Assembly: GCA_038257355.1 (NCBI GenBank)
Contig: JBBSJK010000004.1
Location: 8,637-72,636, forward strand
Reading direction: 5' to 3'
Length of the DNA: 64,000 nucleotides
Source of the DNA: Pyrinomonadales bacterium
GTDB taxonomy: Bacteria > Acidobacteriota > Blastocatellia > Pyrinomonadales > Pyrinomonadaceae
The notes under the pieces are model-generated. The model made no database searches. It had not been told where the DNA came from and was given only the letters and a program-made list of their open reading frames with translations. Every line of letters starts with the position of its first letter. Positions within the stretch are counted from its first letter, which is position 1. The position numbers were made by a program, and so were the translations under genes. This document shows, one piece after another, positions 1 to 64,000 of this stretch.

Positions 1-97
1 AGTTATGTGTGGTGTTGGGTACGCGATATGGGGTAGTTTGGTACAGTTGTTTTGGCAGTTTGGTGAAAGGTGTTTTTGGGCGAATGTGACAGTATAA

Positions 98-120
98 ATT
101 TTGTTTTGGGAAAACAAAAT
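98..120. repeat. Perfect 10-bp-stem AT hairpin 'attttgtttt ggg aaaacaaaat'
   Basis: Read directly, immediately after the first copy of the shared element. Confidence 0.8.
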
Positions 121-466
121 GGGTCAGCCGTGCATAGCCACGAATCCACGAATAAGAGATAAAACAGACTCACATTGTATGTAAAGCGTACTTACCCTGA
201 AAACCGTCGGAGGTTTTTCAAAGAACTCTTCTAGTACGTAATCCTGGTTAAAGCCGATGGAAGTTTCATGCGAAGTCGCCCAGGATGCAGATTCCAAACG
301 GCACATTTACCCATCCATCGTTCTCTGAACAAATGGCGTCTAACGTGGTAGAATCTAGTCATTAGAAACGTATTTTTGTGAAAAGCAGGCGTAAATATGT
401 TATAAAATTTGATTGCGCCGACGATAAAGCGAGCTTTGAGAAACAGGATTTGGATATACCAGTAGT

Positions 467-2968
467 ATGCAAAACGATCAGCGGCTGACGCCTCTACCGA
501 TAATTAAAGATTTACAACCGGGCCCGCACATAGAGTATTCGGGCAGCGGAGGTTATGCCGCATCGTACGAGGACACGCTCGATAATAAACGCTCGTTAAG
601 GCAATATTTTAATGTTGTTTACAAGCGTCTCCCGATCATTCTGGCGATAACGATCCTCGCAACAGCCGTTGCGGCATTGTACTCATATCAGCAGCCTTCG
701 ACCTATCAGGCGTCGACCGGCATTATCATCGAACCGCGAAAGGCCCCGCAGGCACAGAAACAAGGCGTTACGGTCAATTTTGGCGATGACGAAAAATATT
801 ATCGAACCCAACTCGAATTACTAAAAAGCCCTGATCTGATGAAACGCGTCGTCATCTCTCTCGGGCTGCATCGCGATCCCAACGCATTTGGCAATCAGAA
901 CCGGGGTCTTGTCGCCGGGGTGCGGTCGCTGTTCTCGGGTGGTCAAAAGGAGCCTGAGAACCCAAATACTTTGCCCGTCATATCTGATACGTCGACTGGT
1001 CCGGATAAAAAGATTCAGGTCGAGCTGACGGCGGAGGAGAATGCACGAGCTGCTTCGTACGCCGGTCAGTTTGGTGTACAGGTCACTCCGCTGAACCAGA
1101 CCAACATCGTCACGGTTAGTGTTAGCAGCACTAATCAGGCATTGGTCCCAAAGGTCGCCGACAAGATCGCAGAACTATTTATCATAGAGGACAGAGAGCG
1201 TGAGACAAAGGGCAATCAGGATGCCTATGACGAGCTCGGCCAATCTATCGAAGGCGTCAAGGCCACGATCAAACAGGGCGAAGATAATCTCATCTCCGAG
1301 ATGCGGGTAGGCGACTTGGGAATGGGAGACAAAGGCGGCGAACTGCGGGCGGGAAATGTCGAAGGGCTGTTGACGATGTGGCGCGAGGCATCGAAAGAGA
1401 CCGGCCAAATCGAGGCAAAGTACCGGGCGGCGGTCGCCGCGAGCGGTTCCGGTGACATTCTCGCTGTCATGCCTGAGAATGTTGCGATTCAGAATATCCG
1501 CACCGATAATATGAAGCGTCGGGCCGATCTCGAAAAGAGGATCGAAGAGATAAGCACAAAAATAGACGAGGCGGAAGAGAAAAAACAAGGACTGCTCGCT
1601 AAATATACTCCGCTCTACCGCGAGGTTGTTGCTATCACCGCCCAAATAACAGAGTTGAAAGATCAGAAGGTACGTGTCGAGCGTGAAGTTGGAGCCAAGA
1701 TCCAGGCAGATGGTAAACAACTTGAGAAGGATGCCGAGCGTGAAGCTCTAACCAGCCTTAGTTCGCAGTTGGTTGCGGCCCGGCAGCGTGAGGCACGTCA
1801 ACGGGCTGCTTTTGAACAAGCTGCTTTTAAGGCAAACGTGGAGGGCGTTGCGGAAACCAAGCTGACCAGCCTCAGGCGTGAACTTGAATCAAACCGCCTG
1901 CTTTTAGACAGCTATACACTGCGACAGAAAGAGCAGGAACTGGCCCTCTCGACCGAGCGGCCAAACAATATTAAGCAGCAGGCACCGGCCGGTCCGGCCA
2001 TGCTCACCGGACCGCAACGCAGCCGCAATATCATGGTCGCGTTTTTGCTTTCATTTGCAGCCGGTATCGGCTTAGCATTTTTGCTTGATTTTCTTGACGA
2101 CTCGGTCCGTACATCCGATGATGTCAGTCGCCATCTCGGGCTACCGACTCTCGCACTCATTCCCCATCATTTGGGTCAAGATAAACGTAAACTACTGCCC
2201 GGCAATAATGGAGCGACTGGCCCGCCGGTGTCGGCAGCACTAATTACAATGGAGGAGCGCACGTCGCCTGTTGCCGAGGCTTATCGCCATCTGCGCACGT
2301 CGCTGCTGTTCTCTAGCGCAGGCAAGCCGCCGCAAACGATACTTATCACCTCGTCCCAGCCATCAGAGGGGAAAACTACAACCGCTATCAACACTGCTAT
2401 CACGCTCGCTCAGAGCGACGTCGATGTGGTTATAATTGACTGCGATCTGAGGCGGCCGCGTCTCCACAGCCATTTTGGACTCGAAAATACTCGCGGCCTG
2501 ACAAATTATTTATCGGGCGACAAGGAAACTGAGGGCCTGATACGCACATTTAAAGACCTGCCGCGGCTCAAGATCATCACCAGCGGCCCGATTCCGCCGA
2601 ACCCGGCTGAGCTGCTCAGCTCAAACGAAATGCGCAATCTGCTGACATTTCTATCTGGCAAATTCAAGCACGTGATCATCGATTCGCCGCCGGCCATTTC
2701 CTTTACGGACGCCTCGATCCTTTCAACTCTTGTTGACGGCGTAGTGCTTGTTGCGATGGCAAATAAGAGTTCGATCCATCTGATGCGCCAGTTCAAACAG
2801 CGTGTGAGCGCGATCGGCGCACGTATCTATGGCGTTGTGCTTAACGGTATCAAGGCCAATTCGGACGAATATTATTATTACGGTTCGGGTTATTACAATT
2901 ATTATTCACGCCCAGACGATGACGAATCGACCCCGTTGATGGAGGAAAAATCACAGGAACGCGAATAA
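467..2968 (+). CDS. Polysaccharide biosynthesis tyrosine autokinase (Wzc/GumC-type co-polymerase fused to BY-kinase)
   Basis: 833-aa ORF with two TM segments flanking a long coiled-coil region. C-terminal P-loop 'SSQPSEGKTTTAINTA', 'VVIIDCDLRRP' and 'HVIIDSPP'. Terminal Tyr cluster 'SDEYYYYGSGYYNYYS'. Confidence 0.9.
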   Translation: MQNDQRLTPLPIIKDLQPGPHIEYSGSGGYAASYEDTLDNKRSLRQYFNVVYKRLPIILAITILATAVAALYSYQQPSTYQASTGIIIEPRKAPQAQKQGVTVNFGDDEKYYRTQLELLKSPDLMKRVVISLGLHRDPNAFGNQNRGLVAGVRSLFSGGQKEPENPNTLPVISDTSTGPDKKIQVELTAEENARAASYAGQFGVQVTPLNQTNIVTVSVSSTNQALVPKVADKIAELFIIEDRERETKGNQDAYDELGQSIEGVKATIKQGEDNLISEMRVGDLGMGDKGGELRAGNVEGLLTMWREASKETGQIEAKYRAAVAASGSGDILAVMPENVAIQNIRTDNMKRRADLEKRIEEISTKIDEAEEKKQGLLAKYTPLYREVVAITAQITELKDQKVRVEREVGAKIQADGKQLEKDAEREALTSLSSQLVAARQREARQRAAFEQAAFKANVEGVAETKLTSLRRELESNRLLLDSYTLRQKEQELALSTERPNNIKQQAPAGPAMLTGPQRSRNIMVAFLLSFAAGIGLAFLLDFLDDSVRTSDDVSRHLGLPTLALIPHHLGQDKRKLLPGNNGATGPPVSAALITMEERTSPVAEAYRHLRTSLLFSSAGKPPQTILITSSQPSEGKTTTAINTAITLAQSDVDVVIIDCDLRRPRLHSHFGLENTRGLTNYLSGDKETEGLIRTFKDLPRLKIITSGPIPPNPAELLSSNEMRNLLTFLSGKFKHVIIDSPPAISFTDASILSTLVDGVVLVAMANKSSIHLMRQFKQRVSAIGARIYGVVLNGIKANSDEYYYYGSGYYNYYSRPDDDESTPLMEEKSQERE

Positions 2969-2984
2969 TGCTCGACCAGAGTTA

Positions 2985-3893
2985 TTAATTTGCGTCGCCC
3001 AGTTGGAACGATCGTGTATCCCAACCGGCTCGCCTCGCTCCGGCCTGATAAGCGCTTTCAAGAAACTCTAAAACCTGCTCACGCGGGTTTTCGATATTTC
3101 GGATATCGTCATACATCAGTAACGCCATCGAGCCCTTCGCCGTATTCCATTGAGCGGCGGCTGGATGCAGAGTTTCGTCGGTAAGGCCGGCGGGCTCGGG
3201 TGCGGTATATGAGTAGAATGCGGGGGCCGCGACGTTGTCATCGCCGAACCAAAAGCCAAAGCTGATGACCTCATGTGAATAGGCTTCGCGCTCTACCATG
3301 CCGGCACCTTCGCGAGGCGTAACGGCTTTGCCGGAGAATCGCGTTAACGCGAGGTCGAAGCTGTGCCAAAAGAGATGTACCGGTGTTGATTTACCGGTAA
3401 AGCGGCCGCGAAACTCTTCGAAAATATGGTTGACCCCAACCAAAATTTTGTGAAAAAGCTCAACGTATTTCTTATCATAAGATTTATTTTCATGATCGTC
3501 GGCAAATGGTGTGGATGACGGTGCCTCGTACGGTTCAGCTTTAATTTCGGGCTTAATTCCAAGTTTGGCCAGATTCGCAAAAGTGCTCGTGTAAAAATCG
3601 GCGACTGTGAGCCCGTCATAAAGAGCGAAATCCTCGTAACGCCCATCACTGGTTTTTATCTTTAGTGCGTGTTCGCAAAAGTCGAACTCGATCTCAAAAT
3701 TGCCGCCCGCGAAAGGCATGGTCCGCGTCGTCAAGCCACGTGGGCTGACGTAGAGCGGGACATGCCACCAATGATTGACTCGTGGATGTGTTTTGAGCTT
3801 TATTTTGCCTATGATCTGCAAATAAAGGTGGAGCGTGTTTTTAGTCGCCCGCCATGCATCAAGCGGTATTTCAGGAAACATTTCCGTTGCCAT
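2985..3893 (-). CDS. Conserved hypothetical protein (DUF5996-like by recollection)
   Basis: 302-aa ORF with no internal problems. The N-terminus 'WRATKNTLHLYLQIIGKIKL...NHWWHVPLYVSPRGLTT' resembles the DUF5996 family as I remember it. It lies 44 nt downstream of the EncFtn-like gene on the same strand. Confidence 0.65.
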   Translation of the reverse strand: MATEMFPEIPLDAWRATKNTLHLYLQIIGKIKLKTHPRVNHWWHVPLYVSPRGLTTRTMPFAGGNFEIEFDFCEHALKIKTSDGRYEDFALYDGLTVADFYTSTFANLAKLGIKPEIKAEPYEAPSSTPFADDHENKSYDKKYVELFHKILVGVNHIFEEFRGRFTGKSTPVHLFWHSFDLALTRFSGKAVTPREGAGMVEREAYSHEVISFGFWFGDDNVAAPAFYSYTAPEPAGLTDETLHPAAAQWNTAKGSMALLMYDDIRNIENPREQVLEFLESAYQAGARRAGWDTRSFQLGDAN

Positions 3894-3937
3894 TATTTAG
3901 TTTATTCCCATGTTTAGGCTCATGGTTTTACAGCCAA

Positions 3938-4243
3938 TTACTTTGCCTCTTCCTCGATCTCGAGGATATCGCCCTCAGTAAACAGATAGGTCCTCATATG
4001 ATCGTCAAATTTTGGCGTGCAGCGTCTGAGCCATTCGAGGGCCATGACGGCGTGCTCGATCTCTTCGTCACGGTTGTGTTCGAGTATCTTTTTTAGTTGC
4101 TCGTCGGTCGTCTGTTCGGCGCGCTGGTTGTACCAGTCGACAGCCTCCAATTCCTCCTGGACGGATTTGATAGCCCGCGAAAAGTTACGCGATCGTTCAC
4201 TCATCTGGTCATAATCTTCATGCCATTCTGCACTTGTTGCCAC
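3938..4243 (-). CDS. Encapsulated-ferritin-like protein (EncFtn family), apparently without a targeting peptide
   Basis: 101 aa. 'EELEAVDWYNQR...HNRDEEIEHAVMALEWLRR...RTYLFTEG' closely parallels the remembered Rhodospirillum rubrum EncFtn sequence, including the ExxH ferroxidase motif. The protein ends 11 aa after 'TYLFTEG'. Confidence 0.8.
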   Translation of the reverse strand: MATSAEWHEDYDQMSERSRNFSRAIKSVQEELEAVDWYNQRAEQTTDEQLKKILEHNRDEEIEHAVMALEWLRRCTPKFDDHMRTYLFTEGDILEIEEEAK

Positions 4244-4419
4244 TTTATTTATACCTCTTTTTTTATTGTCGTAAATGAAATAACTTGCCTTTAATCTTAC
4301 GCTCTGATTATGGCCAACTCAAATATGAAATAGTCTCTTGTCATGCCTCTACCTGTCGCTCTTGTTTTCTTACACTCTGATTTCTTGTATTCTATTGAAT
4401 TGAAGTGACTGGAGAATTT

Positions 4420-6183
4420 ATGAGCATAGAAGTCGTAATGCCCCAGATGGGCGAATCGATCACCGAGGGAACCGTTTCCAAATGGCTAAAGCAGGTCGGC
4501 GAACGCATCGAGAGGGACGAACCCTTACTGGAAATATCGACCGATAAGGTCGATGCCGAGGTCCCGAGCCCGGGTGCCGGAATTTTACTCGAAATTCGAA
4601 CACAGGAAAACGAAACGGTCGAGGTCGGAACGATTGTCGCTGTGATTGGCGATGAAACCTCGGTCAGTCAGCAGTCAGCGAACGGTGGTGAACAAACGGA
4701 AGTTAAGACGGAGAGTGAACCGCCTGCAGAATCTAGTGCTGTTGTAGCAGAGCCCCTCACCAGCGAGTCCATCGACGAACAACCAAAACTAAACAGCGGA
4801 CAATCCACTACCAAAGATGGGCCGGCAACCGAGGTTGTGATGCCGCAAATGGGCGAGTCGATCACTGAGGGAACCGTCTCAAAATGGCTGAAAGCCCTTG
4901 GCGACACGATCGATAAGGACGAGCCTCTACTCGAAATCTCAACCGACAAGGTCGATGCCGAGGTGCCGTCACCGGCGGCGGGGAAACTGCTCGCGATCAA
5001 CGTTCAGGAAGGCGAGACGGTCGAGGTCGGCTCGGTCTTGGCTTTGGTCGGGACTGAGGGCTCAAATACCGTTAGCGGTGAGCAGAAAGCTGTTGTCAGT
5101 CAGCCTGTGTCAGCTCAGCCGGTGACCCCTGCTCCAATGCCTGAGCAAATGCCGGAACCCGTGACTCCACCCGTACAGGCCATGGCGGCGACAGCAACGC
5201 CGGGCGGCCAGAACGGCAACGCGACGGTCGATGATCTTCGCAAAACAAAATCAAGCCCGCTGGTCCGCAACATTGCAAAGGAACATGGCATCGACATAAC
5301 ACGAATTCCGGGCAGCGGCTTAAGCGGACGTGTGACAAAAGGCGACATTCTGTCGTTTATCGAGACTGGGGCGGCCCTGCGTCCACAAGATCTGCTTGTT
5401 AAAGGAGCTGCCGGCATCGCCGGTCCGTCCGCATCGAAAACGCAAACTCAATACGCGGCACCTCAATCCGTTGCGACAATGGATGATCGCGTCGAAAAAA
5501 TGTCTCTAATGCGTAAAAAGATTGCTGAGCACATGACGTTCTCTAAACAGACATCGGCTCACGTCACGAGTGTTTACGAGATTGACATGACAAATGTCGC
5601 TAAATTCAGGACAAAGAATCAGGAGGAGTTTCAATCGCTTTATGGCACAAAACTGACTTTTATGCCGTTTATCTTTCAGGCGGTCACGGCGGCGATTCGC
5701 GAACATCGCATCGTAAATTCGCAGCTCGATGGCGATCAGATCGTTTACAAGGGCGATATAAATATTGGTATGGCGGTTGCTCTCGATTGGGGGCTGATCG
5801 TGCCTGTTATAAAAAACGCAGGCAGCCTGTCGTTGTCGGAGTTTGCAAAAACAGCAAACGATCTGGCTGACCGTGCCCGGACAAAAAAATTGATGCCGGA
5901 TGAGGTCCAGGGCGGGACATTCACGATCACGAATCCGGGTGTTTTCGGCGGTTTGTTTGGCACACCGATCATCAATCAGCCGCAAGTCGCGATCCTCTGT
6001 GTCGGGACTATCGAGAAACGTGCCAAGGTTTTAACATCGGCTGACGGCGACGACTATGTCGCGATCCGCCAAATGGCATATTTTGCTCTGACATACGATC
6101 ACCGCGTCGTGGATGGTGCCGACGCTGAGAAATTTTTGGCCTATTTAAAGGGTTATCTTGAAAGCGCTCCCTTTAGTCTTTAA
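4420..6183 (+). CDS. 2-oxoacid dehydrogenase E2 component (dihydrolipoamide acyltransferase) with two lipoyl domains
   Basis: Duplicated 'VVMPQMGESITEGTVSKWLK...ISTDKVDAEVPSP' lipoyl modules, an E3-binding 'SPLVRNIAKEHGIDI' and a catalytic 'YDHRVVDGADAEKF'. The ATG at 4420 follows 'ggaga' and is preferred over the GTG at 4405. Confidence 0.9.
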   Translation: MSIEVVMPQMGESITEGTVSKWLKQVGERIERDEPLLEISTDKVDAEVPSPGAGILLEIRTQENETVEVGTIVAVIGDETSVSQQSANGGEQTEVKTESEPPAESSAVVAEPLTSESIDEQPKLNSGQSTTKDGPATEVVMPQMGESITEGTVSKWLKALGDTIDKDEPLLEISTDKVDAEVPSPAAGKLLAINVQEGETVEVGSVLALVGTEGSNTVSGEQKAVVSQPVSAQPVTPAPMPEQMPEPVTPPVQAMAATATPGGQNGNATVDDLRKTKSSPLVRNIAKEHGIDITRIPGSGLSGRVTKGDILSFIETGAALRPQDLLVKGAAGIAGPSASKTQTQYAAPQSVATMDDRVEKMSLMRKKIAEHMTFSKQTSAHVTSVYEIDMTNVAKFRTKNQEEFQSLYGTKLTFMPFIFQAVTAAIREHRIVNSQLDGDQIVYKGDINIGMAVALDWGLIVPVIKNAGSLSLSEFAKTANDLADRARTKKLMPDEVQGGTFTITNPGVFGGLFGTPIINQPQVAILCVGTIEKRAKVLTSADGDDYVAIRQMAYFALTYDHRVVDGADAEKFLAYLKGYLESAPFSL

Positions 6184-6364
6184 CACTGCAAAAATGATCG
6201 TCCGGTAACCCTGCACCTGAAAAACCTTGGTGACGGTTTACATTTTATGTATACTCGATTACTGTGATGCCGCCTGTAGGACATACTATTTTGGGCAACG
6301 CGACGATCTTGCAACGCGTCTATAGTGGAGGTATTCCACAAACATTTAACCTTAGGGGGAACTT

Positions 6365-7324
6365 ATGTATAAAAAATTATCAGTAATGCTTTTGGCTTTA
6401 TCGATCAGCGTAGTCTCTGCTTTTGCACAGGACGCTCAGACACGTTCAGCTGTGAATGGTCAAAAGTACAAGATCAAAGGTGTTATCGTTTCAAAGGATG
6501 ATAACGCCACTTTTATCATACGTGATTTGGTCGGCGTCGATACAAGGCTCGTTGTCGCACCAAATGCCAGCATTAAAAATAATGCTTTCTTTGGCGGAGA
6601 CAGATATCCGGTTACCTCTCTCGTTCGTGGCCTGAATATGGAAATCGAAGGTGTCGGGAACAGCACCGGAGCCGTTTCGGTCAATAAGGTCCGCTTTGAA
6701 AAGAACAACCTGCTAACAGCCCAGTCGATAGAGTCACGCATGGCACCCACTGAAGAGCGGCTCTCGGCCGCCGAGCAGAACGCAGAACGCGTTTCGGGCC
6801 AGATCGACGAACTGATGGCGATTTCGAATGCTGCTAAGGGCGGAGCAAAGGCAGCACAAGATACTGCCGATGCGGCCGTTGCGGGCGTTAACGCGACCAA
6901 TCAACGCATCACCGATATGGATGATTATATTGTCCAGTCAACCGCGACGGTTAATTTTAGGGTAAATAGTGCCGTGCTTTCGCCTGACAGCAAGGCCGCT
7001 CTCGATCAGGTCGCAGCAGCGGCGATGACGATGAAGGGCTATGTCATCGAGGTCACCGGATTTGCATCGTCTGAGGGTAATCCAAGAGCTAACAAACAGC
7101 TGAGTGAACGCCGTGCACAATCAGTCAAGGATTATTTGATAGAAACGCATAATGTTCCGCTTCGCAGAATGAGCACTTCATATGGTTTTGGCGAACTTCA
7201 GGCTATTGCCGATAATGTGACCCGCGAAGGCCGTGAGCAGAATCGACGTGTTGAGATCAAGCTAATGGTCAGCCGCGGCCTCAACCAGAATGTCGAGGTC
7301 AAACAAACTAACGACGAAGATTAA
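6365..7324 (+). CDS. OmpA-family protein (exported, C-terminal OmpA peptidoglycan-binding domain)
   Basis: Signal peptide '...VVSAFAQ'. C-terminal 'VNFRVNSAVLSPDSKAALDQVA...GFASSEGNPRANKQLSERRAQSVKDYL...NRRVEIKL'. Confidence 0.85.
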   Translation: MYKKLSVMLLALSISVVSAFAQDAQTRSAVNGQKYKIKGVIVSKDDNATFIIRDLVGVDTRLVVAPNASIKNNAFFGGDRYPVTSLVRGLNMEIEGVGNSTGAVSVNKVRFEKNNLLTAQSIESRMAPTEERLSAAEQNAERVSGQIDELMAISNAAKGGAKAAQDTADAAVAGVNATNQRITDMDDYIVQSTATVNFRVNSAVLSPDSKAALDQVAAAAMTMKGYVIEVTGFASSEGNPRANKQLSERRAQSVKDYLIETHNVPLRRMSTSYGFGELQAIADNVTREGREQNRRVEIKLMVSRGLNQNVEVKQTNDED

Positions 7325-7335
7325 TAAACGTTAAA

Positions 7336-7386
7336 AGAGGGCATTTCGTGGCCGGTGATCTATCTACACCGGCTACGATGCCCTCT
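7336..7386 (+). terminator. Long nested hairpin after the OmpA-family gene (terminator-like, no clear T-run)
   Basis: 'agagggcat' (7336-7344) pairs with 'atgccctct' (7378-7386). An inner 'gccggtg'/'caccggc' stem lies between them. Confidence 0.4.
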
Positions 7387-7424
7387 CATTCCGTCCGCTC
7401 TCTTTCCTCAAGAAGGTATGCCGT

Positions 7425-8537
7425 ATGCTGATATTTAAATATCAAAATCTTCTCCTAACCACCTTTTTTGTTTTAATCCTATCGACAATCTCGGCAGCTC
7501 AGACCGTAACGCCGACACCAAAAGAAGACGACGAGATCATCAAGGTCGAATCGCGACTCGTCATAGTTCCAGTTTCGATTACCGATGCGAACGGTCAGGC
7601 GGTCACTGGCCTCACCGCGCAGGATTTCAGAATTTCGGAGGAAGGTCGTCAGCAGACAATCGAAAATGTCGGTACAGCTGACAGCGTACCGCTCGAGATT
7701 GCATTGCTATTTGACGTATCAGCAAGCACGGACAAGATGTTTAAATTTGAGCAGGAAACGGCCGCCAAATTCCTGCAAGATGTGATGCGCCCAGTTGATC
7801 GAGCAACAGTTTTTGCGATTGGTTCAAAAGTTCAGCTTATCGCGGCACGTGATACGGCCGGGGCGGCCGCTGCCTCAATCCGGTCTATAATACCGACTAA
7901 GGATTCCACCGCTTTCTTTGACTCAGTTGCCGAAGCCGCAGCCTACCTCCGCACAAACGCACGTGAAGGCACACGACGCGTAATCGTTGTTATTTCAGAC
8001 GGTGAGGACACAAACAGTACACGTATCGCAAAAGCTATTCAGGAAGGGTACAGAAAGATCGGTGAGCGTATAAACACAATTGATAGAAAAGGCCTTTATC
8101 AATTGACGGTCGCAAACCGTGACGCGGCAAGCAGCCAGGAACGCGTAAGAGTTTTGCGTTCGCTGCAGGATGCTGATACGGTGTTTTACTCGATCAATCC
8201 GGCAGGAAGCTCCTATCAACTAAATCGAATGAGTGTGTTTGGCCAGGAAAATATGCGTCGATTTGCCGATGAGACCGGCGGCACCGCATTTTTGCCAAAA
8301 TTTATGGTGATCGACTCAAAAGATAAATACCAAAACGAAATCAGCATACGAAAAAACACCGAGATGCTTGACCGCATATTTAGACAGTTAGCAAATGAAC
8401 TTCGCTCGCAATATTTGATTCAGTATTATTCCGAAGCAGATTTTCCGCTCAACAAGTTTGTCAAACTCGATGTCGGGCTAACTAACCGCCCCGCCCTTCG
8501 CATCCGCTCGAGGCAGGGTTATTACGTCAAAAACTGA
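7425..8537 (+). CDS. VWA domain-containing exported protein (acidobacterial VWFA-related type)
   Basis: Signal peptide '...ISAAQT'. MIDAS-like 'LLFDVSAST'. The architecture resembles the TIGR03436 family common in Acidobacteria. Confidence 0.8.
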   Translation: MLIFKYQNLLLTTFFVLILSTISAAQTVTPTPKEDDEIIKVESRLVIVPVSITDANGQAVTGLTAQDFRISEEGRQQTIENVGTADSVPLEIALLFDVSASTDKMFKFEQETAAKFLQDVMRPVDRATVFAIGSKVQLIAARDTAGAAAASIRSIIPTKDSTAFFDSVAEAAAYLRTNAREGTRRVIVVISDGEDTNSTRIAKAIQEGYRKIGERINTIDRKGLYQLTVANRDAASSQERVRVLRSLQDADTVFYSINPAGSSYQLNRMSVFGQENMRRFADETGGTAFLPKFMVIDSKDKYQNEISIRKNTEMLDRIFRQLANELRSQYLIQYYSEADFPLNKFVKLDVGLTNRPALRIRSRQGYYVKN

Positions 8538-8589
8538 GCCGGTCATATATGTTTTTCGGACGAGTCTCTATTTCCAGCCGATAATCCGG

Positions 8590-8934
8590 CTATCGCCCGC
8601 GGTAAGCGGAGTAGCCAAAGGGGCTTAGGAAAAGTGGTACGTGATAGTGTTGACTGGTATCTTTCACCACAAAATTAATTGCGATCTGCGGAAAAAAACA
8701 CTCGATATTCTGCAACAGAAAATAGGGGGCAGTTTCAAAGATTAATCGATAGTGCCCGGGATCAAATGCCTGGTTCACCGAGAGCAGGTCGTTTATCCGC
8801 CCGTCAGTATCCGTCATGCCATCTGCCAGCCGCAACCATCCGGTCGAATGGGTTTTTCGTTCCAAACTTACCGCGATGCCGGCCCCGGGACGGCCTGATG
8901 TAGTATCTAGAATGTGTGTGGTTATTGAGCTCAT
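8590..8934 (-). CDS. uraH: 5-hydroxyisourate hydrolase (transthyretin-like)
   Basis: 114 aa. N-terminal 'ITTHILDTTSGRPGAG' and C-terminal 'YHVPLFLSPFGYSAYRGR' signature. Confidence 0.9.
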   Translation of the reverse strand: MSSITTHILDTTSGRPGAGIAVSLERKTHSTGWLRLADGMTDTDGRINDLLSVNQAFDPGHYRLIFETAPYFLLQNIECFFPQIAINFVVKDTSQHYHVPLFLSPFGYSAYRGR

Positions 8935-9389
8935 CTTTCTAAAACCTTAGCCAATCTAACTTCAATGATCTTTAACTTTTCTTCCGCCGCGATCTGTAGT
9001 TCAGTCTCAGCCGAGTTACGCAGGCGGGCCCGGCAGATCGATAGTAATTCATTAGAACTTTTTCCATCCGCACAGACAACAAATATAAAACCGAACCTCT
9101 CCTCGTACAAGCACATGACCTCGTCGATTTCCACATCCAATCTACCCTGATCGTTTGTATCGATTTGCGACTTTGGGGAAAAGGCTTCGAGCCAATTGGC
9201 CGGAGTGAGAGAAAACCAAATAGTTTCTGCTGAGTTGTATAACTCCTCGACCAATTTGAATGGCCGGGCGGCTGTCATGCCCCTTGCCCAAGCTTGCGAT
9301 CCGCAGCATTCAAAAAATGCAGATTCGGCCTCTGCTACCGACAGATCATTTAGCCGTGCAAGATTTTTATATATTTGAAAGGTTGCCAA
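8931..9389 (-). CDS. uraD: OHCU decarboxylase
   Basis: 'FFECCGSQAWARGMTAARPF' and overall length fit OHCU decarboxylase. There is a 4-nt ATGA overlap with uraH. The start is a TTG and is uncertain. Confidence 0.8.
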   Translation of the reverse strand: MATFQIYKNLARLNDLSVAEAESAFFECCGSQAWARGMTAARPFKLVEELYNSAETIWFSLTPANWLEAFSPKSQIDTNDQGRLDVEIDEVMCLYEERFGFIFVVCADGKSSNELLSICRARLRNSAETELQIAAEEKLKIIEVRLAKVLER

Positions 9390-9512
9390 AACATCAATAG
9401 TTTATACCATATCGTTTAATTTTGATGAGAGAGACGGATGGTTTGGATGATCCCGGAACATCAGGATTGAAATTTGTTATCTTCGCCAGATAGAACGCAT
9501 AATAAAATATCT

Positions 9513-11009
9513 ATGAATTTTCCGAGAGCAAGCGGTTTACTTTTACATCCAACATCTCTGTCAGGACGGTTTGGAGTCGGCGATTTTGGCGAAGAGGCAT
9601 TTAAGTTTATCGATTTTCTTGTGGACTCGGGACAAACTTACTGGCAAATCCTGCCGCTCAGTCCGACGGGACAAGGCAATTCCCCGTATTCGTCTTACTC
9701 CGCGTTTGCAGGAAATACCTTGCTGATATCGCCAGATAAGCTTTTTAATGAAGGTTTGATCGAGAAAGAATTTTTAAACGACTGTCACGGATTTGCAGAT
9801 AACAGTGTCAATTTTGGCAGAGTTATTGATTGGAAGAGCGGAATGCTCGCCCGGGCATTTGAAATTTTTCGCGCATTGCCCGCCGCACCGTTGGTGAGCG
9901 AATTTGAATATTTTTGCACGGCCAACGCCTGGTGGCTTGACGATTACGCCATATTTCGTGCAGTAAAAACGTCTAATGGCCAACAAGCTTGGTACAACTG
10001 GGCAGAGCCATTAAAATCTCGAGACACATCGGCAATCGAAACCGTAAAATCGCAACTGACTCGCGAAATTCAGGCTGAGAAATTTTACCAGTATCTCTTT
10101 TTCAAACAATGGCTGGCGGTCAGAAAATACGCGAACGGTAAAGGCGTAAAGATAATCGGCGACATACCCATATTTGTCGCGCTCGACTCAGCGGATGTTT
10201 GGTGTAACCAGAGCAAATTTAAGCTCGAATCGAATGGCTCCCCAACGGTCGCCGCAGGTGTTCCGCCGGATTATTTCTCTAAGACAGGCCAGCTTTGGGG
10301 CAATCCCATCTACGACTGGGAGGCTATGAGCGCGGACAATTTTGACTGGTGGACTGCCCGCGTTTCCTTTACGTTAATGACGGTCGATGTCATCCGGCTT
10401 GATCACTTTATAGGTTTTGCACGAAATTGGGAGATTCCGGGCGGGGATAAGACCGCCGAGAACGGCCGCTGGGTCGATGTGCCCGGCGAAAAACTATTCT
10501 CCGTGCTAAAGCAGCGTCTCGGTGAGCTGCCGGTCATCGCCGAGGATCTCGGGTCGATGACACCCGCGGTCGAGCTTTTGCGAGACACCAACGGATTTCC
10601 CGGAATGCGGATTTTGCAGTACGCCTTTGGCGGCGACGCAAATAACCAGGAGCTGCCGCATAATTTTATCAAAAACTCGGTAGCATATACCGGCACTCAC
10701 GACAACAACACAACTGTCGGCTGGTATAGATCAGCCGCAAAAAACGCCCGTTCTCATTGCCGCGAATATCTAAAATCAAATGGCCGCGAAATACATTGGG
10801 ACATGATACGTTCTCAGCAAGCTTCGGTTGCGGACACCGCAATTATGCCTGTACAAGACATCCTGGGCCTCGGCAGCGTCGCTCGTATGAACACACCCGC
10901 GACCTCAACTGGCAACTGGGAATGGCGGCTTTCGAGTGGGGCACTCACTGTCGAGATTGCCTCCCGGCTGAGGCGAATGACCGATATTTATGGCCGGACA
11001 AATCAGTAA
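9513..11009 (+). CDS. malQ: 4-alpha-glucanotransferase (amylomaltase)
   Basis: 'MNFPRASGLLLHPTSLSGRFGVGDFG', 'WGNPIYDW', 'DHFIGF' and 'YTGTHDNNT' motifs. The ATG at 9513 is preferred over the upstream ORF start at 9474. Confidence 0.9.
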   Translation: MNFPRASGLLLHPTSLSGRFGVGDFGEEAFKFIDFLVDSGQTYWQILPLSPTGQGNSPYSSYSAFAGNTLLISPDKLFNEGLIEKEFLNDCHGFADNSVNFGRVIDWKSGMLARAFEIFRALPAAPLVSEFEYFCTANAWWLDDYAIFRAVKTSNGQQAWYNWAEPLKSRDTSAIETVKSQLTREIQAEKFYQYLFFKQWLAVRKYANGKGVKIIGDIPIFVALDSADVWCNQSKFKLESNGSPTVAAGVPPDYFSKTGQLWGNPIYDWEAMSADNFDWWTARVSFTLMTVDVIRLDHFIGFARNWEIPGGDKTAENGRWVDVPGEKLFSVLKQRLGELPVIAEDLGSMTPAVELLRDTNGFPGMRILQYAFGGDANNQELPHNFIKNSVAYTGTHDNNTTVGWYRSAAKNARSHCREYLKSNGREIHWDMIRSQQASVADTAIMPVQDILGLGSVARMNTPATSTGNWEWRLSSGALTVEIASRLRRMTDIYGRTNQ

Positions 11010-11185
11010 ATTTTCACAATGTGAAAAGAAACGCACCGTCGCCGTTATTGTTTGCAGCAGCGGCAGAAATTAAATGCTGCCCAGCCGAGTCGTGACTAAC
11101 ATCTGCAATTACTTGACTTACCAGCCGATTTCGCGTAAAACTTTAGCAGTTTCAGCAAACAAATAGTAAGGTAAATTGTCGGGGT

Positions 11186-11986
11186 ATGGCATCTAATCTG
11201 GTTTCGATTCAACGGCGGGGTTTTGGTCAGACGATGCGGAAAGACGCCTGGTGGGTCGCTCCGCTGCTCACATTTATCGTTCTCGGGGCATTTGTTGTTT
11301 ATTCGACGTGGGCTGCGTTTCAGGGCGAGCATTACGCATTTGGCAATTATCTGTCACCATTCTACTCGCCTGAGATTTTTGGCACTACGTCGCACGCCCT
11401 ATTCGGCCCGCCGCCCGCGTGGCTGCCTTCGTGGCTGCCGTTTTCGCCCGCTTTCCTGATTCTGTGGGCTCCGGGCGGATTTCGGTTTACGTGCTACTAC
11501 TATCGCGGCGCCTACTACAAAGCAATGTGGGCCGACCCGATCGCCTGCGCCGTCGGCGAACCCCGCAAAGGCTATCGCGGCGAAAACTGGTTCCCGCTTA
11601 TTCTGCAAAATATCCATCGCTATTTTCTATATATCGCGATCTTATTTCTTTTCTTCCTGGCATATGACGCTTGGAATGCGATGTGGTTTCTCGGTCCCGA
11701 CGGCAAACAGCATTTCGGTATTGGTGTTGGAACGCTTGTGCTGACCGCAAACGTCGTCTGCCTCGGACTCTACACATTTAGCTGCCATTCTCTACGGCAT
11801 CTCGTCGGCGGAGCGTGGGATGTCTTGTCAAACAAACCGATCCGCAAAAAGGCGTACGGCTGTGTCAGCGGCTTGAATAAACGGCATATGCTATTTGCTT
11901 GGATCAGTTTGTTTGTAGTCGGCTTTTCGGATATCTACGTGCGAATGTGCTCGATGGGCGTGATTATAGATTATCGCTTTTTCTGA
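11186..11986 (+). CDS. Succinate dehydrogenase membrane anchor (single large polytopic subunit, mycobacterial Sdh1/Rv0249c-like)
   Basis: 266-aa polytopic membrane protein immediately upstream of sdhA/sdhB. 'WWVAPLLTF...YLSPFYSP' resembles anchors of actinobacterial Sdh1-type operons, from memory. Confidence 0.7.
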   Translation: MASNLVSIQRRGFGQTMRKDAWWVAPLLTFIVLGAFVVYSTWAAFQGEHYAFGNYLSPFYSPEIFGTTSHALFGPPPAWLPSWLPFSPAFLILWAPGGFRFTCYYYRGAYYKAMWADPIACAVGEPRKGYRGENWFPLILQNIHRYFLYIAILFLFFLAYDAWNAMWFLGPDGKQHFGIGVGTLVLTANVVCLGLYTFSCHSLRHLVGGAWDVLSNKPIRKKAYGCVSGLNKRHMLFAWISLFVVGFSDIYVRMCSMGVIIDYRFF

Positions 11987-12330
11987 TGAATACTGCTGCT
12001 CGACATATTCGGCTCCAGGGATTCACGCGGGTCGGTCGGCACGAAATGATCGCTCGACTGAGAGACGCATTCCAGGATGGCCATGCGGACTTGATCGACT
12101 TTCAGATGTTTTCGAACGCCGCGATCAATTTTAGTTTTGAAATCGCCGGCTATCACCTGGCCGAACTTGGAAAAGCTCTGGCGGCTACGCAGATTAGTTT
12201 AAATAAGGAAAGCGTAGCGTCAATGACGAAAAACGGAGAATCAGATGAGATCGTCAACGGAAGTTTGAACGTAACCTTTATACACAGTGACCCGGATCTG
12301 CGAATCCCAGTTCCGCCGATACCTGGATGA
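11986..12330 (+). CDS. Small soluble hypothetical protein embedded in the sdh operon (ACT/ferredoxin-like pattern guessed)
   Basis: The ATG shares 1 nt with the anchor stop (TGATG). The ORF ends 7 nt before the sdhA ATG. It encodes 114 aa with no TM segment and an alternating beta-alpha-beta-like hydrophobicity pattern. Confidence 0.5.
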   Translation: MNTAARHIRLQGFTRVGRHEMIARLRDAFQDGHADLIDFQMFSNAAINFSFEIAGYHLAELGKALAATQISLNKESVASMTKNGESDEIVNGSLNVTFIHSDPDLRIPVPPIPG

Positions 12331-12337
12331 TTTATTG

Positions 12338-14149
12338 ATGGCTGAATACCCAACATTTGAACACGACGTTCTCGTTATCGGTGCCGGTGGTGCCGGGCTT
12401 CGCGCGGCTATTGAGGCATCAGGAGCCGGCGTCTCTGTCGGACTGATCTGCAAATCTTTGCTCGGCAAGGCACATACCGTCATGGCTGAGGGCGGGATGG
12501 CGGCGGCGATGGGCCACAACGACGATCGCGACAACTGGAAGGTCCATTTTTCCGATACCATGCGCGGCGGCCAGTACGTTAATAACTGGCGAATGGCGGA
12601 ACTGCATGCCAAAGAGGCTCCGGATCGCGTTCGCGAACTCGAGGGCTGGGGAGCGGTGTTCGACCGAACGGCGGATGGCCGCATCAATCAGCGCAACTTC
12701 GGCGGCCATCGCTATCCGCGGCTCGCTCACGTCGGCGACCGCACCGGATTGGAGCTCATCCGCACGCTCCAGGACCACGGTATCCATCAGGGCATTGAGG
12801 TTTACATGGAGGTCACCGTGCTTTCTCTATTGAAAGACGGAGACCGCGTGGTCGGTTGTCTGGCGTACGAGCGTGAACATGGGCGTTTTCGTGTATTCAA
12901 ATGCAAAGCTCTTATTCTCGCGACTGGCGGTATCGGTCGAGCTTACAAGATTACATCCAATAGTTGGGAAGGCACGGGCGATGGCCACGCTCTCGCCTAC
13001 GACGCCGGAGCCGAGCTGATCGATATGGAATTTATCCAGTTCCATCCGACCGGCATGGTCTGGCCGCCGAGCGTTCGCGGGATCTTGGTGACCGAGGGCG
13101 TTCGCGGCGAGGGCGGCATCTTGCGTAACAGCGAGGGCAAACGCTTTATGTTTGACGACATCCCGGCCAACTACAAAGATCAAACTGCCGACAACGAAGA
13201 AGAGGGCTGGCGATACGTCACCGGCGATAAAAATGCTCGTCGCCCGCCAGAACTTCTAACACGCGATCACGTCGCTCGCTGCATTATGCGCGAGGTCAAG
13301 GCCGGACGCGGTTCACCGCATGGCGGAGTTTATCTCGACATCGCCTGGATCACAGAAAAAATCAAAGACGCACCGGAGCACATCAAGAAAAAGCTGCCGT
13401 CGATGTATCACCAGTTCAAGCAGCTCGCAAACCTCGACATCACGACAACTCCGATGGAGGTCGGGCCGACAACACATTATGTGATGGGCGGAATTCGCGT
13501 GGATGCTGATACGCAGGCTTCGACAGTTCCCGGTTTATTTGCCGCCGGTGAGTGTGCGGCGGGGATCAACGGTGCAAATCGGCTCGGCGGCAACTCACTC
13601 TCCGATCTGATTGTCTTTGGCAAACGGGCAGGTGAGTACGCGGCTCAATTCGCAAAAGAAAACGATCACGGCACGATCAACGATGATGCCGTTGCTACGA
13701 CCGCAAAATCAGCCCTCGAACCTTTCGACCGGGAAGGCGGCGAGAATCCATACACTATCCAGCACGACCTACAGGAATTAATGCAGGCAAATGTCGGCAT
13801 TGTCCGCACGCAGGACGAGATGATCGAGGCACTGAACGGACTCGATGTACTAAGAAACAGGTCGGCCCGCACTTTCGTCCCCGGCAACATAGATTTTAAC
13901 CCCGGATGGCACACGGCGCTCGATCTGCACAATTTGCTTGTAGTCTCAGAGGCCATCGCCCGAGCTGCCATAGAACGCAAAGAAAGCCGCGGCGGACACT
14001 TTCGGGAGGATTTCCCGGATAAAGACCCCGAGTTTGCAAAGTTCAATTACTCGCTCAAAAAAGGCGGCGGCGGTGGAATGGAAATATCCAGGTTGCCGAT
14101 TCCCGATATGCCCGATTATTTAAAGGACGTTATTGCGGAAATGGGATAA
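12338..14149 (+). CDS. sdhA: Succinate dehydrogenase/fumarate reductase flavoprotein subunit
   Basis: 'DVLVIGAGGAGLRAA' FAD fold, plus 'HPTG', 'GECAAGINGANRLGGNSL' and 'ESRGGHFRED'. Confidence 0.93.
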   Translation: MAEYPTFEHDVLVIGAGGAGLRAAIEASGAGVSVGLICKSLLGKAHTVMAEGGMAAAMGHNDDRDNWKVHFSDTMRGGQYVNNWRMAELHAKEAPDRVRELEGWGAVFDRTADGRINQRNFGGHRYPRLAHVGDRTGLELIRTLQDHGIHQGIEVYMEVTVLSLLKDGDRVVGCLAYEREHGRFRVFKCKALILATGGIGRAYKITSNSWEGTGDGHALAYDAGAELIDMEFIQFHPTGMVWPPSVRGILVTEGVRGEGGILRNSEGKRFMFDDIPANYKDQTADNEEEGWRYVTGDKNARRPPELLTRDHVARCIMREVKAGRGSPHGGVYLDIAWITEKIKDAPEHIKKKLPSMYHQFKQLANLDITTTPMEVGPTTHYVMGGIRVDADTQASTVPGLFAAGECAAGINGANRLGGNSLSDLIVFGKRAGEYAAQFAKENDHGTINDDAVATTAKSALEPFDREGGENPYTIQHDLQELMQANVGIVRTQDEMIEALNGLDVLRNRSARTFVPGNIDFNPGWHTALDLHNLLVVSEAIARAAIERKESRGGHFREDFPDKDPEFAKFNYSLKKGGGGGMEISRLPIPDMPDYLKDVIAEMG

Positions 14150-14183
14150 CGGATTGTCTCGATATTCGTGTCATAATTCACTT

Positions 14184-14411
14184 ATGAAGGTAATAAATAT
14201 CGACAAAGAAATTTTGGGAGGAACTCCAGTCTTTGATGGAACTCGGGTGCCGATACGCAACCTGTTCGATTATCTTGAGACAGGCGAAACGATAGACGAA
14301 TTTATGAATGACTTCCCATCAGTCCGACGCGAACAGATATTGAAACTGCTCAAGTTTTCTGAGCAAATCACCCTTCGATCGAGCGAGATTGTCCATGAGA
14401 ATTTTGCTTGA
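14184..14411 (+). CDS. DUF433 domain protein (putative antitoxin)
   Basis: 75 aa. 'ILGGTPVFDGTRVPIRNLFDYLETGETIDEFMNDFPSV' matches the DUF433 signature. It overlaps the next ORF by 17 nt. Confidence 0.8.
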   Translation: MKVINIDKEILGGTPVFDGTRVPIRNLFDYLETGETIDEFMNDFPSVRREQILKLLKFSEQITLRSSEIVHENFA

Positions 14412-14745
14412 CGAGTGCGTGACAAAGAAACTGAAGAGACACCTGGTTGAATTCGAGGTCAGAACTGTTGTCGAAATGGGCTGGAGCGGTTACCGGAATG
14501 GCAACTTATTAAATGCGGCGGTCGAAGAGCACTTTGACCTGCTCCTAACTATCGACAAGAACATGGTCTATCAACAGAATATGAACGAGTACGATATCGC
14601 CGTTGTGGTGTTCGACACCGGGCGGAGCAAGATCGACATACTCATAAAATTTCTCCCAGAATTCAAATCCCGAATGCACGAGTTTTCGAAAGGACGGATA
14701 TCGCTGGTTGAGACAACTGATATGGAATCAAATTTGGAGCATTAG
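14395..14745 (+). CDS. DUF5615/Mut7-C-like PIN-fold protein (putative toxin)
   Basis: 'MRILLDECV...' N-terminus and 'DLLLTIDKNM' are typical of DUF5615 partners of DUF433. An alternative ATG lies at 14389. Confidence 0.8.
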   Translation: MRILLDECVTKKLKRHLVEFEVRTVVEMGWSGYRNGNLLNAAVEEHFDLLLTIDKNMVYQQNMNEYDIAVVVFDTGRSKIDILIKFLPEFKSRMHEFSKGRISLVETTDMESNLEH

Positions 14746-14757
14746 GAACTGTGAGCA

Positions 14758-15501
14758 ATGGCACAAGCAACATTTAGCATAAGGCGCGGCGGGCGGGAGA
14801 CAGCGGAGATGGTCGACTATCGGACTGAGGTGACCGAGGGGATGGTCGTGCTCGACGCGGTTCATCAGATACAGGCCGAGTCGGCGGGCGATTTGGCTTG
14901 CCGATGGAACTGCAAGGCCGGTAAATGCGGCTCGTGTTCGGCCGAGATCAATGGCAAACCGCAGCTGATGTGTATGACTCGGCTCGATACGATCCCGCTC
15001 GATCAGCCGGTTACGATCGAGCCGATGCGGGCATTTCCGCCGGTCAAGGATCTAATTACAGACGTTTCTTGGAATTACGAAGTAAAAAAACGCATCAAGA
15101 AATTCAAGCCGCGAGCACCCGACGCCGAGGACGGCACCTGGCGGATGCAGCAAGAGGACATCGACCGCGTACAGGAATTTCGAAAGTGTATCGAATGTTT
15201 TCTGTGTCAGGATGTCTGCCACGTGCTTCGCGACCATGAGAAGCACGCCGAGTTTATCGGCCCGCGATTCCTGGTTTATGCTGCGGCCCTCGAGATGCAC
15301 CCGCTGGACACCGAGGATCGCACCGCTGAGCTAAAAGACCTGCACGGCATCGGATACTGCAATATTACAAAATGTTGTACAAAAGTTTGCCCAGAGGGGA
15401 TTACGATTACGGATAATGCTATTATTCCGCTCAAGGAACGTGTCGTTGACCAGCATTACGATCCGATCGGAAAACTGGTAAAATTGTTTCGGAAAAAGTG
15501 A
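14758..15501 (+). CDS. sdhB: Succinate dehydrogenase/fumarate reductase iron-sulfur subunit
   Basis: Cys clusters 'CRWNCKAGKCGSCSAEING', 'CIECFLCQDVC' and 'CNITKCCTKVCPEG'. Confidence 0.93.
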   Translation: MAQATFSIRRGGRETAEMVDYRTEVTEGMVVLDAVHQIQAESAGDLACRWNCKAGKCGSCSAEINGKPQLMCMTRLDTIPLDQPVTIEPMRAFPPVKDLITDVSWNYEVKKRIKKFKPRAPDAEDGTWRMQQEDIDRVQEFRKCIECFLCQDVCHVLRDHEKHAEFIGPRFLVYAAALEMHPLDTEDRTAELKDLHGIGYCNITKCCTKVCPEGITITDNAIIPLKERVVDQHYDPIGKLVKLFRKK

Positions 15502-15508
15502 TTCAAGA

Positions 15509-15526
15509 GCGGGCATCTATGCCCGC
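15509..15526 (+). terminator. GC-rich hairpin after sdhB
   Basis: 'gcgggcat ct atgcccgc' is a perfect inverted repeat 8 nt after the stop. No T-run follows. Confidence 0.4.
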
Positions 15527-15571
15527 GTGTGGAAAGATTAGCAGGATTGAAGCCTACGCTCTGGCAAAAAG

Positions 15572-16051
15572 ATGTTCGAGCTAAAATCATTATCTGTCGA
15601 AGCTGTACCGGCCGCTCTTGAAAAGGCCAACCGATATCGTCTGCTCAACGAACCGGGTGCGGCGGAGAGCATCTATCTCGACATCCTGGCCATCGAGCCG
15701 GACAATCAGGAAGCTCTCAGGAATATTGTGCTTGCTATGAGCGACCGTTTTTGCAAGGACTACGCGATCGGCGATGCTCGCATTACTGAGTACGTGACCC
15801 GCATCAAAAGCGATTACGAGCGAACATACTACACCGGCATTATGTACGAGCGACGTGCCAAGGCCGAACTGGCAAAAGGCGGCGTCGGTGCGTACGAGCT
15901 ATTTCGGCAGGCGATGGGCTGTTTTGAAACCGCCGAAGCGATGCGGCCCGCCGGGAAAGATGATGCGATTTTGCGTTGGAACGGCTGCGTTCGGATCATC
16001 AAACGCAACAATCTCGGCCCGCGCGATGCTCCATCTGATTTTCTTGAGTAG
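15572..16051 (+). CDS. Hypothetical protein (helical/TPR-like)
   Basis: 159-aa ORF with plausible composition. I recognise no diagnostic motif. Confidence 0.55.
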   Translation: MFELKSLSVEAVPAALEKANRYRLLNEPGAAESIYLDILAIEPDNQEALRNIVLAMSDRFCKDYAIGDARITEYVTRIKSDYERTYYTGIMYERRAKAELAKGGVGAYELFRQAMGCFETAEAMRPAGKDDAILRWNGCVRIIKRNNLGPRDAPSDFLE

Positions 16052-16142
16052 TAAGTTGCAATCACCTAAAATTTAATTATTTATCGTTAGTTAGCAGTTA
16101 TTTAGAGTCGCATTAATACAAAATATTTGGAGTATATAAACT

Positions 16143-16472
16143 ATGGCGGGAAAATTTGAATTAAAAGTCGCAAAAAACGGAAAATATCATTTTAATCTCT
16201 TGGCAGGAAACGGACAGATTATCTTGTCCAGTGAAATGTACGAGTCGAAATCGGCTGCTGAAAGCGGCATTGCCTCGGTTCAGAAAAACGCTGCGGACGA
16301 CAGTCGCTATTCGCGGAATACATCCGCAAAAGGCGACCCCTATTTTACGTTAAAGGCTGGAAATAATCAGGTTATTGGCCAAAGTGAAATGTACTCATCA
16401 GCCTCATCGATGGAAAACGGCATCGAATCCGTTAAAAAGAACGCTCCGGACGCGGCGACCGTCGAAGTTTAG
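16143..16472 (+). CDS. YegP-family protein (two DUF1508 repeats)
   Basis: Duplicated 'G(N)GQ(I/V)I..SEMY.S..(A/S)...GI.SV.KNA' modules. Confidence 0.85.
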   Translation: MAGKFELKVAKNGKYHFNLLAGNGQIILSSEMYESKSAAESGIASVQKNAADDSRYSRNTSAKGDPYFTLKAGNNQVIGQSEMYSSASSMENGIESVKKNAPDAATVEV

Positions 16473-16771
16473 CATTTTGATCAAACGCAAAGGCCGCTCC
16501 CGTTCCTAAAATGGATAGACGGCTTTTTGACTGATTACTGCAATTTAAAATATTGGAAATTCGGGCAGCAGGGCAACCGTCTGGTTCCTCTACGCCCGGA
16601 GTGCTTTGAGCCGTTGCCGCTCACTGCATCCCATAGCACACGACGCACTCTTCAACGTTGTATTGGGAAAGGTGACTCAACTTTCAGACGACCTCTTTTT
16701 TGTTGAGTTAAACGTGAAATAAATACATTTTCACCACCAACATTTATCAAGGCTGTCTTAATTCATCTCCT

Positions 16772-17947
16772 ATGTATAGAACCACCCTAGGTATCGAACG
16801 TCTCGTCACCGACAAACTAGGCCTGCTTCGCGGCCAGCGAGTCGGCCTCGTTTGCAATCAGGCTTCGGTCATGCCTGACACCTTTATCCACGTTGCCGAC
16901 GTCTTTGCCGAACAGACATCATTCGAACTCACGACTCTATTCGGCCCGCAACACGGTATTCGCGGCGACGTTCAGTACAACATGATAGAGACGCCGCACG
17001 TTCAGGATGAGCGTACGGGTAAGATGGTCTATTCGCTCTACAGCGAGACTAGAGTGCCGACCGAGGAGATGCTGCAAGACGTCGATGTCATCGTCGTCGA
17101 TCTGCAGGATGTCGGCTGCCGCATTTACACATTCATCTACACGATGGCGAACTGCATGATCGCCGCCGCAAAATACGGCAAAAAGGTTGTCGTCTGTGAT
17201 CGTCCGAATCCTATAAACGGCAACGCCGTCGAAGGCAACATTACTGAGCACGAGTTCAAATCGTTCGTTGGTCAATACGAACTGCCGACCCGTCATGGAA
17301 TGACGAGCGGCGAGTTGGCGAGAATGTTCAACGACCATTTCGGCATCGGCTGCGATCTCGAAATCGTCGAAATGGAAGGCTGGAGCCGAGAGATGTGGGG
17401 CGACGAAACTGGCCTGCCGTGGATTCTCCCCAGTCCGAACATCCCGACCGTCGATACCTGCATCGTATTTCCCGCAACCGTACATCTCGAAGGCACCGAA
17501 CTCAGCGAAGGCCGCGGCACTACGCTGCCATTCCATCTCAACGGCGCTCCTTTCATCGACCCGTACGCCTGGGCCGCTGAGTTAAATGCATTTAACTTTC
17601 CCGGTGTAAAATTCCGCCACGCATTTTTCCAACCGACGTTTTGCGAATTCGCCGGCCAGTCCTGCGGCGGCGTCCAGATACACGTCACCGACCGCGAAGC
17701 CTTCACCCCCGTCATAGTCGGCATTGCCATGGTCAAAACCGCATCCGAGATGTACCCCAAGGAATTCCAGTGGCGACAAAATGCCTACGAATACGTCTTC
17801 GACAAAAACCCGATGGACATCGTCTGCGGAACTGATAAGATTCGAAAACAGATCGAAGCGGGCGAGTCGTTGAACAATATTGAAGCCGCGTGGGCAGATG
17901 GGTTGAAGGATTTTGGAAGAAATCGAGAGAAGTTTATTCTTTATTGA
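16772..17947 (+). CDS. DUF1343 family protein (NamZ-like exo-beta-N-acetylmuramidase)
   Basis: 391 aa. 'RVGLVCNQASV', 'LFGPQHG' and 'VVDLQDVGCRIYTFI' are typical of the DUF1343/YzbB family. Confidence 0.85.
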   Translation: MYRTTLGIERLVTDKLGLLRGQRVGLVCNQASVMPDTFIHVADVFAEQTSFELTTLFGPQHGIRGDVQYNMIETPHVQDERTGKMVYSLYSETRVPTEEMLQDVDVIVVDLQDVGCRIYTFIYTMANCMIAAAKYGKKVVVCDRPNPINGNAVEGNITEHEFKSFVGQYELPTRHGMTSGELARMFNDHFGIGCDLEIVEMEGWSREMWGDETGLPWILPSPNIPTVDTCIVFPATVHLEGTELSEGRGTTLPFHLNGAPFIDPYAWAAELNAFNFPGVKFRHAFFQPTFCEFAGQSCGGVQIHVTDREAFTPVIVGIAMVKTASEMYPKEFQWRQNAYEYVFDKNPMDIVCGTDKIRKQIEAGESLNNIEAAWADGLKDFGRNREKFILY

Positions 17948-18299
17948 ACCTTTCGCTAGCCCAGTTGGGCCAAATCAAGCTCCCAACGATGAATGAACAC
18001 ATCAGCCACGCTGCGGCTAGATACATCAGCAACAAGATACTCCCACAAATGAGTTCCTGGGTTCCGAGGATGGATCCTACAGGATTGGAGTGCGCTCCGA
18101 TGAACAAAGTAATTCCTGCAAGAAATCCAATTCCAAAGGTTAGAAATCCATAGACATCAAAGCCAGAATAAATTTGGACAAAATATTGATTGGTTTGGCT
18201 CCCCGAACATAAACAAAATACGAACTCGCGATCAACGAAAACAGGAAGCCAAGCGCCATCAAGAACCAGATTAAAACAAGCAAGACATCCATATTTCAT
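17934..18299 (-). CDS. Possible small membrane protein downstream of the HerA-like ATPase
   Basis: An internal Met (18299) of a longer ORF gives a 121-aa product with about 3 hydrophobic helices, 25 nt after the DUF853 stop. Its 3' end overlaps namZ convergently by 14 nt. No homology recognised. Confidence 0.35.
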   Translation of the reverse strand: MKYGCLACFNLVLDGAWLPVFVDREFVFCLCSGSQTNQYFVQIYSGFDVYGFLTFGIGFLAGITLFIGAHSNPVGSILGTQELICGSILLLMYLAAAWLMCSFIVGSLIWPNWASERFNKE

Positions 18300-18324
18300 C
18301 CACCGCTTACGGCCGCTCAGAGTA

Positions 18325-19863
18325 TTAGAACCATTTGCTCTTGCTCTTTCCGCCGAAGATGCTGCCGAGGACGCCCCTGATGATTGTGGTTCCGATCTGG
18401 CGGCCGATGGAGGAGCTGGCTGAGCGGGCGACACTTTTGGTTATGGATTCTACGAGCGTGTCATTACGGCTCGTGCTTCGCGATGCTTTTGCTTCGGCTT
18501 TGGCTGCCTTTTCTGCTTCTTTTGCGGCTTCGGCTTCGGCCTTGGCGGCGGCTTCGGCTTCGGCAGTTTGCTGCTGTTGGGCGAGCCTTGCGTCGGCGGC
18601 GACCTTAAGTATTTCGTAGGCGGATTCGCGGTCAATGACGTTTTCGTAAACTCCGGCAACCAGTGAATTTGCGATGAGCGCCGACCGCTGCTCCGGCGTG
18701 ATCGGGCCGATCTGGCCGACCGGCGGGACGACGAAGGCCCGGTCAACCATTGATGGAACTCCTTTCTCATCAAGCGTCGAGATCAAAACCTCGCCGACGC
18801 CGAGTTCGGTGATAACTGTTTCTGTATCGAGAGCAGGATTTACACGGAATGAACTCGCGGCGGCCCTGACGCCTTTCTGCTCCTGAGGCGTGTATGCCCT
18901 GAGAGCGTGCTGGACGCGGTTGCCGCATTGCGCGAGAACCTTTTCAGGTATGTCGGCAGGATTTTGCGTGACAAAATATACGCCGACGCCCTTGGAACGA
19001 ATAAGCCGGACGACCTGTTCAACCTTGTCGATCAAAGCCTGCGGAGCATCTGAAAACAGCAGGTGAGCTTCGTCGAAAAAGAAAACGAGTTTCGGCTTGT
19101 CGAGATCACCGGCTTCTGGGAGCGATTCAAAAAGCTCTGAGAGCAGCCAGAGTAGAAAGGTCGAATAGAGTTTCGGAGCGTTGATAAGCTGATCGGCGGC
19201 AAGCAGATTTAATACACCCTTACCGCCGATAGTTTGCATAAAATCTTCAAGCTTGACAGCCGGCTCGCCAAAGAATTGATCGCCGCCTTGTTCGTCTAGC
19301 TGCAAGAGTCCGCGTTGGATCGCTCCGACGGAAGCGGACGAAACATTGCCGTATTTCAGAGTCAGATCGCTCGCATTCTCACCGACAAAAAGCATCAGCG
19401 ACTGGAGATCTTTCAGATCGAGCAACAGCATTCCGTTGTCGTCAGCGTACTTAAACGCAATGGACAAAACGCCTTCCTGCGTATCGTTAAGCTGGAGAAG
19501 TCGCGAGAGCAGGAGTGGACCCATCTCCGAGACAGTCGCCCGTAGCGGGTGTCCGTGCTTACCAAAAACATCCCAAACAGTCGCCGGAAAACCCTCAAAG
19601 ACAGGCGTAATGCCGAGCAACGTGTTACGGGCATCGATCTTCGCGTTTCCGCCGCCGGGCTGTGTGACCCCGGTCAGGTCGCCCTTGATATCGGCCATGA
19701 AAACCGGAACGCCACGCGTGCTAAATCCCTCGGCGATCTTTTGCAGTGTCACGGTCTTCCCCGTTCCAGTCGCACCCGTGATCACGCCATGTCGATTGGC
19801 CATCTGCAGCAAAAGAAAGAAGTCGTTTGCGTCTTTTCTTGCAACGAGTATTGGTTCTGTCAT
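18325..19863 (-). CDS. HerA-like helicase/NTPase domain protein (DUF853, YjgR-like)
   Basis: Walker A '[10 protein letters not shown]', Walker B 'LVFFFDEAH', a low-complexity '[26 protein letters not shown]' linker and the typical C-terminal '[19 protein letters not shown]'. The ATG at 19863 is preferred. Confidence 0.85.
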
Positions 19864-19990
19864 ATATTTCGTCAGACATGCGGGCACCTTGGCCCCAAGT
19901 GTAAGTTTAATCTCTGGCGGGCTGGAAGCCCACCCTCCAGTCAACACCTAAGTGTAAAATAATGTTCCGTATTATATCTGATTTTTCACG

Positions 19991-20020
19991 GGGTCAGTAG
20001 TCCACATGCCGTAAGGGCAT
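19991..20020 (+). repeat. Degenerate copy of the 'gtcagtagcccgcacgtaagtaagggc' REP word
   Basis: 'gggtcagtagtccacatgccgtaagggcat', compared with 23141-23174. Confidence 0.4.
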
Positions 20021-20416
20021 CTGCTCGCCGGACGCCTCCATTTACATTCAGCGTGCTGGCACTTGTTCTGCGAATGGACACTCAAAGTCGAGTGGTTTCC
20101 TGCTTTTATGGTGGTGGAGATTGCTCATTCTTCCCTTTGAGGGCTTTGTGTCTTTTCTCAATGCCCTTTGTGTTAAACGCTTTGTTTTTAACACAAAGAA
20201 CAATAAATGAGGACACAAAGGACACGGAGGCCAGGTCAACAACACAAAATCAGAGCACTACCCAAATTCGACATTTTGCAGTTGTAATTTGTTAAATAGC
20301 TACAAGTATTTCATAATCAATAGTTTTGGATATCCTAGCGTTTTTCGCTCGCGTCTGACAGCGTAAAAATCTCAGACTGCATCTGTTGAACGGCGAGATC
20401 AGAGAATAAAAACAAT

Positions 20417-22537
20417 ATGAACAGCTACGTAATTTATTTAGTTCCCGCTTTAGGGATTTTGGGACTCGTGGTAATGGCTTTCAAATCGGCCTGGGTTAGC
20501 AAGCAGGATGCCGGCGACCCGAACATGCAGGAGCTCGCCGGCTATATCGCCGACGGAGCGATGGCGTTTTTGAAGGCTGAATGGAAGGTGCTTGGAATAT
20601 TTGTTTTTTTCACGGCTATCTTACTTGCCTATTCCGGAACGATCCATGAGATAGATGGTAGAGAAATACATTCTAGCTGGCTGATATCTGTCGCGTTTAT
20701 CATAGGAGCAGTATTTTCAGCGGGGGCCGGATTTATCGGAATGAAGATCGCGACGAAGGCGAATGTTCGTACGACGCAGGCGGCCCGGACTAGTTTGAAG
20801 CATGCGCTGAAGGTGTCTTTTACCGGCGGTACTGTGATGGGGCTCGGTGTTGCTGGTCTTGCGGTTTTGGGCCTGGGCGGCTTGTTCATTGTATTTCTAG
20901 CCATATTTGCCGGGTTGGGTGCGAATCAGGTGAGAACGGCGATTGAGGTTTTGACAGGATTCTCGCTTGGCGCTGAATCAATCGCACTATTCGCACGTGT
21001 AGGCGGCGGAATCTATACCAAGGCGGCTGACGTCGGGGCCGATCTGGTTGGTAAGGTCGAAGCCGGAATCCCAGAAGACGATGTTCGTAATCCCGCCACT
21101 ATCGCTGATAACGTCGGCGACAATGTTGGCGATGTCGCCGGTATGGGAGCCGATCTATTTGGTTCTTATGTGGCGACTATCCTGGCAACGATGGTTTTGG
21201 GTCAGGAGATCAGGGTAAATGATGCCTTTGGCGGTATGTCGGCGATTCTCTTGCCGATGGTGATTTGCGGTCTCGGAATTGTTTTCTCTATCGTCGGGTT
21301 CTGGTTCGTAACTATAAAGGATGATAAATCCAGCGTTCAAAAGGCAATGAACATCGGAAACTGGGCGTCGATGATACTGACGGTGATCGCCTCGTACTTT
21401 GTCGTAATGTGGATGCTGCCTGACGGGCAGATAACGCTGCGAACAACATCCTTCGATAAATACGGCGTTTTCGCGGCCATCGTTGTTGGCACCATCGTCG
21501 GAGCGATCATGAGCATCGTTACCGAATATTACACGTCAATGGGTAAAAAACCGGTCAACTCGATCATTCAACAGTCGTCGACCGGACACGCGACTAATAT
21601 AATCGCCGGTCTGTCCGTCGGTATGAAATCGACTGTTATCCCGATCCTGACTCTGGCCGGCGGCATCATCGCTTCTTATTATTTTGCCGGATTGTACGGC
21701 GTTGCTATAGCAGCGGCGGGCATGATGGCGACGACTGCAATGCAGCTAGCCATCGACGCATTTGGTCCGATTGCCGACAACGCAGGCGGTATTGCCGAGA
21801 TGAGTCGGTTGTCACCTGATGTGCGTGAGCGTACGGACAATTTGGATGCGGTCGGTAATACGACGGCTGCGACCGGTAAGGGTTTTGCTATCGCCTCTGC
21901 CGCATTAACATCACTCGCCCTATTTGCGGCATTTGTAGGTATGGCGGGAATTAATGCCATTGATATTTACAAAGCTCCGGTACTTGCGGGCCTTTTTGTA
22001 GGCGGTATGATCCCGTTCATCTTCTCAGCCCTCTGTATTCAGGCAGTCGGTAAGGCCGCCATGGAAATGGTGCAGGAAGTCCGCCGCCAGTTCCGCGAGA
22101 TTCCGGGGATCATGGAATACGAAAACAAACCAGAATACGAAAAATGCGTAGCGATCTCAACCAAAGCATCCCTGCGTGAAATGATGATGCCGGGAGCTAT
22201 CGCTCTGATCACTCCGGTGATCGTTGGTTTTACAATGGGACCCGAAGTTTTAGGCGGGCTGTTGGCAGGCGTTACCGTAACCGGCGTCCTGATGGGAATC
22301 TTCCAATCAAACGCTGGAGGTGCATGGGACAATGCGAAAAAGTCTTTTGAAAACGGAGTCATGATCGACGGAGAAATGGTCTATAAAGGCTCTGAAGCGC
22401 ACAAGGCATCCGTCACGGGCGATACGGTCGGCGATCCATTCAAAGATACATCAGGCCCGTCTATGAATATTCTGATCAAGTTGATGTCGATCGTGTCACT
22501 CGTGATCGCTCCGTATATTTACGGGATCGGGCAATAG
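20417..22537 (+). CDS. hppA: Membrane-bound ion-translocating pyrophosphatase
   Basis: 706-aa polytopic protein with '[20 protein letters not shown]', '[18 protein letters not shown]' and '[14 protein letters not shown]'. Confidence 0.95.
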
Positions 22538-22562
22538 TATTATTCTATCCAGACCGTTTGCA

Positions 22563-22589
22563 AGGATCGGCCTCGGCTGATCCTTTTTA
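22563..22589 (+). terminator. Rho-independent terminator after hppA
   Basis: 'aggatc ggcctcggct gatcct' followed by 'ttttt'. Confidence 0.6.
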
Positions 22590-22622
22590 CGTTAAGATCG
22601 TTGCATGTGAGAGGTTTGACTT

Positions 22623-23138
22623 ATGCAAATCCTGGAGGTTGTCAGACACAATCCTCATTGGCGAGATCTGTTCGAGACCGAAGCAAGGCATATTGCTGCC
22701 GCGCTCGGCGAAAATGTCATTGCCATCCACCATATCGGCAGCACAGCCATCCCTAATATATATGCGAAACCTGTGATCGATTTTTTAGTCGAGGTTGGCG
22801 ACATCGACGAAGTGGATACGCAAAGTTCAGCAATGAGGTCGCTCCGATATGAAGTGATGGGTGAATTCGGCATGCCCGGTCGCCGGTACTTTCGCAAAGA
22901 TGATAAAGCGAGAGTCAGAACGCATCAGATCCATACATTCGAGACCGGTTCGCCGGATCTCGAACGCCACCTCGCGTTTCGCGACTACCTGAACGCCCAC
23001 CCGGAAGACGCGAAAAGATATAGTGACCTAAAGAGAATGCTTGCGGCAGAACACTCGCAAAACCCCGACGGATATATGGACGGTAAAGATGGTTTCATCA
23101 AAGAAATCGATATCAAGGCGGCACAGTGGACACCGTAG
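22623..23138 (+). CDS. GrpB family protein
   Basis: 'IHHIGSTAIPNIYAKPVIDFLVEV' and 'HLAFRDYLNAHPEDAKRYSDLK' are GrpB/UPF0157 hallmarks. Confidence 0.85.
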   Translation: MQILEVVRHNPHWRDLFETEARHIAAALGENVIAIHHIGSTAIPNIYAKPVIDFLVEVGDIDEVDTQSSAMRSLRYEVMGEFGMPGRRYFRKDDKARVRTHQIHTFETGSPDLERHLAFRDYLNAHPEDAKRYSDLKRMLAAEHSQNPDGYMDGKDGFIKEIDIKAAQWTP

Positions 23139-23140
23139 GC

Positions 23141-23382
23141 CGTGTCAGTAGCCCGCACGTAAGTAAGGGCCACCCAGGCCAAACAGATGTACGACGAATT
23201 CTTCCGCCTCTGGCCTGGCGCCGACGCAGATATTCCTGTTGATCGAGGCGAGAAAGGAATACGCAAAGCTATGATTGCTCGGCCGTGTCCGTAGCCCCCA
23301 TGTGTCAGCGGCCCGCACGTAAGTAAGGGGCGCCTAGCGAGAAAGCCGGGTGGCCCTTACTTACGTGCGGGCTACTGACACG
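23141..23382. mobile_element. MITE-like element bounded by 34-bp perfect terminal inverted repeats, with a nested third repeat copy
   Basis: 23141-23174 'cgtgtcagtagcccgcacgtaagtaagggccacc' is the exact reverse complement of 23349-23382. An extra direct copy at 23302-23330 forms a 19-bp perfect stem (23311-23329 / 23354-23372). No credible ORF lies inside. Confidence 0.55.
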
Positions 23383-23458
23383 TGTGTGCGACGGGCTACC
23401 GCCGCGTTACGTTTGACTAGCGCCTCAAACACAGGCTAACTTATTGTGAGTCAATAAT

Positions 23459-26221
23459 ATGTCTACTAAATCGCGAGACTCGTTCGCTCACTATGAAAAG
23501 CTCTCGCAGATCGGGTCTGGAGGTATGGGCGACGTGTATCTGGCCGACGACACCAAGCTCGGCCGTAAGGTTGCGATCAAATTCCTGAATGAGAAATTCA
23601 GCAAAGACGAGGCGCTCCTAAATCGGTTTAAGCAGGAGGCTAAAGCCGCATCAGCTCTCAACCATCCGAACATCCTCACCGTTTACGAGATCGGCGAACA
23701 CGACGGCTCGCATTATATAGCGACCGAGTTTATTGACGGCAAAACACTTCGCGAACGGATGAAGGATAGGCTCACGTTCGACGAGACGCTTTCGATCGGT
23801 GTACAGACAGCGGAAGCCCTCTCTGCGGCGCATCATGCCGGGATCGTTCATCGCGACATCAAGCCCGAAAACATAATGATCCGTTCCGACGGTTATGTGA
23901 AGGTCCTTGATTTTGGATTAGCGAAACTAACCGAAATGTTTAATCCGGACGGCGAGGGGGAAACCAAAAAATTAGTAAAAACCAATCCGGGCGTGGTTAT
24001 GGGGACGGTGGCGTACATGTCGCCGGAGCAAGCTCGCGGCAAGAATACTGACGCTCGCTCCGATGTCTTCAGCTTTGGCATCGTGCTGTATGAAATCCTC
24101 ACCGGAAAAGTTCCCTTTGCCGGAGAAACCATGACTGACGTTCTGTCGTCGATCATCAGTTCCGAACCGCAGCCGATAACCAGTCTCGCGCCTCACCTGC
24201 CGCGCGAGTTGCAGCGAATCGTCCAAAAGACTCTGAAGAAAAAGCGCGAGCAGCGATACCAGTCAACGCGCGACCTTCTTGTCGATCTAAAGGAATTACG
24301 CGATGAACTGCAGCTCGAAGCAAAACTCGAACAGACCGCGGTTCCTAATAAACCCGCCACAAGCCAGACGAGCGCGCCCCGCCATTCGACGAGTTCGGGC
24401 AGCGGCATTAAAGACTCTCTTTTACTAACTGAATTTGAGAATACGACCGGCGAGGCGATCTTTGACCAGACACTCAAAATGGCGCTTGCTTTTTCGCTCG
24501 CTCAGTCGCCGTTTCTCGACATCGTGCCGGATTCCCGCGTAGCCCAAACGCTGCGACTTATGGGGCGCAAGCCGGATCAGCGCGTCACCAAGGAATTGGG
24601 TGAAGAGATCTGCATGCGGCAGAATCTAAAGGCGTTTATCTCCGGATCGATATCGAGTTTTGGCTCGATCTACGTCTTAACCCTTGAGGCGGTAAATGCA
24701 CGGACGAATGAAAGTCTCGGACGAGAGTTTGAACAGGTGAATTCGCGTGAGGAAGTACTAAATGCTCTTGGACGTGCCGCGACGGGCATACGCGAAAAGC
24801 TCGGCGAAAGTTTAGGTTCTATCGAAAAATTCAACGTTCCCGGCGAGTCCATTACGACCTCGTCGTTAGAGGCGTTGAAGATATTTGTGCTCGGCAGAGA
24901 ACAGATCGTAAACGGACGGCAGTTCGAAGCGATCCCGTTTTACAAAAAAGCACTGGAGATAGACCCCGAATTCGCTTTGGCCTACACCGAGCTGGCTGTC
25001 GTCTATCGCAATACCGATCAATGGAAATTGGCTGCTGAAATGACCGCAAAGGCCTACGAACTCCGCGACTCGGTAAGCGAGACAGAAAAGCTCCGCATCA
25101 CCTACTACTATCACAATTTTGTCGTCGGCGAGATGGATAAGGCAACCGATACGCTTGAATTGTGGCGAAGCACGTACCCGACATTCGTCGTGTCGTACGT
25201 CAGCCTTTCTGACTCGATGGAAAGACTCGGACAATCGGAAAAAGCGGTCGCATTCGCCCGTGAAGGCATGCGGCTTGATCCTAACTATGCCACGATCTGC
25301 ATGAACCTCGTGGAATCTCTCGTCTCGCTCGGCCGCTACGAAGAAGCGAAGGAAACTTGCCGACAGGCGTTTGAAAGAAAACTGGACGGAACTTATTTTC
25401 ACCTTTTTATGTTAATGGTGGGGTTCATTGAAAATGACTCGGGCGCGATGGCCGAACACTTGCGGTGGTTTGCGGGCCGCGATGACGAATATATTGCACT
25501 TGATGTCCAGGCCGGAGCAGCCGCATTTAAGGGACAATGGCGTACGGCACAGGATTTTTCCCGCCGGGCAATCGATCTCGCGGGGCACAGCAATGCTAGG
25601 GAGGTCGCGGCTAAATTTGCTGGTGAACAGGCTCTGCGAATTGTATTTTGGAGCTCCGGTACCGGACTGCCTGCGACGGACGACAGCCAGCTAAAGCCGG
25701 TCTTGAAAGCGCAAGCGAACAAAGCACTTAACCTGGAGCGAGGGCAGCGAGTCGTTATTGTAACCGCCCTTGCCCTGGCGGTTGCAGGCCAGGCGGAAGG
25801 GGCAAATGAACTTGCTGCTGAGCTATCTGCGGAACGCCCGAAGGACACACTCCTAAACCACCTTTGGCTGCCCACCATAAAGGCCGCTTCTCTGCTACAG
25901 AGCGGCAAGGCAAAAGAGGCGATTGAGGAACTTGAGATTACCGAACGTCTGGAAAAAGCGGCCGAATTTTATCCTCAATTCCTGCGCGGCCTCGCATATT
26001 TAAAATTGAACAAGGCGAAAGACGCCGTCCGCGAATTCGACAAAATCCTCGATCACCGCGGCGAAGCTCCGCTCTCGTCCGTCTACCCGCTTGCCCAACT
26101 CGGTAAAGCACGGGCCACGAAAGACAAGGCCGAATACGAAAAATTCTTCGAACTCTGGAAAGACGCAGACAAAGACATGCCCGCGCTCACTGCCGCCCGA
26201 GAAGAGGCGGAAAAGCTCTAG
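23459..26221 (+). CDS. Ser/Thr protein kinase with a large C-terminal TPR-like domain
   Basis: 'GSGGMGDVY', 'VAIK', 'HRDIKPEN', 'DFGLAK' and 'YMSPEQ', followed by about 600 aa of helical repeats. Confidence 0.9.
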   Translation: MSTKSRDSFAHYEKLSQIGSGGMGDVYLADDTKLGRKVAIKFLNEKFSKDEALLNRFKQEAKAASALNHPNILTVYEIGEHDGSHYIATEFIDGKTLRERMKDRLTFDETLSIGVQTAEALSAAHHAGIVHRDIKPENIMIRSDGYVKVLDFGLAKLTEMFNPDGEGETKKLVKTNPGVVMGTVAYMSPEQARGKNTDARSDVFSFGIVLYEILTGKVPFAGETMTDVLSSIISSEPQPITSLAPHLPRELQRIVQKTLKKKREQRYQSTRDLLVDLKELRDELQLEAKLEQTAVPNKPATSQTSAPRHSTSSGSGIKDSLLLTEFENTTGEAIFDQTLKMALAFSLAQSPFLDIVPDSRVAQTLRLMGRKPDQRVTKELGEEICMRQNLKAFISGSISSFGSIYVLTLEAVNARTNESLGREFEQVNSREEVLNALGRAATGIREKLGESLGSIEKFNVPGESITTSSLEALKIFVLGREQIVNGRQFEAIPFYKKALEIDPEFALAYTELAVVYRNTDQWKLAAEMTAKAYELRDSVSETEKLRITYYYHNFVVGEMDKATDTLELWRSTYPTFVVSYVSLSDSMERLGQSEKAVAFAREGMRLDPNYATICMNLVESLVSLGRYEEAKETCRQAFERKLDGTYFHLFMLMVGFIENDSGAMAEHLRWFAGRDDEYIALDVQAGAAAFKGQWRTAQDFSRRAIDLAGHSNAREVAAKFAGEQALRIVFWSSGTGLPATDDSQLKPVLKAQANKALNLERGQRVVIVTALALAVAGQAEGANELAAELSAERPKDTLLNHLWLPTIKAASLLQSGKAKEAIEELEITERLEKAAEFYPQFLRGLAYLKLNKAKDAVREFDKILDHRGEAPLSSVYPLAQLGKARATKDKAEYEKFFELWKDADKDMPALTAAREEAEKL

Positions 26222-26240
26222 CCCCAACGGTCGAGAACGA

Positions 26241-27338
26241 TTAATTTCTCATTAGTTCGATAAACCGTTCAAAAAGATATTCAGAATCATGTGGTCCGGG
26301 AGCTGATTCGGGATGATATTGGACGGAAAAGACCGGGAGAGTTTTATGCCGCAGGCCGGCAACGGTTTGGTCGTTGAGGTTTATGTGCGTTACCTCGACA
26401 TCGGCGGGTAGCGAATCCTTGTCGACGGCGAAGCCGTGGTTGTGGGCGGTTATTTCGATTCGGCCTGTGGCCAGGTCTTTGATGGGTTGGTTGCCGCCGC
26501 GGTGGCCGAATTTTAGTTTGTAGGTCGATCCGCCGAAGGCTTCGCCGAGGAGTTGGTGGCCGAGACAGATGCCGAAGATCGGCGTTTGGCTCGTCGTGAG
26601 CTTTTTGATCTCTTCGACGACGGAATGCATCGAAGCCGGATCGCCCGGGCCGTTCGAGAGGAAAATTCCATCGGGTTTGAGAGCCATTGTATCGGCGGCG
26701 GACGTGTCCGATGGAACGACCGTGACGCGGCAGCCATGTTTGGCAAACTCACGCAGGCTGTTTGTCTTTACACCAAAATCATAGGCGACGATGTGATACC
26801 TCTCGGTTACTGATTCGGTCGATTCGTAAACATAGCTTTTCTTGACGGTCACCTCGCTGGCCAGTTCGCGGTTAGCCATTTCCGGCGAAGCGATGACCTT
26901 ATTCAAAAGTGATTTTGCATCGAGATCGATAGTCGAGATCGCGGAGCGCATCGCACCTTTATCGCGAATATGGCGAACCAACGCCCTTGTATCGATATGC
27001 TCTATCCCAACGATGTTATTTTGCTCTAAATAGTCCTGCAGAGAGGAGGTTGCCCGAAAGTTAGAAACTATACGGCTGGACTCGCGAACCACGAAACCTT
27101 CGACCCACGGCCGTCGGGATTCGACATCTTCTTCGTTCACACCATAATTCCCAATGAGCGGATAGGTCATACAGACTATCTGTCCAGCATAACTCGGGTC
27201 GGTCAATATCTCCTGATATCCCGACATTGAGGTATTAAAGACCATCTCGCCAAACGCCTCGCCATCCGCGCCAAAAGACGCACCGTTAAAAGTGCGTCCA
27301 TCTTCGAGAACCAAAATCGCTTTCCTTGCCAAACTCAT
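26241..27338 (-). CDS. carA: Carbamoyl-phosphate synthase small (glutaminase) subunit
   Basis: 'LEDGRTFNG', 'GICLGHQLL' catalytic Cys and 'HNHGFAV'. Confidence 0.95.
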
Positions 27339-27410
27339 CGTAGGGACATTTTACCGTAGATTAGCTGAGATGCGGAATAATGAACTCAAGAAAATAATAA
27401 CGGGTTGATA

Positions 27411-27459
27411 CAGATTAACGCGGATAAGAGGAATTAATAAAACAATTCGTGTTAATCTG
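27411..27459. repeat. Intergenic palindromic element of the 'cagattaacgcg' family
   Basis: 'cagattaacgcg' (27411-27422) pairs with 'cgtgttaatctg' (27448-27459), 11/12 complementary. It sits just 3' of lepB. Confidence 0.5.
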
Positions 27460-27482
27460 CGTCACTCCGTTGTTGCAGTTTC

Positions 27483-28184
27483 TTATCTGTCTTCAGCTCT
27501 CAGATCTTCCTTCTTCGCGGGCGGCTGGGCGTTTTCGTATTCGCCGTGTTCTAAGAATCCGATGCTCGAAGGTTTCCAATATCTAAAAAACGCTTTACCG
27601 TAGATGTATTTTTCGGGCACAAGGCCCCAATATCGCGAGTCTGACGAATTATCCCGATTATCGCCCATTACAAAATAATGGTGTTCATCGACCTTTTTTA
27701 CCGACGAACTTGGCAGCGACTGATTATATTCCTGACCGAGATAATCTTCGTTAAGTTGGTTGCCGTTAACAAAGACGCGGCCATTTCGTATTTCAACGGT
27801 TTCGCCCGGCAGTCCAATTACGCGTTTGACGTAGCTTTTGTCCGGATCGTTTGGAAACCAGAATACGACAATATCACCGCGTTCTATGTGGCCCCAACTT
27901 ACACTCTGTATGCGGTAATAAACTAACTTGTTGACCAGCAGACGCTCGCCATCATGCAATTGGGGCAGCATCGACGTGCCCTCAACCACGACCGGCTGTA
28001 CAAAAAAGACGCCGAAGAGGATAAAAACGATGATAATTAAAAATATATCGCGCACCAGCTTAAAACCCTCGGACCAAAGGCCCTGACGTGACTCTCGGGC
28101 AAGATGTGTTACCTCGATATCGCGGTCGTCCAGAACCGAAACGAATCCAAACTCAGATTGGTTTTTTTTTCGCAAATCTAACAT
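27483..28184 (-). CDS. lepB: Signal peptidase I
   Basis: 'EGTSMLP' Ser box, 'KRVIGLPGE' Lys box and 'GDNRDNSSDSRYWG'. Confidence 0.9.
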   Translation of the reverse strand: MLDLRKKNQSEFGFVSVLDDRDIEVTHLARESRQGLWSEGFKLVRDIFLIIIVFILFGVFFVQPVVVEGTSMLPQLHDGERLLVNKLVYYRIQSVSWGHIERGDIVVFWFPNDPDKSYVKRVIGLPGETVEIRNGRVFVNGNQLNEDYLGQEYNQSLPSSSVKKVDEHHYFVMGDNRDNSSDSRYWGLVPEKYIYGKAFFRYWKPSSIGFLEHGEYENAQPPAKKEDLRAEDR

Positions 28185-28285
28185 AATCTAGACTTATCAG
28201 CCGTTAATAAACGGGGCGTTGTTAGCCCGCATCTCAATCTTTTATAATCCGCTTTGACGACTGGTTTTGTCAAAAGAAAATTGAT

Positions 28286-29413
28286 ATGAATGATGCCATT
28301 CGCAAGCTTTTCCCAGCCGCCCAACAATATACATATTTGAACAGCGCCGCCGTCTCGCCAATTCCTACGACCGCTATCGAAGCGATAAAATGGCAGTTAG
28401 CCGATGTTGCTGCACACGGATCAATCCATTTTAACGATTGGGTCGACACCAAGGGCCGTGCGCGTTCGCTGATAGCTGAGATGCTAAAAGTACGGCCTGA
28501 GCAGGTTGCTTTTTTAAGGAATACATCCGATGGCTTTGCCTCGATCGCCAACGGTCTAACCTGGCAAGCCGGCGACAACATCGTTAGCTTTGAACGCGAA
28601 TTTCCTGCAAATTTCTACGCATGGCGGCGTTTAAGGGACGAATTCGGAGTTGAGCTACGGCTCTGTCCAGAGCGTGATGGACGCATAGATCTCGATGAGC
28701 TTGTTTCTCTCATTGATCCAAATACCAAGGTTGTTTCGATCAGCGCAGTTCAATACGCATCTGGTTTCAAGGCTGATCTCGAACGTATCGGCTGCGCCGC
28801 ACGAGCAGTCGATGCATTGTTTTGCGTCGATATTATTCAAGGCTTTGGCGCAATGCCATTTGATTTACCAGCCCAGTTAGTCGATGCCGCCTGCGGTGCA
28901 AGCCACAAATGGCTCTGCGCTCCCGAGGGCTGTGGGATATTTTTTCTCTCAGATCGTGCCCGTGATCGTGTTAAACCGACGCTTGTTGGCTGGATCAGTG
29001 TCGAAATGCCGTGGGATTTCGAGGATCGCACACAACCCTTCAAATCGACCGCCCTTGCCTGGGAAAGCGGAACCGGTGCCGCATCTTTATTCTACGGCCT
29101 TGAACAAAGCCTAAAATTGCTCCACGAGACGGGATTCGAAAATATCGAGAGCCATCTCAACTTACTTTCAGATCACCTTTGCGACAGTCTAGCTGCCAAA
29201 AATTACGAAATAGTAAGTTCACGTGCCGCTGGCGAAAAATCGGCGATCGTATGTCTGAAACACCCCAGCGGCATCCCAGCTAATCAAATCGCCTCCAATC
29301 TTGAGAACAATAAAATTATCGTTAGTCCACGCGGTGACCGCCTGCGTATCGCCCCTCATTTTTATAATAATATTGAGGATATTGAACGGTTAGTAAAAGC
29401 TCTGCCAAGCTGA
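28286..29413 (+). CDS. Aminotransferase class V-fold PLP-dependent enzyme (cysteine desulfurase/selenocysteine lyase-like)
   Basis: 375 aa with 'YLNSAAVSP' and 'SHKWLCAPEGCG' (PLP-Lys region). Confidence 0.8.
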   Translation: MNDAIRKLFPAAQQYTYLNSAAVSPIPTTAIEAIKWQLADVAAHGSIHFNDWVDTKGRARSLIAEMLKVRPEQVAFLRNTSDGFASIANGLTWQAGDNIVSFEREFPANFYAWRRLRDEFGVELRLCPERDGRIDLDELVSLIDPNTKVVSISAVQYASGFKADLERIGCAARAVDALFCVDIIQGFGAMPFDLPAQLVDAACGASHKWLCAPEGCGIFFLSDRARDRVKPTLVGWISVEMPWDFEDRTQPFKSTALAWESGTGAASLFYGLEQSLKLLHETGFENIESHLNLLSDHLCDSLAAKNYEIVSSRAAGEKSAIVCLKHPSGIPANQIASNLENNKIIVSPRGDRLRIAPHFYNNIEDIERLVKALPS

Positions 29414-29448
29414 GAGAGGTCATGCCAAAATTTCGCGCTTACTAAAAA

Positions 29449-30228
29449 TCATTCCTTCAAAAATCTATCAGTAGCAATATCAGGCGTAAAACCATCAAGA
29501 TTGAGCCGGGTCATCCCGCCCGCGTCTGTATATGTTGTCATTTTTGAGCGTTTACCAACCCGCAGGTAGAAAAAGAAATAACCTGCGACAATACCTGCGA
29601 AGATCGAGAAAACGACTCCGCCGACAATCACCATAAGCGTGGACATAAAAATGTCAGCCGTAGTAAGGACAAATGCCCTCTCGGCGCTAATTAGAAAGGG
29701 GTTTTTGCCTAGCCACACGATGTCCTTTTCATATTTGACCTGATCGATTAGCAGGTTTGCGGAAGATCTGTCTGTCGCATCGAAAACGACGACATTGTAA
29801 TTGCCGATTCGACGATAAAAGGTGTTGCCGTCATCGCTTTCGGCAATCGCGGCGGTAATCTTTTCGTCGGCATCGACTGATCCCTGCGGACTTGTATATT
29901 CGATTATTAGAAGCTTACCGGCGTCGTATGGGGCTGTAACTGCCTCAGTGCCCGGGATGAAATCTATTAGATCAATAATCGGCCTTTCGCCAAGAGCTGA
30001 TTTTAGTTCGGGTGCGCTGGTCGCAAAAGTGGTTCTGTCACGAAGATTTTCCCAATCTGGTAAGTGTTTTATTAGAACCGGTATCCCGTCAATTTCCGAT
30101 ACCTCCTGACTTTTGTATGGTATCGAACCGACATTTTGGCCCAGTGAGAATAGGCTGATGATGCACGTTAGAAATAACGCGGAGAAGGATTTTCTTAATA
30201 AAAATATTTTGGACAATTGTAAAACCAT
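29449..30228 (-). CDS. Hypothetical exported protein with a C-terminal TM anchor
   Basis: N-terminal hydrophobic signal and a C-terminal 'LMVIVGGVVFSIFAGIVAGYFFFYL'. No recognised domain. Confidence 0.6.
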   Translation of the reverse strand: MVLQLSKIFLLRKSFSALFLTCIISLFSLGQNVGSIPYKSQEVSEIDGIPVLIKHLPDWENLRDRTTFATSAPELKSALGERPIIDLIDFIPGTEAVTAPYDAGKLLIIEYTSPQGSVDADEKITAAIAESDDGNTFYRRIGNYNVVVFDATDRSSANLLIDQVKYEKDIVWLGKNPFLISAERAFVLTTADIFMSTLMVIVGGVVFSIFAGIVAGYFFFYLRVGKRSKMTTYTDAGGMTRLNLDGFTPDIATDRFLKE

Positions 30229-30410
30229 TAGTCATTTTACGAACAGTTGTCTTCAGGTGTAAATATTAGCATTCTTTGCTTGAGAGGATAGCGAAAAAAG
30301 ACGCGGATAACACTACACCAAAACGTGTACTACCTGACGCACTCGTGATACGCATAACTACGCATCTACTTTTGGATGAAGATCGAATACAAGAATATGC
30401 CCGAGAAAGT

Positions 30411-30434
30411 TGAACAAATTATAAGTTTGGGCGT
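30411..30434 (+). promoter_or_regulatory. Candidate ECF-type promoter upstream of the ECF sigma gene
   Basis: 'tGAAC'-N16-'CGT' (GAAC 30412-30415, CGT 30432-30434), about 75 nt upstream of the ATG. This matches the generic ECF -35/-10 pattern. Confidence 0.3.
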
Positions 30435-30509
30435 GATATAGCTAATTATCAACCATATCAATCTGTTTGGCACGGCAATTGAAAGGTATATAAGCGAGGG
30501 GGGAATACA

Positions 30510-31181
30510 ATGACAACAGATACATTAAATTTTCCGGTTTTTCACAGCGAACAAGGTGTGAATACTGACGAAGTGAGCTTTAATAATTCGACTGCAATAG
30601 TCGATTTAACCAAGGCTAAGGATTTAGACCTGACCAAGGTCGCCGCTCAAGGTGATATGGCAGCATTTGAGGAAATTTATAACCGCCACCATCGGCGTGT
30701 GTACTCAATTTGTCTCAGAATGCTGCAACGCCCGACAGAGGCCGAAGACCTTACGCAGGACGTATTTATACAGCTTTATCGAAAGATCGGTAGTTTCCGC
30801 GGCGACTCGGCATTTACTACTTGGCTTCACCGGATGACCGTAAATCAAGTTTTAATGCATTTTCGCAAGCGAACTGTGAAATACGAAAAGACGACTGAGG
30901 AAGGTGAAACGCCGGTACAAATGGTCGCCGGAACAGCAAACCCAGAACGCATGAGGATCGTCGACAAGATCGCTCTCGATAACGCAATCGAACAGTTGCC
31001 ACCTGGATACAAGAACGTTTTTGTTCTACACGATGTCGAAGGTTTCGAACACGAAGAGGTCGCCCGCATCCTGGGCTGCTCCGTCGGAACATCGAAATCA
31101 CAGCTTCATAAAGCAAGACTTAAATTGCAGAAGCTGCTCAAAAAGAAAGCAAATCCGAGAATGATCGGTGTAAGCATCTAA
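30510..31181 (+). CDS. ECF-type RNA polymerase sigma-70 family factor
   Basis: Region 2 '[11 protein letters not shown]...[13 protein letters not shown]', region 4 '[22 protein letters not shown]'. It carries a ~45-aa N-terminal extension. Confidence 0.9.
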
Positions 31182-31205
31182 CTTTTACAGGATCATACTA
31201 AGTAT

Positions 31206-31238
31206 GGGCCGTTCCACTCCGAGCGGCCTCTTTTTTTT
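31206..31238 (+). terminator. Rho-independent terminator after the ECF sigma gene
   Basis: 'gggccgttccactccgagcggcctc' followed by 'tttttttt'. Confidence 0.6.
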
Positions 31239-31300
31239 GTTCGTTTTCATGGGGTTTCAGTGTAAAATTAGGGCAAGAAAAAGGGGATTTAGCCGCAGGA

Positions 31301-31353
31301 TAAACAGATAACGCAGATCAGAAAGTATCAGTCTGATTTGCGTTATCTGTTTA
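31301..31353. repeat. Near-perfect 21-bp inverted repeat ('taaacagataacgcagatcag' family) between convergent genes
   Basis: Left arm 31301-31321, right arm 31333-31353, one mismatch. Confidence 0.6.
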
Positions 31354-31374
31354 TTCTATGGCTAATCGGTCAAT

Positions 31375-31770
31375 TTAGTAAGCCTTTGCACCGGCCTCCG
31401 CCACGGCGTGGTCCTGTTCGCCGCTGCCGCCGGAGACGCCGATCGATCCGACTACTTTTTTGCCTTTCTTGATCGGGATGCCGCCGGCGAAGATCATGAC
31501 CTTGCCGCCGTTTGAGACGTTAATGCCGAAAAACTGATCACCTGACTGGCTGTGCCCGGCGAGGTCCTTGGTAGCGATATCGAATGCCCGCGATGTCCAT
31601 GCCTTTTTGATCGAGATATCAATGCTCCCGATCCAGGCATTGTCCATACGAACGTGTGCGACTAAATTCCCGCCTGCATCAGCGACCGCAATGTTCATCG
31701 GCTGTCCGATGTCGGCTGCTTTTTTCTCAGCACCAGCTATGATTCTTCGAGCATCTTCTAGTGTAATCAT
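31375..31770 (-). CDS. GlcG/HbpS-family heme-binding protein (DUF336)
   Basis: 'AVADAGGNLVAHVRMD', 'SIDISIKKAWTSRAF' and 'GGIPI...GSIGVSGGSGEQD'. Confidence 0.85.
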   Translation of the reverse strand: MITLEDARRIIAGAEKKAADIGQPMNIAVADAGGNLVAHVRMDNAWIGSIDISIKKAWTSRAFDIATKDLAGHSQSGDQFFGINVSNGGKVMIFAGGIPIKKGKKVVGSIGVSGGSGEQDHAVAEAGAKAY

Positions 31771-31782
31771 ATTATTCTCCCC

Positions 31783-32976
31783 TTAATCGTATTTTTCTAA
31801 TTGAATTGATTCGACAATCTTAATATCTCGGCGTGCAAGTTCCGCGACAAATTTCTCCGGATTGATCGCTTTCTCCTGCGGGGTTGCTCCGCGTGTAATT
31901 ACATCGCCGCTGCCCATCATTTGGGCGATTATTGAGGCCGGAAACGCGGTGGTTCGCATCATGGCGGACATTCCGGTTTTTTCGTCAAGTTTGTCGACAA
32001 TGTCATAGCGGAGACGATCTGGACTCGCGAGGGGCACACTTCCTACCAGTCGTTTTTCGACCTTTAATTTACCTACAAAATCCAACCTTACGAGAACGTA
32101 GTCAGGTCCGTCGGCGGGCAGATGTTTTTGCAGCAGTTCGCCGAATACCTTGCGCGGCTTAACTTTCTGAAAATCGACAACCATTTCCTCACTTGTACAA
32201 AGTCCGAGGTCGATCATCGTCTTAAATTTATCGCAGTGCCCGGCGTAGCGGATCGTTTTATAATCAAGCTCCCTAATATTGCCGAGAAACGTGTCCGGCA
32301 GCGTCGAAGTTCCGCCGCTGGTCTGAAATGCCTCGAGCGGTGGAAATCCGTCGAACGACAAACTTTCAAGCTCAGTCATTGAGTCGACCTCGACGATCTT
32401 GCCATCACGGATCACGCGAGCAACCTCGATGTATTCATTTATCAACCCTTCGACCGAAAAGACAAGCTGGTATTCGAGCGGCGGCTGCGGATCCTGCGGC
32501 AGGCCGCCAACGCGGATGTGGATCTCGTCAATAGAATCAAAACGTGCCGCCCCGTGCATTGCCAGAATGGAGACCATTCCCGGAGCGAGGCCGCAATCGG
32601 GAATAATGTTTATTCCCGCTGTCTTCGCCTCCGTGTCGAGAGCGAGTTGCTCGTCAACAATATAGTTATTGCCGCCAAGGTCGCAAAAATTTGTAGCCGT
32701 CTCGATTGCCGCCTTTGATAATGAGACATTGTGCCAGTAGTTGACGCACGAAATTACAGAATCGTGTCCGCTCATCAGAGCGACGACATCTGAGTAATTT
32801 GCTGCATCTATTTGCCGAGCATCGACACGCGAAGTGCCAACGGCCTGTGCAACCGCCTCGGCTTTTACCAATTCAAAATCTGCGACCGTCACTTGTTCGA
32901 CACACGGTGAATTGTGTATCAAATCAAAAACAGCGCCGTGTCCCATCCGTCCGGCGCCGAGTACTAAAATCTTCAT
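31783..32976 (-). CDS. Saccharopine dehydrogenase family oxidoreductase
   Basis: 'MKILVLGAGRMG' Rossmann fold plus a saccharopine-dehydrogenase-like C-terminal domain. There is a 12-nt gap to glcG. Confidence 0.8.
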   Translation of the reverse strand: MKILVLGAGRMGHGAVFDLIHNSPCVEQVTVADFELVKAEAVAQAVGTSRVDARQIDAANYSDVVALMSGHDSVISCVNYWHNVSLSKAAIETATNFCDLGGNNYIVDEQLALDTEAKTAGINIIPDCGLAPGMVSILAMHGAARFDSIDEIHIRVGGLPQDPQPPLEYQLVFSVEGLINEYIEVARVIRDGKIVEVDSMTELESLSFDGFPPLEAFQTSGGTSTLPDTFLGNIRELDYKTIRYAGHCDKFKTMIDLGLCTSEEMVVDFQKVKPRKVFGELLQKHLPADGPDYVLVRLDFVGKLKVEKRLVGSVPLASPDRLRYDIVDKLDEKTGMSAMMRTTAFPASIIAQMMGSGDVITRGATPQEKAINPEKFVAELARRDIKIVESIQLEKYD

Positions 32977-33058
32977 GTTTATTTTTTATGTGAATTGGGC
33001 TTAAAGCAAACCGCTGTCAATTTGCGAAAGTCACCATCAACTGTACCGCCATTAATTT

Positions 33059-33424
33059 CTACCAGTCATCCAATGCCTCAGGCTCCTGAGAGGCGATGGT
33101 CTCGCATGCGACTTCCCAAACCTTTTTTTTCCACTCGCGCAGATTTTCGGTCAGGTGGAGGGCAACTTGAGGATGAGAGGCGTTGCGTTCGAGACGTATC
33201 ACCTCGGCGGTGACGGAAATTTCATCTTCCGGATTTTCGGTCACGGTCAGATAAACTTTGCCGCCAACCAGCGGCAATAGTCGCGGCAGATAGATAAGTG
33301 TGCCATGCGGACCGACGTTGTCGGTCAGTCCCTCCTGAATTACCTCTTTGCCCTGTTCGTCTTTCCACCTGACACGGATCGGAAATGAGATCACATGCCG
33401 TGCACCCTGGCGTCTTTCCCGCAT
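33059..33424 (-). CDS. PilZ domain protein
   Basis: 121 aa with 'RERRQGARH' (RxxxR) and 'DNVGPHG' (D/NxSxxG-like). Confidence 0.7.
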   Translation of the reverse strand: MRERRQGARHVISFPIRVRWKDEQGKEVIQEGLTDNVGPHGTLIYLPRLLPLVGGKVYLTVTENPEDEISVTAEVIRLERNASHPQVALHLTENLREWKKKVWEVACETIASQEPEALDDW

Positions 33425-33751
33425 AAGTTACCCCCTTTATTATCATCGGGATCTGCTGCCCGAAAACTGATAGACATACACTGAAATTTGCTTCTCAATT
33501 CTATCAAAATCGAGAATATTTGACACGCTTAAGCGCCTTAGGATCCAACAATTGCATATATCATAAGGGCTTGCGGTCTTTTGCGGGTGGACAAGCCTTG
33601 CGAAAACTGCTAACCTCATAAAATGTTTCGACCCGCAGGGCACGAAAACAGGCGGAAATAAATCCCCCGAAACAGTCTTCGTTATACGCGAATAGTGGCT
33701 GATGACCAAAATCTCAGACGCTATTTTTACGTTTAAATGAAGTCGTAAAAC

Positions 33752-34312
33752 ATGGAGACACGATTAATGAAAAATCTCTTTAGAGGAGTAGCGATTATGT
33801 CGCTTTTCAGCTTTTGCGTGGTATTTATCTACGCTCAAGCGAAGACAGAACCCGCTCTCGCTACAGCGATCAATTCGCAACCTATAATTTTAAATAATAT
33901 TACTGATAACGTTTTAATAGAAGCTTCAATAAAATCTTCAATACAAGCTACAATAGAAACCCAAGATAATAAGAAGAAGATAGATGACAAGAAAAAGTTG
34001 GTGAAAACAACCGCTTCAGTAAAATCATCTGGATCCGGTGCTAGCCGCGGAGCATACTCCGCAACTGCATATTGCCTTTCGGGAAGAACAGCTATGGGTC
34101 ACGGCGTCCGCCGCGGGATCATCGCCGCCGATCCGAGAGTGTTAAAGCTGGGTTCTAAGATCACTATCAAGGCAGGCCCGTATAGCGGAACTTATTTAGT
34201 TTCAGATACAGGTGGAGTAATCAAAGGCAAGAAACTTGATATTTGGATGCCTAGCTGTACCGAAGCCCGACGATTTGGGCGAAGGTCGGTTCAGGTTTTT
34301 TCTGAAAATTAA
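33752..34312 (+). CDS. 3D domain-containing exported protein (MltA/RlpA-like fold)
   Basis: C-terminal 'YSATAYCLSGRTAMGHGVRRGIIAADPRVLKLGSKI...VSDTGGVIKGKKLDIW'. An alternative ATG lies at 33767. Confidence 0.8.
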   Translation: METRLMKNLFRGVAIMSLFSFCVVFIYAQAKTEPALATAINSQPIILNNITDNVLIEASIKSSIQATIETQDNKKKIDDKKKLVKTTASVKSSGSGASRGAYSATAYCLSGRTAMGHGVRRGIIAADPRVLKLGSKITIKAGPYSGTYLVSDTGGVIKGKKLDIWMPSCTEARRFGRRSVQVFSEN

Positions 34313-34340
34313 TACATACAATTTAATATAAAATGAAAAA

Positions 34341-34368
34341 ATGCCCTGGGAGATCAGGGCATTTTTTC
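34341..34368. terminator. Bidirectional rho-independent terminator
   Basis: 'aaaaa atgccctg ggagat cagggcat ttttt'. Confidence 0.7.
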
Positions 34369-34447
34369 ATTCCTTGCCACAGTAGAAGTCAACTTTTCGC
34401 ACACTCCACGCATCTATTTTGTAGTCTATAAGGATTCTGGTGAAAAG

Positions 34448-35257
34448 ATGAAAAAACTGCTCTCATTTATTTTTGTTGTGTTTGGCTTATCGTCTGCTGT
34501 TTTTGGCCAGACAGATACGGGCGTTATTAAAAAAGAGTTGACTGCCACAGAAATAGACCGGATAGTCAAGAAGGTTACTGAGAACGAGAGAGATTTTCGC
34601 GAGGCCCTGGCGGGTTACGCTTTTCGCCGCTACGCTAATGTTAATACTATCGGTATGGGCGGCCAGATCTCAGGGACATTTCGACGCGACTCATTTATGA
34701 CATTAAGAGCGGACGGAACCAGGTTTGAAAAGATACTGTTTGCACCGATGCCAACAACTTACCCCGGGTTTATTTCGCCGGAAGATCTGGAAGATTTGGG
34801 GGGCGTCAGCCCGTTTGCAATCGACCCTTCAATGGCGTCACAATACAGGTTTACATATGTCGGCGTCGAAAAGATTGACGAGCTTACCCTATATGTTTTT
34901 GATGTCACGCCAAAGGTGATGCCCGATCCGGATAAGACCAAACAGCGATACTTTACCGGCCGTATCTGGGTGGATGTAGATGATTTAATGATCGTAAAAT
35001 CTAAAGGCAAGGCTTTGCCTGAGACCAAGAAAAACAAGTTTCCCGTTGTCGAGACTACGCGCTCACAAATTGACGGTAAATATTGGTTCCCATCAGATGC
35101 CCGTTCGGACGACGAACTCGTCTTTGATAACGGCACTGTGACCAAAATCAGAATGCGTGTCAGATATGTAGACTATACAGTCGGACGAACCGAGGTTCGC
35201 ATTCTGGACGATGACGAGCCAACTCCAACTCCAACTCCAACTCCTATAAAGCCTTAA
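34448..35257 (+). CDS. Exported hypothetical protein (LolA-like / outer-membrane lipoprotein-sorting-like guess) with a (PT)n tail
   Basis: Signal peptide '...AVFGQT' and C-terminal 'PTPTPTPTP'. The fold assignment is only an impression. Confidence 0.5.
   Translation: MKKLLSFIFVVFGLSSAVFGQTDTGVIKKELTATEIDRIVKKVTENERDFREALAGYAFRRYANVNTIGMGGQISGTFRRDSFMTLRADGTRFEKILFAPMPTTYPGFISPEDLEDLGGVSPFAIDPSMASQYRFTYVGVEKIDELTLYVFDVTPKVMPDPDKTKQRYFTGRIWVDVDDLMIVKSKGKALPETKKNKFPVVETTRSQIDGKYWFPSDARSDDELVFDNGTVTKIRMRVRYVDYTVGRTEVRILDDDEPTPTPTPTPIKP
35219..35242 (+). repeat. (CCAACT)x4 in-frame hexanucleotide repeat
   Basis: Read directly. It encodes PTPTPTPT at the C-terminus of the 34448-35257 CDS. Confidence 0.9.
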
Positions 35258-35325
35258 AGTTGAGATAAGGGATTTCGTTAGATAGTTTAGCCACTTACCT
35301 GTAATTAGGTTTGATTTATAGCTAA

Positions 35326-36111
35326 TTACTTTAGTGCATTAGCTATCACAAAGCGCGTCTCTCTAAGCAGACTCATTACATCATCGGCGGTCTTATCTGT
35401 CGTGTTGATTGGCGGGAGTAAAATCATTTCGATCTCGCCGGGATATGCGACACCTGTCCGTTTGCCCATCATCCAGTCTGTGTTTTTAATCGCGACCGGC
35501 ACTATCGCCGATCCAGTTTGTAGGGCGAGGTGAAATGCTCCTTTCTTAAATGGCAGCAGCTCGCCCGGCATCGCACGCGTACCTTCGACGAATACGCCAA
35601 ATGAATATCCGTCAGACATTACATTGCGTGCCCTATTCATGGATGCGACAGCCCGCTCCTGGTTGCTGCGGTCAATGGCTATTATGTTGACAAAACTCAT
35701 TCCCTGACCAAAAATGGGTGCTTTTAGTAATTCTTTTTTGGCGACAAGTCCCATCTTGCTCCCGGCATAGAAAAATAGTGTAGCTGTGTCGAGATATGAA
35801 CGATGGTTTGAGGCAAAGACGTAGCTTTTATCGGGATCGATATTTTCACGTCCGGTCACTTTCACTTTCGCCCCGCAAGCCCAAAGCCATGTTTTTGCTC
35901 CCCATTGGGCAAGGGGATAAAGCCAGATGCGGCGGTTGATGATCCAGAGCAAGATAAGTGCGGGCGTTGCCACAAACAATATAAGCGAACCGGCGACAAG
36001 CCAACTCCACCAGTAGCGAAGTTTCCCACGCCAATGCGATTTGTTAGACTTTGGAACAGGAAACGTCAGCTTTTGATTTTGCTCGATAGCCTCAAGCGAA
36101 GAGTCCGCCAT
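35326..36111 (-). CDS. plsC: 1-acyl-sn-glycerol-3-phosphate acyltransferase
   Basis: 'NHRSYLD' (HX4D) and 'FVEGTR' motifs, with an N-terminal TM. Confidence 0.85.
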   Translation of the reverse strand: MADSSLEAIEQNQKLTFPVPKSNKSHWRGKLRYWWSWLVAGSLILFVATPALILLWIINRRIWLYPLAQWGAKTWLWACGAKVKVTGRENIDPDKSYVFASNHRSYLDTATLFFYAGSKMGLVAKKELLKAPIFGQGMSFVNIIAIDRSNQERAVASMNRARNVMSDGYSFGVFVEGTRAMPGELLPFKKGAFHLALQTGSAIVPVAIKNTDWMMGKRTGVAYPGEIEMILLPPINTTDKTADDVMSLLRETRFVIANALK

Positions 36112-36200
36112 AGTTTACTTTACCGCCGAGATGCGGACATGCAGAGATATAAACACAACAGATTATGCGCACTTTAACTCATTTTAGTAAATCCGACCGT

Positions 36201-38588
36201 ATGAAAATATTTTTTGTACTTTCCGCATCTCTGCGTTTCGTAGGTGTAATCGTGCTTGCCGCCGTCGCTGTCTCGGCACAGGTTCCAAGTCCGAGATCGG
36301 TTTTAGGCTTTAACCCAACCGACGACAAGACTATTGCCGACTGGGGCCAGATCACAGATTACTTTGCAAAGCTCGATAAGGCCAGCAACAAGGTAGCCGT
36401 TCGCGAGATCGGCAAAACTACGAACGGCAAACCCCTAATCACTGCCTTTATTTCCTCAGCGGGCAATATCAGGAATCTCGAAAAGTATCGCCAAATATCG
36501 GCAAAACTCGCCGATCCGCGAACCATAAAAAGCGAGTCCGAACTTGCCGATCTCATAAAAAATGGCAAGACAATCGTTACTATATCGTGCTCAATACACT
36601 CGACCGAGATTGTTGCCTCGCAGATGTCGATGAATCTGGCATATGAACTTGCCACTGCGACCGACAACGAAACAAAGGAAATACTCGATAACACCATCCT
36701 TTTGCTGATTCCGGCGGCAAATCCCGATGGCATCGATATCGTCGCCGACTGGTATCGTAAAACGCTAGGAACAAAGAGCGAGGGAACTGCGCCGCCTGAG
36801 CTTTATCATCATTATGCGGGTCACGACAACAACCGCGACTGGTTTATGCTCAATCTCGCCGAGACACAGGCGATCACAAAACTCTATTGGCAGCAATGGT
36901 TTCCGCAGTTTGTTTTCGACGTTCACCAGCAAGGCCGGACAGGATCACGCTTTACGATCCCGCCATTTTTTGATCCGCCAAATCCGCGTATTCCGCCCTC
37001 TCTACTGCGCGAAGTCGGGCTTATAGGCTACAAAATGGCGGCCGATCTGCAATCAAAAAATCTCGCGGGCGTCGCGACCAATGCTAGCTATGACACCTGG
37101 TGGCACGGCGGTTTTCGGTCTGCGCCGTATTATCACAACTCAATCGGCATTTTATCTGAGGCGGCCAGCGCGAGTTTGATGTCACCGACAACGGTTACGG
37201 TTGACGAGTTAAAGAGAAATCGGGCCGCCCGCGGTCTTGCCTCGGTCCTCGAATCGGCAACCAATTTCCCAGACACATGGAAGGGCGGCCTGTGGCGGCC
37301 TGCCGATATAGCCGAGCTCGAAATGATTGCATCGCGAAGTTTACTTCAGATGGCGGCAAAATTTCGCCCGCGATACCTCCGCAATTTTTACGAGATGGGC
37401 CGTGCCAATCTCGCTCCGGTCGCCGACGAGCCGGTCGCCTTCATAGTTCCCGCCGGACAGCCCAATGCTGGTTCCGTCTCACGGTTTCTCGAAATATTGA
37501 TGACCCAGGGAATGGAAGTACATCAGATGACGCAGGAGCTTTACGTAAAGCACGAGAAAGATCTTGTCGATTTTCACGAAATTCCCCTCGGTAGCTTTCT
37601 GGTTTTTGTAAATCAGCCTCAAAAGAACAACGTTTTAAGCCTGTTTGAGAAACAGGTTTATCCCGACCGCCGAAATGCTAATGGCGAGGCCGAGGTGCCG
37701 TACGATGTCGCGGGTTGGACGCTGCCGCTGCAGATGGGCATCGAGTACGAGACGATCTGGCAGATCCGAGATATGGAAAAAGATCGCCTGACACTAAAGC
37801 CCGTCGCAAATATCAATCAGGCCCGAGCGGTTATGAACCTCGACGCGCAAGCTGCACCATTTGCCAAATTGCCAAATCCGCTAAAGACGAATCCACGTAT
37901 TGGACTATATAAAGGATTTCCCGGTTCGATGGACGAGGGCTGGACGCGGCTCGTCCTCGATAACTTTCAGATCCCATATCGCGCGATCACGGACAAAGAT
38001 ATTAGAGCCGGAAATCTCGATGTGGACGTTCTTATTTTGCCGGCCGACAGCGAAAATTACATCGTTCGTGGTCTGAGCGCCGAGCGATATCCCGCCGAGT
38101 TCACCGGCGGCATCGGCGAACCCGGCGTCGACAATCTTAAAAAATTTGTCACAAACGGCGGTAAGCTGATCTGTTTTGAAGATTCGTGCGAAATGGTCAT
38201 CAAGCGTTTTAATCTGCCAATGAAAAACGTGCTCACCGGTCTCAATCGTAGCGAATTTTACAATCCAGGCTCAATCGTAAATCTCGAAGTGAATAAAGAT
38301 CAGCATCTGGCCCGCGGGTTGCGCGAGGAAACCGCGGCGTATTTTATAAACAGCTCGGCATTTGACGTAATCGACGACGCGAAGGTCACAACGGTCGCCA
38401 AATACGCCGTCAAAAATGCGCTGCTCTCCGGCTGGATGCTCGGCGAAAAATTTGTCAACGGCAAGACCGCTCTCGCCGAAACGAGCTACGGTAAAGGCAA
38501 GATCGTGCTGTTTGCGTTCCGGCCGCAACACCGAGGGCAAAGCTGGGCGACCTTTCCGTTTGTGTTTAATGCTCTGGAAAATGACTAA
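36201..38588 (+). CDS. M14 family zinc carboxypeptidase-like exported protein with a large C-terminal domain
   Basis: Signal '...AVSAQV', 'HSTE' (HxxE Zn site) and 'HHYAGHDNNRDW'. The ATG at 36201 is preferred over 36165. Confidence 0.8.
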   Translation: MKIFFVLSASLRFVGVIVLAAVAVSAQVPSPRSVLGFNPTDDKTIADWGQITDYFAKLDKASNKVAVREIGKTTNGKPLITAFISSAGNIRNLEKYRQISAKLADPRTIKSESELADLIKNGKTIVTISCSIHSTEIVASQMSMNLAYELATATDNETKEILDNTILLLIPAANPDGIDIVADWYRKTLGTKSEGTAPPELYHHYAGHDNNRDWFMLNLAETQAITKLYWQQWFPQFVFDVHQQGRTGSRFTIPPFFDPPNPRIPPSLLREVGLIGYKMAADLQSKNLAGVATNASYDTWWHGGFRSAPYYHNSIGILSEAASASLMSPTTVTVDELKRNRAARGLASVLESATNFPDTWKGGLWRPADIAELEMIASRSLLQMAAKFRPRYLRNFYEMGRANLAPVADEPVAFIVPAGQPNAGSVSRFLEILMTQGMEVHQMTQELYVKHEKDLVDFHEIPLGSFLVFVNQPQKNNVLSLFEKQVYPDRRNANGEAEVPYDVAGWTLPLQMGIEYETIWQIRDMEKDRLTLKPVANINQARAVMNLDAQAAPFAKLPNPLKTNPRIGLYKGFPGSMDEGWTRLVLDNFQIPYRAITDKDIRAGNLDVDVLILPADSENYIVRGLSAERYPAEFTGGIGEPGVDNLKKFVTNGGKLICFEDSCEMVIKRFNLPMKNVLTGLNRSEFYNPGSIVNLEVNKDQHLARGLREETAAYFINSSAFDVIDDAKVTTVAKYAVKNALLSGWMLGEKFVNGKTALAETSYGKGKIVLFAFRPQHRGQSWATFPFVFNALEND

Positions 38589-38721
38589 CCGGCTTTTACG
38601 ACTGCAATGAAATTTTAATACTAAAATAAGCCGACAATATGCTGCCACCGGCCTAATTAAAGCCTTTTTCAAAGTAATAACAAAGCTAACATTTTTCGGT
38701 GTTTTCATTTATTATTAGTTA

Positions 38722-41046
38722 ATGAATTTACGAAGTTTTTTCTTTCTCGTAACTTTCGTCACATTAGGTCCGGTGGTTCCTGCAAATCCTGGATATGAGT
38801 ATTTCAGGCTCCCGAGTGAACCTTTTATTCGCATCGGCTTGTCTACGAATTCCAATTCCGTGTCGATAACGACGACGGATTCGACACTGGTTGCGATTAG
38901 CCCGGACGAGCCTAATAAGCTGCTTGCGACGACGCGGGTAACAGTCGCCGCCCGAGCCTATCAGCCGCCGGAGGTCGAGAACTTTCGCATCGAGTTTCAG
39001 AACTTACCATCTCAGACGGATGCAAATACTTTGGCTAAAGACATTCGCGATGCAACCGGTGAGACCGCTCTGACTAGCATAGACCCGTCGACAAATACAT
39101 GGAGAGTGTGGGTTGGCACGGTGAAAGAAACGAGTCTCGACGCCGATGATCTCAAGGGCAAGTTGGCCGAAAAAGGATTTGATGACTCAGTTGTGATTAT
39201 CGAAAAAATGAGGGTTGTCTCGGAAGATGCCATTGCCTTGTCACAGCAGTTGCGGATCGCCGGCTCGTCTGAGGTGCGAAGCCTGATCACACCCACCGGT
39301 TCGGCAAGGCCAACCCTTGTCGGGCCGGTGGCCGGGAATCTTCGCGAGGTGATTGTCAATGGCCCCAGCGAGAGTGCAAAATATTCGTCGCTCAAATCGG
39401 TCGCCTTTGGCTCGCTGAATGAGCGGGCAAACCCGGTCCTGCTTAACGGCAAGGCGTATCGTGGCAAGATCGAGGTTTTTGTAAATGCGCGCGGTTCGCT
39501 GACGGTTGTCAATGTAGTGCCGCTCGAGGACTATTTGCTCGGCGTCGTGCCTGCGGAGTTGAGTCTGCCGCAGATCGAGGCTCAAAAGGCGCAGGCTGTC
39601 GCCGCCCGGACATACGCCATCGCCAATATCGGTGGTTACGGGAAACAGGGCTTTGATATGGTGCCGACCGTCTGGTCTCAGGTTTACAAGGGCGTTTCGA
39701 TTGAATCGCGAATGGGAACTCAGGCCGTGCAGGAGACCCGCGGCATCGTCGCCACATATAACGGAAAGCCGATAAACGCATATTATACATCGACATGCGG
39801 CGGACGTACCGAGAATTCTGAGAACATTTTCGATCACGCCGAGCCTTACTTACGCGGTGTCGAATGCTCGCTAGAGGGGAGGCGCCATTTTGAACCGTTT
39901 CTGATAAAAACATCCCGCACATCGGCTAAGGTTCGCGAAGAAGGCAATCTCGATCTCGTCCGCTTGATGTCCATGCTTGCGATAAATGGCTTTCAACTTT
40001 CGACCGGACAGATGACCGACGACTGGTTTGAGGACGTGCCAACTGAAAGCGAGATGTCCAATTGGCTCAACAACATCGCTGGACGGTTTGGTAAGACCTT
40101 TCCAAACATAACTCGCGAAACGGCAAAGCCCGCTGAACTAGCGAGGATGCTCACTGGCATTATCTACCCACCTGAATTTGCCGATACTATGCTCAGCGAT
40201 TCTGATGTTAACTACCATCTTTCCTTTGACGATGCAGCCGAAATACCAAAAGAGAGGCGGGCCGATATCGCCATTCTACTGCGTGATGGCTATTTTACGA
40301 TCCATCCCGATCAGACACTAAAGCCGAACCGGCCATTTACTCGGGCCTTAATGCTTCGTCTTATTCGTCAAATCTTTGAAAAGAAAAAATGGATGCCCAC
40401 CCTTGAGAGCGGCGTTACAAAGCCGACCGCCGACGGCAAACTGATCCTCAAAACTGGTCGCACTGAGCGGCAACTGAATGTCAGGCCCGATGTATTTCTA
40501 TTTCGCGAATTTGGTGGAACGATGTATCCCGTCCGAGAGGCCGCGATTGTCGGCGGTGAGCAGGTAAACTTTCGGCTCGACCCATCCGGAGCGATCATCT
40601 ATCTGGAAATCAAACCGATCGATACCCCGACAACCGCCGAAAATAATTCATCCTTTGTTTATTGGAACACCTCACTCTCGCCCGTCCAAGTCCAGTCGCG
40701 CCTGTCGAGATACGTCCGGGGCATCGGCACTCTGTATGACCTGAATATCAAGCGAAAAGGGTACTCACGACGTGCGGTCGAGCTCGAGATCATTGGCTCT
40801 AATGGAACAAAAATTCTCAAAGGCGGCAAGATCCGCTCGGCCCTCCGCCTAAACGAGCAATTGTTCGTCATCAACAAACGTTATTCGGGATCAAATGTCA
40901 CGGGTTATACCTTCACCGGCCGCGGCTGGGGCCACGGCGTCGGAATGTGTCAATATGGCGCCTTTGGCCTCGCAAAAATGGGTATAAAATACGACGAGAT
41001 CATCAAGCATTATTACTCCGGCGTCGAATTAACGAAAGCTTTCTGA
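38722..41046 (+). CDS. SpoIID/LytB domain protein (with SPOR-like region)
   Basis: 'YTSTCGGRTEN' and 'GRGWGHGVGMCQYGA' SpoIID signatures. Confidence 0.9.
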   Translation: MNLRSFFFLVTFVTLGPVVPANPGYEYFRLPSEPFIRIGLSTNSNSVSITTTDSTLVAISPDEPNKLLATTRVTVAARAYQPPEVENFRIEFQNLPSQTDANTLAKDIRDATGETALTSIDPSTNTWRVWVGTVKETSLDADDLKGKLAEKGFDDSVVIIEKMRVVSEDAIALSQQLRIAGSSEVRSLITPTGSARPTLVGPVAGNLREVIVNGPSESAKYSSLKSVAFGSLNERANPVLLNGKAYRGKIEVFVNARGSLTVVNVVPLEDYLLGVVPAELSLPQIEAQKAQAVAARTYAIANIGGYGKQGFDMVPTVWSQVYKGVSIESRMGTQAVQETRGIVATYNGKPINAYYTSTCGGRTENSENIFDHAEPYLRGVECSLEGRRHFEPFLIKTSRTSAKVREEGNLDLVRLMSMLAINGFQLSTGQMTDDWFEDVPTESEMSNWLNNIAGRFGKTFPNITRETAKPAELARMLTGIIYPPEFADTMLSDSDVNYHLSFDDAAEIPKERRADIAILLRDGYFTIHPDQTLKPNRPFTRALMLRLIRQIFEKKKWMPTLESGVTKPTADGKLILKTGRTERQLNVRPDVFLFREFGGTMYPVREAAIVGGEQVNFRLDPSGAIIYLEIKPIDTPTTAENNSSFVYWNTSLSPVQVQSRLSRYVRGIGTLYDLNIKRKGYSRRAVELEIIGSNGTKILKGGKIRSALRLNEQLFVINKRYSGSNVTGYTFTGRGWGHGVGMCQYGAFGLAKMGIKYDEIIKHYYSGVELTKAF

Positions 41047-41085
41047 AGTTATTAGTTTCGTTGAGCGAAATGCCCACACGACCAG

Positions 41086-41922
41086 ATGTTTACAATTGTG
41101 CGGTCACGCAAATTATTCTACTTGATGGTGATTTTGACGGTGGCTTTTGGCGCCGTCACCGTATCAAGTGCACAGACCACGCAGACTGAAAAGACTGCCT
41201 TGGGGTCAAAGACAGCAAGAGAGGGCTTTAAGAATGAGACTGAGATTGCTGTAAAATTTAACAATTGGAGGACTGATGAGGACGCCAGGGCCTGGCTCAC
41301 TGTGATGAATTACAAACTCGGCGAGATCGAAGCGGTTGCGGCGACAAAGCCGCACGGGGCCAAGGCGGATGTCGTACTCAGGATTAATACTAAGACTGGC
41401 GAAACGCAGCAGGGCATTTCGATCAAGCTCGTGAGCAGCCCGAACGGTTTTAATCAGATCGACAAGCGCTGGCTTGCGACCTACGCCAAGATGTGGCGAA
41501 TGCCCGCCGACGTGCACACGGCACTAAAACTCTATGTCGGCGAAACACCGCCCACAAAACCGAGTCGCAACCCCAAGCGGATGTTTATAAACGAATTAGA
41601 CGCAGCGACCCGACAGGCGATCGTCGATTTTTTCACTGCGAATAAAGATGAGATAGTCTCGGATTTTTTTGCGGGTGACGGCAGTCTTGCTGCGGGCTGG
41701 GTGATGGTGGCGTTTAAGGCCACCGAGCAACCGCGCTGGATCATTCGATCAACCGCCGATACTATCAAATTCTTCAGCGAGGGCAAGGTCGAGATAACCC
41801 GTGCCGGCAATCTAAAAATAGGTCGCGTCACCATGCAACGAAAAGGCGGCGACGGCGGCCGCGAGACGGCGAAGATGCTGCAGTTTAAGTTCAATCCAGT
41901 TCAACTGTTTGATGCAAAATGA
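41086..41922 (+). CDS. HinP1I/MspI-family restriction endonuclease-like protein with an N-terminal Sec signal peptide
   Basis: 'LGSKTAREGFKNETEIAVKF', 'KADVVLRI...GISIKLVSSPNGFNQIDKRW' and 'GRVTMQRKGGDGGRETAKMLQFKF' parallel the remembered R.HinP1I sequence. The N-terminus 'MFTIVRSRKLFYLMVILTVAFGAVTVSSA|QT' is signal-like. Confidence 0.7.
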   Translation: MFTIVRSRKLFYLMVILTVAFGAVTVSSAQTTQTEKTALGSKTAREGFKNETEIAVKFNNWRTDEDARAWLTVMNYKLGEIEAVAATKPHGAKADVVLRINTKTGETQQGISIKLVSSPNGFNQIDKRWLATYAKMWRMPADVHTALKLYVGETPPTKPSRNPKRMFINELDAATRQAIVDFFTANKDEIVSDFFAGDGSLAAGWVMVAFKATEQPRWIIRSTADTIKFFSEGKVEITRAGNLKIGRVTMQRKGGDGGRETAKMLQFKFNPVQLFDAK

Positions 41923-42020
41923 GATTTTCACGTAGTCAGATTATCGGATCGGTGATACTGCTTGCGGTGATATTGGCATTTGGGGCCTGGCGTTGGTATT
42001 CCGTGGCCGGTTTAGCTTAG
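41919..42020 (+). CDS. Possible 33-aa single-TM micro-ORF, translationally coupled (ATGA) to the nuclease-like gene
   Basis: My own translation gives MRFSRSQIIGSVILLAVILAFGAWRWYSVAGLA*. It is below the ORF-track size cutoff. Confidence 0.3.
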   Translation: MRFSRSQIIGSVILLAVILAFGAWRWYSVAGLA

Positions 42021-42229
42021 TCTGATTCACCTTTTTTAACCTGTTTATTGTCCATTTGAAAGATTGTAATTGCCGTGCATGAGATCGAGGATGATGTGGG
42101 AATTGTAAGATTTTGGAAATTTATACAGTGCGAACAAAAATGAAAAACGTGCGGCAGCTGTTAGTTTTTTAGGGTGATTTTTTTTGCATTTTAAACTTTA
42201 CTTAATTTTGGGTGTTGGGAATCTAATTT

Positions 42230-42251
42230 AAATGTGGCACGTGCCACATTT
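42230..42251. repeat. 22-bp perfect palindrome 'aaatgtggcac|gtgccacattt'
   Basis: Read directly. It lies in an AT-rich ORF-free region. Confidence 0.9.
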
Positions 42252-42349
42252 TTTGCATCTATATTTCCTGAATGACGGTATTTATTGGGGTTCGCTATAC
42301 AACTGCAGTTGTGACACAGTCGAAATGACAGAGTTTGGTACACGGAAAA

Positions 42350-42436
42350 ATGTGTTACTTGGGTTAATTTTGGCTTGTTTGGTACAGTTATTTGTAAGAT
42401 TGGTGAAAGGTTGTGATGCCCAAAAAAACTGTACCA
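42350..42436 (+). repeat. Noncoding element sharing ~62-67 nt with window positions 5-71, plus a 10-bp-stem hairpin
   Basis: Identical 12-mers 'tttggtacagtt' (37-48 / 42378-42389) and 'ttggtgaaaggt' (60-71 / 42400-42411) at 23 vs 22 nt spacing, with 'atgtgt' and 'ttgggt' collinear upstream. 'tggtacagtt' (42380-42389) pairs with 'aactgtacca' (42427-42436). Confidence 0.75.
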
Positions 42437-42687
42437 GGGACTGCCAAAATCGCCAATTACGTACAAGGGAAGTTCCTCGCTACAGGTCTCAAAAGGGTAG
42501 TAGGCGGTTTGAAAAAGACGGTCAAACCGTTTCTCTGAACTCCGCGTCGTACTCGGCGAAATCCGCGATAAACGAATGTTGCTGAGCCAAAGATTGTGGG
42601 AGCTTTTTATTCACACTGAACCAGTACCCTCAAAAACTTAATCCACACACGCCAATGAGATTTTCTGTGCTAATCTGAGTCAAATCT

Positions 42688-43611
42688 GTGGTTCCAAATC
42701 TCACTAAAAATCCAATCTACGCGATTGCGGGCCCGACCGCATCCGGCAAGACCGGGCTGGGTGTCGAATTGGCCCTGCGTATAGGCGGCGAGGTCGTCAA
42801 TTGCGATTCGGTACAGATTTATCGGGGCATCAATATAGCTACTGCAAAGCCGTCTGAGACGGAAAAAGGCGGTGTGCCGCATCATTTGATCGATTATGTG
42901 GACCCGAATATTAGCTATACCGCGGCCGACTGGGCGGCCGACGCAGCAGCGAAGATAACTGAGATCGAATCGCGCGGTGAAACTCCGATCCTTGTAGGCG
43001 GAACCGGATTTTATTTACGCACACTTCGCCAGCCGCTTTTTGACAGCCCGAAAACAGATGAAAATTTGCGTGAGCGTCTCGGTTTAATTCATAAAACACG
43101 TGGGCACGGGTATATGCACGCGATGCTGCGTCGGGTCGATCCGGCGGCAGCCGTGAAATTGCCGCCGCGTGATTACGTCCGGGTTATTCGCGCTCTTGAG
43201 GTGTATTTTCAGACTGGCGGGAGGCTTTCTGACCAGCAGTCAAACCGAGCTGTGCCACCTGATTTCGCATCACGGATTCGTCTGTATGTACTAAATCCAC
43301 CTCGTGCCGAGCTATACGATAAGATAAACCGTCGAACGGAAGAGCATTTTGCCGCCGGATTGGTCGATGAGGTTAAGCATCTGCTGGAGCTTGGCGTCAG
43401 AGACAGTGGTAACGCCCTCGGGGCCCACGCCTACCGGCGGGTTTGCGAATACCTGCGCGGTGAGAGGTCTCTGGAATCGGCGATCGAGCAGTCGAAACAG
43501 GATGTCCGTAATTATGCAAAACGTCAGCTAACATGGTTTCGACGTGAGCCGGATGTGATCTGGCTCAATGGATTTGGCAATGATGATGCTGTTCGCTCCT
43601 CTCTTTTTTAG
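42688..43611 (+). CDS. miaA: tRNA dimethylallyltransferase
   Basis: 'IAGPTASGKTGLG', 'NCDSVQIYRG' and 'YAKRQLTWFR'. GTG start. Confidence 0.95.
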   Translation: MVPNLTKNPIYAIAGPTASGKTGLGVELALRIGGEVVNCDSVQIYRGINIATAKPSETEKGGVPHHLIDYVDPNISYTAADWAADAAAKITEIESRGETPILVGGTGFYLRTLRQPLFDSPKTDENLRERLGLIHKTRGHGYMHAMLRRVDPAAAVKLPPRDYVRVIRALEVYFQTGGRLSDQQSNRAVPPDFASRIRLYVLNPPRAELYDKINRRTEEHFAAGLVDEVKHLLELGVRDSGNALGAHAYRRVCEYLRGERSLESAIEQSKQDVRNYAKRQLTWFRREPDVIWLNGFGNDDAVRSSLF

Positions 43612-43767
43612 AACTAATTTTTCAGCAGTAAATATCTGATAACCTGCGGCGAGGCGACTTAAAAAAGGTGAATGACGCAAAAATATCTTAAGGCGGCTAA
43701 ATCTGATATAATCGAAAAACATCCCGTGGTTTTTTACTTGGAATCAATGATTCGTTGAGGATTTGTT

Positions 43768-44001
43768 ATGGAAAAGCAGGTTGCGCAAAATATTCAGGAT
43801 GCCTTTTTAAACTCGGCCCGCCGCGAGCGCATCTCGGTGGTTATACATCTTTTACAAGGGACGACGATCTCGGGCCGGATCAAGAGCTTTGATAAATTTT
43901 CGGTTTTGCTTGATGTTGGCGGCCCTGACGCATTAATATTCAAGCACGCAATTTCCTCGATTTCGCAGGAACGGCGACCGGCACCTGACCACTCATCTTG
44001 A
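43768..44001 (+). CDS. hfq: RNA chaperone Hfq
   Basis: 'NIQDAFLNSARRERISVVIHLLQGTTISGRIKSFDKFSVLL...IFKHAISSI' covers Sm1/Sm2. The miaA-hfq synteny is classic. Confidence 0.95.
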   Translation: MEKQVAQNIQDAFLNSARRERISVVIHLLQGTTISGRIKSFDKFSVLLDVGGPDALIFKHAISSISQERRPAPDHSS

Positions 44002-44624
44002 AGGGAAAGTTCATCACGTTTGAGGGGATCGACGGCAGCGGCAAATCTACCCAGCTGGGAATGCTGGCAGCGAATTTGAGCGCCCACGGAGTCGATCTGA
44101 TAATTACCCGCGAGCCTGGCGGCACACCGCTCGGCCGTCGCTTGCGCGAAGCTTTTCTGGAGACGCAGGAGATTGTCGCACCGATGGCTGAGCTGCTCTC
44201 ATTTGCCGCCGACCGGGCACAGCATGTTGAGCAATTGATCAAACCGGGCCTGGCCGCTGGCCGCATCGTTATTTCTGACCGCTATGCCGACGCCACATTT
44301 GCGTATCAGGGCGCCGGACGCGGCTTTCCAGAGGATAAGGTCTTGCAAGTGATCGACCTCGCTACTGGCGGATTAAAACCCGATCTGACACTATTTTTTG
44401 ATATTTCTGTTGAAACTGCGATCAAGCGGATGGACGCTCGCGATGAGACACATGCGAAAAAGAACCGCATGGACGGCGAAACTGCCGAGTTTTATAACCG
44501 CGTCCGCAACTCGTATCTCGGCATCGCCGAGCGTGAGCCCGAACGCTTTCGAGTAATCAACGGTTCAGGAGAGATCGAGAGTATTCAAACCGAGGTTATG
44601 GCGTTGGTGACAGAAAGGCTTTAG
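43998..44624 (+). CDS. tmk: dTMP kinase
   Basis: 'FITFEGIDGSGKSTQ' and 'DRYADATFAYQG'. The TTG start overlaps the hfq stop (TTGA). Confidence 0.93.
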   Translation: MKGKFITFEGIDGSGKSTQLGMLAANLSAHGVDLIITREPGGTPLGRRLREAFLETQEIVAPMAELLSFAADRAQHVEQLIKPGLAAGRIVISDRYADATFAYQGAGRGFPEDKVLQVIDLATGGLKPDLTLFFDISVETAIKRMDARDETHAKKNRMDGETAEFYNRVRNSYLGIAEREPERFRVINGSGEIESIQTEVMALVTERL

Positions 44625-44719
44625 AGTCCCGGAAAGGGAGAGATTTGGCCGCTTTGCGGTGAAAGAGGGAGTTTTCAGACACCTTATCCCTTTCAGAGAC
44701 AAATAAATAATTTTGACGA

Positions 44720-45754
44720 ATGCTAAAGAATCTCGTTGGAAATGAACATGTCAAGCAAACTCTGCGGCACTTGATCGCCAAACGCCGCGTGCCTAATTCA
44801 CTGCTGTTTGCGGGTGACGACGGCATCGGCAAGCGTCAGTTTGCGATTGAGATCGCTAAAAGTTTTGTCTGTACGGAACCAGCCGGAGGCGAGGCGTGTG
44901 ATGTCTGCCCGGCGTGCCGACGGGCAGGAGCTTTTATCTATCCAAAATCCGACGACCGGGACGCCCACAAACGTCTCATATTTAGCGATCACCCAGACAT
45001 TGGCACTGTGATTCCCTATAACCGCAATATTTTGGTCGATGCCGTCCGGCATCTCGAATCTGAGGCTAACTTTCGTCCATACGAGGCAGCGGCCCGTTTT
45101 TTTATCATTGATGACGCTGATAAAATGAACAATTCAGCGTCAAACGCCCTGCTTAAAACGCTTGAGGAGCCGCCATCGACCACGCACATATTTCTGATTA
45201 CATCGAGGGCTGATTCGCTGCTGCCGACGATCCGTTCGCGTTGCCAGACGCTGAGATTTGCACCGGTCGCTGATGACGAGATCGAGAGATTTTTGACCGA
45301 GGACCGGGCATTTACACCAGACGAGGCGAGGCTCGCGGCCAGATTGTCGCGTGGCAGCATCGGAAGGGCGGTCTCGATAAATGTTGCAAAATTTCGTATT
45401 AGCCGCGATCGGATGCTGGCGGTGGTGACAAATGTGATCGAGACAGGCGACCGTGCCGCATTGCTTAAAATCTCAGAGGAGCTGAACGATGCCAAGAACA
45501 AAGACGGCTTTGAGGATAATCTAGATACGCTGCAATCTCTGATCCATGACGTCTGGTCTCTGCGGGTAGGCGGAGACGAGGCCCGGCTGGTCAATGCCGA
45601 CCTCTCAGACAAACTCGCCCGCCTGGCGGCAGACGCCGGTTCCGCCGATATGCCTTCTTGGCTGGCGGCGATAGACACAATGCGAGAGAATTTTGCCGTC
45701 AACATTAATCGCAAGATCGCGGCAGACGCCCTATTCGTGGGAATGGCCGCTTGA
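44720..45754 (+). CDS. holB: DNA polymerase III delta-prime subunit
   Basis: 'LLFAGDDGIGKRQFA', Zn module 'CDVCPACRR', 'FIIDDADKMN' and 'SRCQTLRF'. Confidence 0.85.
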   Translation: MLKNLVGNEHVKQTLRHLIAKRRVPNSLLFAGDDGIGKRQFAIEIAKSFVCTEPAGGEACDVCPACRRAGAFIYPKSDDRDAHKRLIFSDHPDIGTVIPYNRNILVDAVRHLESEANFRPYEAAARFFIIDDADKMNNSASNALLKTLEEPPSTTHIFLITSRADSLLPTIRSRCQTLRFAPVADDEIERFLTEDRAFTPDEARLAARLSRGSIGRAVSINVAKFRISRDRMLAVVTNVIETGDRAALLKISEELNDAKNKDGFEDNLDTLQSLIHDVWSLRVGGDEARLVNADLSDKLARLAADAGSADMPSWLAAIDTMRENFAVNINRKIAADALFVGMAA

Positions 45755-45776
45755 CAGAAGCTGTTACAATACCTAT

Positions 45777-46622
45777 ATGCAAAAGTATTTTCTCCTCGGA
45801 TTCGTTTTTGTTTTTTCTCTCTACACCCCCGTTGCGGGGCAAACTGCGGCGCCGACGCCAAGGATATCGGTTCCCGACATCAACGGCCGGGCGATCTCGC
45901 TTGTTAAACCGGCATTTCCGGAAACCGCCGTCGCCGCCCAGGCTGACGGCGCGGACGTAAATCTCAAGGTCGTCGTCAACGAGAATGGCGATGTGGTTTC
46001 CGCCCAGTGCTCGCTAAATTGTCATCCGATGCTCAAGGACGCAGCCGAATTGGCCGCCGCGACCTCGAAATTCCGGCCGCTGATAAATAAGGACGGCCAG
46101 GCCGTCCCGTATGAAGGCATTCTGCACTACACGTTCGTCGTTGATCGCATCGACTGGTTCCGGTTCGGAACGTCATTCGAATCGATACGGCAGTTCGACA
46201 ACATCTCACTCGGGCCTGCGGCACAGATACTCTCAAAAAAATTCGCGGACGAGAAAGCACGGCTCTTGGCGTTGGATACCAAGGGAACCGCCCTTGAAAC
46301 CCGTTGGAAGGTTATGAGCGAGGTCGAGGCTTCGCTCAAAGAAAAGCTCAAAGACGGCGATCTTTGGCGGTTTGAGATCGGCATGGGCCTTCGGCTTGTG
46401 ACGTTTTGGACAATGGCGGGCGAACGAACGAATCGCACCGATCTGCAAGCCGCAATCGACAAACTTCCTAAGATAGTTGCCGCCGCTCCTGCAGACATTC
46501 CGGCCACAACCATCGAAGCACTGATAGCCGTTTCAAAATATCGCGTCCCTGCCGATCTGCCGGAACGCGAGCTGCGGCAGGCGATATCCAACATGACCCG
46601 CGGCATTCGCATCGAACAGTAA
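45777..46622 (+). CDS. Exported protein with a TonB-C-like domain
   Basis: Signal '...PVAGQT'. 'LVKPAFPETAVAAQADGADVNLKVVVNENGDVVSAQ' resembles the TonB C-terminal fold. The ATG at 45777 is preferred. Confidence 0.55.
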   Translation: MQKYFLLGFVFVFSLYTPVAGQTAAPTPRISVPDINGRAISLVKPAFPETAVAAQADGADVNLKVVVNENGDVVSAQCSLNCHPMLKDAAELAAATSKFRPLINKDGQAVPYEGILHYTFVVDRIDWFRFGTSFESIRQFDNISLGPAAQILSKKFADEKARLLALDTKGTALETRWKVMSEVEASLKEKLKDGDLWRFEIGMGLRLVTFWTMAGERTNRTDLQAAIDKLPKIVAAAPADIPATTIEALIAVSKYRVPADLPERELRQAISNMTRGIRIEQ

Positions 46623-47078
46623 ATGCAAAACGCCGAATCGATCTTGAACGTCATCGAGTTCCCTAAAGAGAGGCGTCCCGGAACCGAGCGGGTCCTTGCC
46701 GCATTAGGAGCAACCGCTCTTATCGGCGGCTCGGCTACGGTCGCGTTTTTCGATCCTGCAAAGGCTAATTTTTTTCCCGTCTGTCCGCTGCTTGCATTGA
46801 CCGGTTTTGCGTGTCCGGGCTGCGGGCTAACTCGCGGTTTTCACGCACTTTTTCACGGCGACATCATCCCGGCTCTCGATTTTAATCTGCTGGTGCCGGT
46901 CTGGGCGGCGATTTTTGGCTGGGTTTTTATTTCGCTCGTGCTGCTGGCGGTTCGCGGCCGTGGACTGTATATGTGGCCGACGAAACCTGGGTTTATGGTG
47001 ACGTTTTTGATCGTCCTGCTAACCTTTGGAGTGCTGAGAAATATTCCGCTGTGGCCGTTTACGATTCTTTTCCCTTAA
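46623..47078 (+). CDS. DUF2752 domain membrane protein
   Basis: 'CPLLALTGFACPGCGLTRGFHALFHGD' signature. Confidence 0.8.
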   Translation: MQNAESILNVIEFPKERRPGTERVLAALGATALIGGSATVAFFDPAKANFFPVCPLLALTGFACPGCGLTRGFHALFHGDIIPALDFNLLVPVWAAIFGWVFISLVLLAVRGRGLYMWPTKPGFMVTFLIVLLTFGVLRNIPLWPFTILFP

Positions 47079-47116
47079 CACAAGATTAGCGCTTGCACCT
47101 TTGCGTTGAAAAATAA

Positions 47117-48226
47117 CTAGGTGATTTGAACTAGCTGTTTGTCGGCCAGCAAAGATTTGGCTGCCGAGCCTTCCTTTCTAAGTATCTCGACCTCTTTTAC
47201 AAATTCCTCAACAATATCCTCGCCCGAAACTTTTCGCATCGGGACGCCGTCCTTAAAGATCATGCCGACGTTGCGGCCAAAGGTGATGCCGAGTTGCGAA
47301 TCGTGAGCCTCGCCCGGCCCATTGACGGCACAGCCCATGATCGAGAGATGCAGCGGTTCCTCGACGTGTGCGAGACGGCGTTCGACCTCAGTGACGATCT
47401 CGACGAAGTTATCGATGTCCAGGCGTCCGCATGTGGGACAGGCGACGACGGTGACGCCGCGTTTTCTTAATTCCAGAGATTTCAAGATTTCCCAGGCGAC
47501 GCGAACCTCTTCGTGTGGTTCGGCGGCTAAACTGACGCGGATCGTGTCGCCGATGCCTTCGTGGAGTAGAACGCCTAGGCCGATCGCCGATTTGATCGTC
47601 CCGCCAAACGGCGTTCCGGCCTCGGTTACGCCGAGATGGAGCGGATAATCAACCTTTGCCGCCATCAGTCGATACGCCTCGACCATGCGGTTAACGTCAG
47701 ACGCTTTGAGCGAGATGATCGTATCCGTAAAGCCGAGGTCCTCGAGAATGCGGATGTGCCGCATAGCGCTTTCGACCATGGCCTCGGGGGTCGCGGTGCC
47801 ATATTTTTTTAATAGATCTTTCTCAAGCGAACCGCCGTTGACGCCGATGCGGATCGGAACTTTTTGCGCCTCAGCGGCACGTACGACCTCGCGGACGCGG
47901 TCGATATGGCCGATGTTGCCGGGATTGATGCGGAGTTTGTCGATGCCGGCATCGAGAGCTTTTAACGCCAGTTTATAATGAAAATGAATGTCCGCGACAA
48001 TCGGCACGTCGGTGCGTTTACGGATCTTGTACATCGCCGCCGCCGCGTCGTCATCAGGCACAGCGATGCGAACGATCTCGCATCCGGCGGTGACCATTTC
48101 CTCGATCTGACGAATCGTTGCGTCAACATCGGTCGTGTCGGTTTTGGTCATCGACTGTACGACGACCGGCGCTCCGCCGCCGATCTGTATATCGCGAACC
48201 ATTACCGGTCTTGTAACTCTAGTCAT
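47117..48226 (-). CDS. ispG: 4-hydroxy-3-methylbut-2-en-1-yl diphosphate synthase
   Basis: 'QSMTKTDT', 'VACPTCGR' and 'IMGCAVNGPGEA'. Confidence 0.95.
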   Translation of the reverse strand: MTRVTRPVMVRDIQIGGGAPVVVQSMTKTDTTDVDATIRQIEEMVTAGCEIVRIAVPDDDAAAAMYKIRKRTDVPIVADIHFHYKLALKALDAGIDKLRINPGNIGHIDRVREVVRAAEAQKVPIRIGVNGGSLEKDLLKKYGTATPEAMVESAMRHIRILEDLGFTDTIISLKASDVNRMVEAYRLMAAKVDYPLHLGVTEAGTPFGGTIKSAIGLGVLLHEGIGDTIRVSLAAEPHEEVRVAWEILKSLELRKRGVTVVACPTCGRLDIDNFVEIVTEVERRLAHVEEPLHLSIMGCAVNGPGEAHDSQLGITFGRNVGMIFKDGVPMRKVSGEDIVEEFVKEVEILRKEGSAAKSLLADKQLVQIT

Positions 48227-48252
48227 AGCAATTGAAACAATGGATTAACACC

Positions 48253-48301
48253 GATTTACACCGAGTTTTCCATTCTTAATCATCGTGAATTCGTGTAAAT
48301 C
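48253..48301. repeat. Intergenic palindromic element ('gatttacac' / 'gtgtaaatc')
   Basis: 9-bp stem (48253-48261 / 48293-48301) just 3' of rseP. The words are related to the 27411-27459 element ('...gtgttaatctgcgtcactccgttgttgc' vs '...gtgtaaatccgttgttac'). Confidence 0.45.
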
Positions 48302-48309
48302 CGTTGTTA

Positions 48310-49674
48310 CTACCCGCCGATCAGCCTTGAAACGTCAAAGAATATCACCGTCACCATCAGCAGAAGTACGATGGCGAGACCGCTCAATTGAATACGTTCG
48401 CGGGCGGCCATTGAAAGTGTTTTGCCAAACCACGACAGTACTTTTTCGATGCCGAGCACCATTATTTGGCCGCCGTCGAGCATCGGTATTGGCAGCAGGT
48501 TCATCACGCCGAGACTGAGACTGATCATAGTCAGCACCGACAGCAAGCCAAAGAATCCAGCGGAAAACACGGTATTTATAATCACCTGTCCGATGCCGAT
48601 CGGCCCCGAAACGGTGTCGCGGGCCGAGCGTTCCCCGGTGCCAACCTGGCCCAGGGCCTGTCCGGTCAGGCGCAAAATTCGCAGATTTGTATCGACAGCG
48701 TACCCGGCGGCCCCGACGATGCCGGCGGGTTCGCGGGTCACCATCGAAGACGAGTCAAATGCGATCCCGATTCGCCATTCGCCCTCTTTCTGAACCGCGC
48801 TTGTCACTATATCGGCCCGTTCACCGTTGCGATTGACGACGAGGTTGACCGGTTGATCCGCGGCCTCGCCGATGAGTATTTTCATCTCCTGAGTATTGCG
48901 GATCGGTTTACCGTTGACCGAAGTGATCCGGTCGCCCGCCTGCAGGCCTGAGACGGCCGCCGGCATCGACGGGTCGATAGCTCCGACGACGACCGGTTCT
49001 GTACCGGCGTCAGGAGACATATCCAGAAAACCGCCCGATTGTCCGCTCTGAGTTACCTTTGTCGGAGTGATGCTAAGCTGTGTCCGCTGACCGCCGCGCT
49101 CGACCGCAATCGGCACCTCTTTCTCAGGAATTAACAATGCTCCGTCCTGAATTCGCTCCCACGAGGGGTTCTCAATACCGTCAAAACTCACAATGCGGTC
49201 GCCCGCCTGAATTCCTGCCTTTGCCGCCGCTCCATCGGCCTTGACAAAGCCGACGATTGGCGATGGATTGGACGGTACGCCGTACAAAAGCCCGATCGCA
49301 AACGGGATCGAAAGCGCTAGGACAAAGTTCATAAACGGCCCGCCGAGCATGACCAAAAACTTTTGCCAACGCGGCCGCAACTCATAAAGCTCCGACTCAG
49401 GGACCGGTTCAGATGTATCGACCCCGCCCTCGAGCGGCCCGGTCGCCTCGTCACCGTAAAGTTTTACATACGCACCGAGCGGGATCGCCGACACTCGGTA
49501 ATCCGTGTGGCCGACCTTAAACCCAAAAACACGCGGCCCGAGGCCAAAAAACGAATACGCCTCGACCCGCATTCCGAAAAACTTGGCGACGAGAAAGTGC
49601 CCCATCTCGTGAATATTTATAGCCACGCCGAGGACAAAAAGTATTGCTAAAATTGCGATTAAAATATCTGACAT
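48310..49674 (-). CDS. rseP: RIP metalloprotease RseP (site-2 protease)
   Basis: 'HEMGHFLVAK', PDZ regions and 'NLLPIPMLDGG'. The ATG at 49674 is preferred. Confidence 0.9.
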   Translation of the reverse strand: MSDILIAILAILFVLGVAINIHEMGHFLVAKFFGMRVEAYSFFGLGPRVFGFKVGHTDYRVSAIPLGAYVKLYGDEATGPLEGGVDTSEPVPESELYELRPRWQKFLVMLGGPFMNFVLALSIPFAIGLLYGVPSNPSPIVGFVKADGAAAKAGIQAGDRIVSFDGIENPSWERIQDGALLIPEKEVPIAVERGGQRTQLSITPTKVTQSGQSGGFLDMSPDAGTEPVVVGAIDPSMPAAVSGLQAGDRITSVNGKPIRNTQEMKILIGEAADQPVNLVVNRNGERADIVTSAVQKEGEWRIGIAFDSSSMVTREPAGIVGAAGYAVDTNLRILRLTGQALGQVGTGERSARDTVSGPIGIGQVIINTVFSAGFFGLLSVLTMISLSLGVMNLLPIPMLDGGQIMVLGIEKVLSWFGKTLSMAARERIQLSGLAIVLLLMVTVIFFDVSRLIGG

Positions 49675-49733
49675 TGAATAAATTCCTATAAAAATAACTC
49701 TAAAATTAGAGTCTGGCCGTCGGAACACGGTTG

Positions 49734-50021
49734 CTAACGAAAACGTAACGGCAGCATGTCTGCGACTTTAATTTTGGAGTCAGGCATTGCGAGCGGAGAA
49801 TAATTTCGTCCGCTCCGAAAACCAATCTTTCCGCGTAGTCGAACCCGCCTTCCTTTTATGAGTTCAACCCGCCTACCTTGGAAAAGCCCCTGTTCATAAA
49901 TCTTGTAATACTCGTCAACTGTCCAGCGAATGCCGTGCGGTGCGAAGCCCTTCTTTTTCGTTCGGCCATCGAACGACACAGGTTTTTGATAGGTTCTTTC
50001 ACAAACAGTTTGCATTGTCAT
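49734..50021 (-). pseudogene. Internally deleted Uma2 (DUF820) family endonuclease remnant
   Basis: 'WTVDEYYKIYEQGLFQGRRVELIKG' is the canonical Uma2 N-terminus, and the product ends 'IKVADMLP', like a Uma2 C-terminus. It is only 95 aa, against the roughly 190 aa I recall as typical. A direct repeat 'aggcgggtt(g/c)' lies at the apparent junction. Confidence 0.55.
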
Positions 50022-50028
50022 ACCACAC

Positions 50029-51198
50029 TCACGCCGCTGCAGTCTTGCGTAATTTCATTATAGCGCGTGATCGGGCCCATTTGTCAGTTTCGAGGATGGT
50101 TTCGAGGGTGATAACGTCCAGTGATTTGTGATCGTTCATTACGGACTGATTGATAACCGCAATCTCGCTGAGGCGGATTTTGCCGTCGAGAAATGCCTGG
50201 ACGGAAACTTCGTTCGCCGCGTTTAGCACGGCGGGCATCGTGCCGCCGATGCGAAGCGCGTCGTAGGCGAGCTGCAGGCAGGGAAATTTTGCAAGATCAG
50301 GTTCCTCAAAATCGAGCCGGCTCAAGGCGGCCAGGTCGAGCGGCGGTGTGCAGTTTTCCCGGCGATCCGGATAGGTCAGCGCGTATTGGATGGCGTGTTT
50401 CATATCCGTCACGCCCATCTGGGCGATGATGGAGCCATCGACCATCTCGACCAGCGAGTGAACGACCGATTGCGGATGCACGACCACCGAGATCTGATCC
50501 GCGTCGAAGCCAAACAGCCATTTTGCCTCGATGACCTCGAGGCCTTTATTCATAAGTGTCGCGGAATCAATCGTGATCTTGTCGCCCATTTTCCAGTTTG
50601 GGTGATCCAGCGCCTCGGTGCGCGTTGCATTTTCTATTTCTGATTTGGTTTTATTACGAAATGGGCCGCCGGATGCGGTAAGAATCAGGCGTTTTACTTC
50701 GCCGCGAGTTTCGCCCCGCAGACATTGATGTATCGCATTATGCTCAGAATCGACCGGTAAGATCTCGGCACCGGACTTAGCCGCTGCCTCCATCATCAGA
50801 CCGCCGGCCATCACCAGCGGTTCTTTGTTAGCGAGTGCGACGCGTTTGCCTGCCTCGATAGCCCGCAGAGTCGGGACAAGCCCGACGGCACCGACGGTGG
50901 CCGAGATGACCATCTCCGCCTCAGCATGGGTTGCTACGGCAATAAGGCCTGCTTCGCCGATATCAATTCGCGGCTCGCGGATTCCGAGGTTATGCAATGC
51001 TCGCTGCAAATCCACGCATGACGCTTCGTCCTGACAAGATACCAATTCTGGATCAAAAGCGGCGATCTGCTCTGCAAACTTCGCTGTATTGCGCCCGGCG
51101 GCCATCGCGACAACGCGGATGTCGCCCAAATGTTCGATAACTTGGAGGGTATTGCAGCCGATCGAACCAGTAGAACCGAGGATGGAGATGGCTTTCAT
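50029..51198 (-). CDS. dxr: 1-deoxy-D-xylulose-5-phosphate reductoisomerase
   Basis: 'ILGSTGSIG', 'LANKE', 'PVDSEHNA' and 'HPQS'. Confidence 0.95.
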   Translation of the reverse strand: MKAISILGSTGSIGCNTLQVIEHLGDIRVVAMAAGRNTAKFAEQIAAFDPELVSCQDEASCVDLQRALHNLGIREPRIDIGEAGLIAVATHAEAEMVISATVGAVGLVPTLRAIEAGKRVALANKEPLVMAGGLMMEAAAKSGAEILPVDSEHNAIHQCLRGETRGEVKRLILTASGGPFRNKTKSEIENATRTEALDHPNWKMGDKITIDSATLMNKGLEVIEAKWLFGFDADQISVVVHPQSVVHSLVEMVDGSIIAQMGVTDMKHAIQYALTYPDRRENCTPPLDLAALSRLDFEEPDLAKFPCLQLAYDALRIGGTMPAVLNAANEVSVQAFLDGKIRLSEIAVINQSVMNDHKSLDVITLETILETDKWARSRAIMKLRKTAAA

Positions 51199-51262
51199 AA
51201 AACAGTCCACAGATTAGCACAGATGAATGTGGATAGGAATTAGATGCAGTTAGACCGAGAGG

Positions 51263-51868
51263 CTAAATCGCTGGTTTCTCCTCAGAAAATTCCAATGTGG
51301 CTTCCATATGGTTTTGCTTTGTTTCAACGCCTGCCTGTTTAGCTGCGAGAAACTGGTTAAAATCGACTGATCTATTTTTTGGCACGCTCAGCGTTTTCCA
51401 TTCCGAAGAGCGAAAATGCTTTGCCAGCAGAACGATCTGGCCGACGTGATATGCATAATGCGTCATTTGCCGGTTTAGCGCCTCGCAAATGGAATGCGGT
51501 TCCCCGCGAATTGTAACGGTTCGTGAAAAATCATCCACTGACAAAGGCTCGATCGCATCAAAAAGTCTTTGCCATCCCAATTCCCAGAACTCCATTAAAG
51601 ATTCGCGGCTGTCCGCGACAATTTCAAACTCAGTGTCGCGATTGCGATCGGCCTTTTCGCCGTCGCTAGTCAAAAAATCCGTCCACCGCGAACGTAAGTT
51701 CCCGGCGATATGTTTAACTATTAGGGCAACCGAATTAGATTCGGCGTCGATGAGCGCGAAAAACTCTTTGTCGGTGACCTGCTCTATAGCTCGTTCCGCC
51801 AATTTTTTGTAGTTGCGAAATGATTGAACAGCGTCGGAATGGTAGTTTTTAATAAATTGCTCGGACAT
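51263..51868 (-). CDS. DinB-superfamily protein (DUF1572-like)
   Basis: 'NSVALIVKHIAGNLRSRWTDFLTSDGEKADRNRDTEFE' matches the remembered DUF1572 pattern. Confidence 0.75.
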   Translation of the reverse strand: MSEQFIKNYHSDAVQSFRNYKKLAERAIEQVTDKEFFALIDAESNSVALIVKHIAGNLRSRWTDFLTSDGEKADRNRDTEFEIVADSRESLMEFWELGWQRLFDAIEPLSVDDFSRTVTIRGEPHSICEALNRQMTHYAYHVGQIVLLAKHFRSSEWKTLSVPKNRSVDFNQFLAAKQAGVETKQNHMEATLEFSEEKPAI

Positions 51869-51981
51869 CTTAGGTTATTGGGGCATTGTTATTTGCGACT
51901 CGATCGCCATGAACTAGGGAAAGGCAAAAAGCACTTTTCAGCGTCTCTTCCACCCTTCCAGCAAGTGTTTGTCTATGAATC

Positions 51982-53379
51982 TCATTGCTTTCGTATTTGA
52001 GCGGAAATATCTCCGGTGGCCAACTGTACTTGGCTACCTGTTTTCATATCTTTTAGGGTCACTTTTCCATCAGCGATTTCATTCTCGCCCAACAAGCAGA
52101 CGTAAGGAACATTGATCGATGCTGCGTATTTCATTTGTTTGCTAAGCTTGTCAGCCTCAGGATATACAGTGACGCGCAGGCCATGGGTACGTAGTTCGTT
52201 TGCCAGTTTGAGTGATTTACCGACGGAATCGTCATTCCAAATTGTGACCATCACGTCGGCGGGCGTCGATTCGGCGATCTCGGACGGGAACATTCCACGC
52301 TCTTCCATCACGACAAGAATACGTTCGAGACCAAGTGAGAAGCCGCAAGCAGGTATCTCTTCCTTGCCAAACATCCCGATCAATCCGTCATAACGCCCAC
52401 CGCCGCCGAGTGAGCCTGAGAGGTCAGGAACCGTGATCTCAAAGATCGCTCCTGTGTAATACGAAAGGCCTCGGGCAAGGCTCGGATCGACCTCGATCGG
52501 GCATTTGACTGCAAATTTCAATATCTGTCCGATATCGGTCAGAACGTCGTTGCTTACAATATTTAGTAAATTACTGACGATCGTGCGGTTTACGTCTTTA
52601 CCGTCACCAATTATCTGACGGGTCTGTTCGAATATCTCAAGTAGCATTTGCGATGCGGCATCGGCGATTCCACGTTCGGACAGTTCCTGCTCGACACCTT
52701 CTGCTCCGATCTTGTCGAGTTTATCGATCGCGACCAAAGCATCGCCGTGTTTTTCCGCAGGAACGCCGGCCGTATCCAAAATATCCGCAAGTATCTCACG
52801 ATGATTCAGGCGGATCGTGAAATCCTGAAAACCGAGACGTCGGAGGATCTCGGTAACGGCAGTTATAAGTTCAGCCTCCACCACCATTGATGTGGAACCG
52901 ATAACATCGACGTCGCATTGATAAAACTCGCGAAAGCGGCCGCGTGCCGGGCGGTCGGCACGCCAGACGGGCTGTATCTGATAGCGTTTGAAAAATTTGG
53001 GGAGGTCGTTCTTCCGGTTCGCGACAACGCGTGCGAGTGGCACGGTGAGGTCGTAGCGGAGGGCTAAATCCGCGAGTCTTGAGTCTTGAGTCTTGAGTCT
53101 TGAGTAGGAAGGCGAACTGTCTTTCTCCGGATTCCCGACTCCCGACTCCAGACTTTCTTGGAGTTTTTCGCCGCGTTTTAGGATTTTAAAAACAAGCTGA
53201 TTGCCCTCTTCGCCGTACTTGCCCATCAGGGTTTCGATGTTTTCAACGGCGGGGGTTTCTAACGGTTCGAAGCCGTAACTCTCATAGACCTCTTTAATAA
53301 TACCGATCACGTAATCGCGTTTTCTGACATCCGTGGGCAGAAAATCTCGCATCCCGCGGGCGGGGTTTGTACTTGCCAT
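51982..53379 (-). CDS. hisS: Histidine--tRNA ligase
   Basis: 'GMRDFLP', 'ALRYDLTVPLARV', 'FYQCDVD' and 'GGGRYDGL'. It contains a repeat-derived insertion (see findings). Confidence 0.95.
   Translation of the reverse strand: MASTNPARGMRDFLPTDVRKRDYVIGIIKEVYESYGFEPLETPAVENIETLMGKYGEEGNQLVFKILKRGEKLQESLESGVGNPEKDSSPSYSRLKTQDSRLADLALRYDLTVPLARVVANRKNDLPKFFKRYQIQPVWRADRPARGRFREFYQCDVDVIGSTSMVVEAELITAVTEILRRLGFQDFTIRLNHREILADILDTAGVPAEKHGDALVAIDKLDKIGAEGVEQELSERGIADAASQMLLEIFEQTRQIIGDGKDVNRTIVSNLLNIVSNDVLTDIGQILKFAVKCPIEVDPSLARGLSYYTGAIFEITVPDLSGSLGGGGRYDGLIGMFGKEEIPACGFSLGLERILVVMEERGMFPSEIAESTPADVMVTIWNDDSVGKSLKLANELRTHGLRVTVYPEADKLSKQMKYAASINVPYVCLLGENEIADGKVTLKDMKTGSQVQLATGDISAQIRKQ
53074..53108. 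repeat. Heptanucleotide tandem repeat (gagtctt)x4 plus one degenerate unit inside hisS
   Basis: Read directly. On the coding strand it is (aagactc)n, translated 'YSRLKTQDSRL'. Confidence 0.95.
53134..53154. repeat. Second heptanucleotide repeat (cccgact x2, ccagact) inside hisS
   Basis: Read directly. It is translated 'LESGVGN'. Confidence 0.9.
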
Positions 53380-53432
53380 AAAGCTATCTTACCGCAGAGA
53401 AGCGGAGACGCAGAGAGGGGAAAAGAATTTTA

Positions 53433-53557
53433 GCCGCAGATTGGTGCCGATGACGCAGTTAAGCAGAGACAGAAGCGGGAGTGGCCAGTGATATTCGATA
53501 CTAATGGGACAACGCAATCATTCCTTCCGATTCGCGTCATCCGCATTAATCTGCGGC
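53433..53557. repeat. Imperfect 26-nt inverted repeat pair of the 'gccgcagatt..tgc.gatgacgc' family
   Basis: Left arm 53433-53458 and right arm 53532-53557 (10+8 perfect bp with a partly matched centre), in the hisS upstream spacer. Confidence 0.55.
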
Positions 53558-53589
53558 AATAAAACTACCGTTTCTTTCACGACGCTTGT

Positions 53590-54093
53590 TCAGAGGTACT
53601 TTTCTTTTAGCTTGACATAGTTTTGCCAGGATTTGTCTAAATGGTCGAGTTCGTCGCCTGTGAGTTCGCGTTTGACGCGGGCGGGCGAGCCGATGACCAT
53701 CGAATTTGGCGGGATCTGTGTACCGGGCGTTAGTAAACTGCCGGCCGCGACAAGCGAATTGCGGCCGACGCGGACGCCGTCCATGAGGATCGCTCCCATA
53801 CCGATCAGACAGCCACTCTCAACATAACAGGCGTGGAGTGTGACGCGGTGGCCGATCGTAATGTTCTCCTCGAGTATCGTTGGCAAGCCCTTTGAGCTTA
53901 CATGGATCATCGTCATATCCTGGATATTCGTCCTCGCACCGATGCGTATATAGTTCACATCGCCTCTAAGCACCGATCCAAACCACACACTCGCATCCTC
54001 ACCAATCTCGACATCGCCGACCACGACCACGCCATCGGCGATGAATGCGGATGGATGAATTTTAGGTTCGATTGAGTTGAAAGGGCTGATCAT
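53590..54093 (-). CDS. Gamma-class carbonic anhydrase family protein (hexapeptide repeat)
   Basis: Left-handed beta-helix repeats with the 'VLRGD...IRIG..TNIQD' and 'HA' pattern. Confidence 0.85.
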   Translation of the reverse strand: MISPFNSIEPKIHPSAFIADGVVVVGDVEIGEDASVWFGSVLRGDVNYIRIGARTNIQDMTMIHVSSKGLPTILEENITIGHRVTLHACYVESGCLIGMGAILMDGVRVGRNSLVAAGSLLTPGTQIPPNSMVIGSPARVKRELTGDELDHLDKSWQNYVKLKEKYL

Positions 54094-54240
54094 AATCCCG
54101 GACGGCTATTGCGGCAACTACAATATCGGAGGTCAGGTTTCGATTCGAAGATCGTCGGTGTGAATTGTGTCAAATCCCTGACCGTTAAGCCAGGCTTTGA
54201 GCATAAAAACTATCACATTAGCAATGAAAAAAGAACAATT

Positions 54241-56016
54241 TCACTTTCCCAGTTTTCGTCGGAGCGTGGCGACAATCTGTTCTAGCTCCGAGATTCTAAG
54301 TAGTTTGGCGACGATCAGGAATACGATGCCGCCAATGATGATCGGTACAAATGCCTCGATCAAACGCACGGACAAACCCTTATCGATAAAGTATCTGGTC
54401 AGTAAGTAATATATAAAATATGCCGCCGCCGACATTGCTGCAGATGCTAACACGATGCGGGCGAATGACGAGAGTATGTCGCGGCCGTTCAGGCCGTTTG
54501 TTCGCCGCCGCATAAAAAAGGCGAGAGCGAGGAAATTGACGGTCGCGACGATCGATGTGGTGAGGGCGACGCCGGCGTGGCCAAAGCCGTTTGGGCGCTC
54601 GGGTGTGACGCCGACAGTCGAGAGCAACTGCATCATGCCAAAGCTTGCCGGCACATGAACAAGTATCGACGCCAGACTGATGTACATCGGCGTTTTTGCG
54701 TCATCGAGTGCGTAAAATGCGGGCGACAAAACCTTAATTGCAGCATACGCGGCGAGACCAACCGAATAAGCGGTCAGAGCCCAGGCGGTCATATCGGTGT
54801 CAAAAGCAGTAAATTCACCCCGCTCGTAAATCAGGCTGATGATCGGATTGCCAAGCACGACGAGCCCAAATGCAGACGGTATGGCCAGCAGAAATACCAG
54901 TTTTATTGCATCCGAGAGCGTCGAGCGAAATTTATCACCATTCTCCTCCGACGCGAGACGCGCGAGCGTCGGGATCGCGGCAGTGCCGATAGCGACGCCA
55001 AAAACACCGATCGGAAACTGCATCAACCGAAATGAATAGTTGAGCCACGACGCTCCGCCGTCGATGCCCGATGCGACAATAGTATCTACCAAAACCTTAA
55101 CCTGTATCGCTCCGGTGCCGATGATCGCGGGGCCCATCAGACGCATCACGCGCCGAACGCCATCGTCACGAAAGCTCAATCGCCAAGAGAACCGGAAACC
55201 GACCTTAAACAGCGACGGTATCTGTATCAAAAGTTGCGCCGCTCCGCCGAGCAGCGTACCTATTGACATACCTATGATCGCCCACTGGGCTGCGTCGCTC
55301 GGGATCACGAGCTTGTCAACCGATCGTTCCCACGCACCTCCGCTGAGCCAGAATGCGATGCCGAGGCCGAAGACGATCGAGACTACATTAAAAGCGGTCG
55401 ATGCCGATGCCGGAATGCCAAAACGCCCTTTTGTATTCAGTACGCCCATCGCCAGCGCCGCCAGTGCGACGAGCAGAATAAACGGAAACATTATCTGCAT
55501 CAAAAGCGTCGCAAGAGCGGCCTTTTCGGGCGGATAATAGTGATTCGGGTCGCCTAAATAGTTGTAGGTAATGATTTTAACAAATAGCGGCGAGAGAAAA
55601 ATGCCGAGTATGCAGATCACGCTCAGAACAACGGCCAGGCCGTTAAAGATTAGGCTCGCGAGCCGCCACGCTTCCGCTTCACTGTTTTTTAACTGATAAT
55701 CGGTAAATACCTTGACGAACGCCGCCGACAGAGCTCCTTCGGCAAATAGATCACGGAGCAGATTTGGTATGCGAAAACCGACGATAAACGCATCCGAGAG
55801 AAAACCGGCGCCAAAAAATTTGGCAAAAATCATCTCGCGAACCAGCCCCAAAACGCGCGAAAACATAACGGCGATTGAGACGATACCGGCTGAGCGGGCG
55901 ACGCTCGCGTGTTTTGTAACGGGTGTGTCCGGCGGCGGCTCGGCGACGGCGGGCGCGGGATCGGCGAGAGACTCGGGTTCTTCTGCGGCCGTTTGATCCT
56001 TTTCGTTGTCAGTCAT
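54241..56016 (-). CDS. murJ: Lipid II flippase MurJ
   Basis: 591-aa polytopic protein with 'SRVLGLVREMIFAKFFGAG...DAF' and 'RIPNLLRDLFAEGALSAAFV'. Confidence 0.9.
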   Translation of the reverse strand: MTDNEKDQTAAEEPESLADPAPAVAEPPPDTPVTKHASVARSAGIVSIAVMFSRVLGLVREMIFAKFFGAGFLSDAFIVGFRIPNLLRDLFAEGALSAAFVKVFTDYQLKNSEAEAWRLASLIFNGLAVVLSVICILGIFLSPLFVKIITYNYLGDPNHYYPPEKAALATLLMQIMFPFILLVALAALAMGVLNTKGRFGIPASASTAFNVVSIVFGLGIAFWLSGGAWERSVDKLVIPSDAAQWAIIGMSIGTLLGGAAQLLIQIPSLFKVGFRFSWRLSFRDDGVRRVMRLMGPAIIGTGAIQVKVLVDTIVASGIDGGASWLNYSFRLMQFPIGVFGVAIGTAAIPTLARLASEENGDKFRSTLSDAIKLVFLLAIPSAFGLVVLGNPIISLIYERGEFTAFDTDMTAWALTAYSVGLAAYAAIKVLSPAFYALDDAKTPMYISLASILVHVPASFGMMQLLSTVGVTPERPNGFGHAGVALTTSIVATVNFLALAFFMRRRTNGLNGRDILSSFARIVLASAAMSAAAYFIYYLLTRYFIDKGLSVRLIEAFVPIIIGGIVFLIVAKLLRISELEQIVATLRRKLGK

Positions 56017-56052
56017 TGGTCAAAACGCAATTATCTCACGTTAGGAGCAAAA

Positions 56053-56088
56053 GAAAAAAAGGAAGCATTTGGCGTGCTCCCTTTTTTT
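56053..56088. terminator. Bidirectional terminator-like hairpin between dacB and murJ
   Basis: 'aaaaaaa ggaagca tttggcg tgctccc ttttttt'. Confidence 0.55.
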
Positions 56089-56107
56089 ATCTAAATTTAA
56101 TCGCAGC

Positions 56108-57499
56108 TTAGTTGCCGTAATTGCGGCCGGCCGGATAGGTGACCTTGGAGCGTGCAAGCCGCGTGTCGAGCGACATGGCGTCGTAGGCCATCGGTAAAGC
56201 TCCGCCAAACTGTCCCTGGACGAGAGAAACAAATGAATTCTGAAACGTCCGGAATCTTGCCACATTGCCGCGTTGGTTAAAGATGACGAACAGCAGTCTT
56301 CCGTTCCGCGTATTGACCTCGCCGGCCAGAGCGCTGACGCCGCCATCGGTGCGGCCGAGAGTCCCGGTTTTGCCGACAACGCTGCCGCGGGCAAAATCTG
56401 CGTCAAAGCGGCCTTCCAGCGTGCCTTTGTCAATTCCTGCGACAGGCATAATATCTGCAAAGGTCATCTTGTGTTTGGCGAGATCCGAGCGGAGAGCACG
56501 CAAAAGCCGCATCATCGCATTTGGGGTGACACGGTTGATGCCAAGCCCACTGGCGGTCTGGAGTGTGAATTCCTGCGGCGGTACTTTCGCGTTTAGATGT
56601 ACCGAACGAGCAACCGCATACGGGCCGCCAACCAGATCGCCAAGCCGTTCAGACAGAAAGTTATTTGAATAACAGAGTGTCGCCTTAATGATCTCGCGTA
56701 GCTGTGCTGATTCGTGTGTAAAGAGCAACTGGAGGTTGCTGGGGATCGGCTGGACATAGACAGCGCCGGAAAATGCGACGCCCGGAACACCCGTAACCTG
56801 CCCGAACTGCCCCGAATACGAAAGATGACTGAGCCACAAACGTGTGGCAGCGGCATTTCGTTTCGACATGTCCATCGAAGCAAAAAGTAACTTTCCCGAG
56901 GATAGCGAAGAACCCGAGTAATTCATTACAAAATTATCGGTTACGATCAGATCACCGTTGACCGAGCGAATGCCTAAGCGGTTTAATTCGTATGCCAGTG
57001 CGATGGCGTGCTGATATCCGAACATGGGATCTTTGCCCGATACATAGACGTTACCGTTTAGGACACCGGTCGTCGGATCGACCGCTCCATCAGTGAAAAC
57101 GTTTGTCATAAAGCGAAATTCCGGGCCGAATGTTTTAAGTACGGCGTAGGCGGTCGCAATCTTAACGTTTGATGCCGGGTTGAACGCAAAATTCGAATTG
57201 CTTTCAATAACCACATTGCCATCCAGCGATTCGATTAAGACGCCCGAATAACCCGGGATCGAGACGCCCGCAAGGGCAGGGAAAAGCGTTCTGATGCCAT
57301 TCGCATTCGCCGCGACGACGCTGCCGGTTTTCATAACCAGCGGTGTTGATGAAGGGACGGCTGAGTAAGTTTCAGTCTTTAACTGAATGTCTTGAATCAA
57401 AGGCGTTCGCGACGACTGTCCAAAAGCGGGTACAGTTGTTAAAACCATGAACGCGGCAATAAATAAAATGTAAAGTGATTTTGTGGCAGGTTTTGTCAT
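56108..57499 (-). CDS. dacB: D-alanyl-D-alanine carboxypeptidase/endopeptidase (PBP4, S13 family)
   Basis: Signal '...PAFGQS', SxxK 'PASNVK' and 'KTGTL' box. The ATG at 57499 is preferred. Confidence 0.85.
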   Translation of the reverse strand: MTKPATKSLYILFIAAFMVLTTVPAFGQSSRTPLIQDIQLKTETYSAVPSSTPLVMKTGSVVAANANGIRTLFPALAGVSIPGYSGVLIESLDGNVVIESNSNFAFNPASNVKIATAYAVLKTFGPEFRFMTNVFTDGAVDPTTGVLNGNVYVSGKDPMFGYQHAIALAYELNRLGIRSVNGDLIVTDNFVMNYSGSSLSSGKLLFASMDMSKRNAAATRLWLSHLSYSGQFGQVTGVPGVAFSGAVYVQPIPSNLQLLFTHESAQLREIIKATLCYSNNFLSERLGDLVGGPYAVARSVHLNAKVPPQEFTLQTASGLGINRVTPNAMMRLLRALRSDLAKHKMTFADIMPVAGIDKGTLEGRFDADFARGSVVGKTGTLGRTDGGVSALAGEVNTRNGRLLFVIFNQRGNVARFRTFQNSFVSLVQGQFGGALPMAYDAMSLDTRLARSKVTYPAGRNYGN

Positions 57500-57782
57500 G
57501 AATATCGTGCCGCTCGGCTTGATCGGAAGGAAGGTTAGCACCGCCCAAAAGCAACGCTAAAATGAATATACCACATTTGGCGGCAAAACTCCAAATTTTC
57601 GGATTTCCCGAATCATAGCCCTCTGCGGGTTGCCATTTATGATGAATTTCACGAGCGCCGGGATGTATTTGAAATTAAGCGTCGCTTATGGCATTCATTA
57701 CCTTTATTTATACACAAAATCGAAACTAAATGGAAGAGTTCTTTTATAGCTGAATGGAAATAATTTGACGGACAACGTCAGG

Positions 57783-59984
57783 TCATTCCGCGGCGGCCGC
57801 TTTTAAGTATTTGAGCATCGTGATCCGAGTTCCGTCATCGGTCCGTTCGATCTTGACCTCGTCCATCAAGCCCTTTATTAACTTGAGTCCCCAGCCGCGG
57901 CGGCCTCCGTCGGAGGCTGACTCGGGTGTGTTCTTGTCTGCAAGACGGAGGCCTCGGTTTGTGACGGTGATGGTGATCTTGTCCGGATCGACGGTAAATT
58001 TTTGGTAGATTCGCCGGTCTGGGCTCAGGGAATGCTCGGCGGCATTGATACATGCCTCGACCAGAGCGGTCTTGATCTGATTTATTGCTTTAGCCGGGAA
58101 ATTATGCCGTTTGGTGATCTCCTCGACCGTGTGAGCGGCGAGCATCTCGGTATCCTCGCCCATCGGCATAACTATTTCATATTCGTTCCCGGTGTTTTTT
58201 TCATCGCTCTGCCTCTGTGCTCCCAGGATTCCGGCCAACAGATCGACCTGTTTTCTGCTCGATCCGTAGGCGTTTCTGTCACGTAAGGCGTCCATCGCAT
58301 CCGGAGCAAAACCCTCAGGGGCGACCAGCCAGAATTTATAATGCGGGAAATTGCAGTTTAGAGCGACCATTTCAAGACGGTCGCACCAGAACTCAGCCAT
58401 TTCGCGGGTTGCTTCGAGTTTTGAGTCGATCTCGACCCCGATCCATGCGGTCTCTTCTTTACCGTCGTTACCCGTAAATCCGAGAGCGATGGCCGAGCGC
58501 TCGGAGTCACACAGTTCATTAAGTTGCGGATAGAAGGCTGCGGTGTGGGCCGCGTAGACGATCTGCGGCAGATTTATTCTGTCACCTGTCTCTTTTAGTG
58601 ACTTTAATATTTTATCATCGCTCGCACCTTTGTATTCGTCCTTGAACTTTCCGTAATCAATCAGTGCGGACGATATCTGATGGCCATCGAATACCCGCAG
58701 CAGAGAGCGCAGGCCGATCGCCGATCGGCGGCGGTAAAATCTGGCCATCAGCTGCGGGGCGCGTTTTACATTCTCAGAAAGTGCCTCGCCCACGGCCAAT
58801 GCCCGCGTTTCACCCGCGATTTCGAGTCTGGCTCGTCCGCGAAGATAGTCGCAGAGTACAATGTTAGCAGGATCAATCTCTACCGAGCCGGAACCGACGC
58901 TGACTATTTCATTATGATTCAGGGCGTCGAGAATTTTGTCAAATTCCGCACCGTTCAGCCCGGTGTGACGGCTCCAGTAAGCGACGGGTATCTTGTGGTC
59001 GCGGTCGGACATATTCTCCGACAGCAGTCGCAGAACTCGTGTCTGTAGTTCTGTATCCGGCAAAATCCGGTCAAAGATCGCATCAAAATATTTACCGATC
59101 CGTCCGCCAAATATCTCATCCGTATAAGCCTGCTCGACATGTTCAAATGTGTTTAGGTCATTACCGTTAGCAGCAGCCGAGGCAAACAGGGAAGTTATCT
59201 GTCCGGCGTTGCCACCGAGTTGGACAGCAATCAGGTCGCGGGTCTGATCGTTGATCGCAACACCGGTTTTTTCAGCGAGGCCCTGGGCAAAATAACCTGC
59301 GTCCGAGAATGAAAATGGCTCGACCGACATCGTTTCGAACGGCGTCCGGGCAAAGAGAAATCGCCGTTGACCCGCCAAAACAAACGGTATCGTAGCCCGG
59401 CTAAAAATGTCGCGTACATCGTCGAGAAAAGCCGCTCCGCCATCGAGCCCGGCAGCGGAATGCAGATTGTCGATCATTACTACGGCACGTGCACCGCTAG
59501 CAGCTGCGCGAAGCGGGGCACTCAGACAATTTCGCACAAAGGTGCGATCGTCGCTGATTTTGCCATCGCCGCTGTATGTCTCGACGAGGCGGTCGATCCA
59601 ATAACCATCGGATGGCACCGCGAGCTCGGCGATCTCACCAATTTCGGGTGAGGCATCGATGATATGTGGATCACGGCGGCGGAATGCGACGGTTTGGAGC
59701 AGAAACTCACACAAAAACCGCAGTGCCGCATTTTGCGCAGTACGATCGCTCGTTCTGATCTCAAAATAGAACGGGATCACGTCTTCCTGTTCGACAAACA
59801 GGCGGTCATAGGACTGACGCAAAAGTTCGGAGGCGCCGGCGGAGGGTGCTGATAGCAGCACGATGCCGTTCGAGGGTGTGACGCTTTTAGCGTGAAGCAG
59901 AAGGCGTTCGAGCTGCATCGTCCGGCCGATAAAGCCGCCCGACCCGTTTCGCGCAAATATTCTACTCTCCGGGAATTTTCTCAT
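57783..59984 (-). CDS. Large multidomain protein: degenerate AAA/Arch_ATPase-like N-domain and C-terminal RsbW/SpoIIAB-like HATPase_c Ser kinase domain
   Basis: 'FIGRTMQLERLL...IVLLSAPSAGASELL' is a P-loop position lacking Gly1 and Lys. 'AVVMIDNLH' is Walker-B-like. The C-terminus has 'LVEACINAAEH' (N box) and 'DGGRRGWGLKLIKGLMDEV' (G box). The start lies 3 nt after the upstream stop. Confidence 0.7.
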   Translation of the reverse strand: MRKFPESRIFARNGSGGFIGRTMQLERLLLHAKSVTPSNGIVLLSAPSAGASELLRQSYDRLFVEQEDVIPFYFEIRTSDRTAQNAALRFLCEFLLQTVAFRRRDPHIIDASPEIGEIAELAVPSDGYWIDRLVETYSGDGKISDDRTFVRNCLSAPLRAAASGARAVVMIDNLHSAAGLDGGAAFLDDVRDIFSRATIPFVLAGQRRFLFARTPFETMSVEPFSFSDAGYFAQGLAEKTGVAINDQTRDLIAVQLGGNAGQITSLFASAAANGNDLNTFEHVEQAYTDEIFGGRIGKYFDAIFDRILPDTELQTRVLRLLSENMSDRDHKIPVAYWSRHTGLNGAEFDKILDALNHNEIVSVGSGSVEIDPANIVLCDYLRGRARLEIAGETRALAVGEALSENVKRAPQLMARFYRRRSAIGLRSLLRVFDGHQISSALIDYGKFKDEYKGASDDKILKSLKETGDRINLPQIVYAAHTAAFYPQLNELCDSERSAIALGFTGNDGKEETAWIGVEIDSKLEATREMAEFWCDRLEMVALNCNFPHYKFWLVAPEGFAPDAMDALRDRNAYGSSRKQVDLLAGILGAQRQSDEKNTGNEYEIVMPMGEDTEMLAAHTVEEITKRHNFPAKAINQIKTALVEACINAAEHSLSPDRRIYQKFTVDPDKITITVTNRGLRLADKNTPESASDGGRRGWGLKLIKGLMDEVKIERTDDGTRITMLKYLKAAAAE

Positions 59985-59987
59985 TAC

Positions 59988-62279
59988 TTATTTCTTATTC
60001 TGTGGCTGCAAGTGCATGCTTTCAAACGAAAGTACCATGTTGCGTCCCCGGTGCTTTGCTTCGTACAAGGCCTTATCGGCAGCCGAAACAATTGTGGTTG
60101 ACGTACATAGGTCCATCGAACAGCTGGCGATGCCGATGCTGATGGTGACTCCCTGATGTTGAAAATCGGTTTCCTCGATGTTGGCCCGGATGCGTTCGGC
60201 GATAGTTGCGGCCTCTTCGCCAGTAGTTTGCGGGAGCAGAATCGAAAATTCCTCACCGCCAAACCTGGCCGCGACATCCGCCCCGCGAAGCGTCTCTCGG
60301 ATAACATGGGCGACAAGCCGCAACGCATCGTCCCCGGCCGGGTGGCCAAACTGATCGTTAAATGTTTTGAAATGATCTACATCCAGCATCATAAAACTCA
60401 TCGGAAAACCATGCCGGTTGGATCGTTTGATCTCCTCCGTCAGGCGCTCCTCGATATAGCGGCGGTTGAGCAAACCGGTCAATGCATCAGTGACGGAAAG
60501 TTGTTCAAACTCGCCGGCTTTTTCCTTTAACAGGGCCCGGTCGATCGCGATGGCGAGTTGCGGAGCGATCGCTTGAAACAGATCGAGGGAACTGCGATCA
60601 AATGCAAGGCCCGATGCCTTGTCCGTAAAATTCATAACACCCATCGTCCGGCTGCCGATTGAAATTGGACAACTCATAAATGACGGCGTTTTGTAATTAC
60701 GGTCGGAACGGGGCGGTGGCAAACCGGTTTTTGAAACGTCGGGAACAATTAAGGGCTGGTTTTTTTCAAACACGATCCTGGCAACACGTGTTCCTACTTT
60801 CTCGCCGGCTACCGGTTCGGTCCTTGCGCCGATCATTGCCTTGATCTCAAGAAACTCGGTCTTTTCGTCATAGATTAATAGGGATGCTCGCTCGGCCCGC
60901 AGCATTTCGGCGGCGTTTTGAGTCAGCGTGAGCCAGAGATCGTCTGTGTCGATGCGTTTCAGGCTCTCACTAAATCTACGGATGGCGGTCGAGAGCGTGT
61001 CGCCGCGTGCGACCTTGCCTCTGAGCTGTAGAATTTCTAGCTGCGGAGCTATTGAAAGACAGATGCGGGCGATTTGTTTTTTAATCGTTTCTTCGCTGAT
61101 CTGATCGAGTATAGCTATACCCGCCGATATTTCGCCGCCAACGCCGATAGGGAAGAGGTACATCGTCCGGGGGTCGGTCGCCGATTGCTCCTTTGTACGT
61201 TCATTAAGTTCGAGCGGCATTTCGTTTTGCAATGCTTCGATCAGGCGCTGATCGTCCGACGCGATTCCGAGCCGCACCTTTCGGTTTTTCATCTCGCCAA
61301 AGGTTGCAGCATTTTCGAGCCGGTTTTCTTTCTTTTCGAGCCAGATAAGGGCGGTAAATCCGTAGTGAAGAGCAAGAAACTCAAGGATTGAGTCCGGCGC
61401 CTTTGAGTAATCCGATTTTAAGAGCGATCCAAAAAAGGACCGCCACGCCCGGGCCTCGGCCGTCCGTTTGTCGGTTGGGTTTGGTGCGGGAGCAGGCACA
61501 GACCTGGATTCGGGGATCGCTACTGCCTTAATTTCCGGTTCCGCCTCCGGTTCATCGACGGGTACAGGCTCGTTAGGTGCAGAATGTTTAGTGAGTATTG
61601 GGTTGAGCCCGAGCTCGCGATTAAATTTTTCGACAATGTTCGATTGGCCAACGGGTGTTTTCTCAGATGGCCGCTCAACCGGGAGTGGTTTCAAGATTTT
61701 AGTTGTTGCCATTTGCGGCACATTTGATTCTGGCCCACGGGCTACGTGTATGTTATCCGGAAGCAGGTTTTCGACCTTGGCGGCGGTTTTGTCGATGACC
61801 GAGACCGGGCCGGTCAGCAGAATATTCTCAAAAAGGTCGGCTGGCGGATACGCCTGCCAATCTCCAGAGATCGCCCGGGTCGTCGCAATCCGATAATTAT
61901 CGGCCTTGACAAACGTCCGTCCAACAATCGCAACCAGCGGCGTCTGTTGATTTCTTATCGGCACCGCACGGCACTCAAGACCGGCATGACAGGTGAAGGA
62001 AACGGGGGCACCGGTCTCTCTCGTATTTTGAAATGCGGTTCCGCAGAATGCCGCGCATTGGCCGACAAACTCGCCGTCGGGATTGAGATTGCGGCAGATC
62101 GAGTTATTGTTTAAGACGTATATTTCGCGCGACGACTCATCTAACACAGCTATCGTAAGGCCGCTTACGTCCGCTAGACGCTCCAATATTGATTGTTCCG
62201 ACGTTTCCTTTTGCACTTTCTTATTCGAAGCGTAGATATGCCTTTTGCCGACAAGGTATGTTACCTGGCGACCGGACAA
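59988..62279 (-). CDS. PocR-GAF-GAF-GGDEF diguanylate cyclase
   Basis: PocR-like Cys pattern 'CRNLNPDGEFVGQCAAFC...FTCHAGLEC', GAF region(s), 'DALTGLLNRRY' and I-site+A-site 'RGADVAARFGGEEF' (GGEEF at 60246-60260). The TTG start is uncertain. Confidence 0.88.
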   Translation of the reverse strand: MSGRQVTYLVGKRHIYASNKKVQKETSEQSILERLADVSGLTIAVLDESSREIYVLNNNSICRNLNPDGEFVGQCAAFCGTAFQNTRETGAPVSFTCHAGLECRAVPIRNQQTPLVAIVGRTFVKADNYRIATTRAISGDWQAYPPADLFENILLTGPVSVIDKTAAKVENLLPDNIHVARGPESNVPQMATTKILKPLPVERPSEKTPVGQSNIVEKFNRELGLNPILTKHSAPNEPVPVDEPEAEPEIKAVAIPESRSVPAPAPNPTDKRTAEARAWRSFFGSLLKSDYSKAPDSILEFLALHYGFTALIWLEKKENRLENAATFGEMKNRKVRLGIASDDQRLIEALQNEMPLELNERTKEQSATDPRTMYLFPIGVGGEISAGIAILDQISEETIKKQIARICLSIAPQLEILQLRGKVARGDTLSTAIRRFSESLKRIDTDDLWLTLTQNAAEMLRAERASLLIYDEKTEFLEIKAMIGARTEPVAGEKVGTRVARIVFEKNQPLIVPDVSKTGLPPPRSDRNYKTPSFMSCPISIGSRTMGVMNFTDKASGLAFDRSSLDLFQAIAPQLAIAIDRALLKEKAGEFEQLSVTDALTGLLNRRYIEERLTEEIKRSNRHGFPMSFMMLDVDHFKTFNDQFGHPAGDDALRLVAHVIRETLRGADVAARFGGEEFSILLPQTTGEEAATIAERIRANIEETDFQHQGVTISIGIASCSMDLCTSTTIVSAADKALYEAKHRGRNMVLSFESMHLQPQNKK

Positions 62280-62575
62280 GCAATTTAATACGTACCAGCA
62301 AAAACGGTTAATAGCTACGTAGTTTCACGAAAAAATCAGATAAATCCATATCCGTGTTTATATCTTTTTCAGAACTTAAAACGCACGTGACACCGGCGGC
62401 AGATTTTATAGTCTATTGTTTGATAGCGTACTTTCAAATTCTCGGTTTAGGATTACTCTGAATATGCAGAGCAAAACAAGCCGTTTGTCGGAAACACAAA
62501 TTTTTGGTAGTTCGTAATCGGCTTGCAGCTATAGAGATCAAATTAACATTTGCAATTTTAACGGAGGTATTTACT

Positions 62576-63112
62576 ATGATTAATGATTTTGGCACACCAG
62601 CCCCAAATAACGAACCATTTCAGGGATCCAGAGAGAACGCTACGAACTCGGATGTCATTTCAACGCTGAATGGGTTGATTGAAACCTGTAAGGATGGACA
62701 GGATGGATTTAAAGCGGCAGCCGAGGGCATCGAACGCTCAGATCTGAAAAAAGTCTTTTACGAATTTTCACAACAGCGATCTGAATTTGTCGGAGTTTTA
62801 CAAGAATTAGTCCGCTCGGTCGGTGGTGACCCTGAAAAAAGCGGCAGCGTGTCCGCCGCACTTCATCGCGGTTGGATAGACATCAAATCGCTGGTTACCG
62901 GAAAGGATGAGGAAGCGATCCTCAACGAATGCGAACGTGGCGAGGATTATGCCAAGGAAGCATACACCGACGCGCTAAAAACTACACTTCCGGCAAACGT
63001 TAGTTCGGTTGTGTCTCAGCAGTCACAGGCCATTCTTGCCGCTCACAATAAGATTAAGGCTCTCAGAAACGCAGAAAGCCACAAATCGGCAACACCAGGA
63101 GCGTCTAGTTAG
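62576..63112 (+). CDS. PA2169-family four-helix-bundle protein (DUF2383, ferritin-like)
   Basis: 'LNGLIETCKDGQDGFKAAAE', 'HRGWIDIK' and 'ECERGEDYAKEAY'. The ATG at 62576 follows 'ggagg'. Confidence 0.8.
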   Translation: MINDFGTPAPNNEPFQGSRENATNSDVISTLNGLIETCKDGQDGFKAAAEGIERSDLKKVFYEFSQQRSEFVGVLQELVRSVGGDPEKSGSVSAALHRGWIDIKSLVTGKDEEAILNECERGEDYAKEAYTDALKTTLPANVSSVVSQQSQAILAAHNKIKALRNAESHKSATPGASS

Positions 63113-63144
63113 ATTAGGGTTTTCACGGTCAGCAACACACAAAA

Positions 63145-63169
63145 GGGTCTCGATTTCGAGGCCCTTTTT
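63145..63169 (+). terminator. Rho-independent terminator after the PA2169-family gene
   Basis: 'gggtctcg att tcgaggccc ttttt' (one mismatch). Confidence 0.65.
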
Positions 63170-63274
63170 CATACCTCAAAAAAACTTTTCACTGTCTTAA
63201 AAATGAGTTCCTAAAGGCAGCTTTTGGCTGGTTAATAAATTGACAATTATATTTACGCAAATAGTCTGACAATA

Positions 63275-64000
63275 CTATTTTCCGACTGCCCCGAGACCTG
63301 AGCGAGCATTCTCGTCAATATTTGGGTGCTCAGGATTGATGCGTATGCACGCCGAAAAATGGCGGGGTTTAACCTCGACGAGCTGCGGCGAAATAGCTGA
63401 GCAATCGGCTATCGAGTATTGGCAGCGGGTGTGAAAATGACAGCCCGAAGGCGGATTTATTGACGATGGCACATCGCCCGTTAGAATTATCCGCTCGCGC
63501 TTAGCCTCGATTGCTGGATTGGGAACCGGTACCGCCGAAATCAGCGCCTTGGTGTACGGCATCAGCGGATCGCGATATATTTCTCTGCCATCCGCAAGCT
63601 CGACAATGCGTCCCAGGTACATCACCGCAACCCGGTCGGAAAGATGTCGGACCGCACGCAGATCGTGTGAGATAAAGAGATATGTGAGATTTTTTTCCGC
63701 CTGGAGACGCTCCAACAGATTCATTATCTGGGCCTGGATCGAGACATCGAGCGCTGAGATCGGTTCGTCGGCGACGATAAACTCCGGATCGACGGCGAGT
63801 GCCCTCGCAATGCCGATGCGTTGCCGCTGTCCGCCGGAAAATTCGCGTGGGTAGCGCTTTATAAACCGGCGGCTGAGGCCGACAGTTTCCATCAGTTCCT
63901 GCACCCTGGATTCCACCGAAGCGCCGTCAGAGAGCCCAAAAGTGCGGATCGGCTCGCCAATGATGCTGCCTGCCGTCATCCGCGGGTTTAAGCTCGCGTA
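63275..64000 (-). CDS. Oligopeptide/dipeptide ABC transporter ATP-binding protein (OppF/DppF-like), 5' end beyond the window
   Basis: '[15 protein letters not shown]' signature, '[11 protein letters not shown]' Walker B and an Opp-type C-terminal Cys-rich tail. The ORF runs off the window edge. Confidence 0.9.

What the first reader, a model, noticed from the sequence alone, without database searches (positions are those of the whole stretch)
14184..14745. DUF433/DUF5615 toxin-antitoxin-like pair wedged between sdhA and sdhB
sdhA ends at 14149 and sdhB starts at 14758. The interval is filled by two same-strand, 17-nt-overlapping small ORFs with only 34-nt and 12-nt spacers. They must therefore ride on the complex II transcript. 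ORF1 carries the DUF433 signature ('GGTPVFDGTRVPI...ETGETIDEFMNDFPSV'). ORF2 begins 'MRILLDECV' and has 'DLLLTIDKNM', like DUF5615/Mut7-C PIN-fold proteins. This pairing is a predicted type II TA family. The flavoprotein and iron-sulfur subunit genes are normally adjacent. An addiction-type RNase module embedded in, and co-expressed with, a core respiratory operon is unusual. It could couple toxin dosage to TCA/respiratory expression.
Basis: partly seen in the sequence, partly recalled or inferred. Interest (0 to 1): 0.62.

Follow-up and report, generated by a model that had tools for sequence, protein, structure and literature searches.

The report
Toxin-antitoxin pair inside succinate dehydrogenase operon
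A small two-gene toxin-antitoxin module of a known family really does sit between the two main genes of a succinate dehydrogenase operon in this soil acidobacterium, but it is a long-lived selfish lodger in a gap that holds other small cassettes in related species, not a part of the enzyme.

Summary
ORF1 (14184-14411) is a DUF433 protein. ORF2 (14395-14745) is a DUF5615/COG4634 PIN-like protein that keeps every invariant residue of its family. They overlap by 17 nt and fill the sdhA-sdhB gap.

A complex model passes its controls (0.78 against 0.32). It places the antitoxin's invariant GTRVP loop on the toxin's conserved acidic pocket.

I measured this gap in 124 genomes (123 of the same genus). 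It is a slot:
- 75 hold only a strong hairpin.
- 26 hold a PD-(D/E)XK (PDDEXK_3) gene, usually inside such a hairpin.
- 7 hold other single genes.
- 10 are directly coupled.
- 6 hold this toxin-antitoxin (TA) pair: three intact, two frameshifted, one internally deleted.

Further sdh-embedded copies occur in other Pyrinomonadaceae genera. Both TA genes are under purifying selection (dN/dS about 0.04 and 0.1). The cassette tree conflicts with the flanking sdh tree, so cassettes seem to have been exchanged at this one site.

A conserved TGnCATAAT motif lies just before the antitoxin start. It suggests the cassette has its own promoter, in addition to operon read-through.

The operon is the second of two complex II loci, and many congeners lack it. 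This scan found a similar slot (nuoE-nuoF) on other DNA. Verdict: a new member of a known TA family in a notable but not unique setting.

The parts
11186..11986 (+). Putative membrane anchor gene of the Sdh1-like complex II operon (266 aa, hydrophobic)
   Evidence: ORF. No Pfam or NCBIfam hit. Assigned only by its position upstream of sdhA and by the same 254-266 aa gene in related loci. Inferred.
11986..12330 (+). 114-aa ORF of unknown family in the anchor-sdhA gap, a second variable slot of the operon
   Evidence: No Pfam hit. In relatives this gap instead holds HigB toxin plus two small genes (L021) or a 23S_rRNA_IVP gene (L022).
12287..14149 (+). sdhA, flavoprotein subunit (the likely true start is the ATG at 12338)
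   Evidence: NF005866 at 979.6 bits. Pfam FAD_binding_2 and Succ_DH_flav_C.
14169..14177 (+). TGTCATAAT, an extended -10-like motif. Its hexamer CATAAT ends 6 nt before the antitoxin ATG, so it is a candidate promoter for a leaderless or near-leaderless cassette transcript
   Evidence: Sequence. The motif TG.CATA[AC]T sits at the same offset in 10-11 of 13 sdh-embedded copies from several genera, while the rest of the leader varies. Function is inferred.
14184..14411 (+). Antitoxin gene, DUF433 (COG2442), 75 aa
   Evidence: Pfam 63.3 bits. It is 54-93% identical to 28 relatives, with invariant TPVF.GTRVP..NLFDY (A2). dN/dS median 0.04 among sdh-embedded copies.
14395..14745 (+). Toxin gene, DUF5615/COG4634 (Mut7-C group PIN-like), 116 aa. 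It overlaps the antitoxin by 17 nt
   Evidence: Pfam 24.0 bits and 299 homologues. All family-invariant residues are kept: D6 E7 C8 T10 G32 N35 G36 I53 D54 K55 N56 Q60 S78 (A1). AF2 pLDDT 91.4. dN/dS median about 0.1.
14746..14757 (+). 12-nt trailer with a weak Shine-Dalgarno-like GGA/GAG before sdhB
   Evidence: Sequence. Other carriers have GAGGAG or GGAG here, and in two of them the toxin stop is lost so the toxin ORF overlaps the sdhB start.
14758..15501 (+). sdhB, iron-sulfur subunit
   Evidence: NF009052 at 402 bits. Pfam Fer2_3 and Fer4_8.

Best explanation
This is a type II, VapBC-like toxin-antitoxin cassette. The antitoxin is a DUF433 protein and the toxin is a DUF5615/COG4634 PIN-like protein. 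It lives as a selfish lodger in the sdhA-sdhB gap of an accessory, Sdh1-like complex II operon of a Pyrinomonadaceae bacterium.

Inferred mechanism:
- The two genes are translated as a coupled pair through the 17-nt overlap, which is conserved across the family.
- The antitoxin's invariant GTRVP loop covers the toxin's conserved acidic pocket (D6/E7/D54) and neutralises a presumed RNase.
- The cassette is transcribed by operon read-through and probably also from its own extended -10-type promoter just before the antitoxin start.

Shown here:
- The gap is a permissive slot. In congeners it holds a long hairpin, hairpin-bracketed PD-(D/E)XK genes, or other single genes.
- This TA lineage has occupied the slot long enough for synonymous sites to saturate.
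- It is kept by purifying selection in some lineages and has decayed by frameshift or deletion in others.

Suggested by tree conflict: the cassette has been exchanged between species at this same site, most simply by homologous recombination through the conserved sdh flanks.

Its link to sdh therefore comes from insertion-site tolerance, not from a role in the enzyme.
For: Identity:
- Pfam and homologues.
- All family invariants are retained.
- A confident fold, pLDDT 91.4.
- The complex model scores 0.78 against a best control of 0.32. That mark was reached by 58 of 80 solved complexes and 2 of 110 mismatched pairs. The runs agree in at least 95% of contacts and partner pLDDT is at least 85. 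The interface covers toxin residues 6-8, 10-12, 31-36, 54, 56-57, 60 and 76-79, and antitoxin residues 19-23. The tool's alignments were my own, so those counts hold only roughly.
- Literature: the PIN-COG2442 pair VapBC10 of Synechocystis is a working TA (PMC3834315). COG4634 is classed as a Mut7-C-group PIN-like potential toxin (PMC5499597).

Slot:
- Census of 124 spacers: 75 short or hairpin, 26 PDDEXK_3, 10 coupled, 7 other inserts, 6 TA.
- The short spacers have a median MFE of -37.5 kcal/mol and a median z of -6.4.

Age and selection:
- Every toxin relative of 60% identity or more that I could place lies between sdhA and sdhB, except one displaced copy in G114. None at 59% or less does.
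- The junctions are the same in four genus copies.
- NG86 dN/dS medians are 0.04 (antitoxin) and 0.105 (toxin), against 0.058 for sdhB and 0.09 for the sdhA tail. pS is mostly 0.7-0.9.

Decay:
- Toxin frameshifts in G186 and G023.
- An internal deletion in G140 and a toxin truncation in L173.

Exchange:
- The TA state needs at least 4 changes on the sdh tree.
- The flanks reject monophyly of the carriers (AU p 0.0003 and 0.001).
- The cassette tree rejects G136+G023 as sisters (p 7e-9), although their flanks are sisters at 100 support.
- Cassette identity exceeds flank identity for own against G141.

Own promoter: the conserved TGnCATAAT motif.

Paralogues: about six DUF433/DUF5615 pairs occur in this genome, several with broken toxins.
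Against: - There is no expression data. No RNA run holds the region. Co-transcription, the internal promoter and leaderless translation are all inferred.
- Toxicity and neutralisation are untested.
- Structure searches did not recover a PIN fold. They returned only generic flavodoxin-like or receiver-like matches (Foldseek E of 0.037 or worse; VIA Z of 7.3 or less). 'PIN-like RNase' therefore rests on Pfam and the literature.
- The Pfam score for the toxin is barely over its cut-off.
- Long retention at one site under purifying selection is also what a co-opted function would produce.
- G023's odd position in the cassette tree could partly reflect faster evolution after its toxin broke.
- No flanking repeats or duplicated gene end mark how the cassette first entered.
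Confidence: 0.72

Rival explanations
1. Co-opted operon part. The pair, or the antitoxin alone acting as a DNA-binding protein, has been domesticated to tune complex II. It could supply an internal promoter for sdhB, cleave the polycistronic mRNA to set the SdhA:SdhB ratio, or tie growth arrest to respiratory state.
For: - The pair is retained at one site across several genera, with dN/dS of 0.04-0.1 and saturated synonymous sites.
- A conserved promoter-like motif would also drive sdhB.
- In two lineages the toxin stop is lost and the toxin ORF overlaps the sdhB start.
Against: - Only 6 of 124 measured spacers carry it, and three of the six are broken or deleted.
- The sister lineage of this genome has only a hairpin in the gap.
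- Unrelated cassettes occupy the same gap elsewhere.
- Paralogous pairs lie in unrelated places in this genome.
Confidence: 0.12
2. Stabiliser of an accessory operon. By post-segregational killing, the embedded TA penalises deletions that remove the dispensable second complex II operon, as proposed for TA cassettes in superintegrons and genomic islands.
For: - The operon is accessory. A second complex II exists on C7.
- This sdhB type was not found in 36 of 110 high-quality congeners.
- The TA sits in the middle of the operon.
Against: - Most species keep the operon without any TA.
- With only six carriers, no test of loss rates is possible.
- This benefit falls on the cassette rather than the host. 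It does not exclude the selfish reading; it is a version of it.
Confidence: 0.08
3. Inactive relic. The pair in this genome is no longer toxic, and its open frames persist only because too little time has passed for them to decay.
For: - Sibling copies in this genome (C48, C38, C32) and two slot copies in congeners have broken toxins.
- The Pfam score of the toxin is marginal.
Against: - All 13 family-invariant toxin residues are intact.
- dN/dS for intact slot copies is about 0.1 over saturated synonymous divergence.
- The complex model is confident.
Confidence: 0.08

Closest known systems
VapBC10 (ssr2962/slr1767) of Synechocystis sp. PCC 6803, a PIN-COG2442 type II TA (PMC3834315)
   Same: A DUF433/COG2442 antitoxin is encoded first and a small PIN-superfamily toxin second, as a co-transcribed bicistron. 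Toxin growth arrest and rescue by complex formation were shown experimentally for VapBC10.
   Different: VapC10 is a canonical PIN protein, whereas the toxin here is of the reduced COG4634/DUF5615 (Mut7-C) group. VapBC10 is a free-standing locus, not inside another operon. Nothing has been tested for the present pair.
COG4634/DUF5615 'potential toxins' and DUF433-PIN_10 pairs such as M. tuberculosis VapBC45 (PMC5499597; predicted in PMC2701414)
   Same: The same Pfam families and gene order. The 17-nt overlap and the antitoxin C-terminus ...ENFA overlapping the toxin start M(K/R)ILLDEC recur in relatives from Bacteroidota, Ignavibacteria and others.
   Different: The sdh-embedded lineage has a toxin tail about 9 residues longer (...ESNLEH). 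It carries a sigma-70-type TGnCATAAT motif, whereas Bacteroidota relatives carry TAnnTTTG.
TA cassette slot between nuoE and nuoF in a planctomycete
   Same: A DUF433/DUF5615 pair lies inside a respiratory-complex operon. Relatives hold related modules in the same slot, but not all of them do. It is read as a long-lived home for selfish cassettes.
   Different: A different operon and phylum. That note is an unchecked AI report which I did not re-test. Here the slot also holds hairpins and PDDEXK_3 cassettes, and the cassette tree conflicts with the flank tree.
23S rRNA intervening sequences: stem-bracketed inserts that often carry a 23S_rRNA_IVP ORF
   Same: In congeners the same sdhA-sdhB gap holds a small gene (PDDEXK_3) in the loop of a long stem. 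In this genome, IVP genes are bracketed by inverted arms made of tandem short words.
   Different: The TA pair itself is not bracketed by inverted repeats. The hosts are mRNA operon spacers, not rRNA. Excision by RNase III is unknown here.

Membership tests
Type II TA, DUF433(COG2442)-PIN-like (VapBC-like) | Two small adjacent same-strand genes, antitoxin first, overlapping or tightly spaced | tested here: met
   14184-14411 and 14395-14745 overlap by 17 nt. The same overlap occurs in relatives.
Type II TA, DUF433(COG2442)-PIN-like (VapBC-like) | The upstream protein belongs to DUF433 | tested here: met
   PF04255 at 63.3 bits against a cut-off of 23.6.
Type II TA, DUF433(COG2442)-PIN-like (VapBC-like) | The downstream protein belongs to DUF5615/COG4634 | tested here: met
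   PF18480 at 24.0 bits against a cut-off of 23.8, which is marginal. It has 299 homologues at E <= 1e-3, many with PF18480 or named DUF5615 PIN-like.
Type II TA, DUF433(COG2442)-PIN-like (VapBC-like) | The toxin keeps the conserved acidic residues of its family | tested here: met
   D6, E7, D54 and 10 further invariant positions are present (A1).
Type II TA, DUF433(COG2442)-PIN-like (VapBC-like) | The toxin has a PIN-like fold | tested here: inconclusive
   The model is confident. The searches gave only generic three-layer alpha/beta matches: Foldseek best E 0.037 and VIA best Z 7.3. The literature states that no structure had been solved for the Mut7-C group.
Type II TA, DUF433(COG2442)-PIN-like (VapBC-like) | The antitoxin binds the toxin directly | tested here: met
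   In silico only. ipSAE is 0.78 against a best control of 0.32. That mark was reached by 58 of 80 solved and 2 of 110 mismatched pairs. Contacts agree at 95% or more and partner pLDDT is 85 or more.
Type II TA, DUF433(COG2442)-PIN-like (VapBC-like) | The toxin arrests growth and the antitoxin rescues it | not testable with these tools
   This needs expression assays.
Complex II accessory subunit or assembly factor | Co-occurs with the sdh genes across the taxon | tested here: not met
   It is present in 6 of 124 measured spacers, and three of the six are broken.
Hairpin-bracketed (IVS-like) cassette | The gene lies between long complementary arms | tested here: not met
   No such arms surround 14184-14745. 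In G023 a complete hairpin lies upstream of the pair, not around it. By contrast, 21 of 24 PDDEXK_3 cassettes have arms with z < -3.
Insertion with long duplication of the upstream gene end | A second copy of the 3' end of the upstream gene lies after the cassette | tested here: not met
   Local alignment of the sdhA tail against the cassette end gave z 5.6 only in this genome and z <= 1 in four other carriers. The paralogous pair on contig C52 does show a direct repeat of about 70 nt of the upstream gene end.
Known anti-phage defence system (PADLOC) | Matches a PADLOC model | tested here: not met
   No hit for either protein at E <= 0.01.

The most novel reading that the evidence does not exclude
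The spacers of this operon, and of others such as clpP-clpX, recF-gyrB and the second sdh locus, are defined landing slots in Pyrinomonadaceae. Small selfish genes (TA pairs, PD-(D/E)XK genes, IVS-type four-helix proteins) are captured in or beside long tandem-word hairpins. They are then swapped between species by recombination through the conserved flanking genes. The TA lineage in the sdh slot has become site-locked across genera and contributes an internal promoter to sdhB. This would be an integrase-free, operon-internal cassette system that works somewhat like a one-slot integron.
Probability: 0.25. Interest if true: 0.65.

Novelty: new member of a known kind. Interest (0 to 1): 0.42.

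Why it matters
The pair itself is an ordinary member of a widespread TA family that has been little tested. Three aspects of its setting are worth keeping.

1. It gives a clean natural series for the life cycle of a chromosomal TA module at one fixed address: intact, frameshifted, internally deleted and empty, across more than 100 species.
2. It shows that a gap inside a respiratory operon can host selfish genes for a very long time without breaking the operon. That bears on how packed genomes tolerate and exchange such modules without any recombinase.
3. The neighbouring states of the same gap, genes sitting in the loops of long hairpins, resemble rRNA intervening sequences but lie in mRNA. 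I did not find this described in the open literature searched.

If the cassette promoter is real, it would also be a rare case of a selfish element feeding transcription into a host gene downstream.

Tried and rejected
- RNA evidence: the look-up of sequencing runs listed no RNA holder. Only DNA runs were listed: a soil metagenome with 0.91 of the words, a salt lake metagenome with 0.37 and a microbial mat metagenome with 0.07. I did not lay the reads, so expression stays open.
- Structure searches: Foldseek against PDB and VIA wide gave only generic receiver-like or flavodoxin-like matches. Profile searches of PDB sequences found nothing relevant for either protein.
- PADLOC: no hit. NCBIfam: no model for either small protein.
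- Rfam: no hit in 10500-16500.
- Promoter and terminator scan: it found no strong site near the cassette. Two weak promoter-like sites inside the toxin ORF (14552-14580 and 14633-14662) are within chance expectation. The scan requires a -35 box, so it would miss an extended -10 promoter.
- Flanking repeats: I looked for direct or inverted repeats and for a duplicated sdhA end, and found nothing consistent.
- Leader as hairpin remnant: I first read the leader 'ATTCGTGTCATAATTCAC' as a decayed right arm of the CACGAAT-type hairpin. TGnCATAAT is conserved in other genera whose hairpins use different words, so the promoter reading is more likely. Both could be true.
- Literature: a search for a TA between sdhA and sdhB found nothing relevant.
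- A first dN/dS script timed out. I replaced it with my own Nei-Gojobori code.
- Several genus hits with long open frames are not at recF-gyrB. Only G149 shares that slot.

Full report
**What is there**

On the + strand of the window, sdhA ends at 14149 and sdhB starts at 14758. Between them lie two ORFs: ATG 14184 to TGA 14411 (75 aa) and ATG 14395 to TAG 14745 (116 aa). They overlap by 17 nt and are separated from sdhA and sdhB by 34 nt and 12 nt.
- ORF1 is a clear DUF433 protein (63.3 bits).
- ORF2 only just passes the DUF5615 threshold (24.0 against 23.8 bits). However, a search of 5.8 billion proteins returned 299 relatives, many carrying PF18480 or named 'DUF5615 family PIN-like protein'.
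- The flanking genes are a fumarate reductase/succinate dehydrogenase flavoprotein of type NF005866 and an iron-sulfur subunit of type NF009052.
- The insert has about 0.44-0.46 G+C, against 0.55 in the flanks.

**Is it a toxin-antitoxin pair?**

An alignment of 25 toxin relatives has 13 invariant positions: D6 E7 C8 T10 G32 N35 G36 I53 D54 K55 N56 Q60 S78, plus the start M1 and L4, L5. The window's protein has all of them. The antitoxin family is unusually conserved, at 54-93% identity across phyla, with invariant TPVF.GTRVP..NLFDY. Its last codons (...ENFA) overlap the toxin start M(K/R)ILLDEC in nearly all relatives, so the 17-nt overlap is a family trait.

AlphaFold gives a confident toxin model: pLDDT 91.4, with a five-stranded alpha/beta sandwich.

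The complex test passed.
- The score was 0.78 against a best control of 0.32.
- That mark was reached by 58 of 80 solved complexes and 2 of 110 mismatched pairs.
- The three runs agree in at least 95% of contacts, and partner pLDDT is at least 85. I supplied my own alignments, so those counts hold only roughly.
- The modelled interface puts antitoxin residues 19-23 (GTRVP) against toxin residues 6-8, 31-36 and 54. These are exactly the invariant positions. That is what neutralisation by blocking an active site would look like.

Structure searches did not return PIN proteins. They returned only generic receiver-like folds. The 'PIN-like RNase' label therefore rests on Pfam and on the published classification of COG4634 as a reduced Mut7-C-group PIN domain without a solved structure (PMC5499597). 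A PIN-COG2442 pair, Synechocystis VapBC10, has been shown experimentally to be a TA (PMC3834315). Toxicity here is untested.

**Is it part of complex II?**

No. I fetched the sdhA-sdhB junction from the genomes of the same GTDB genus that carry this sdhB (132 of 191) and measured 124 spacers, one of them from another family as outgroup. The states were:
- 10 directly coupled (31 nt or less).
- 75 short (53-230 nt).
- 26 with a PDDEXK_3 ('GxxExxY') gene (Pfam 132-136 bits).
- 7 with other single genes.
- 6 with this TA pair.

A member of another family carries a 23S_rRNA_IVP gene in the same gap.

Of the six TA copies:
- Three are intact: this genome, G141 and G136.
- Two have a frameshifted toxin: G186 and G023.
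- One (G140) is an internal deletion that fuses the antitoxin's first 60 or so codons to the toxin's last three codons.

The genome's nearest neighbour on the sdh tree (G095) has only a hairpin in the gap.

The operon is also not the only complex II. A second locus lies on contig C7: sdhC 225 aa, sdhA 628 aa, sdhB 266 aa. The Sdh1-like sdhB was not found in 36 of 110 high-quality congeners at E <= 1e-100.

**How old is it, and how does it move?**

Every toxin relative of 60% identity or more that I could place lies between sdhA and sdhB, with one exception. These include metagenome contigs and MAGs titled Pyrinomonadaceae or Pyrinomonadales whose sdhB is only about 70% identical, which places them in other genera. 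One further such MAG, L236, is titled Actinomycetota in its record. The exception is G114, where a copy of the same lineage with a frameshifted toxin sits elsewhere, next to a Uma2-like gene. Relatives at 59% identity or less, mostly Bacteroidota, are never sdh-flanked.

Four genus copies share the same junctions. Among intact slot copies, Nei-Gojobori dN/dS has these medians:
- 0.04 for the antitoxin.
- 0.105 for the toxin.
- 0.058 for sdhB.
- 0.09 for the sdhA tail.

Synonymous differences are mostly saturated, with pS 0.7-0.9. The pair is therefore old at this address and is kept by selection where it is intact.

Its history is not simply vertical.
- The TA state needs at least four changes on the sdh tree.
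- The flanks reject a clade of the carriers (AU p 0.0003 for four carriers and 0.001 for six).
- The cassette tree puts this genome, L173, G141, G186 and G136 in one tight, well-supported group (96/98).
- The cassette tree rejects G136+G023 as sisters (p 7e-9), although their flanks are sisters at 100 support.
- For this genome against G141, cassette dS is 0.48-0.64 while sdhB dS is 1.66. Identity rises from about 0.7 in the sdhA tail to 0.86-0.94 inside the cassette.

The simplest reading is that cassettes are exchanged between species at this one site through the conserved sdh flanks, together with repeated loss. One caveat applies: G023's copy is a pseudogene and may simply have evolved faster.

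**Expression**

No terminator-like site separates sdhA, the cassette and sdhB. sdhB has only 12 nt in front of it, so read-through from the operon promoter is the natural expectation.

All but two or three of 13 sdh-embedded copies, including those from other genera, also carry TG.CATA[AC]T ending 6-8 nt before the antitoxin start. The rest of the leader differs between them. In the window this motif is TGTCATAAT at 14169-14177. It matches the extended -10 consensus TGnTATAAT at eight of nine positions, and a start site there would give a leaderless or nearly leaderless message. Bacteroidota relatives instead show TAnnTTTG, the promoter word typical of that phylum, at a similar distance (the assignment of that word is from my own knowledge).

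So the cassette probably brings its own promoter, as TA modules usually do. If so, it also feeds transcription into sdhB. This is inference. No RNA data set holds the region.

**The slot itself**

The 75 short spacers are dominated by long, near-perfect hairpins. The median MFE is -37.5 kcal/mol and the median z is -6.4 against shuffles, and 87% have z < -3. Many arms are built from three tandem words of about 9 nt (..CACGAAT.. in some species and other words in others). About ten such hairpins occur elsewhere in this genome. In 21 of 24 PDDEXK_3 cassettes, the leader and trailer are complementary at z < -3. The gene therefore sits in the loop of such a hairpin.

The TA pair is different. It has no flanking inverted or direct repeats and no consistent duplicate of the sdhA end. 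In G023 a complete hairpin lies upstream of it.

**Comparison with the known, and verdict**

The pair is a new member of the DUF433-COG4634/DUF5615 branch of VapBC-like type II TA systems. No PADLOC defence model matches either protein. A placement inside a respiratory operon has been noted once before by this scan, on other DNA (nuoE-nuoF; note e1-4086562). I did not re-test that note.

What this case adds is a dense comparative series at one address and evidence for exchange at that address. It also shows that the same gap hosts hairpin-bracketed genes in sister species. I rate the finding as real and correctly identified, but its proposed physiological meaning is unsupported. It is of moderate interest.

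Noticed in passing
L004, L008-L010, L012, L020 and 20 further loci (sdhA-sdhB spacers of congeners): In 26 of 124 genomes the sdhA-sdhB gap holds a 125-159 aa PDDEXK_3 ('GxxExxY') gene. In 21 of 24 tested, its leader and trailer are complementary arms made of tandem CACGAA-type words, so the gene sits in the loop of a long hairpin. This resembles an rRNA intervening sequence, but it lies in an mRNA operon.
   Followed up: partly
75 short sdhA-sdhB spacers of congeners (e.g. L002, L088, L091): These spacers hold near-perfect 20-30 bp hairpins with no following T-run. The median MFE is -37.5 kcal/mol and the median z is -6.4. At least two sequence families exist: AT-rich tandem-word arms and GC-rich GGAACGC... 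arms. Their role is unknown; it could be mRNA processing, mRNA stability or a REP-like element.
   Followed up: partly
G000 contig C88:1579-1995 (locus L297), minus strand: A 23S_rRNA_IVP gene (126 bits) sits between what read as clpP and clpX. It is bracketed by inverted arms of tandem TTGTCAG / CTGACAA words. Two other IVP genes (C123, C18) have arms built from other words.
   Followed up: partly
G000 contig C7:54456-54777 (locus L295): The genome's second complex II operon also has a gap of about 320 nt between sdhA and sdhB. It holds a 61-aa ORF with a weak match to the N-terminus of Uma2 endonucleases (E 0.0078, below the cut-off). This may be a relic of another lodger.
   Followed up: partly
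G000 contig C38:20819-21300 (locus L296), minus strand: A decayed DUF433/DUF5615 pair, with an in-frame TAA in the toxin, lies between recF and gyrB. G149 has a pair in the same place (L053).
   Followed up: partly
G000 contig C52:21771-22404: Another DUF433/DUF5615 pair, of a different subfamily, is flanked by a direct repeat of about 70 nt of the 3' end of the upstream 623-aa gene. This is the 'duplicated gene end' footprint that earlier notes of this scan describe.
   Followed up: no
window 11986-12330; L021:825-1931; L022:1468-1950: The gap between the membrane anchor gene and sdhA is variable too. It holds an unassigned 114-aa ORF here, HigB toxin plus two small genes in G136, and a 23S_rRNA_IVP gene in a metagenome relative. 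Relatives also have an extra 94-98 aa gene after sdhB that is absent here.
   Followed up: partly
L172:280-625: In one metagenome contig, a second orphan DUF433 gene of another subfamily lies between sdhA and the slot's TA pair. Cassettes can therefore pile up in tandem in the slot.
   Followed up: no

Follow-up and report, generated by a model that had tools for sequence, protein, structure and literature searches.

The stretch of DNA analysed here, 64 kb in length and hereafter termed the window, carries on its forward strand at 41086..41922 (stop codon 41920-41922) a gene whose 278-aa product is the precursor of an endonuclease of the HinP1I family, recognized through the list of open reading frames (ORFs) and through Pfam, PDB, PADLOC and Foldseek searches. 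The original prediction had named this same ORF together with an M14 peptidase, a SpoIID protein and miaA as its flanks, and all of these are present. Two cell-envelope enzymes identified by Pfam are encoded upstream on the same strand (36165..41046), namely the M14 peptidase (36165-38588) and the SpoIID-domain protein (38722-41046), the latter ending 40 bp before the start of the nuclease gene. Downstream lie a micro-ORF of 33 aa (MRFSRSQIIGSVILLAVILAFGAWRWYSVAGLA; 41919..42020, +) and a block of ORFs comprising miaA-hfq-tmk-holB (42688..45754, +). An Rfam scan of the window returned no match, and promoter and terminator scans around the nuclease gene gave chance-level results.

A full-length homologue of R.HinP1I

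The 278-aa ORF is a real, full-length homologue of R.HinP1I. It matches the Pfam profile PF11463 (R-HINP1I, a PD-(D/E)XK family with the HinP1I/MspI fold) from residue 74 and over profile positions 1-208 of 208 (E 3.1e-57), the PADLOC REase_II profile matches from residue 37 (E 2.8e-75), and a PDB search aligns ORF residues 38-276 with chain residues 5-246 of R.HinP1I (1YNM; E 2.4e-60). The AlphaFold (AF2) model of the ORF has a pLDDT of 88, with values above 90 across most of the mature domain (Q30-K278; 41173..41919, +), in which alignment and model place the beginning of the HinP1I-like fold at about L39. Foldseek with this model returned 2FKC_A at the top (E 3e-29, TM 0.89), 1YNM at the same TM of 0.89 and, as a second family, MspI (1SA3_A; E 1.4e-8, TM ~0.6, 14% identity in the structural alignment). 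The original prediction, which had proposed profile and fold searches of this kind, likened the ORF to R.HinP1I and R.MspI alike; the likeness to HinP1I holds in both sequence and fold, and that to MspI in fold only, since the Pfam and PDB searches detected no sequence similarity to MspI. HinP1I and MspI account for all significant Pfam, PDB and fold matches, with no homology to EndA/Dns, NucA or staphylococcal nuclease among them, and an NCBIfam search with the nuclease found no match.

Residue conservation was assessed in 120 close homologues, which belong to the same clade as the window protein, and in 93 other family representatives. E51 (codon 41236..41238, +) corresponds to HinP1I E18, an active-site acidic residue, and is invariant in the 120 clade members and present in 88 of the 93 others. 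The D...SxK block that had been noticed where HinP1I carries its catalytic residues does align with them: D95...S112-I-K114 (41368..41427, +) equals HinP1I D62...Q81-V-K83, and the clade shows no variation at the D and K. Ser replaces Gln at the HinP1I Q81 position in 120 of 120 clade members. Because the same is true of 62 of the 93 other representatives, S-x-K is, as judged by alignment, the family norm and not a defect; Ser112 as the mark of an inactive enzyme can be ruled out, Ser being the commonest family state at this position. The DNA-recognition segment F122-N-Q124-I-D-K127 (41449..41466, +) aligns with the GCGC-contacting HinP1I residues F91, Q93 and K96; F, Q and K are invariant (120/120), as is K253 (codon 41842..41844, +; HinP1I K223) within the conserved QRKGGDxGR loop (120/120). 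In HinP1I, K96 reads G1, and Q93 together with K223 reads the G2:C2 pair (PMC7026639). By these correspondences, the window protein is probably a GCGC endonuclease.

A conserved signal peptide

The first 29 residues of the precursor (41086..41172, +) consist of the n-region MFTIVRSRK, the h-region LFYLMVILTVAFGAVTV and the c-region SSA, with predicted cleavage at A29|Q30. This succession of RSRK, a 17-residue hydrophobic stretch and S-S-A|Q is the pattern of Sec export and signal peptidase I (SPase I), and residues 4-28 form a helix in the AF2 model. A hydrophobic signal peptide cleaved at SSA|Q had been part of the original prediction, and an equivalent N-terminal extension, in frame throughout, is carried by each of the 120 closest homologues and by all clade members obtained from genomes and metagenomes; none of these orthologues starts at the internal TTG which had been considered as an alternative start. 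Moreover, all of the ~200 clade members examined have a signal peptide; the extension drifts in sequence and keeps its signal-peptide character. Among the 120 homologues, the 10-residue hydrophobicity of the extension has a median of 3.0, a positive n-region occurs in 109, position -1 is A, G, S or T in 114, and Gln follows in all 120. Alignments of the homologues contain neither a conserved lipobox Cys nor a twin-arginine motif in the extensions of the clade, and a hydrophobic N-terminus is found in 1 of 82 classical family representatives. On the footing of our own sequence metrics and of conservation, we identify the N-terminal extension as a conserved signal peptide of the Sec type. Two further loci deserve mention in this regard. 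In one (L021) the nuclease and a glycosidase of the often-exported GH43 family form an in-frame fusion behind one signal peptide, and in the other (L003) the gene directly after the nuclease encodes an alkaline phosphatase.

Distribution, chromosomal slot and methyltransferases

Proteins with the signal peptide form a monophyletic clade, with ~70% identity inside it versus 41% to classical members of the family. A scan showed a relative to be encoded in at least 516 species-level genomes, and the signal-peptide type was present in 80 of the 80 that were fetched. Clade members occur in two groups of metagenome-assembled genomes (MAGs) that are labelled as different phyla, one Acidobacteria-type and the other Planctomycetota-labelled. 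Within the Pyrinomonadaceae, the nuclease occupies a fixed slot between M14-SpoIID, an order found upstream of it in ~40 related loci, and miaA-hfq-tmk-holB, kept downstream in ~30. Synteny is stable across ~50 species-level genomes, which is not the patchy or mobile distribution of type IIP restriction-modification (R-M) systems, and the nuclease gene looks vertically inherited, not mobile. In the variable slot beside the nuclease, no DNA-related neighbour recurs among the related loci; the neighbours vary.

Methyltransferases (MTases) separate the clade from the classical family. A C5 MTase is adjacent to the nuclease (within 2.5 kb) in 43 of 43 classical loci versus none of the 69 loci of the signal-peptide clade, and these 69 also have none anywhere in the fetched flanks. 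In the close classical relatives the C5 MTase lies 1-110 bp upstream of the nuclease (43/43), and MTase-REase fusions are also present in the classical family. The absence of a DNA methyltransferase from the 64 kb, as originally predicted, was upheld by tblastn with two C5-MTase domains and by motif scans, an approach that is weak for non-C5 enzymes; N4/N6 methyltransferases were screened by motifs only, and the scope of the search was the window and the fetched flanks. Set beside a type IIP R-M system, the clade accordingly has no linked MTase, and its enzyme bears an export signal where that of such a system is cytoplasmic and has none.

A coupled micro-ORF

The ATG of the micro-ORF overlaps the nuclease stop codon (ATGA), and its product has one predicted transmembrane helix. 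Members of this family are 27-35 aa in length and share the consensus MRFS[RK]xQIxG, followed by ~14 hydrophobic residues and then Arg. They are found in 38 of 52 Acidobacteria-type loci, with the start overlapping the stop as ATGA in 31 of these, and are absent from all 30 Planctomycetota-labelled loci. In one genome (L006) the micro-ORF had been called by a gene caller. The micro-protein has no family match in Pfam or NCBIfam; Hok, TatA and DUF3017 gave weak matches, far below cut-offs, and were rejected. From its arrangement, the micro-ORF is translationally coupled to the nuclease gene, with a predicted membrane product.

Avoidance of GCGC

The original prediction erred in describing GCGC as visibly common in the window: 150 sites are observed versus 362 expected, or one per ~430 bp, which makes GCGC the most depleted palindromic tetranucleotide. 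Among all 256 tetranucleotides, it also shows the strongest depletion across 865 kb of carrier DNA (observed/expected [O/E] 0.48), with ratios of 0.41-0.54 overall in carrier genomes and of 0.48-0.54 against synonymous-codon shuffles in all three codon phases. CGCG stands at a ratio of ~1.0 in carriers, and the mild rise of the other GCGN words is an arithmetic consequence of GCGC removal. All ten NGCGCN flank classes are depleted, which rules out a longer avoided site of the HaeII, NarI or Eco47III type, and GTGC/GCAC stands at 0.99, without a deamination signature, on which ground we reject mutational decay of methylated GCGC. Non-carrier controls gave 0.83-1.01 (an E. coli region and a Granulicella plasmid) and 0.63-0.68 (a Singulisphaera plasmid, itself GCGC-poor), and are few, imperfect and distant, with none from Blastocatellia, where the closest relatives in the scans are all carriers. 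Some classical carriers have an O/E of 0-0.3.

The two-fold depletion suggests both that GCGC is a working target of the enzyme and that, in the course of evolution, host DNA has come into contact with it. The strong avoidance of GCGC in carrier genomes shows that the carrier chromosome is not wholly insulated from GCGC-directed pressure. This counts against pure export, as an enzyme never meeting the chromosome should not drive avoidance, and the depletion therefore needs an extra assumption.

A probable exported nuclease and rival explanations

We consider it likely that the protein is a Sec-exported HinP1I-type endonuclease with extracytoplasmic double-stranded DNA as its substrate, standing outside any R-M system. 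The family match, the kept extension, the want of a linked MTase (0/69) and the synteny lend support to the original prediction of an exported or periplasmic restriction-fold nuclease working outside classical R-M. The sequence pattern and its conservation suggest a precursor synthesized with a cleavable signal peptide, which, if exported by Sec, would pass unfolded through SecYEG and would not fold beside the chromosome, so that no methyltransferase would be needed. Signal peptidase I would cleave after Ala29 and expose Gln30, and homology and the model suggest that the mature 249-residue monomer folds as HinP1I does. Going by the invariant residues, catalysis would fall to E51/D95/S112/K114 with a divalent metal and the reading of GCGC to F122/Q124/K127/K253; cleavage would occur as G^CGC with the strands cut one at a time, if HinP1I is a guide. 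The most likely job of the enzyme would be to fragment DNA at the periplasm or cell surface, for nutrient use or for processing incoming DNA, and at the inner membrane the nuclease is probably helped or held back by the 33-aa membrane micro-protein translated along with it. Host DNA might meet the enzyme through occasional export failure, or as kin DNA outside cells. The role may be scavenging of extracellular DNA (eDNA), biofilm remodelling or a barrier to incoming DNA. In the literature searched, we came across no account of a type II restriction enzyme that is exported.

An alternative that we regard as unlikely is that the exported enzyme has been selected as a periplasmic restriction barrier, cutting incoming double-stranded DNA, such as transforming DNA and possibly some phage DNA, at GCGC before it reaches the cytoplasm. 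Purging of GCGC sites from the lineage would spare kin DNA in part, and self would be distinguished by site depletion in place of methylation. The evidence for export and activity is identical under both explanations, and a barrier would explain directly why carriers avoid exactly GCGC. Retention of the gene in two phylum-level MAG groups, by at least 80 species and probably by several hundred, implies a strong and constant benefit. However, depletion is only about two-fold, and with GCGC still present every ~430 bp of the window, kin DNA would be reduced to short fragments as well and only poorly told apart from foreign DNA. Moreover, phage DNA is as a rule not exposed to the periplasm during injection, and we saw no competence genes in the neighbourhood of the locus. 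A precedent for DNA enzymes at this site is Lig E, a periplasmic DNA ligase reported to act on transforming DNA (bioRxiv 10.64898/2026.03.22.713542). The most ambitious form of the idea, in which a lineage-wide, methylase-free GCGC endonuclease, periplasmic or extracellular and partnered by a dedicated membrane micro-protein, serves as barrier to or processor of foreign DNA while the host protects its own (kin) DNA by purging the site from its genome instead of methylating it, is in our view doubtful. If true, site purging would constitute a second, non-epigenetic way to mark self in restriction.

It is highly improbable that the gene belongs to an ordinary, split type II R-M system, in which a cytoplasmic enzyme, which an uncleaved N-terminal helix might anchor in the membrane, would be paired with an unlinked GCGC MTase that protects the chromosome. 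Hosts of genuine restriction systems typically avoid the site, and the O/E of 0-0.3 given above is reached in some classical carriers. Separated R-M systems are documented (PMC3488263), and the MTase scan was confined to locus flanks and the 64-kb window. Nevertheless, the linked MTase is missing from every clade locus examined and present in every classical one, and the GH43 glycosidase fusion of one member lies behind a single signal peptide. Under the positive-inside rule, a positive n-region before a helix directs the C-terminal domain out of the cytoplasm, which is the location predicted here. R-M genes are usually mobile, and the synteny of this one is stable in at least 50 species-level genomes. 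Enzymes of the M.HhaI type methylate the inner C of GCGC, and the GTGC/GCAC expected from 5-methylcytosine at that position shows no excess (0.99), although this is weak evidence. Least probable of all is an exported protein that no longer cuts and binds GCGC or DNA in general, for example as an organizer of the eDNA matrix: predicted restriction enzymes very similar to active ones can be inactive (HindVP; PMC3488263) and Ser stands where HinP1I has Gln81, but Ser is the majority family state, also in members encoded beside a methyltransferase. Loss of catalysis normally relaxes active-site positions, and E51, D95 and K114 are invariant in all 120 clade members.

Comparison with known systems

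The closest known system is R.HinP1I of Haemophilus influenzae P1 (1YNM, 2FKC; type IIP, G^CGC), the partner of a methyltransferase, with ~40% identity to the window protein over the whole fold. The two share the active-site arrangement, the contacts F91/Q93/K96/K223 and the QRKGGDxGR loop and, by homology, a monomeric state with one active site. HinP1I starts four residues before the fold and has no signal peptide, whereas in the window protein the fold is preceded by a signal peptide of 29 residues and a linker of ~9 residues; its gene, unlike that of HinP1I, has no linked MTase, sits in a fixed chromosomal slot and is coupled to a membrane micro-protein. R.MspI (1SA3, C^CGG) has the same monomeric two-sheet fold but differs in its specificity determinants.

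EndA/Dns, Serratia NucA and staphylococcal nuclease serve in eDNA degradation, nutrient supply and the control of transformation. As with the predicted export of the window protein, they are Sec-exported and, since folding takes place outside the cytoplasm, need no immunity methylase. They are, however, of unrelated folds and lack sequence specificity, while the window protein belongs to a family specific for 4 bp and its host genomes avoid the predicted site. Exported nucleases and their roles in eDNA degradation, nutrient supply and transformation control have been reviewed (PMC13522737). Lig E offers a parallel in that a signal peptide takes a normally cytoplasmic type of DNA enzyme into the periplasm; it is experimentally described as acting on extracellular or transforming DNA (bioRxiv 10.64898/2026.03.22.713542), though it is a ligase of unrelated fold, not a nuclease. 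Solitary restriction endonucleases such as PacI likewise have a type II gene without an adjacent methyltransferase (Ershova et al., 2012; PMC3488263). The tolerance of PacI is explained by the absence of its site from the host genome (PMC3488263), unlike GCGC, which is depleted here but still occurs 150 times in 64 kb. Ershova et al. (2012; PMC3488263) do not discuss export as an explanation for solitary enzymes, and their text contains no term for secretion, the periplasm or the extracellular space; export would be an added explanation, not considered in the literature searched.

Our comparison suggests that the clade is probably an exported, methylase-free variant of a known enzyme family with GCGC endonuclease activity. 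Type II restriction enzymes are cytoplasmic toxins, tolerated only through a partner methylase that marks host DNA; in this large, conserved and vertically inherited clade, the toxicity problem would have been solved by export instead. This points to a sequence-specific nuclease at work on environmental DNA in soils rich in Pyrinomonadaceae, and the link between an exported enzyme and the strongest oligonucleotide bias of its host genomes is both unexpected and testable. In practical terms, the clade offers candidates for naturally secreted HinP1I isoschizomers, along with a new family of micro-proteins.

Family membership and predicted specificity

The nuclease is encoded on the forward strand by a 278-codon ORF (41086-41922), which begins 40 bp past a SpoIID-domain gene and ends ~770 bp ahead of miaA. 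Its kinship to the restriction enzyme R.HinP1I, proposed in the original prediction, proved correct by several routes: the protein covers the whole Pfam R-HINP1I profile (E 3.1e-57), its residues 38-276 align to residues 5-246 of the solved R.HinP1I chain (E 2.4e-60), and its AlphaFold model, built with 54 homologues as input (pLDDT 88), has HinP1I 2FKC_A as top match in the PDB (E 3e-29, TM 0.89). MspI, the other relative named at that stage, is the sole further significant PDB match of the model (E 1.4e-8), so that the MspI link holds at the level of structure and not beyond it. In the anti-phage library PADLOC the nuclease falls under the type II restriction enzymes, matching from residue 37 on. 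Sequence, predicted fold and key residues all place it in the HinP1I family.

The active site of HinP1I comprises E18, D62, Q81 and K83. For recognition, K96 reads the first guanine while Q93 and K223 read the next G:C pair (HhaI paper, PMC7026639). The counterparts of these active-site and recognition residues in the nuclease are E51, D95, S112, K114, K127, Q124 and K253, all invariant in the 120 closest homologues, and the DNA-reading segments GFNQIDKxW and QRKGGDxGRxTAxMLQFK are near-identical between the two enzymes in the alignment. Because these residues are intact and invariant and these segments so closely alike, we infer that the nuclease is active and GCGC-specific. Position 81 of HinP1I is Gln in that enzyme and Ser in the nuclease; of 93 other family representatives, 62 likewise have Ser there, and classical members (those lacking an export signal) adjoin methyltransferase genes, so the substitution is not a defect.

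A predicted N-terminal export signal

The N-terminus of the nuclease is 33 residues longer than that of HinP1I and consists of a basic MFTIVRSRK, 17 uncharged and mostly hydrophobic residues, Ser-Ser-Ala, Gln30 and a short linker. This architecture, though not the sequence itself, is common to 120/120 of the closest database homologues: the best 10 residues have a median hydrophobicity of 3.0, the uncharged stretch has a median length of 17 residues, the n-region is net positive in 109, and A, G, S or T directly precedes the first following Gln in 114, that Gln lying a median of 10 residues ahead of the start of the fold. Every clade member from species-representative genomes and metagenomes carries it as well, and since the frame stays open in ~200 diverged sequences, the extension is evidently translated rather than an untranslated leader. 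Among 82 full-length classical representatives, just one has a hydrophobic N-terminus; classical members start a few residues ahead of the fold. The clade N-termini hold neither a conserved lipobox cysteine nor a twin-arginine motif, which makes Sec and signal peptidase I the most plausible export route for the nuclease. Even without cleavage of the helix, the positive n-region ahead of it would put the catalytic domain outside the cytoplasm.

As a separate observation, Gln directly follows the predicted cleavage site in 8 of about 9 exported proteins of the window (..AFAQ, ..SAAQ, ..IYAQ, ..VFGQ, ..VSAQ, ..AFGQ, ..SLGQ), among them those starting at 6356, 7359, 33749, 34337 and 36165 on the forward strand and the reverse-strand ORFs 29452-30231 and 56111-57556. 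Of 205 putative exported proteins picked up in related loci (L002-L086) by a crude scan, 83 had Gln at +1. This ‘Q-rule’ has been described as Bacteroidetes-specific in a paper that does not mention Acidobacteria (PMC5837995); a Q-rule in Pyrinomonadaceae predicts a glutaminyl cyclase there.

Absence of a linked methyltransferase

The original prediction saw no methyltransferase in the 64 kb, and none emerged from the window or from 86 loci (1.2 Mb) by tblastn with two C5 methyltransferase domains or by motif scans for C5, N4 and N6 enzymes. The tblastn probes were the N-terminal parts of natural methyltransferase-endonuclease fusions of the HinP1I family; three classical proteins from the representative search (P0127, P0169, P0248) are natural fusions of this kind, with a C5 methyltransferase. 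As a control of the method, 80 metagenomic loci were fetched with a profile of classical members, and loci with at least 1.3 kb upstream were counted. A C5 methyltransferase lies within 2.5 kb of 43/43 classical genes, usually 1-110 bp upstream, versus 0/69 signal-peptide genes (Fisher p ~1e-26, from a table whose four “classical without methyltransferase” loci, L031, L060, L064 and L072, are clade members just under the hydrophobicity cut-off). Loss of the linked methylase thus coincides with acquisition of the signal peptide.

Distribution and genomic context

Searching one representative per 50%-identity cluster returned 501 HinP1I-family representatives, with signal-peptide forms confined to a handful of clusters. 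A neighbour-joining tree groups 84 signal-peptide sequences in a single clade, separate from 32 classical representatives; mean identity is ~70% within the clade, 41% between it and classical enzymes, and 39% among classical enzymes. At least 516 genomes encode a relative in a scan of one genome per species, and each of the best 80 has the signal-peptide form. Approximately 50 of these are Pyrinomonadaceae, “Chloracidobacterium” or Blastocatellia MAGs, where the gene occupies a single chromosomal slot bounded upstream by M14 peptidase-SpoIID and downstream by miaA-hfq-tmk-holB, with 0-8 kb of intervening variable genes. Neighbouring genes share 67-80% identity with their counterparts in the window, similar to the level of the nuclease itself, which fits vertical descent. 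The variable cargo between SpoIID and the nuclease (L005 6997-7648, L003, L007 and others) includes a PIN/MazE toxin-antitoxin pair and ankyrin-repeat, DoxX/MauE, DUF1304 and amidohydrolase genes; downstream, a putative glycoside hydrolase, GH92 by eye, occurs in 22 loci.

The ~30 further carriers are MAGs labelled Planctomycetota, in which the nuclease sits in unrelated housekeeping contexts and forms a near-monophyletic subgroup with the junction ...AQ(E/D). MAGs labelled Candidatus Kuenenia, Planctomyces and Chitinophaga (L040, L047, L059, L065, L077, L080 and others) have a G+C content of 54-61% (55-60% for Kuenenia), and their nucleases fall into one subclade; for both reasons some of the Planctomycetota, Kuenenia and Chitinophaga labels look unreliable, which makes the apparent spread of the clade across phyla tentative. 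In one Planctomycetota-labelled locus (L043), a signal peptidase I gene (10924-11754, reverse strand; Peptidase_S26, E 1e-40) lies directly downstream of the nuclease in convergent orientation, probably by coincidence.

A micro-ORF of 33 codons (41919-42020, forward strand) overlaps the nuclease stop with its start (ATGA) and encodes MRFSRSQIIG, a hydrophobic helix and an arginine. Of 52 Acidobacteria-type loci, 38 have it after the nuclease, 31 of them with the ATGA overlap, and its consensus is MRFS[RK]xQIxG, ~14 hydrophobic residues and R, 27-35 aa in all; it is present in no Planctomycetota-labelled locus and matches no Pfam or NCBIfam family. The translational coupling suggests that the micro-protein acts at the inner membrane together with the nuclease. 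The ~770 bp up to miaA (41923-42687) otherwise yielded no convincing ORF, Rfam match, or significant promoter or terminator signal.

Around the nuclease are genes for exported enzymes of the cell envelope, namely a 3D-domain protein, a LolA-like protein, M14 peptidase and SpoIID. In a long-read Pyrinomonadaceae MAG (L021, 10004-11737), an apparent in-frame C-terminal nuclease-GH43 fusion of 577 aa (Pfam E 1.9e-48 for the GH43 domain) has one signal peptide ahead of both domains and retains the micro-ORF downstream, and in L003 alkaline phosphatase is the next gene after the nuclease. Anecdotal as they are, these associations fit an extracytoplasmic and possibly nutrient-related role. Clustering of all neighbouring genes revealed no recurrent DNA-related partner. 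Elsewhere in the clade, P0121 (559 aa) is extended at its C-terminus by 290 residues that match no Pfam family.

Avoidance of GCGC

The word GCGC, at first described as common in the window, is the opposite: 150 sites are observed versus 362 expected under a maximal-order Markov model, the lowest ratio of the 16 palindromic tetranucleotides. Its median ratio over 65 related loci is 0.53, versus 0.97 for CGCG, 0.86 for GGCC and 0.92 for CCGG. GCGC is the most depleted of 256 tetranucleotides (0.48) in 865 kb of pooled Acidobacteria-type carriers, and the second most depleted (0.62), behind CTAG, in the Planctomycetota-labelled set. When synonymous codons were shuffled with protein sequence and codon usage held fixed, the observed/shuffled ratio was 0.48 in the window (z -9.9), 0.54 in Acidobacteria-type carriers (z -36) and 0.68 in Planctomycetota-labelled carriers (z -24), with a deficit alike in the three codon phases and CGCG at ~1.0. 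Depletion extends to each of the ten NGCGCN flank classes (0.36-0.63), hence the avoided unit is the tetranucleotide GCGC itself. Decay driven by methylation, which would be expected to turn GCGC into GTGC/GCAC if the inner C were 5-methylcytosine, is argued against by the absence of enrichment of these words (0.99).

The controls were limited to an E. coli region (0.83 with the Markov model, 1.01 with synonymous shuffling) and two plasmids, all from outside the Blastocatellia; the Granulicella plasmid gave 0.87 and 0.93, and Singulisphaera acidiphila plasmid pSINAC01 (1-50000) also avoids GCGC (0.68 Markov, 0.63 synonymous shuffle). In hosts of classical members the ratio spans 0 to 1.46. Since the predicted specificity matches the avoided word, a tie between the nuclease and the GCGC bias is strongly suggested. 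Other words deviate too: relative to synonymous shuffles, GATC (1.25-1.49) and TCGA (1.15-1.33) are over-represented in coding regions of the window and L002-L086, GATC being high also in Granulicella (1.26) and Singulisphaera (1.41). AATC/GATT is under-represented (0.68) in Acidobacteria-type carriers.

Proposed mechanism

Comparative evidence at the sequence level demonstrates a predicted HinP1I fold whose catalytic and recognition residues are intact, a signal peptide that is conserved, a gene with stable synteny and no methylase linked to it, and GCGC avoidance in carriers. Exported by Sec as an unfolded precursor, the enzyme would no longer need a methylase; its signal peptide would be cleaved after Ala29, and the mature enzyme would fold outside the cytoplasm and, as a monomer, cut G^CGC strand by strand on periplasmic or extracellular DNA. 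The benefit may lie in the use of DNA as food, in reshaping the DNA of the matrix or in curbing DNA that comes in, and the chromosomal avoidance of GCGC may stem from export failures or from kin DNA exposed outside cells.

Comparison with known systems

Solitary restriction genes have been explained by unlinked methylases, pseudogenes, silence, absent sites, repair or proteolysis (PMC3488263); export is not among these explanations. A 2014 survey of type II enzymes makes no mention of periplasm, secretion or extracellular location, and our literature search found no paper joining HinP1I with a signal peptide in the sense of export. The HinP1I-family nuclease, with its predicted export, is thus a variant of a known family, and such export is without precedent in the literature searched. 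Type II restriction-modification systems are typified by a methylase gene nearby, an enzyme that stays in the cytoplasm and a mobile distribution, whereas the nuclease, as judged from sequence, has none of the three. The exported non-specific nucleases EndA/Dns and NucA resemble it in its proposed function but are unrelated to it. Also unrelated, the periplasmic ligase Lig E (bioRxiv 10.64898/2026.03.22.713542) is likewise a relocated DNA enzyme.
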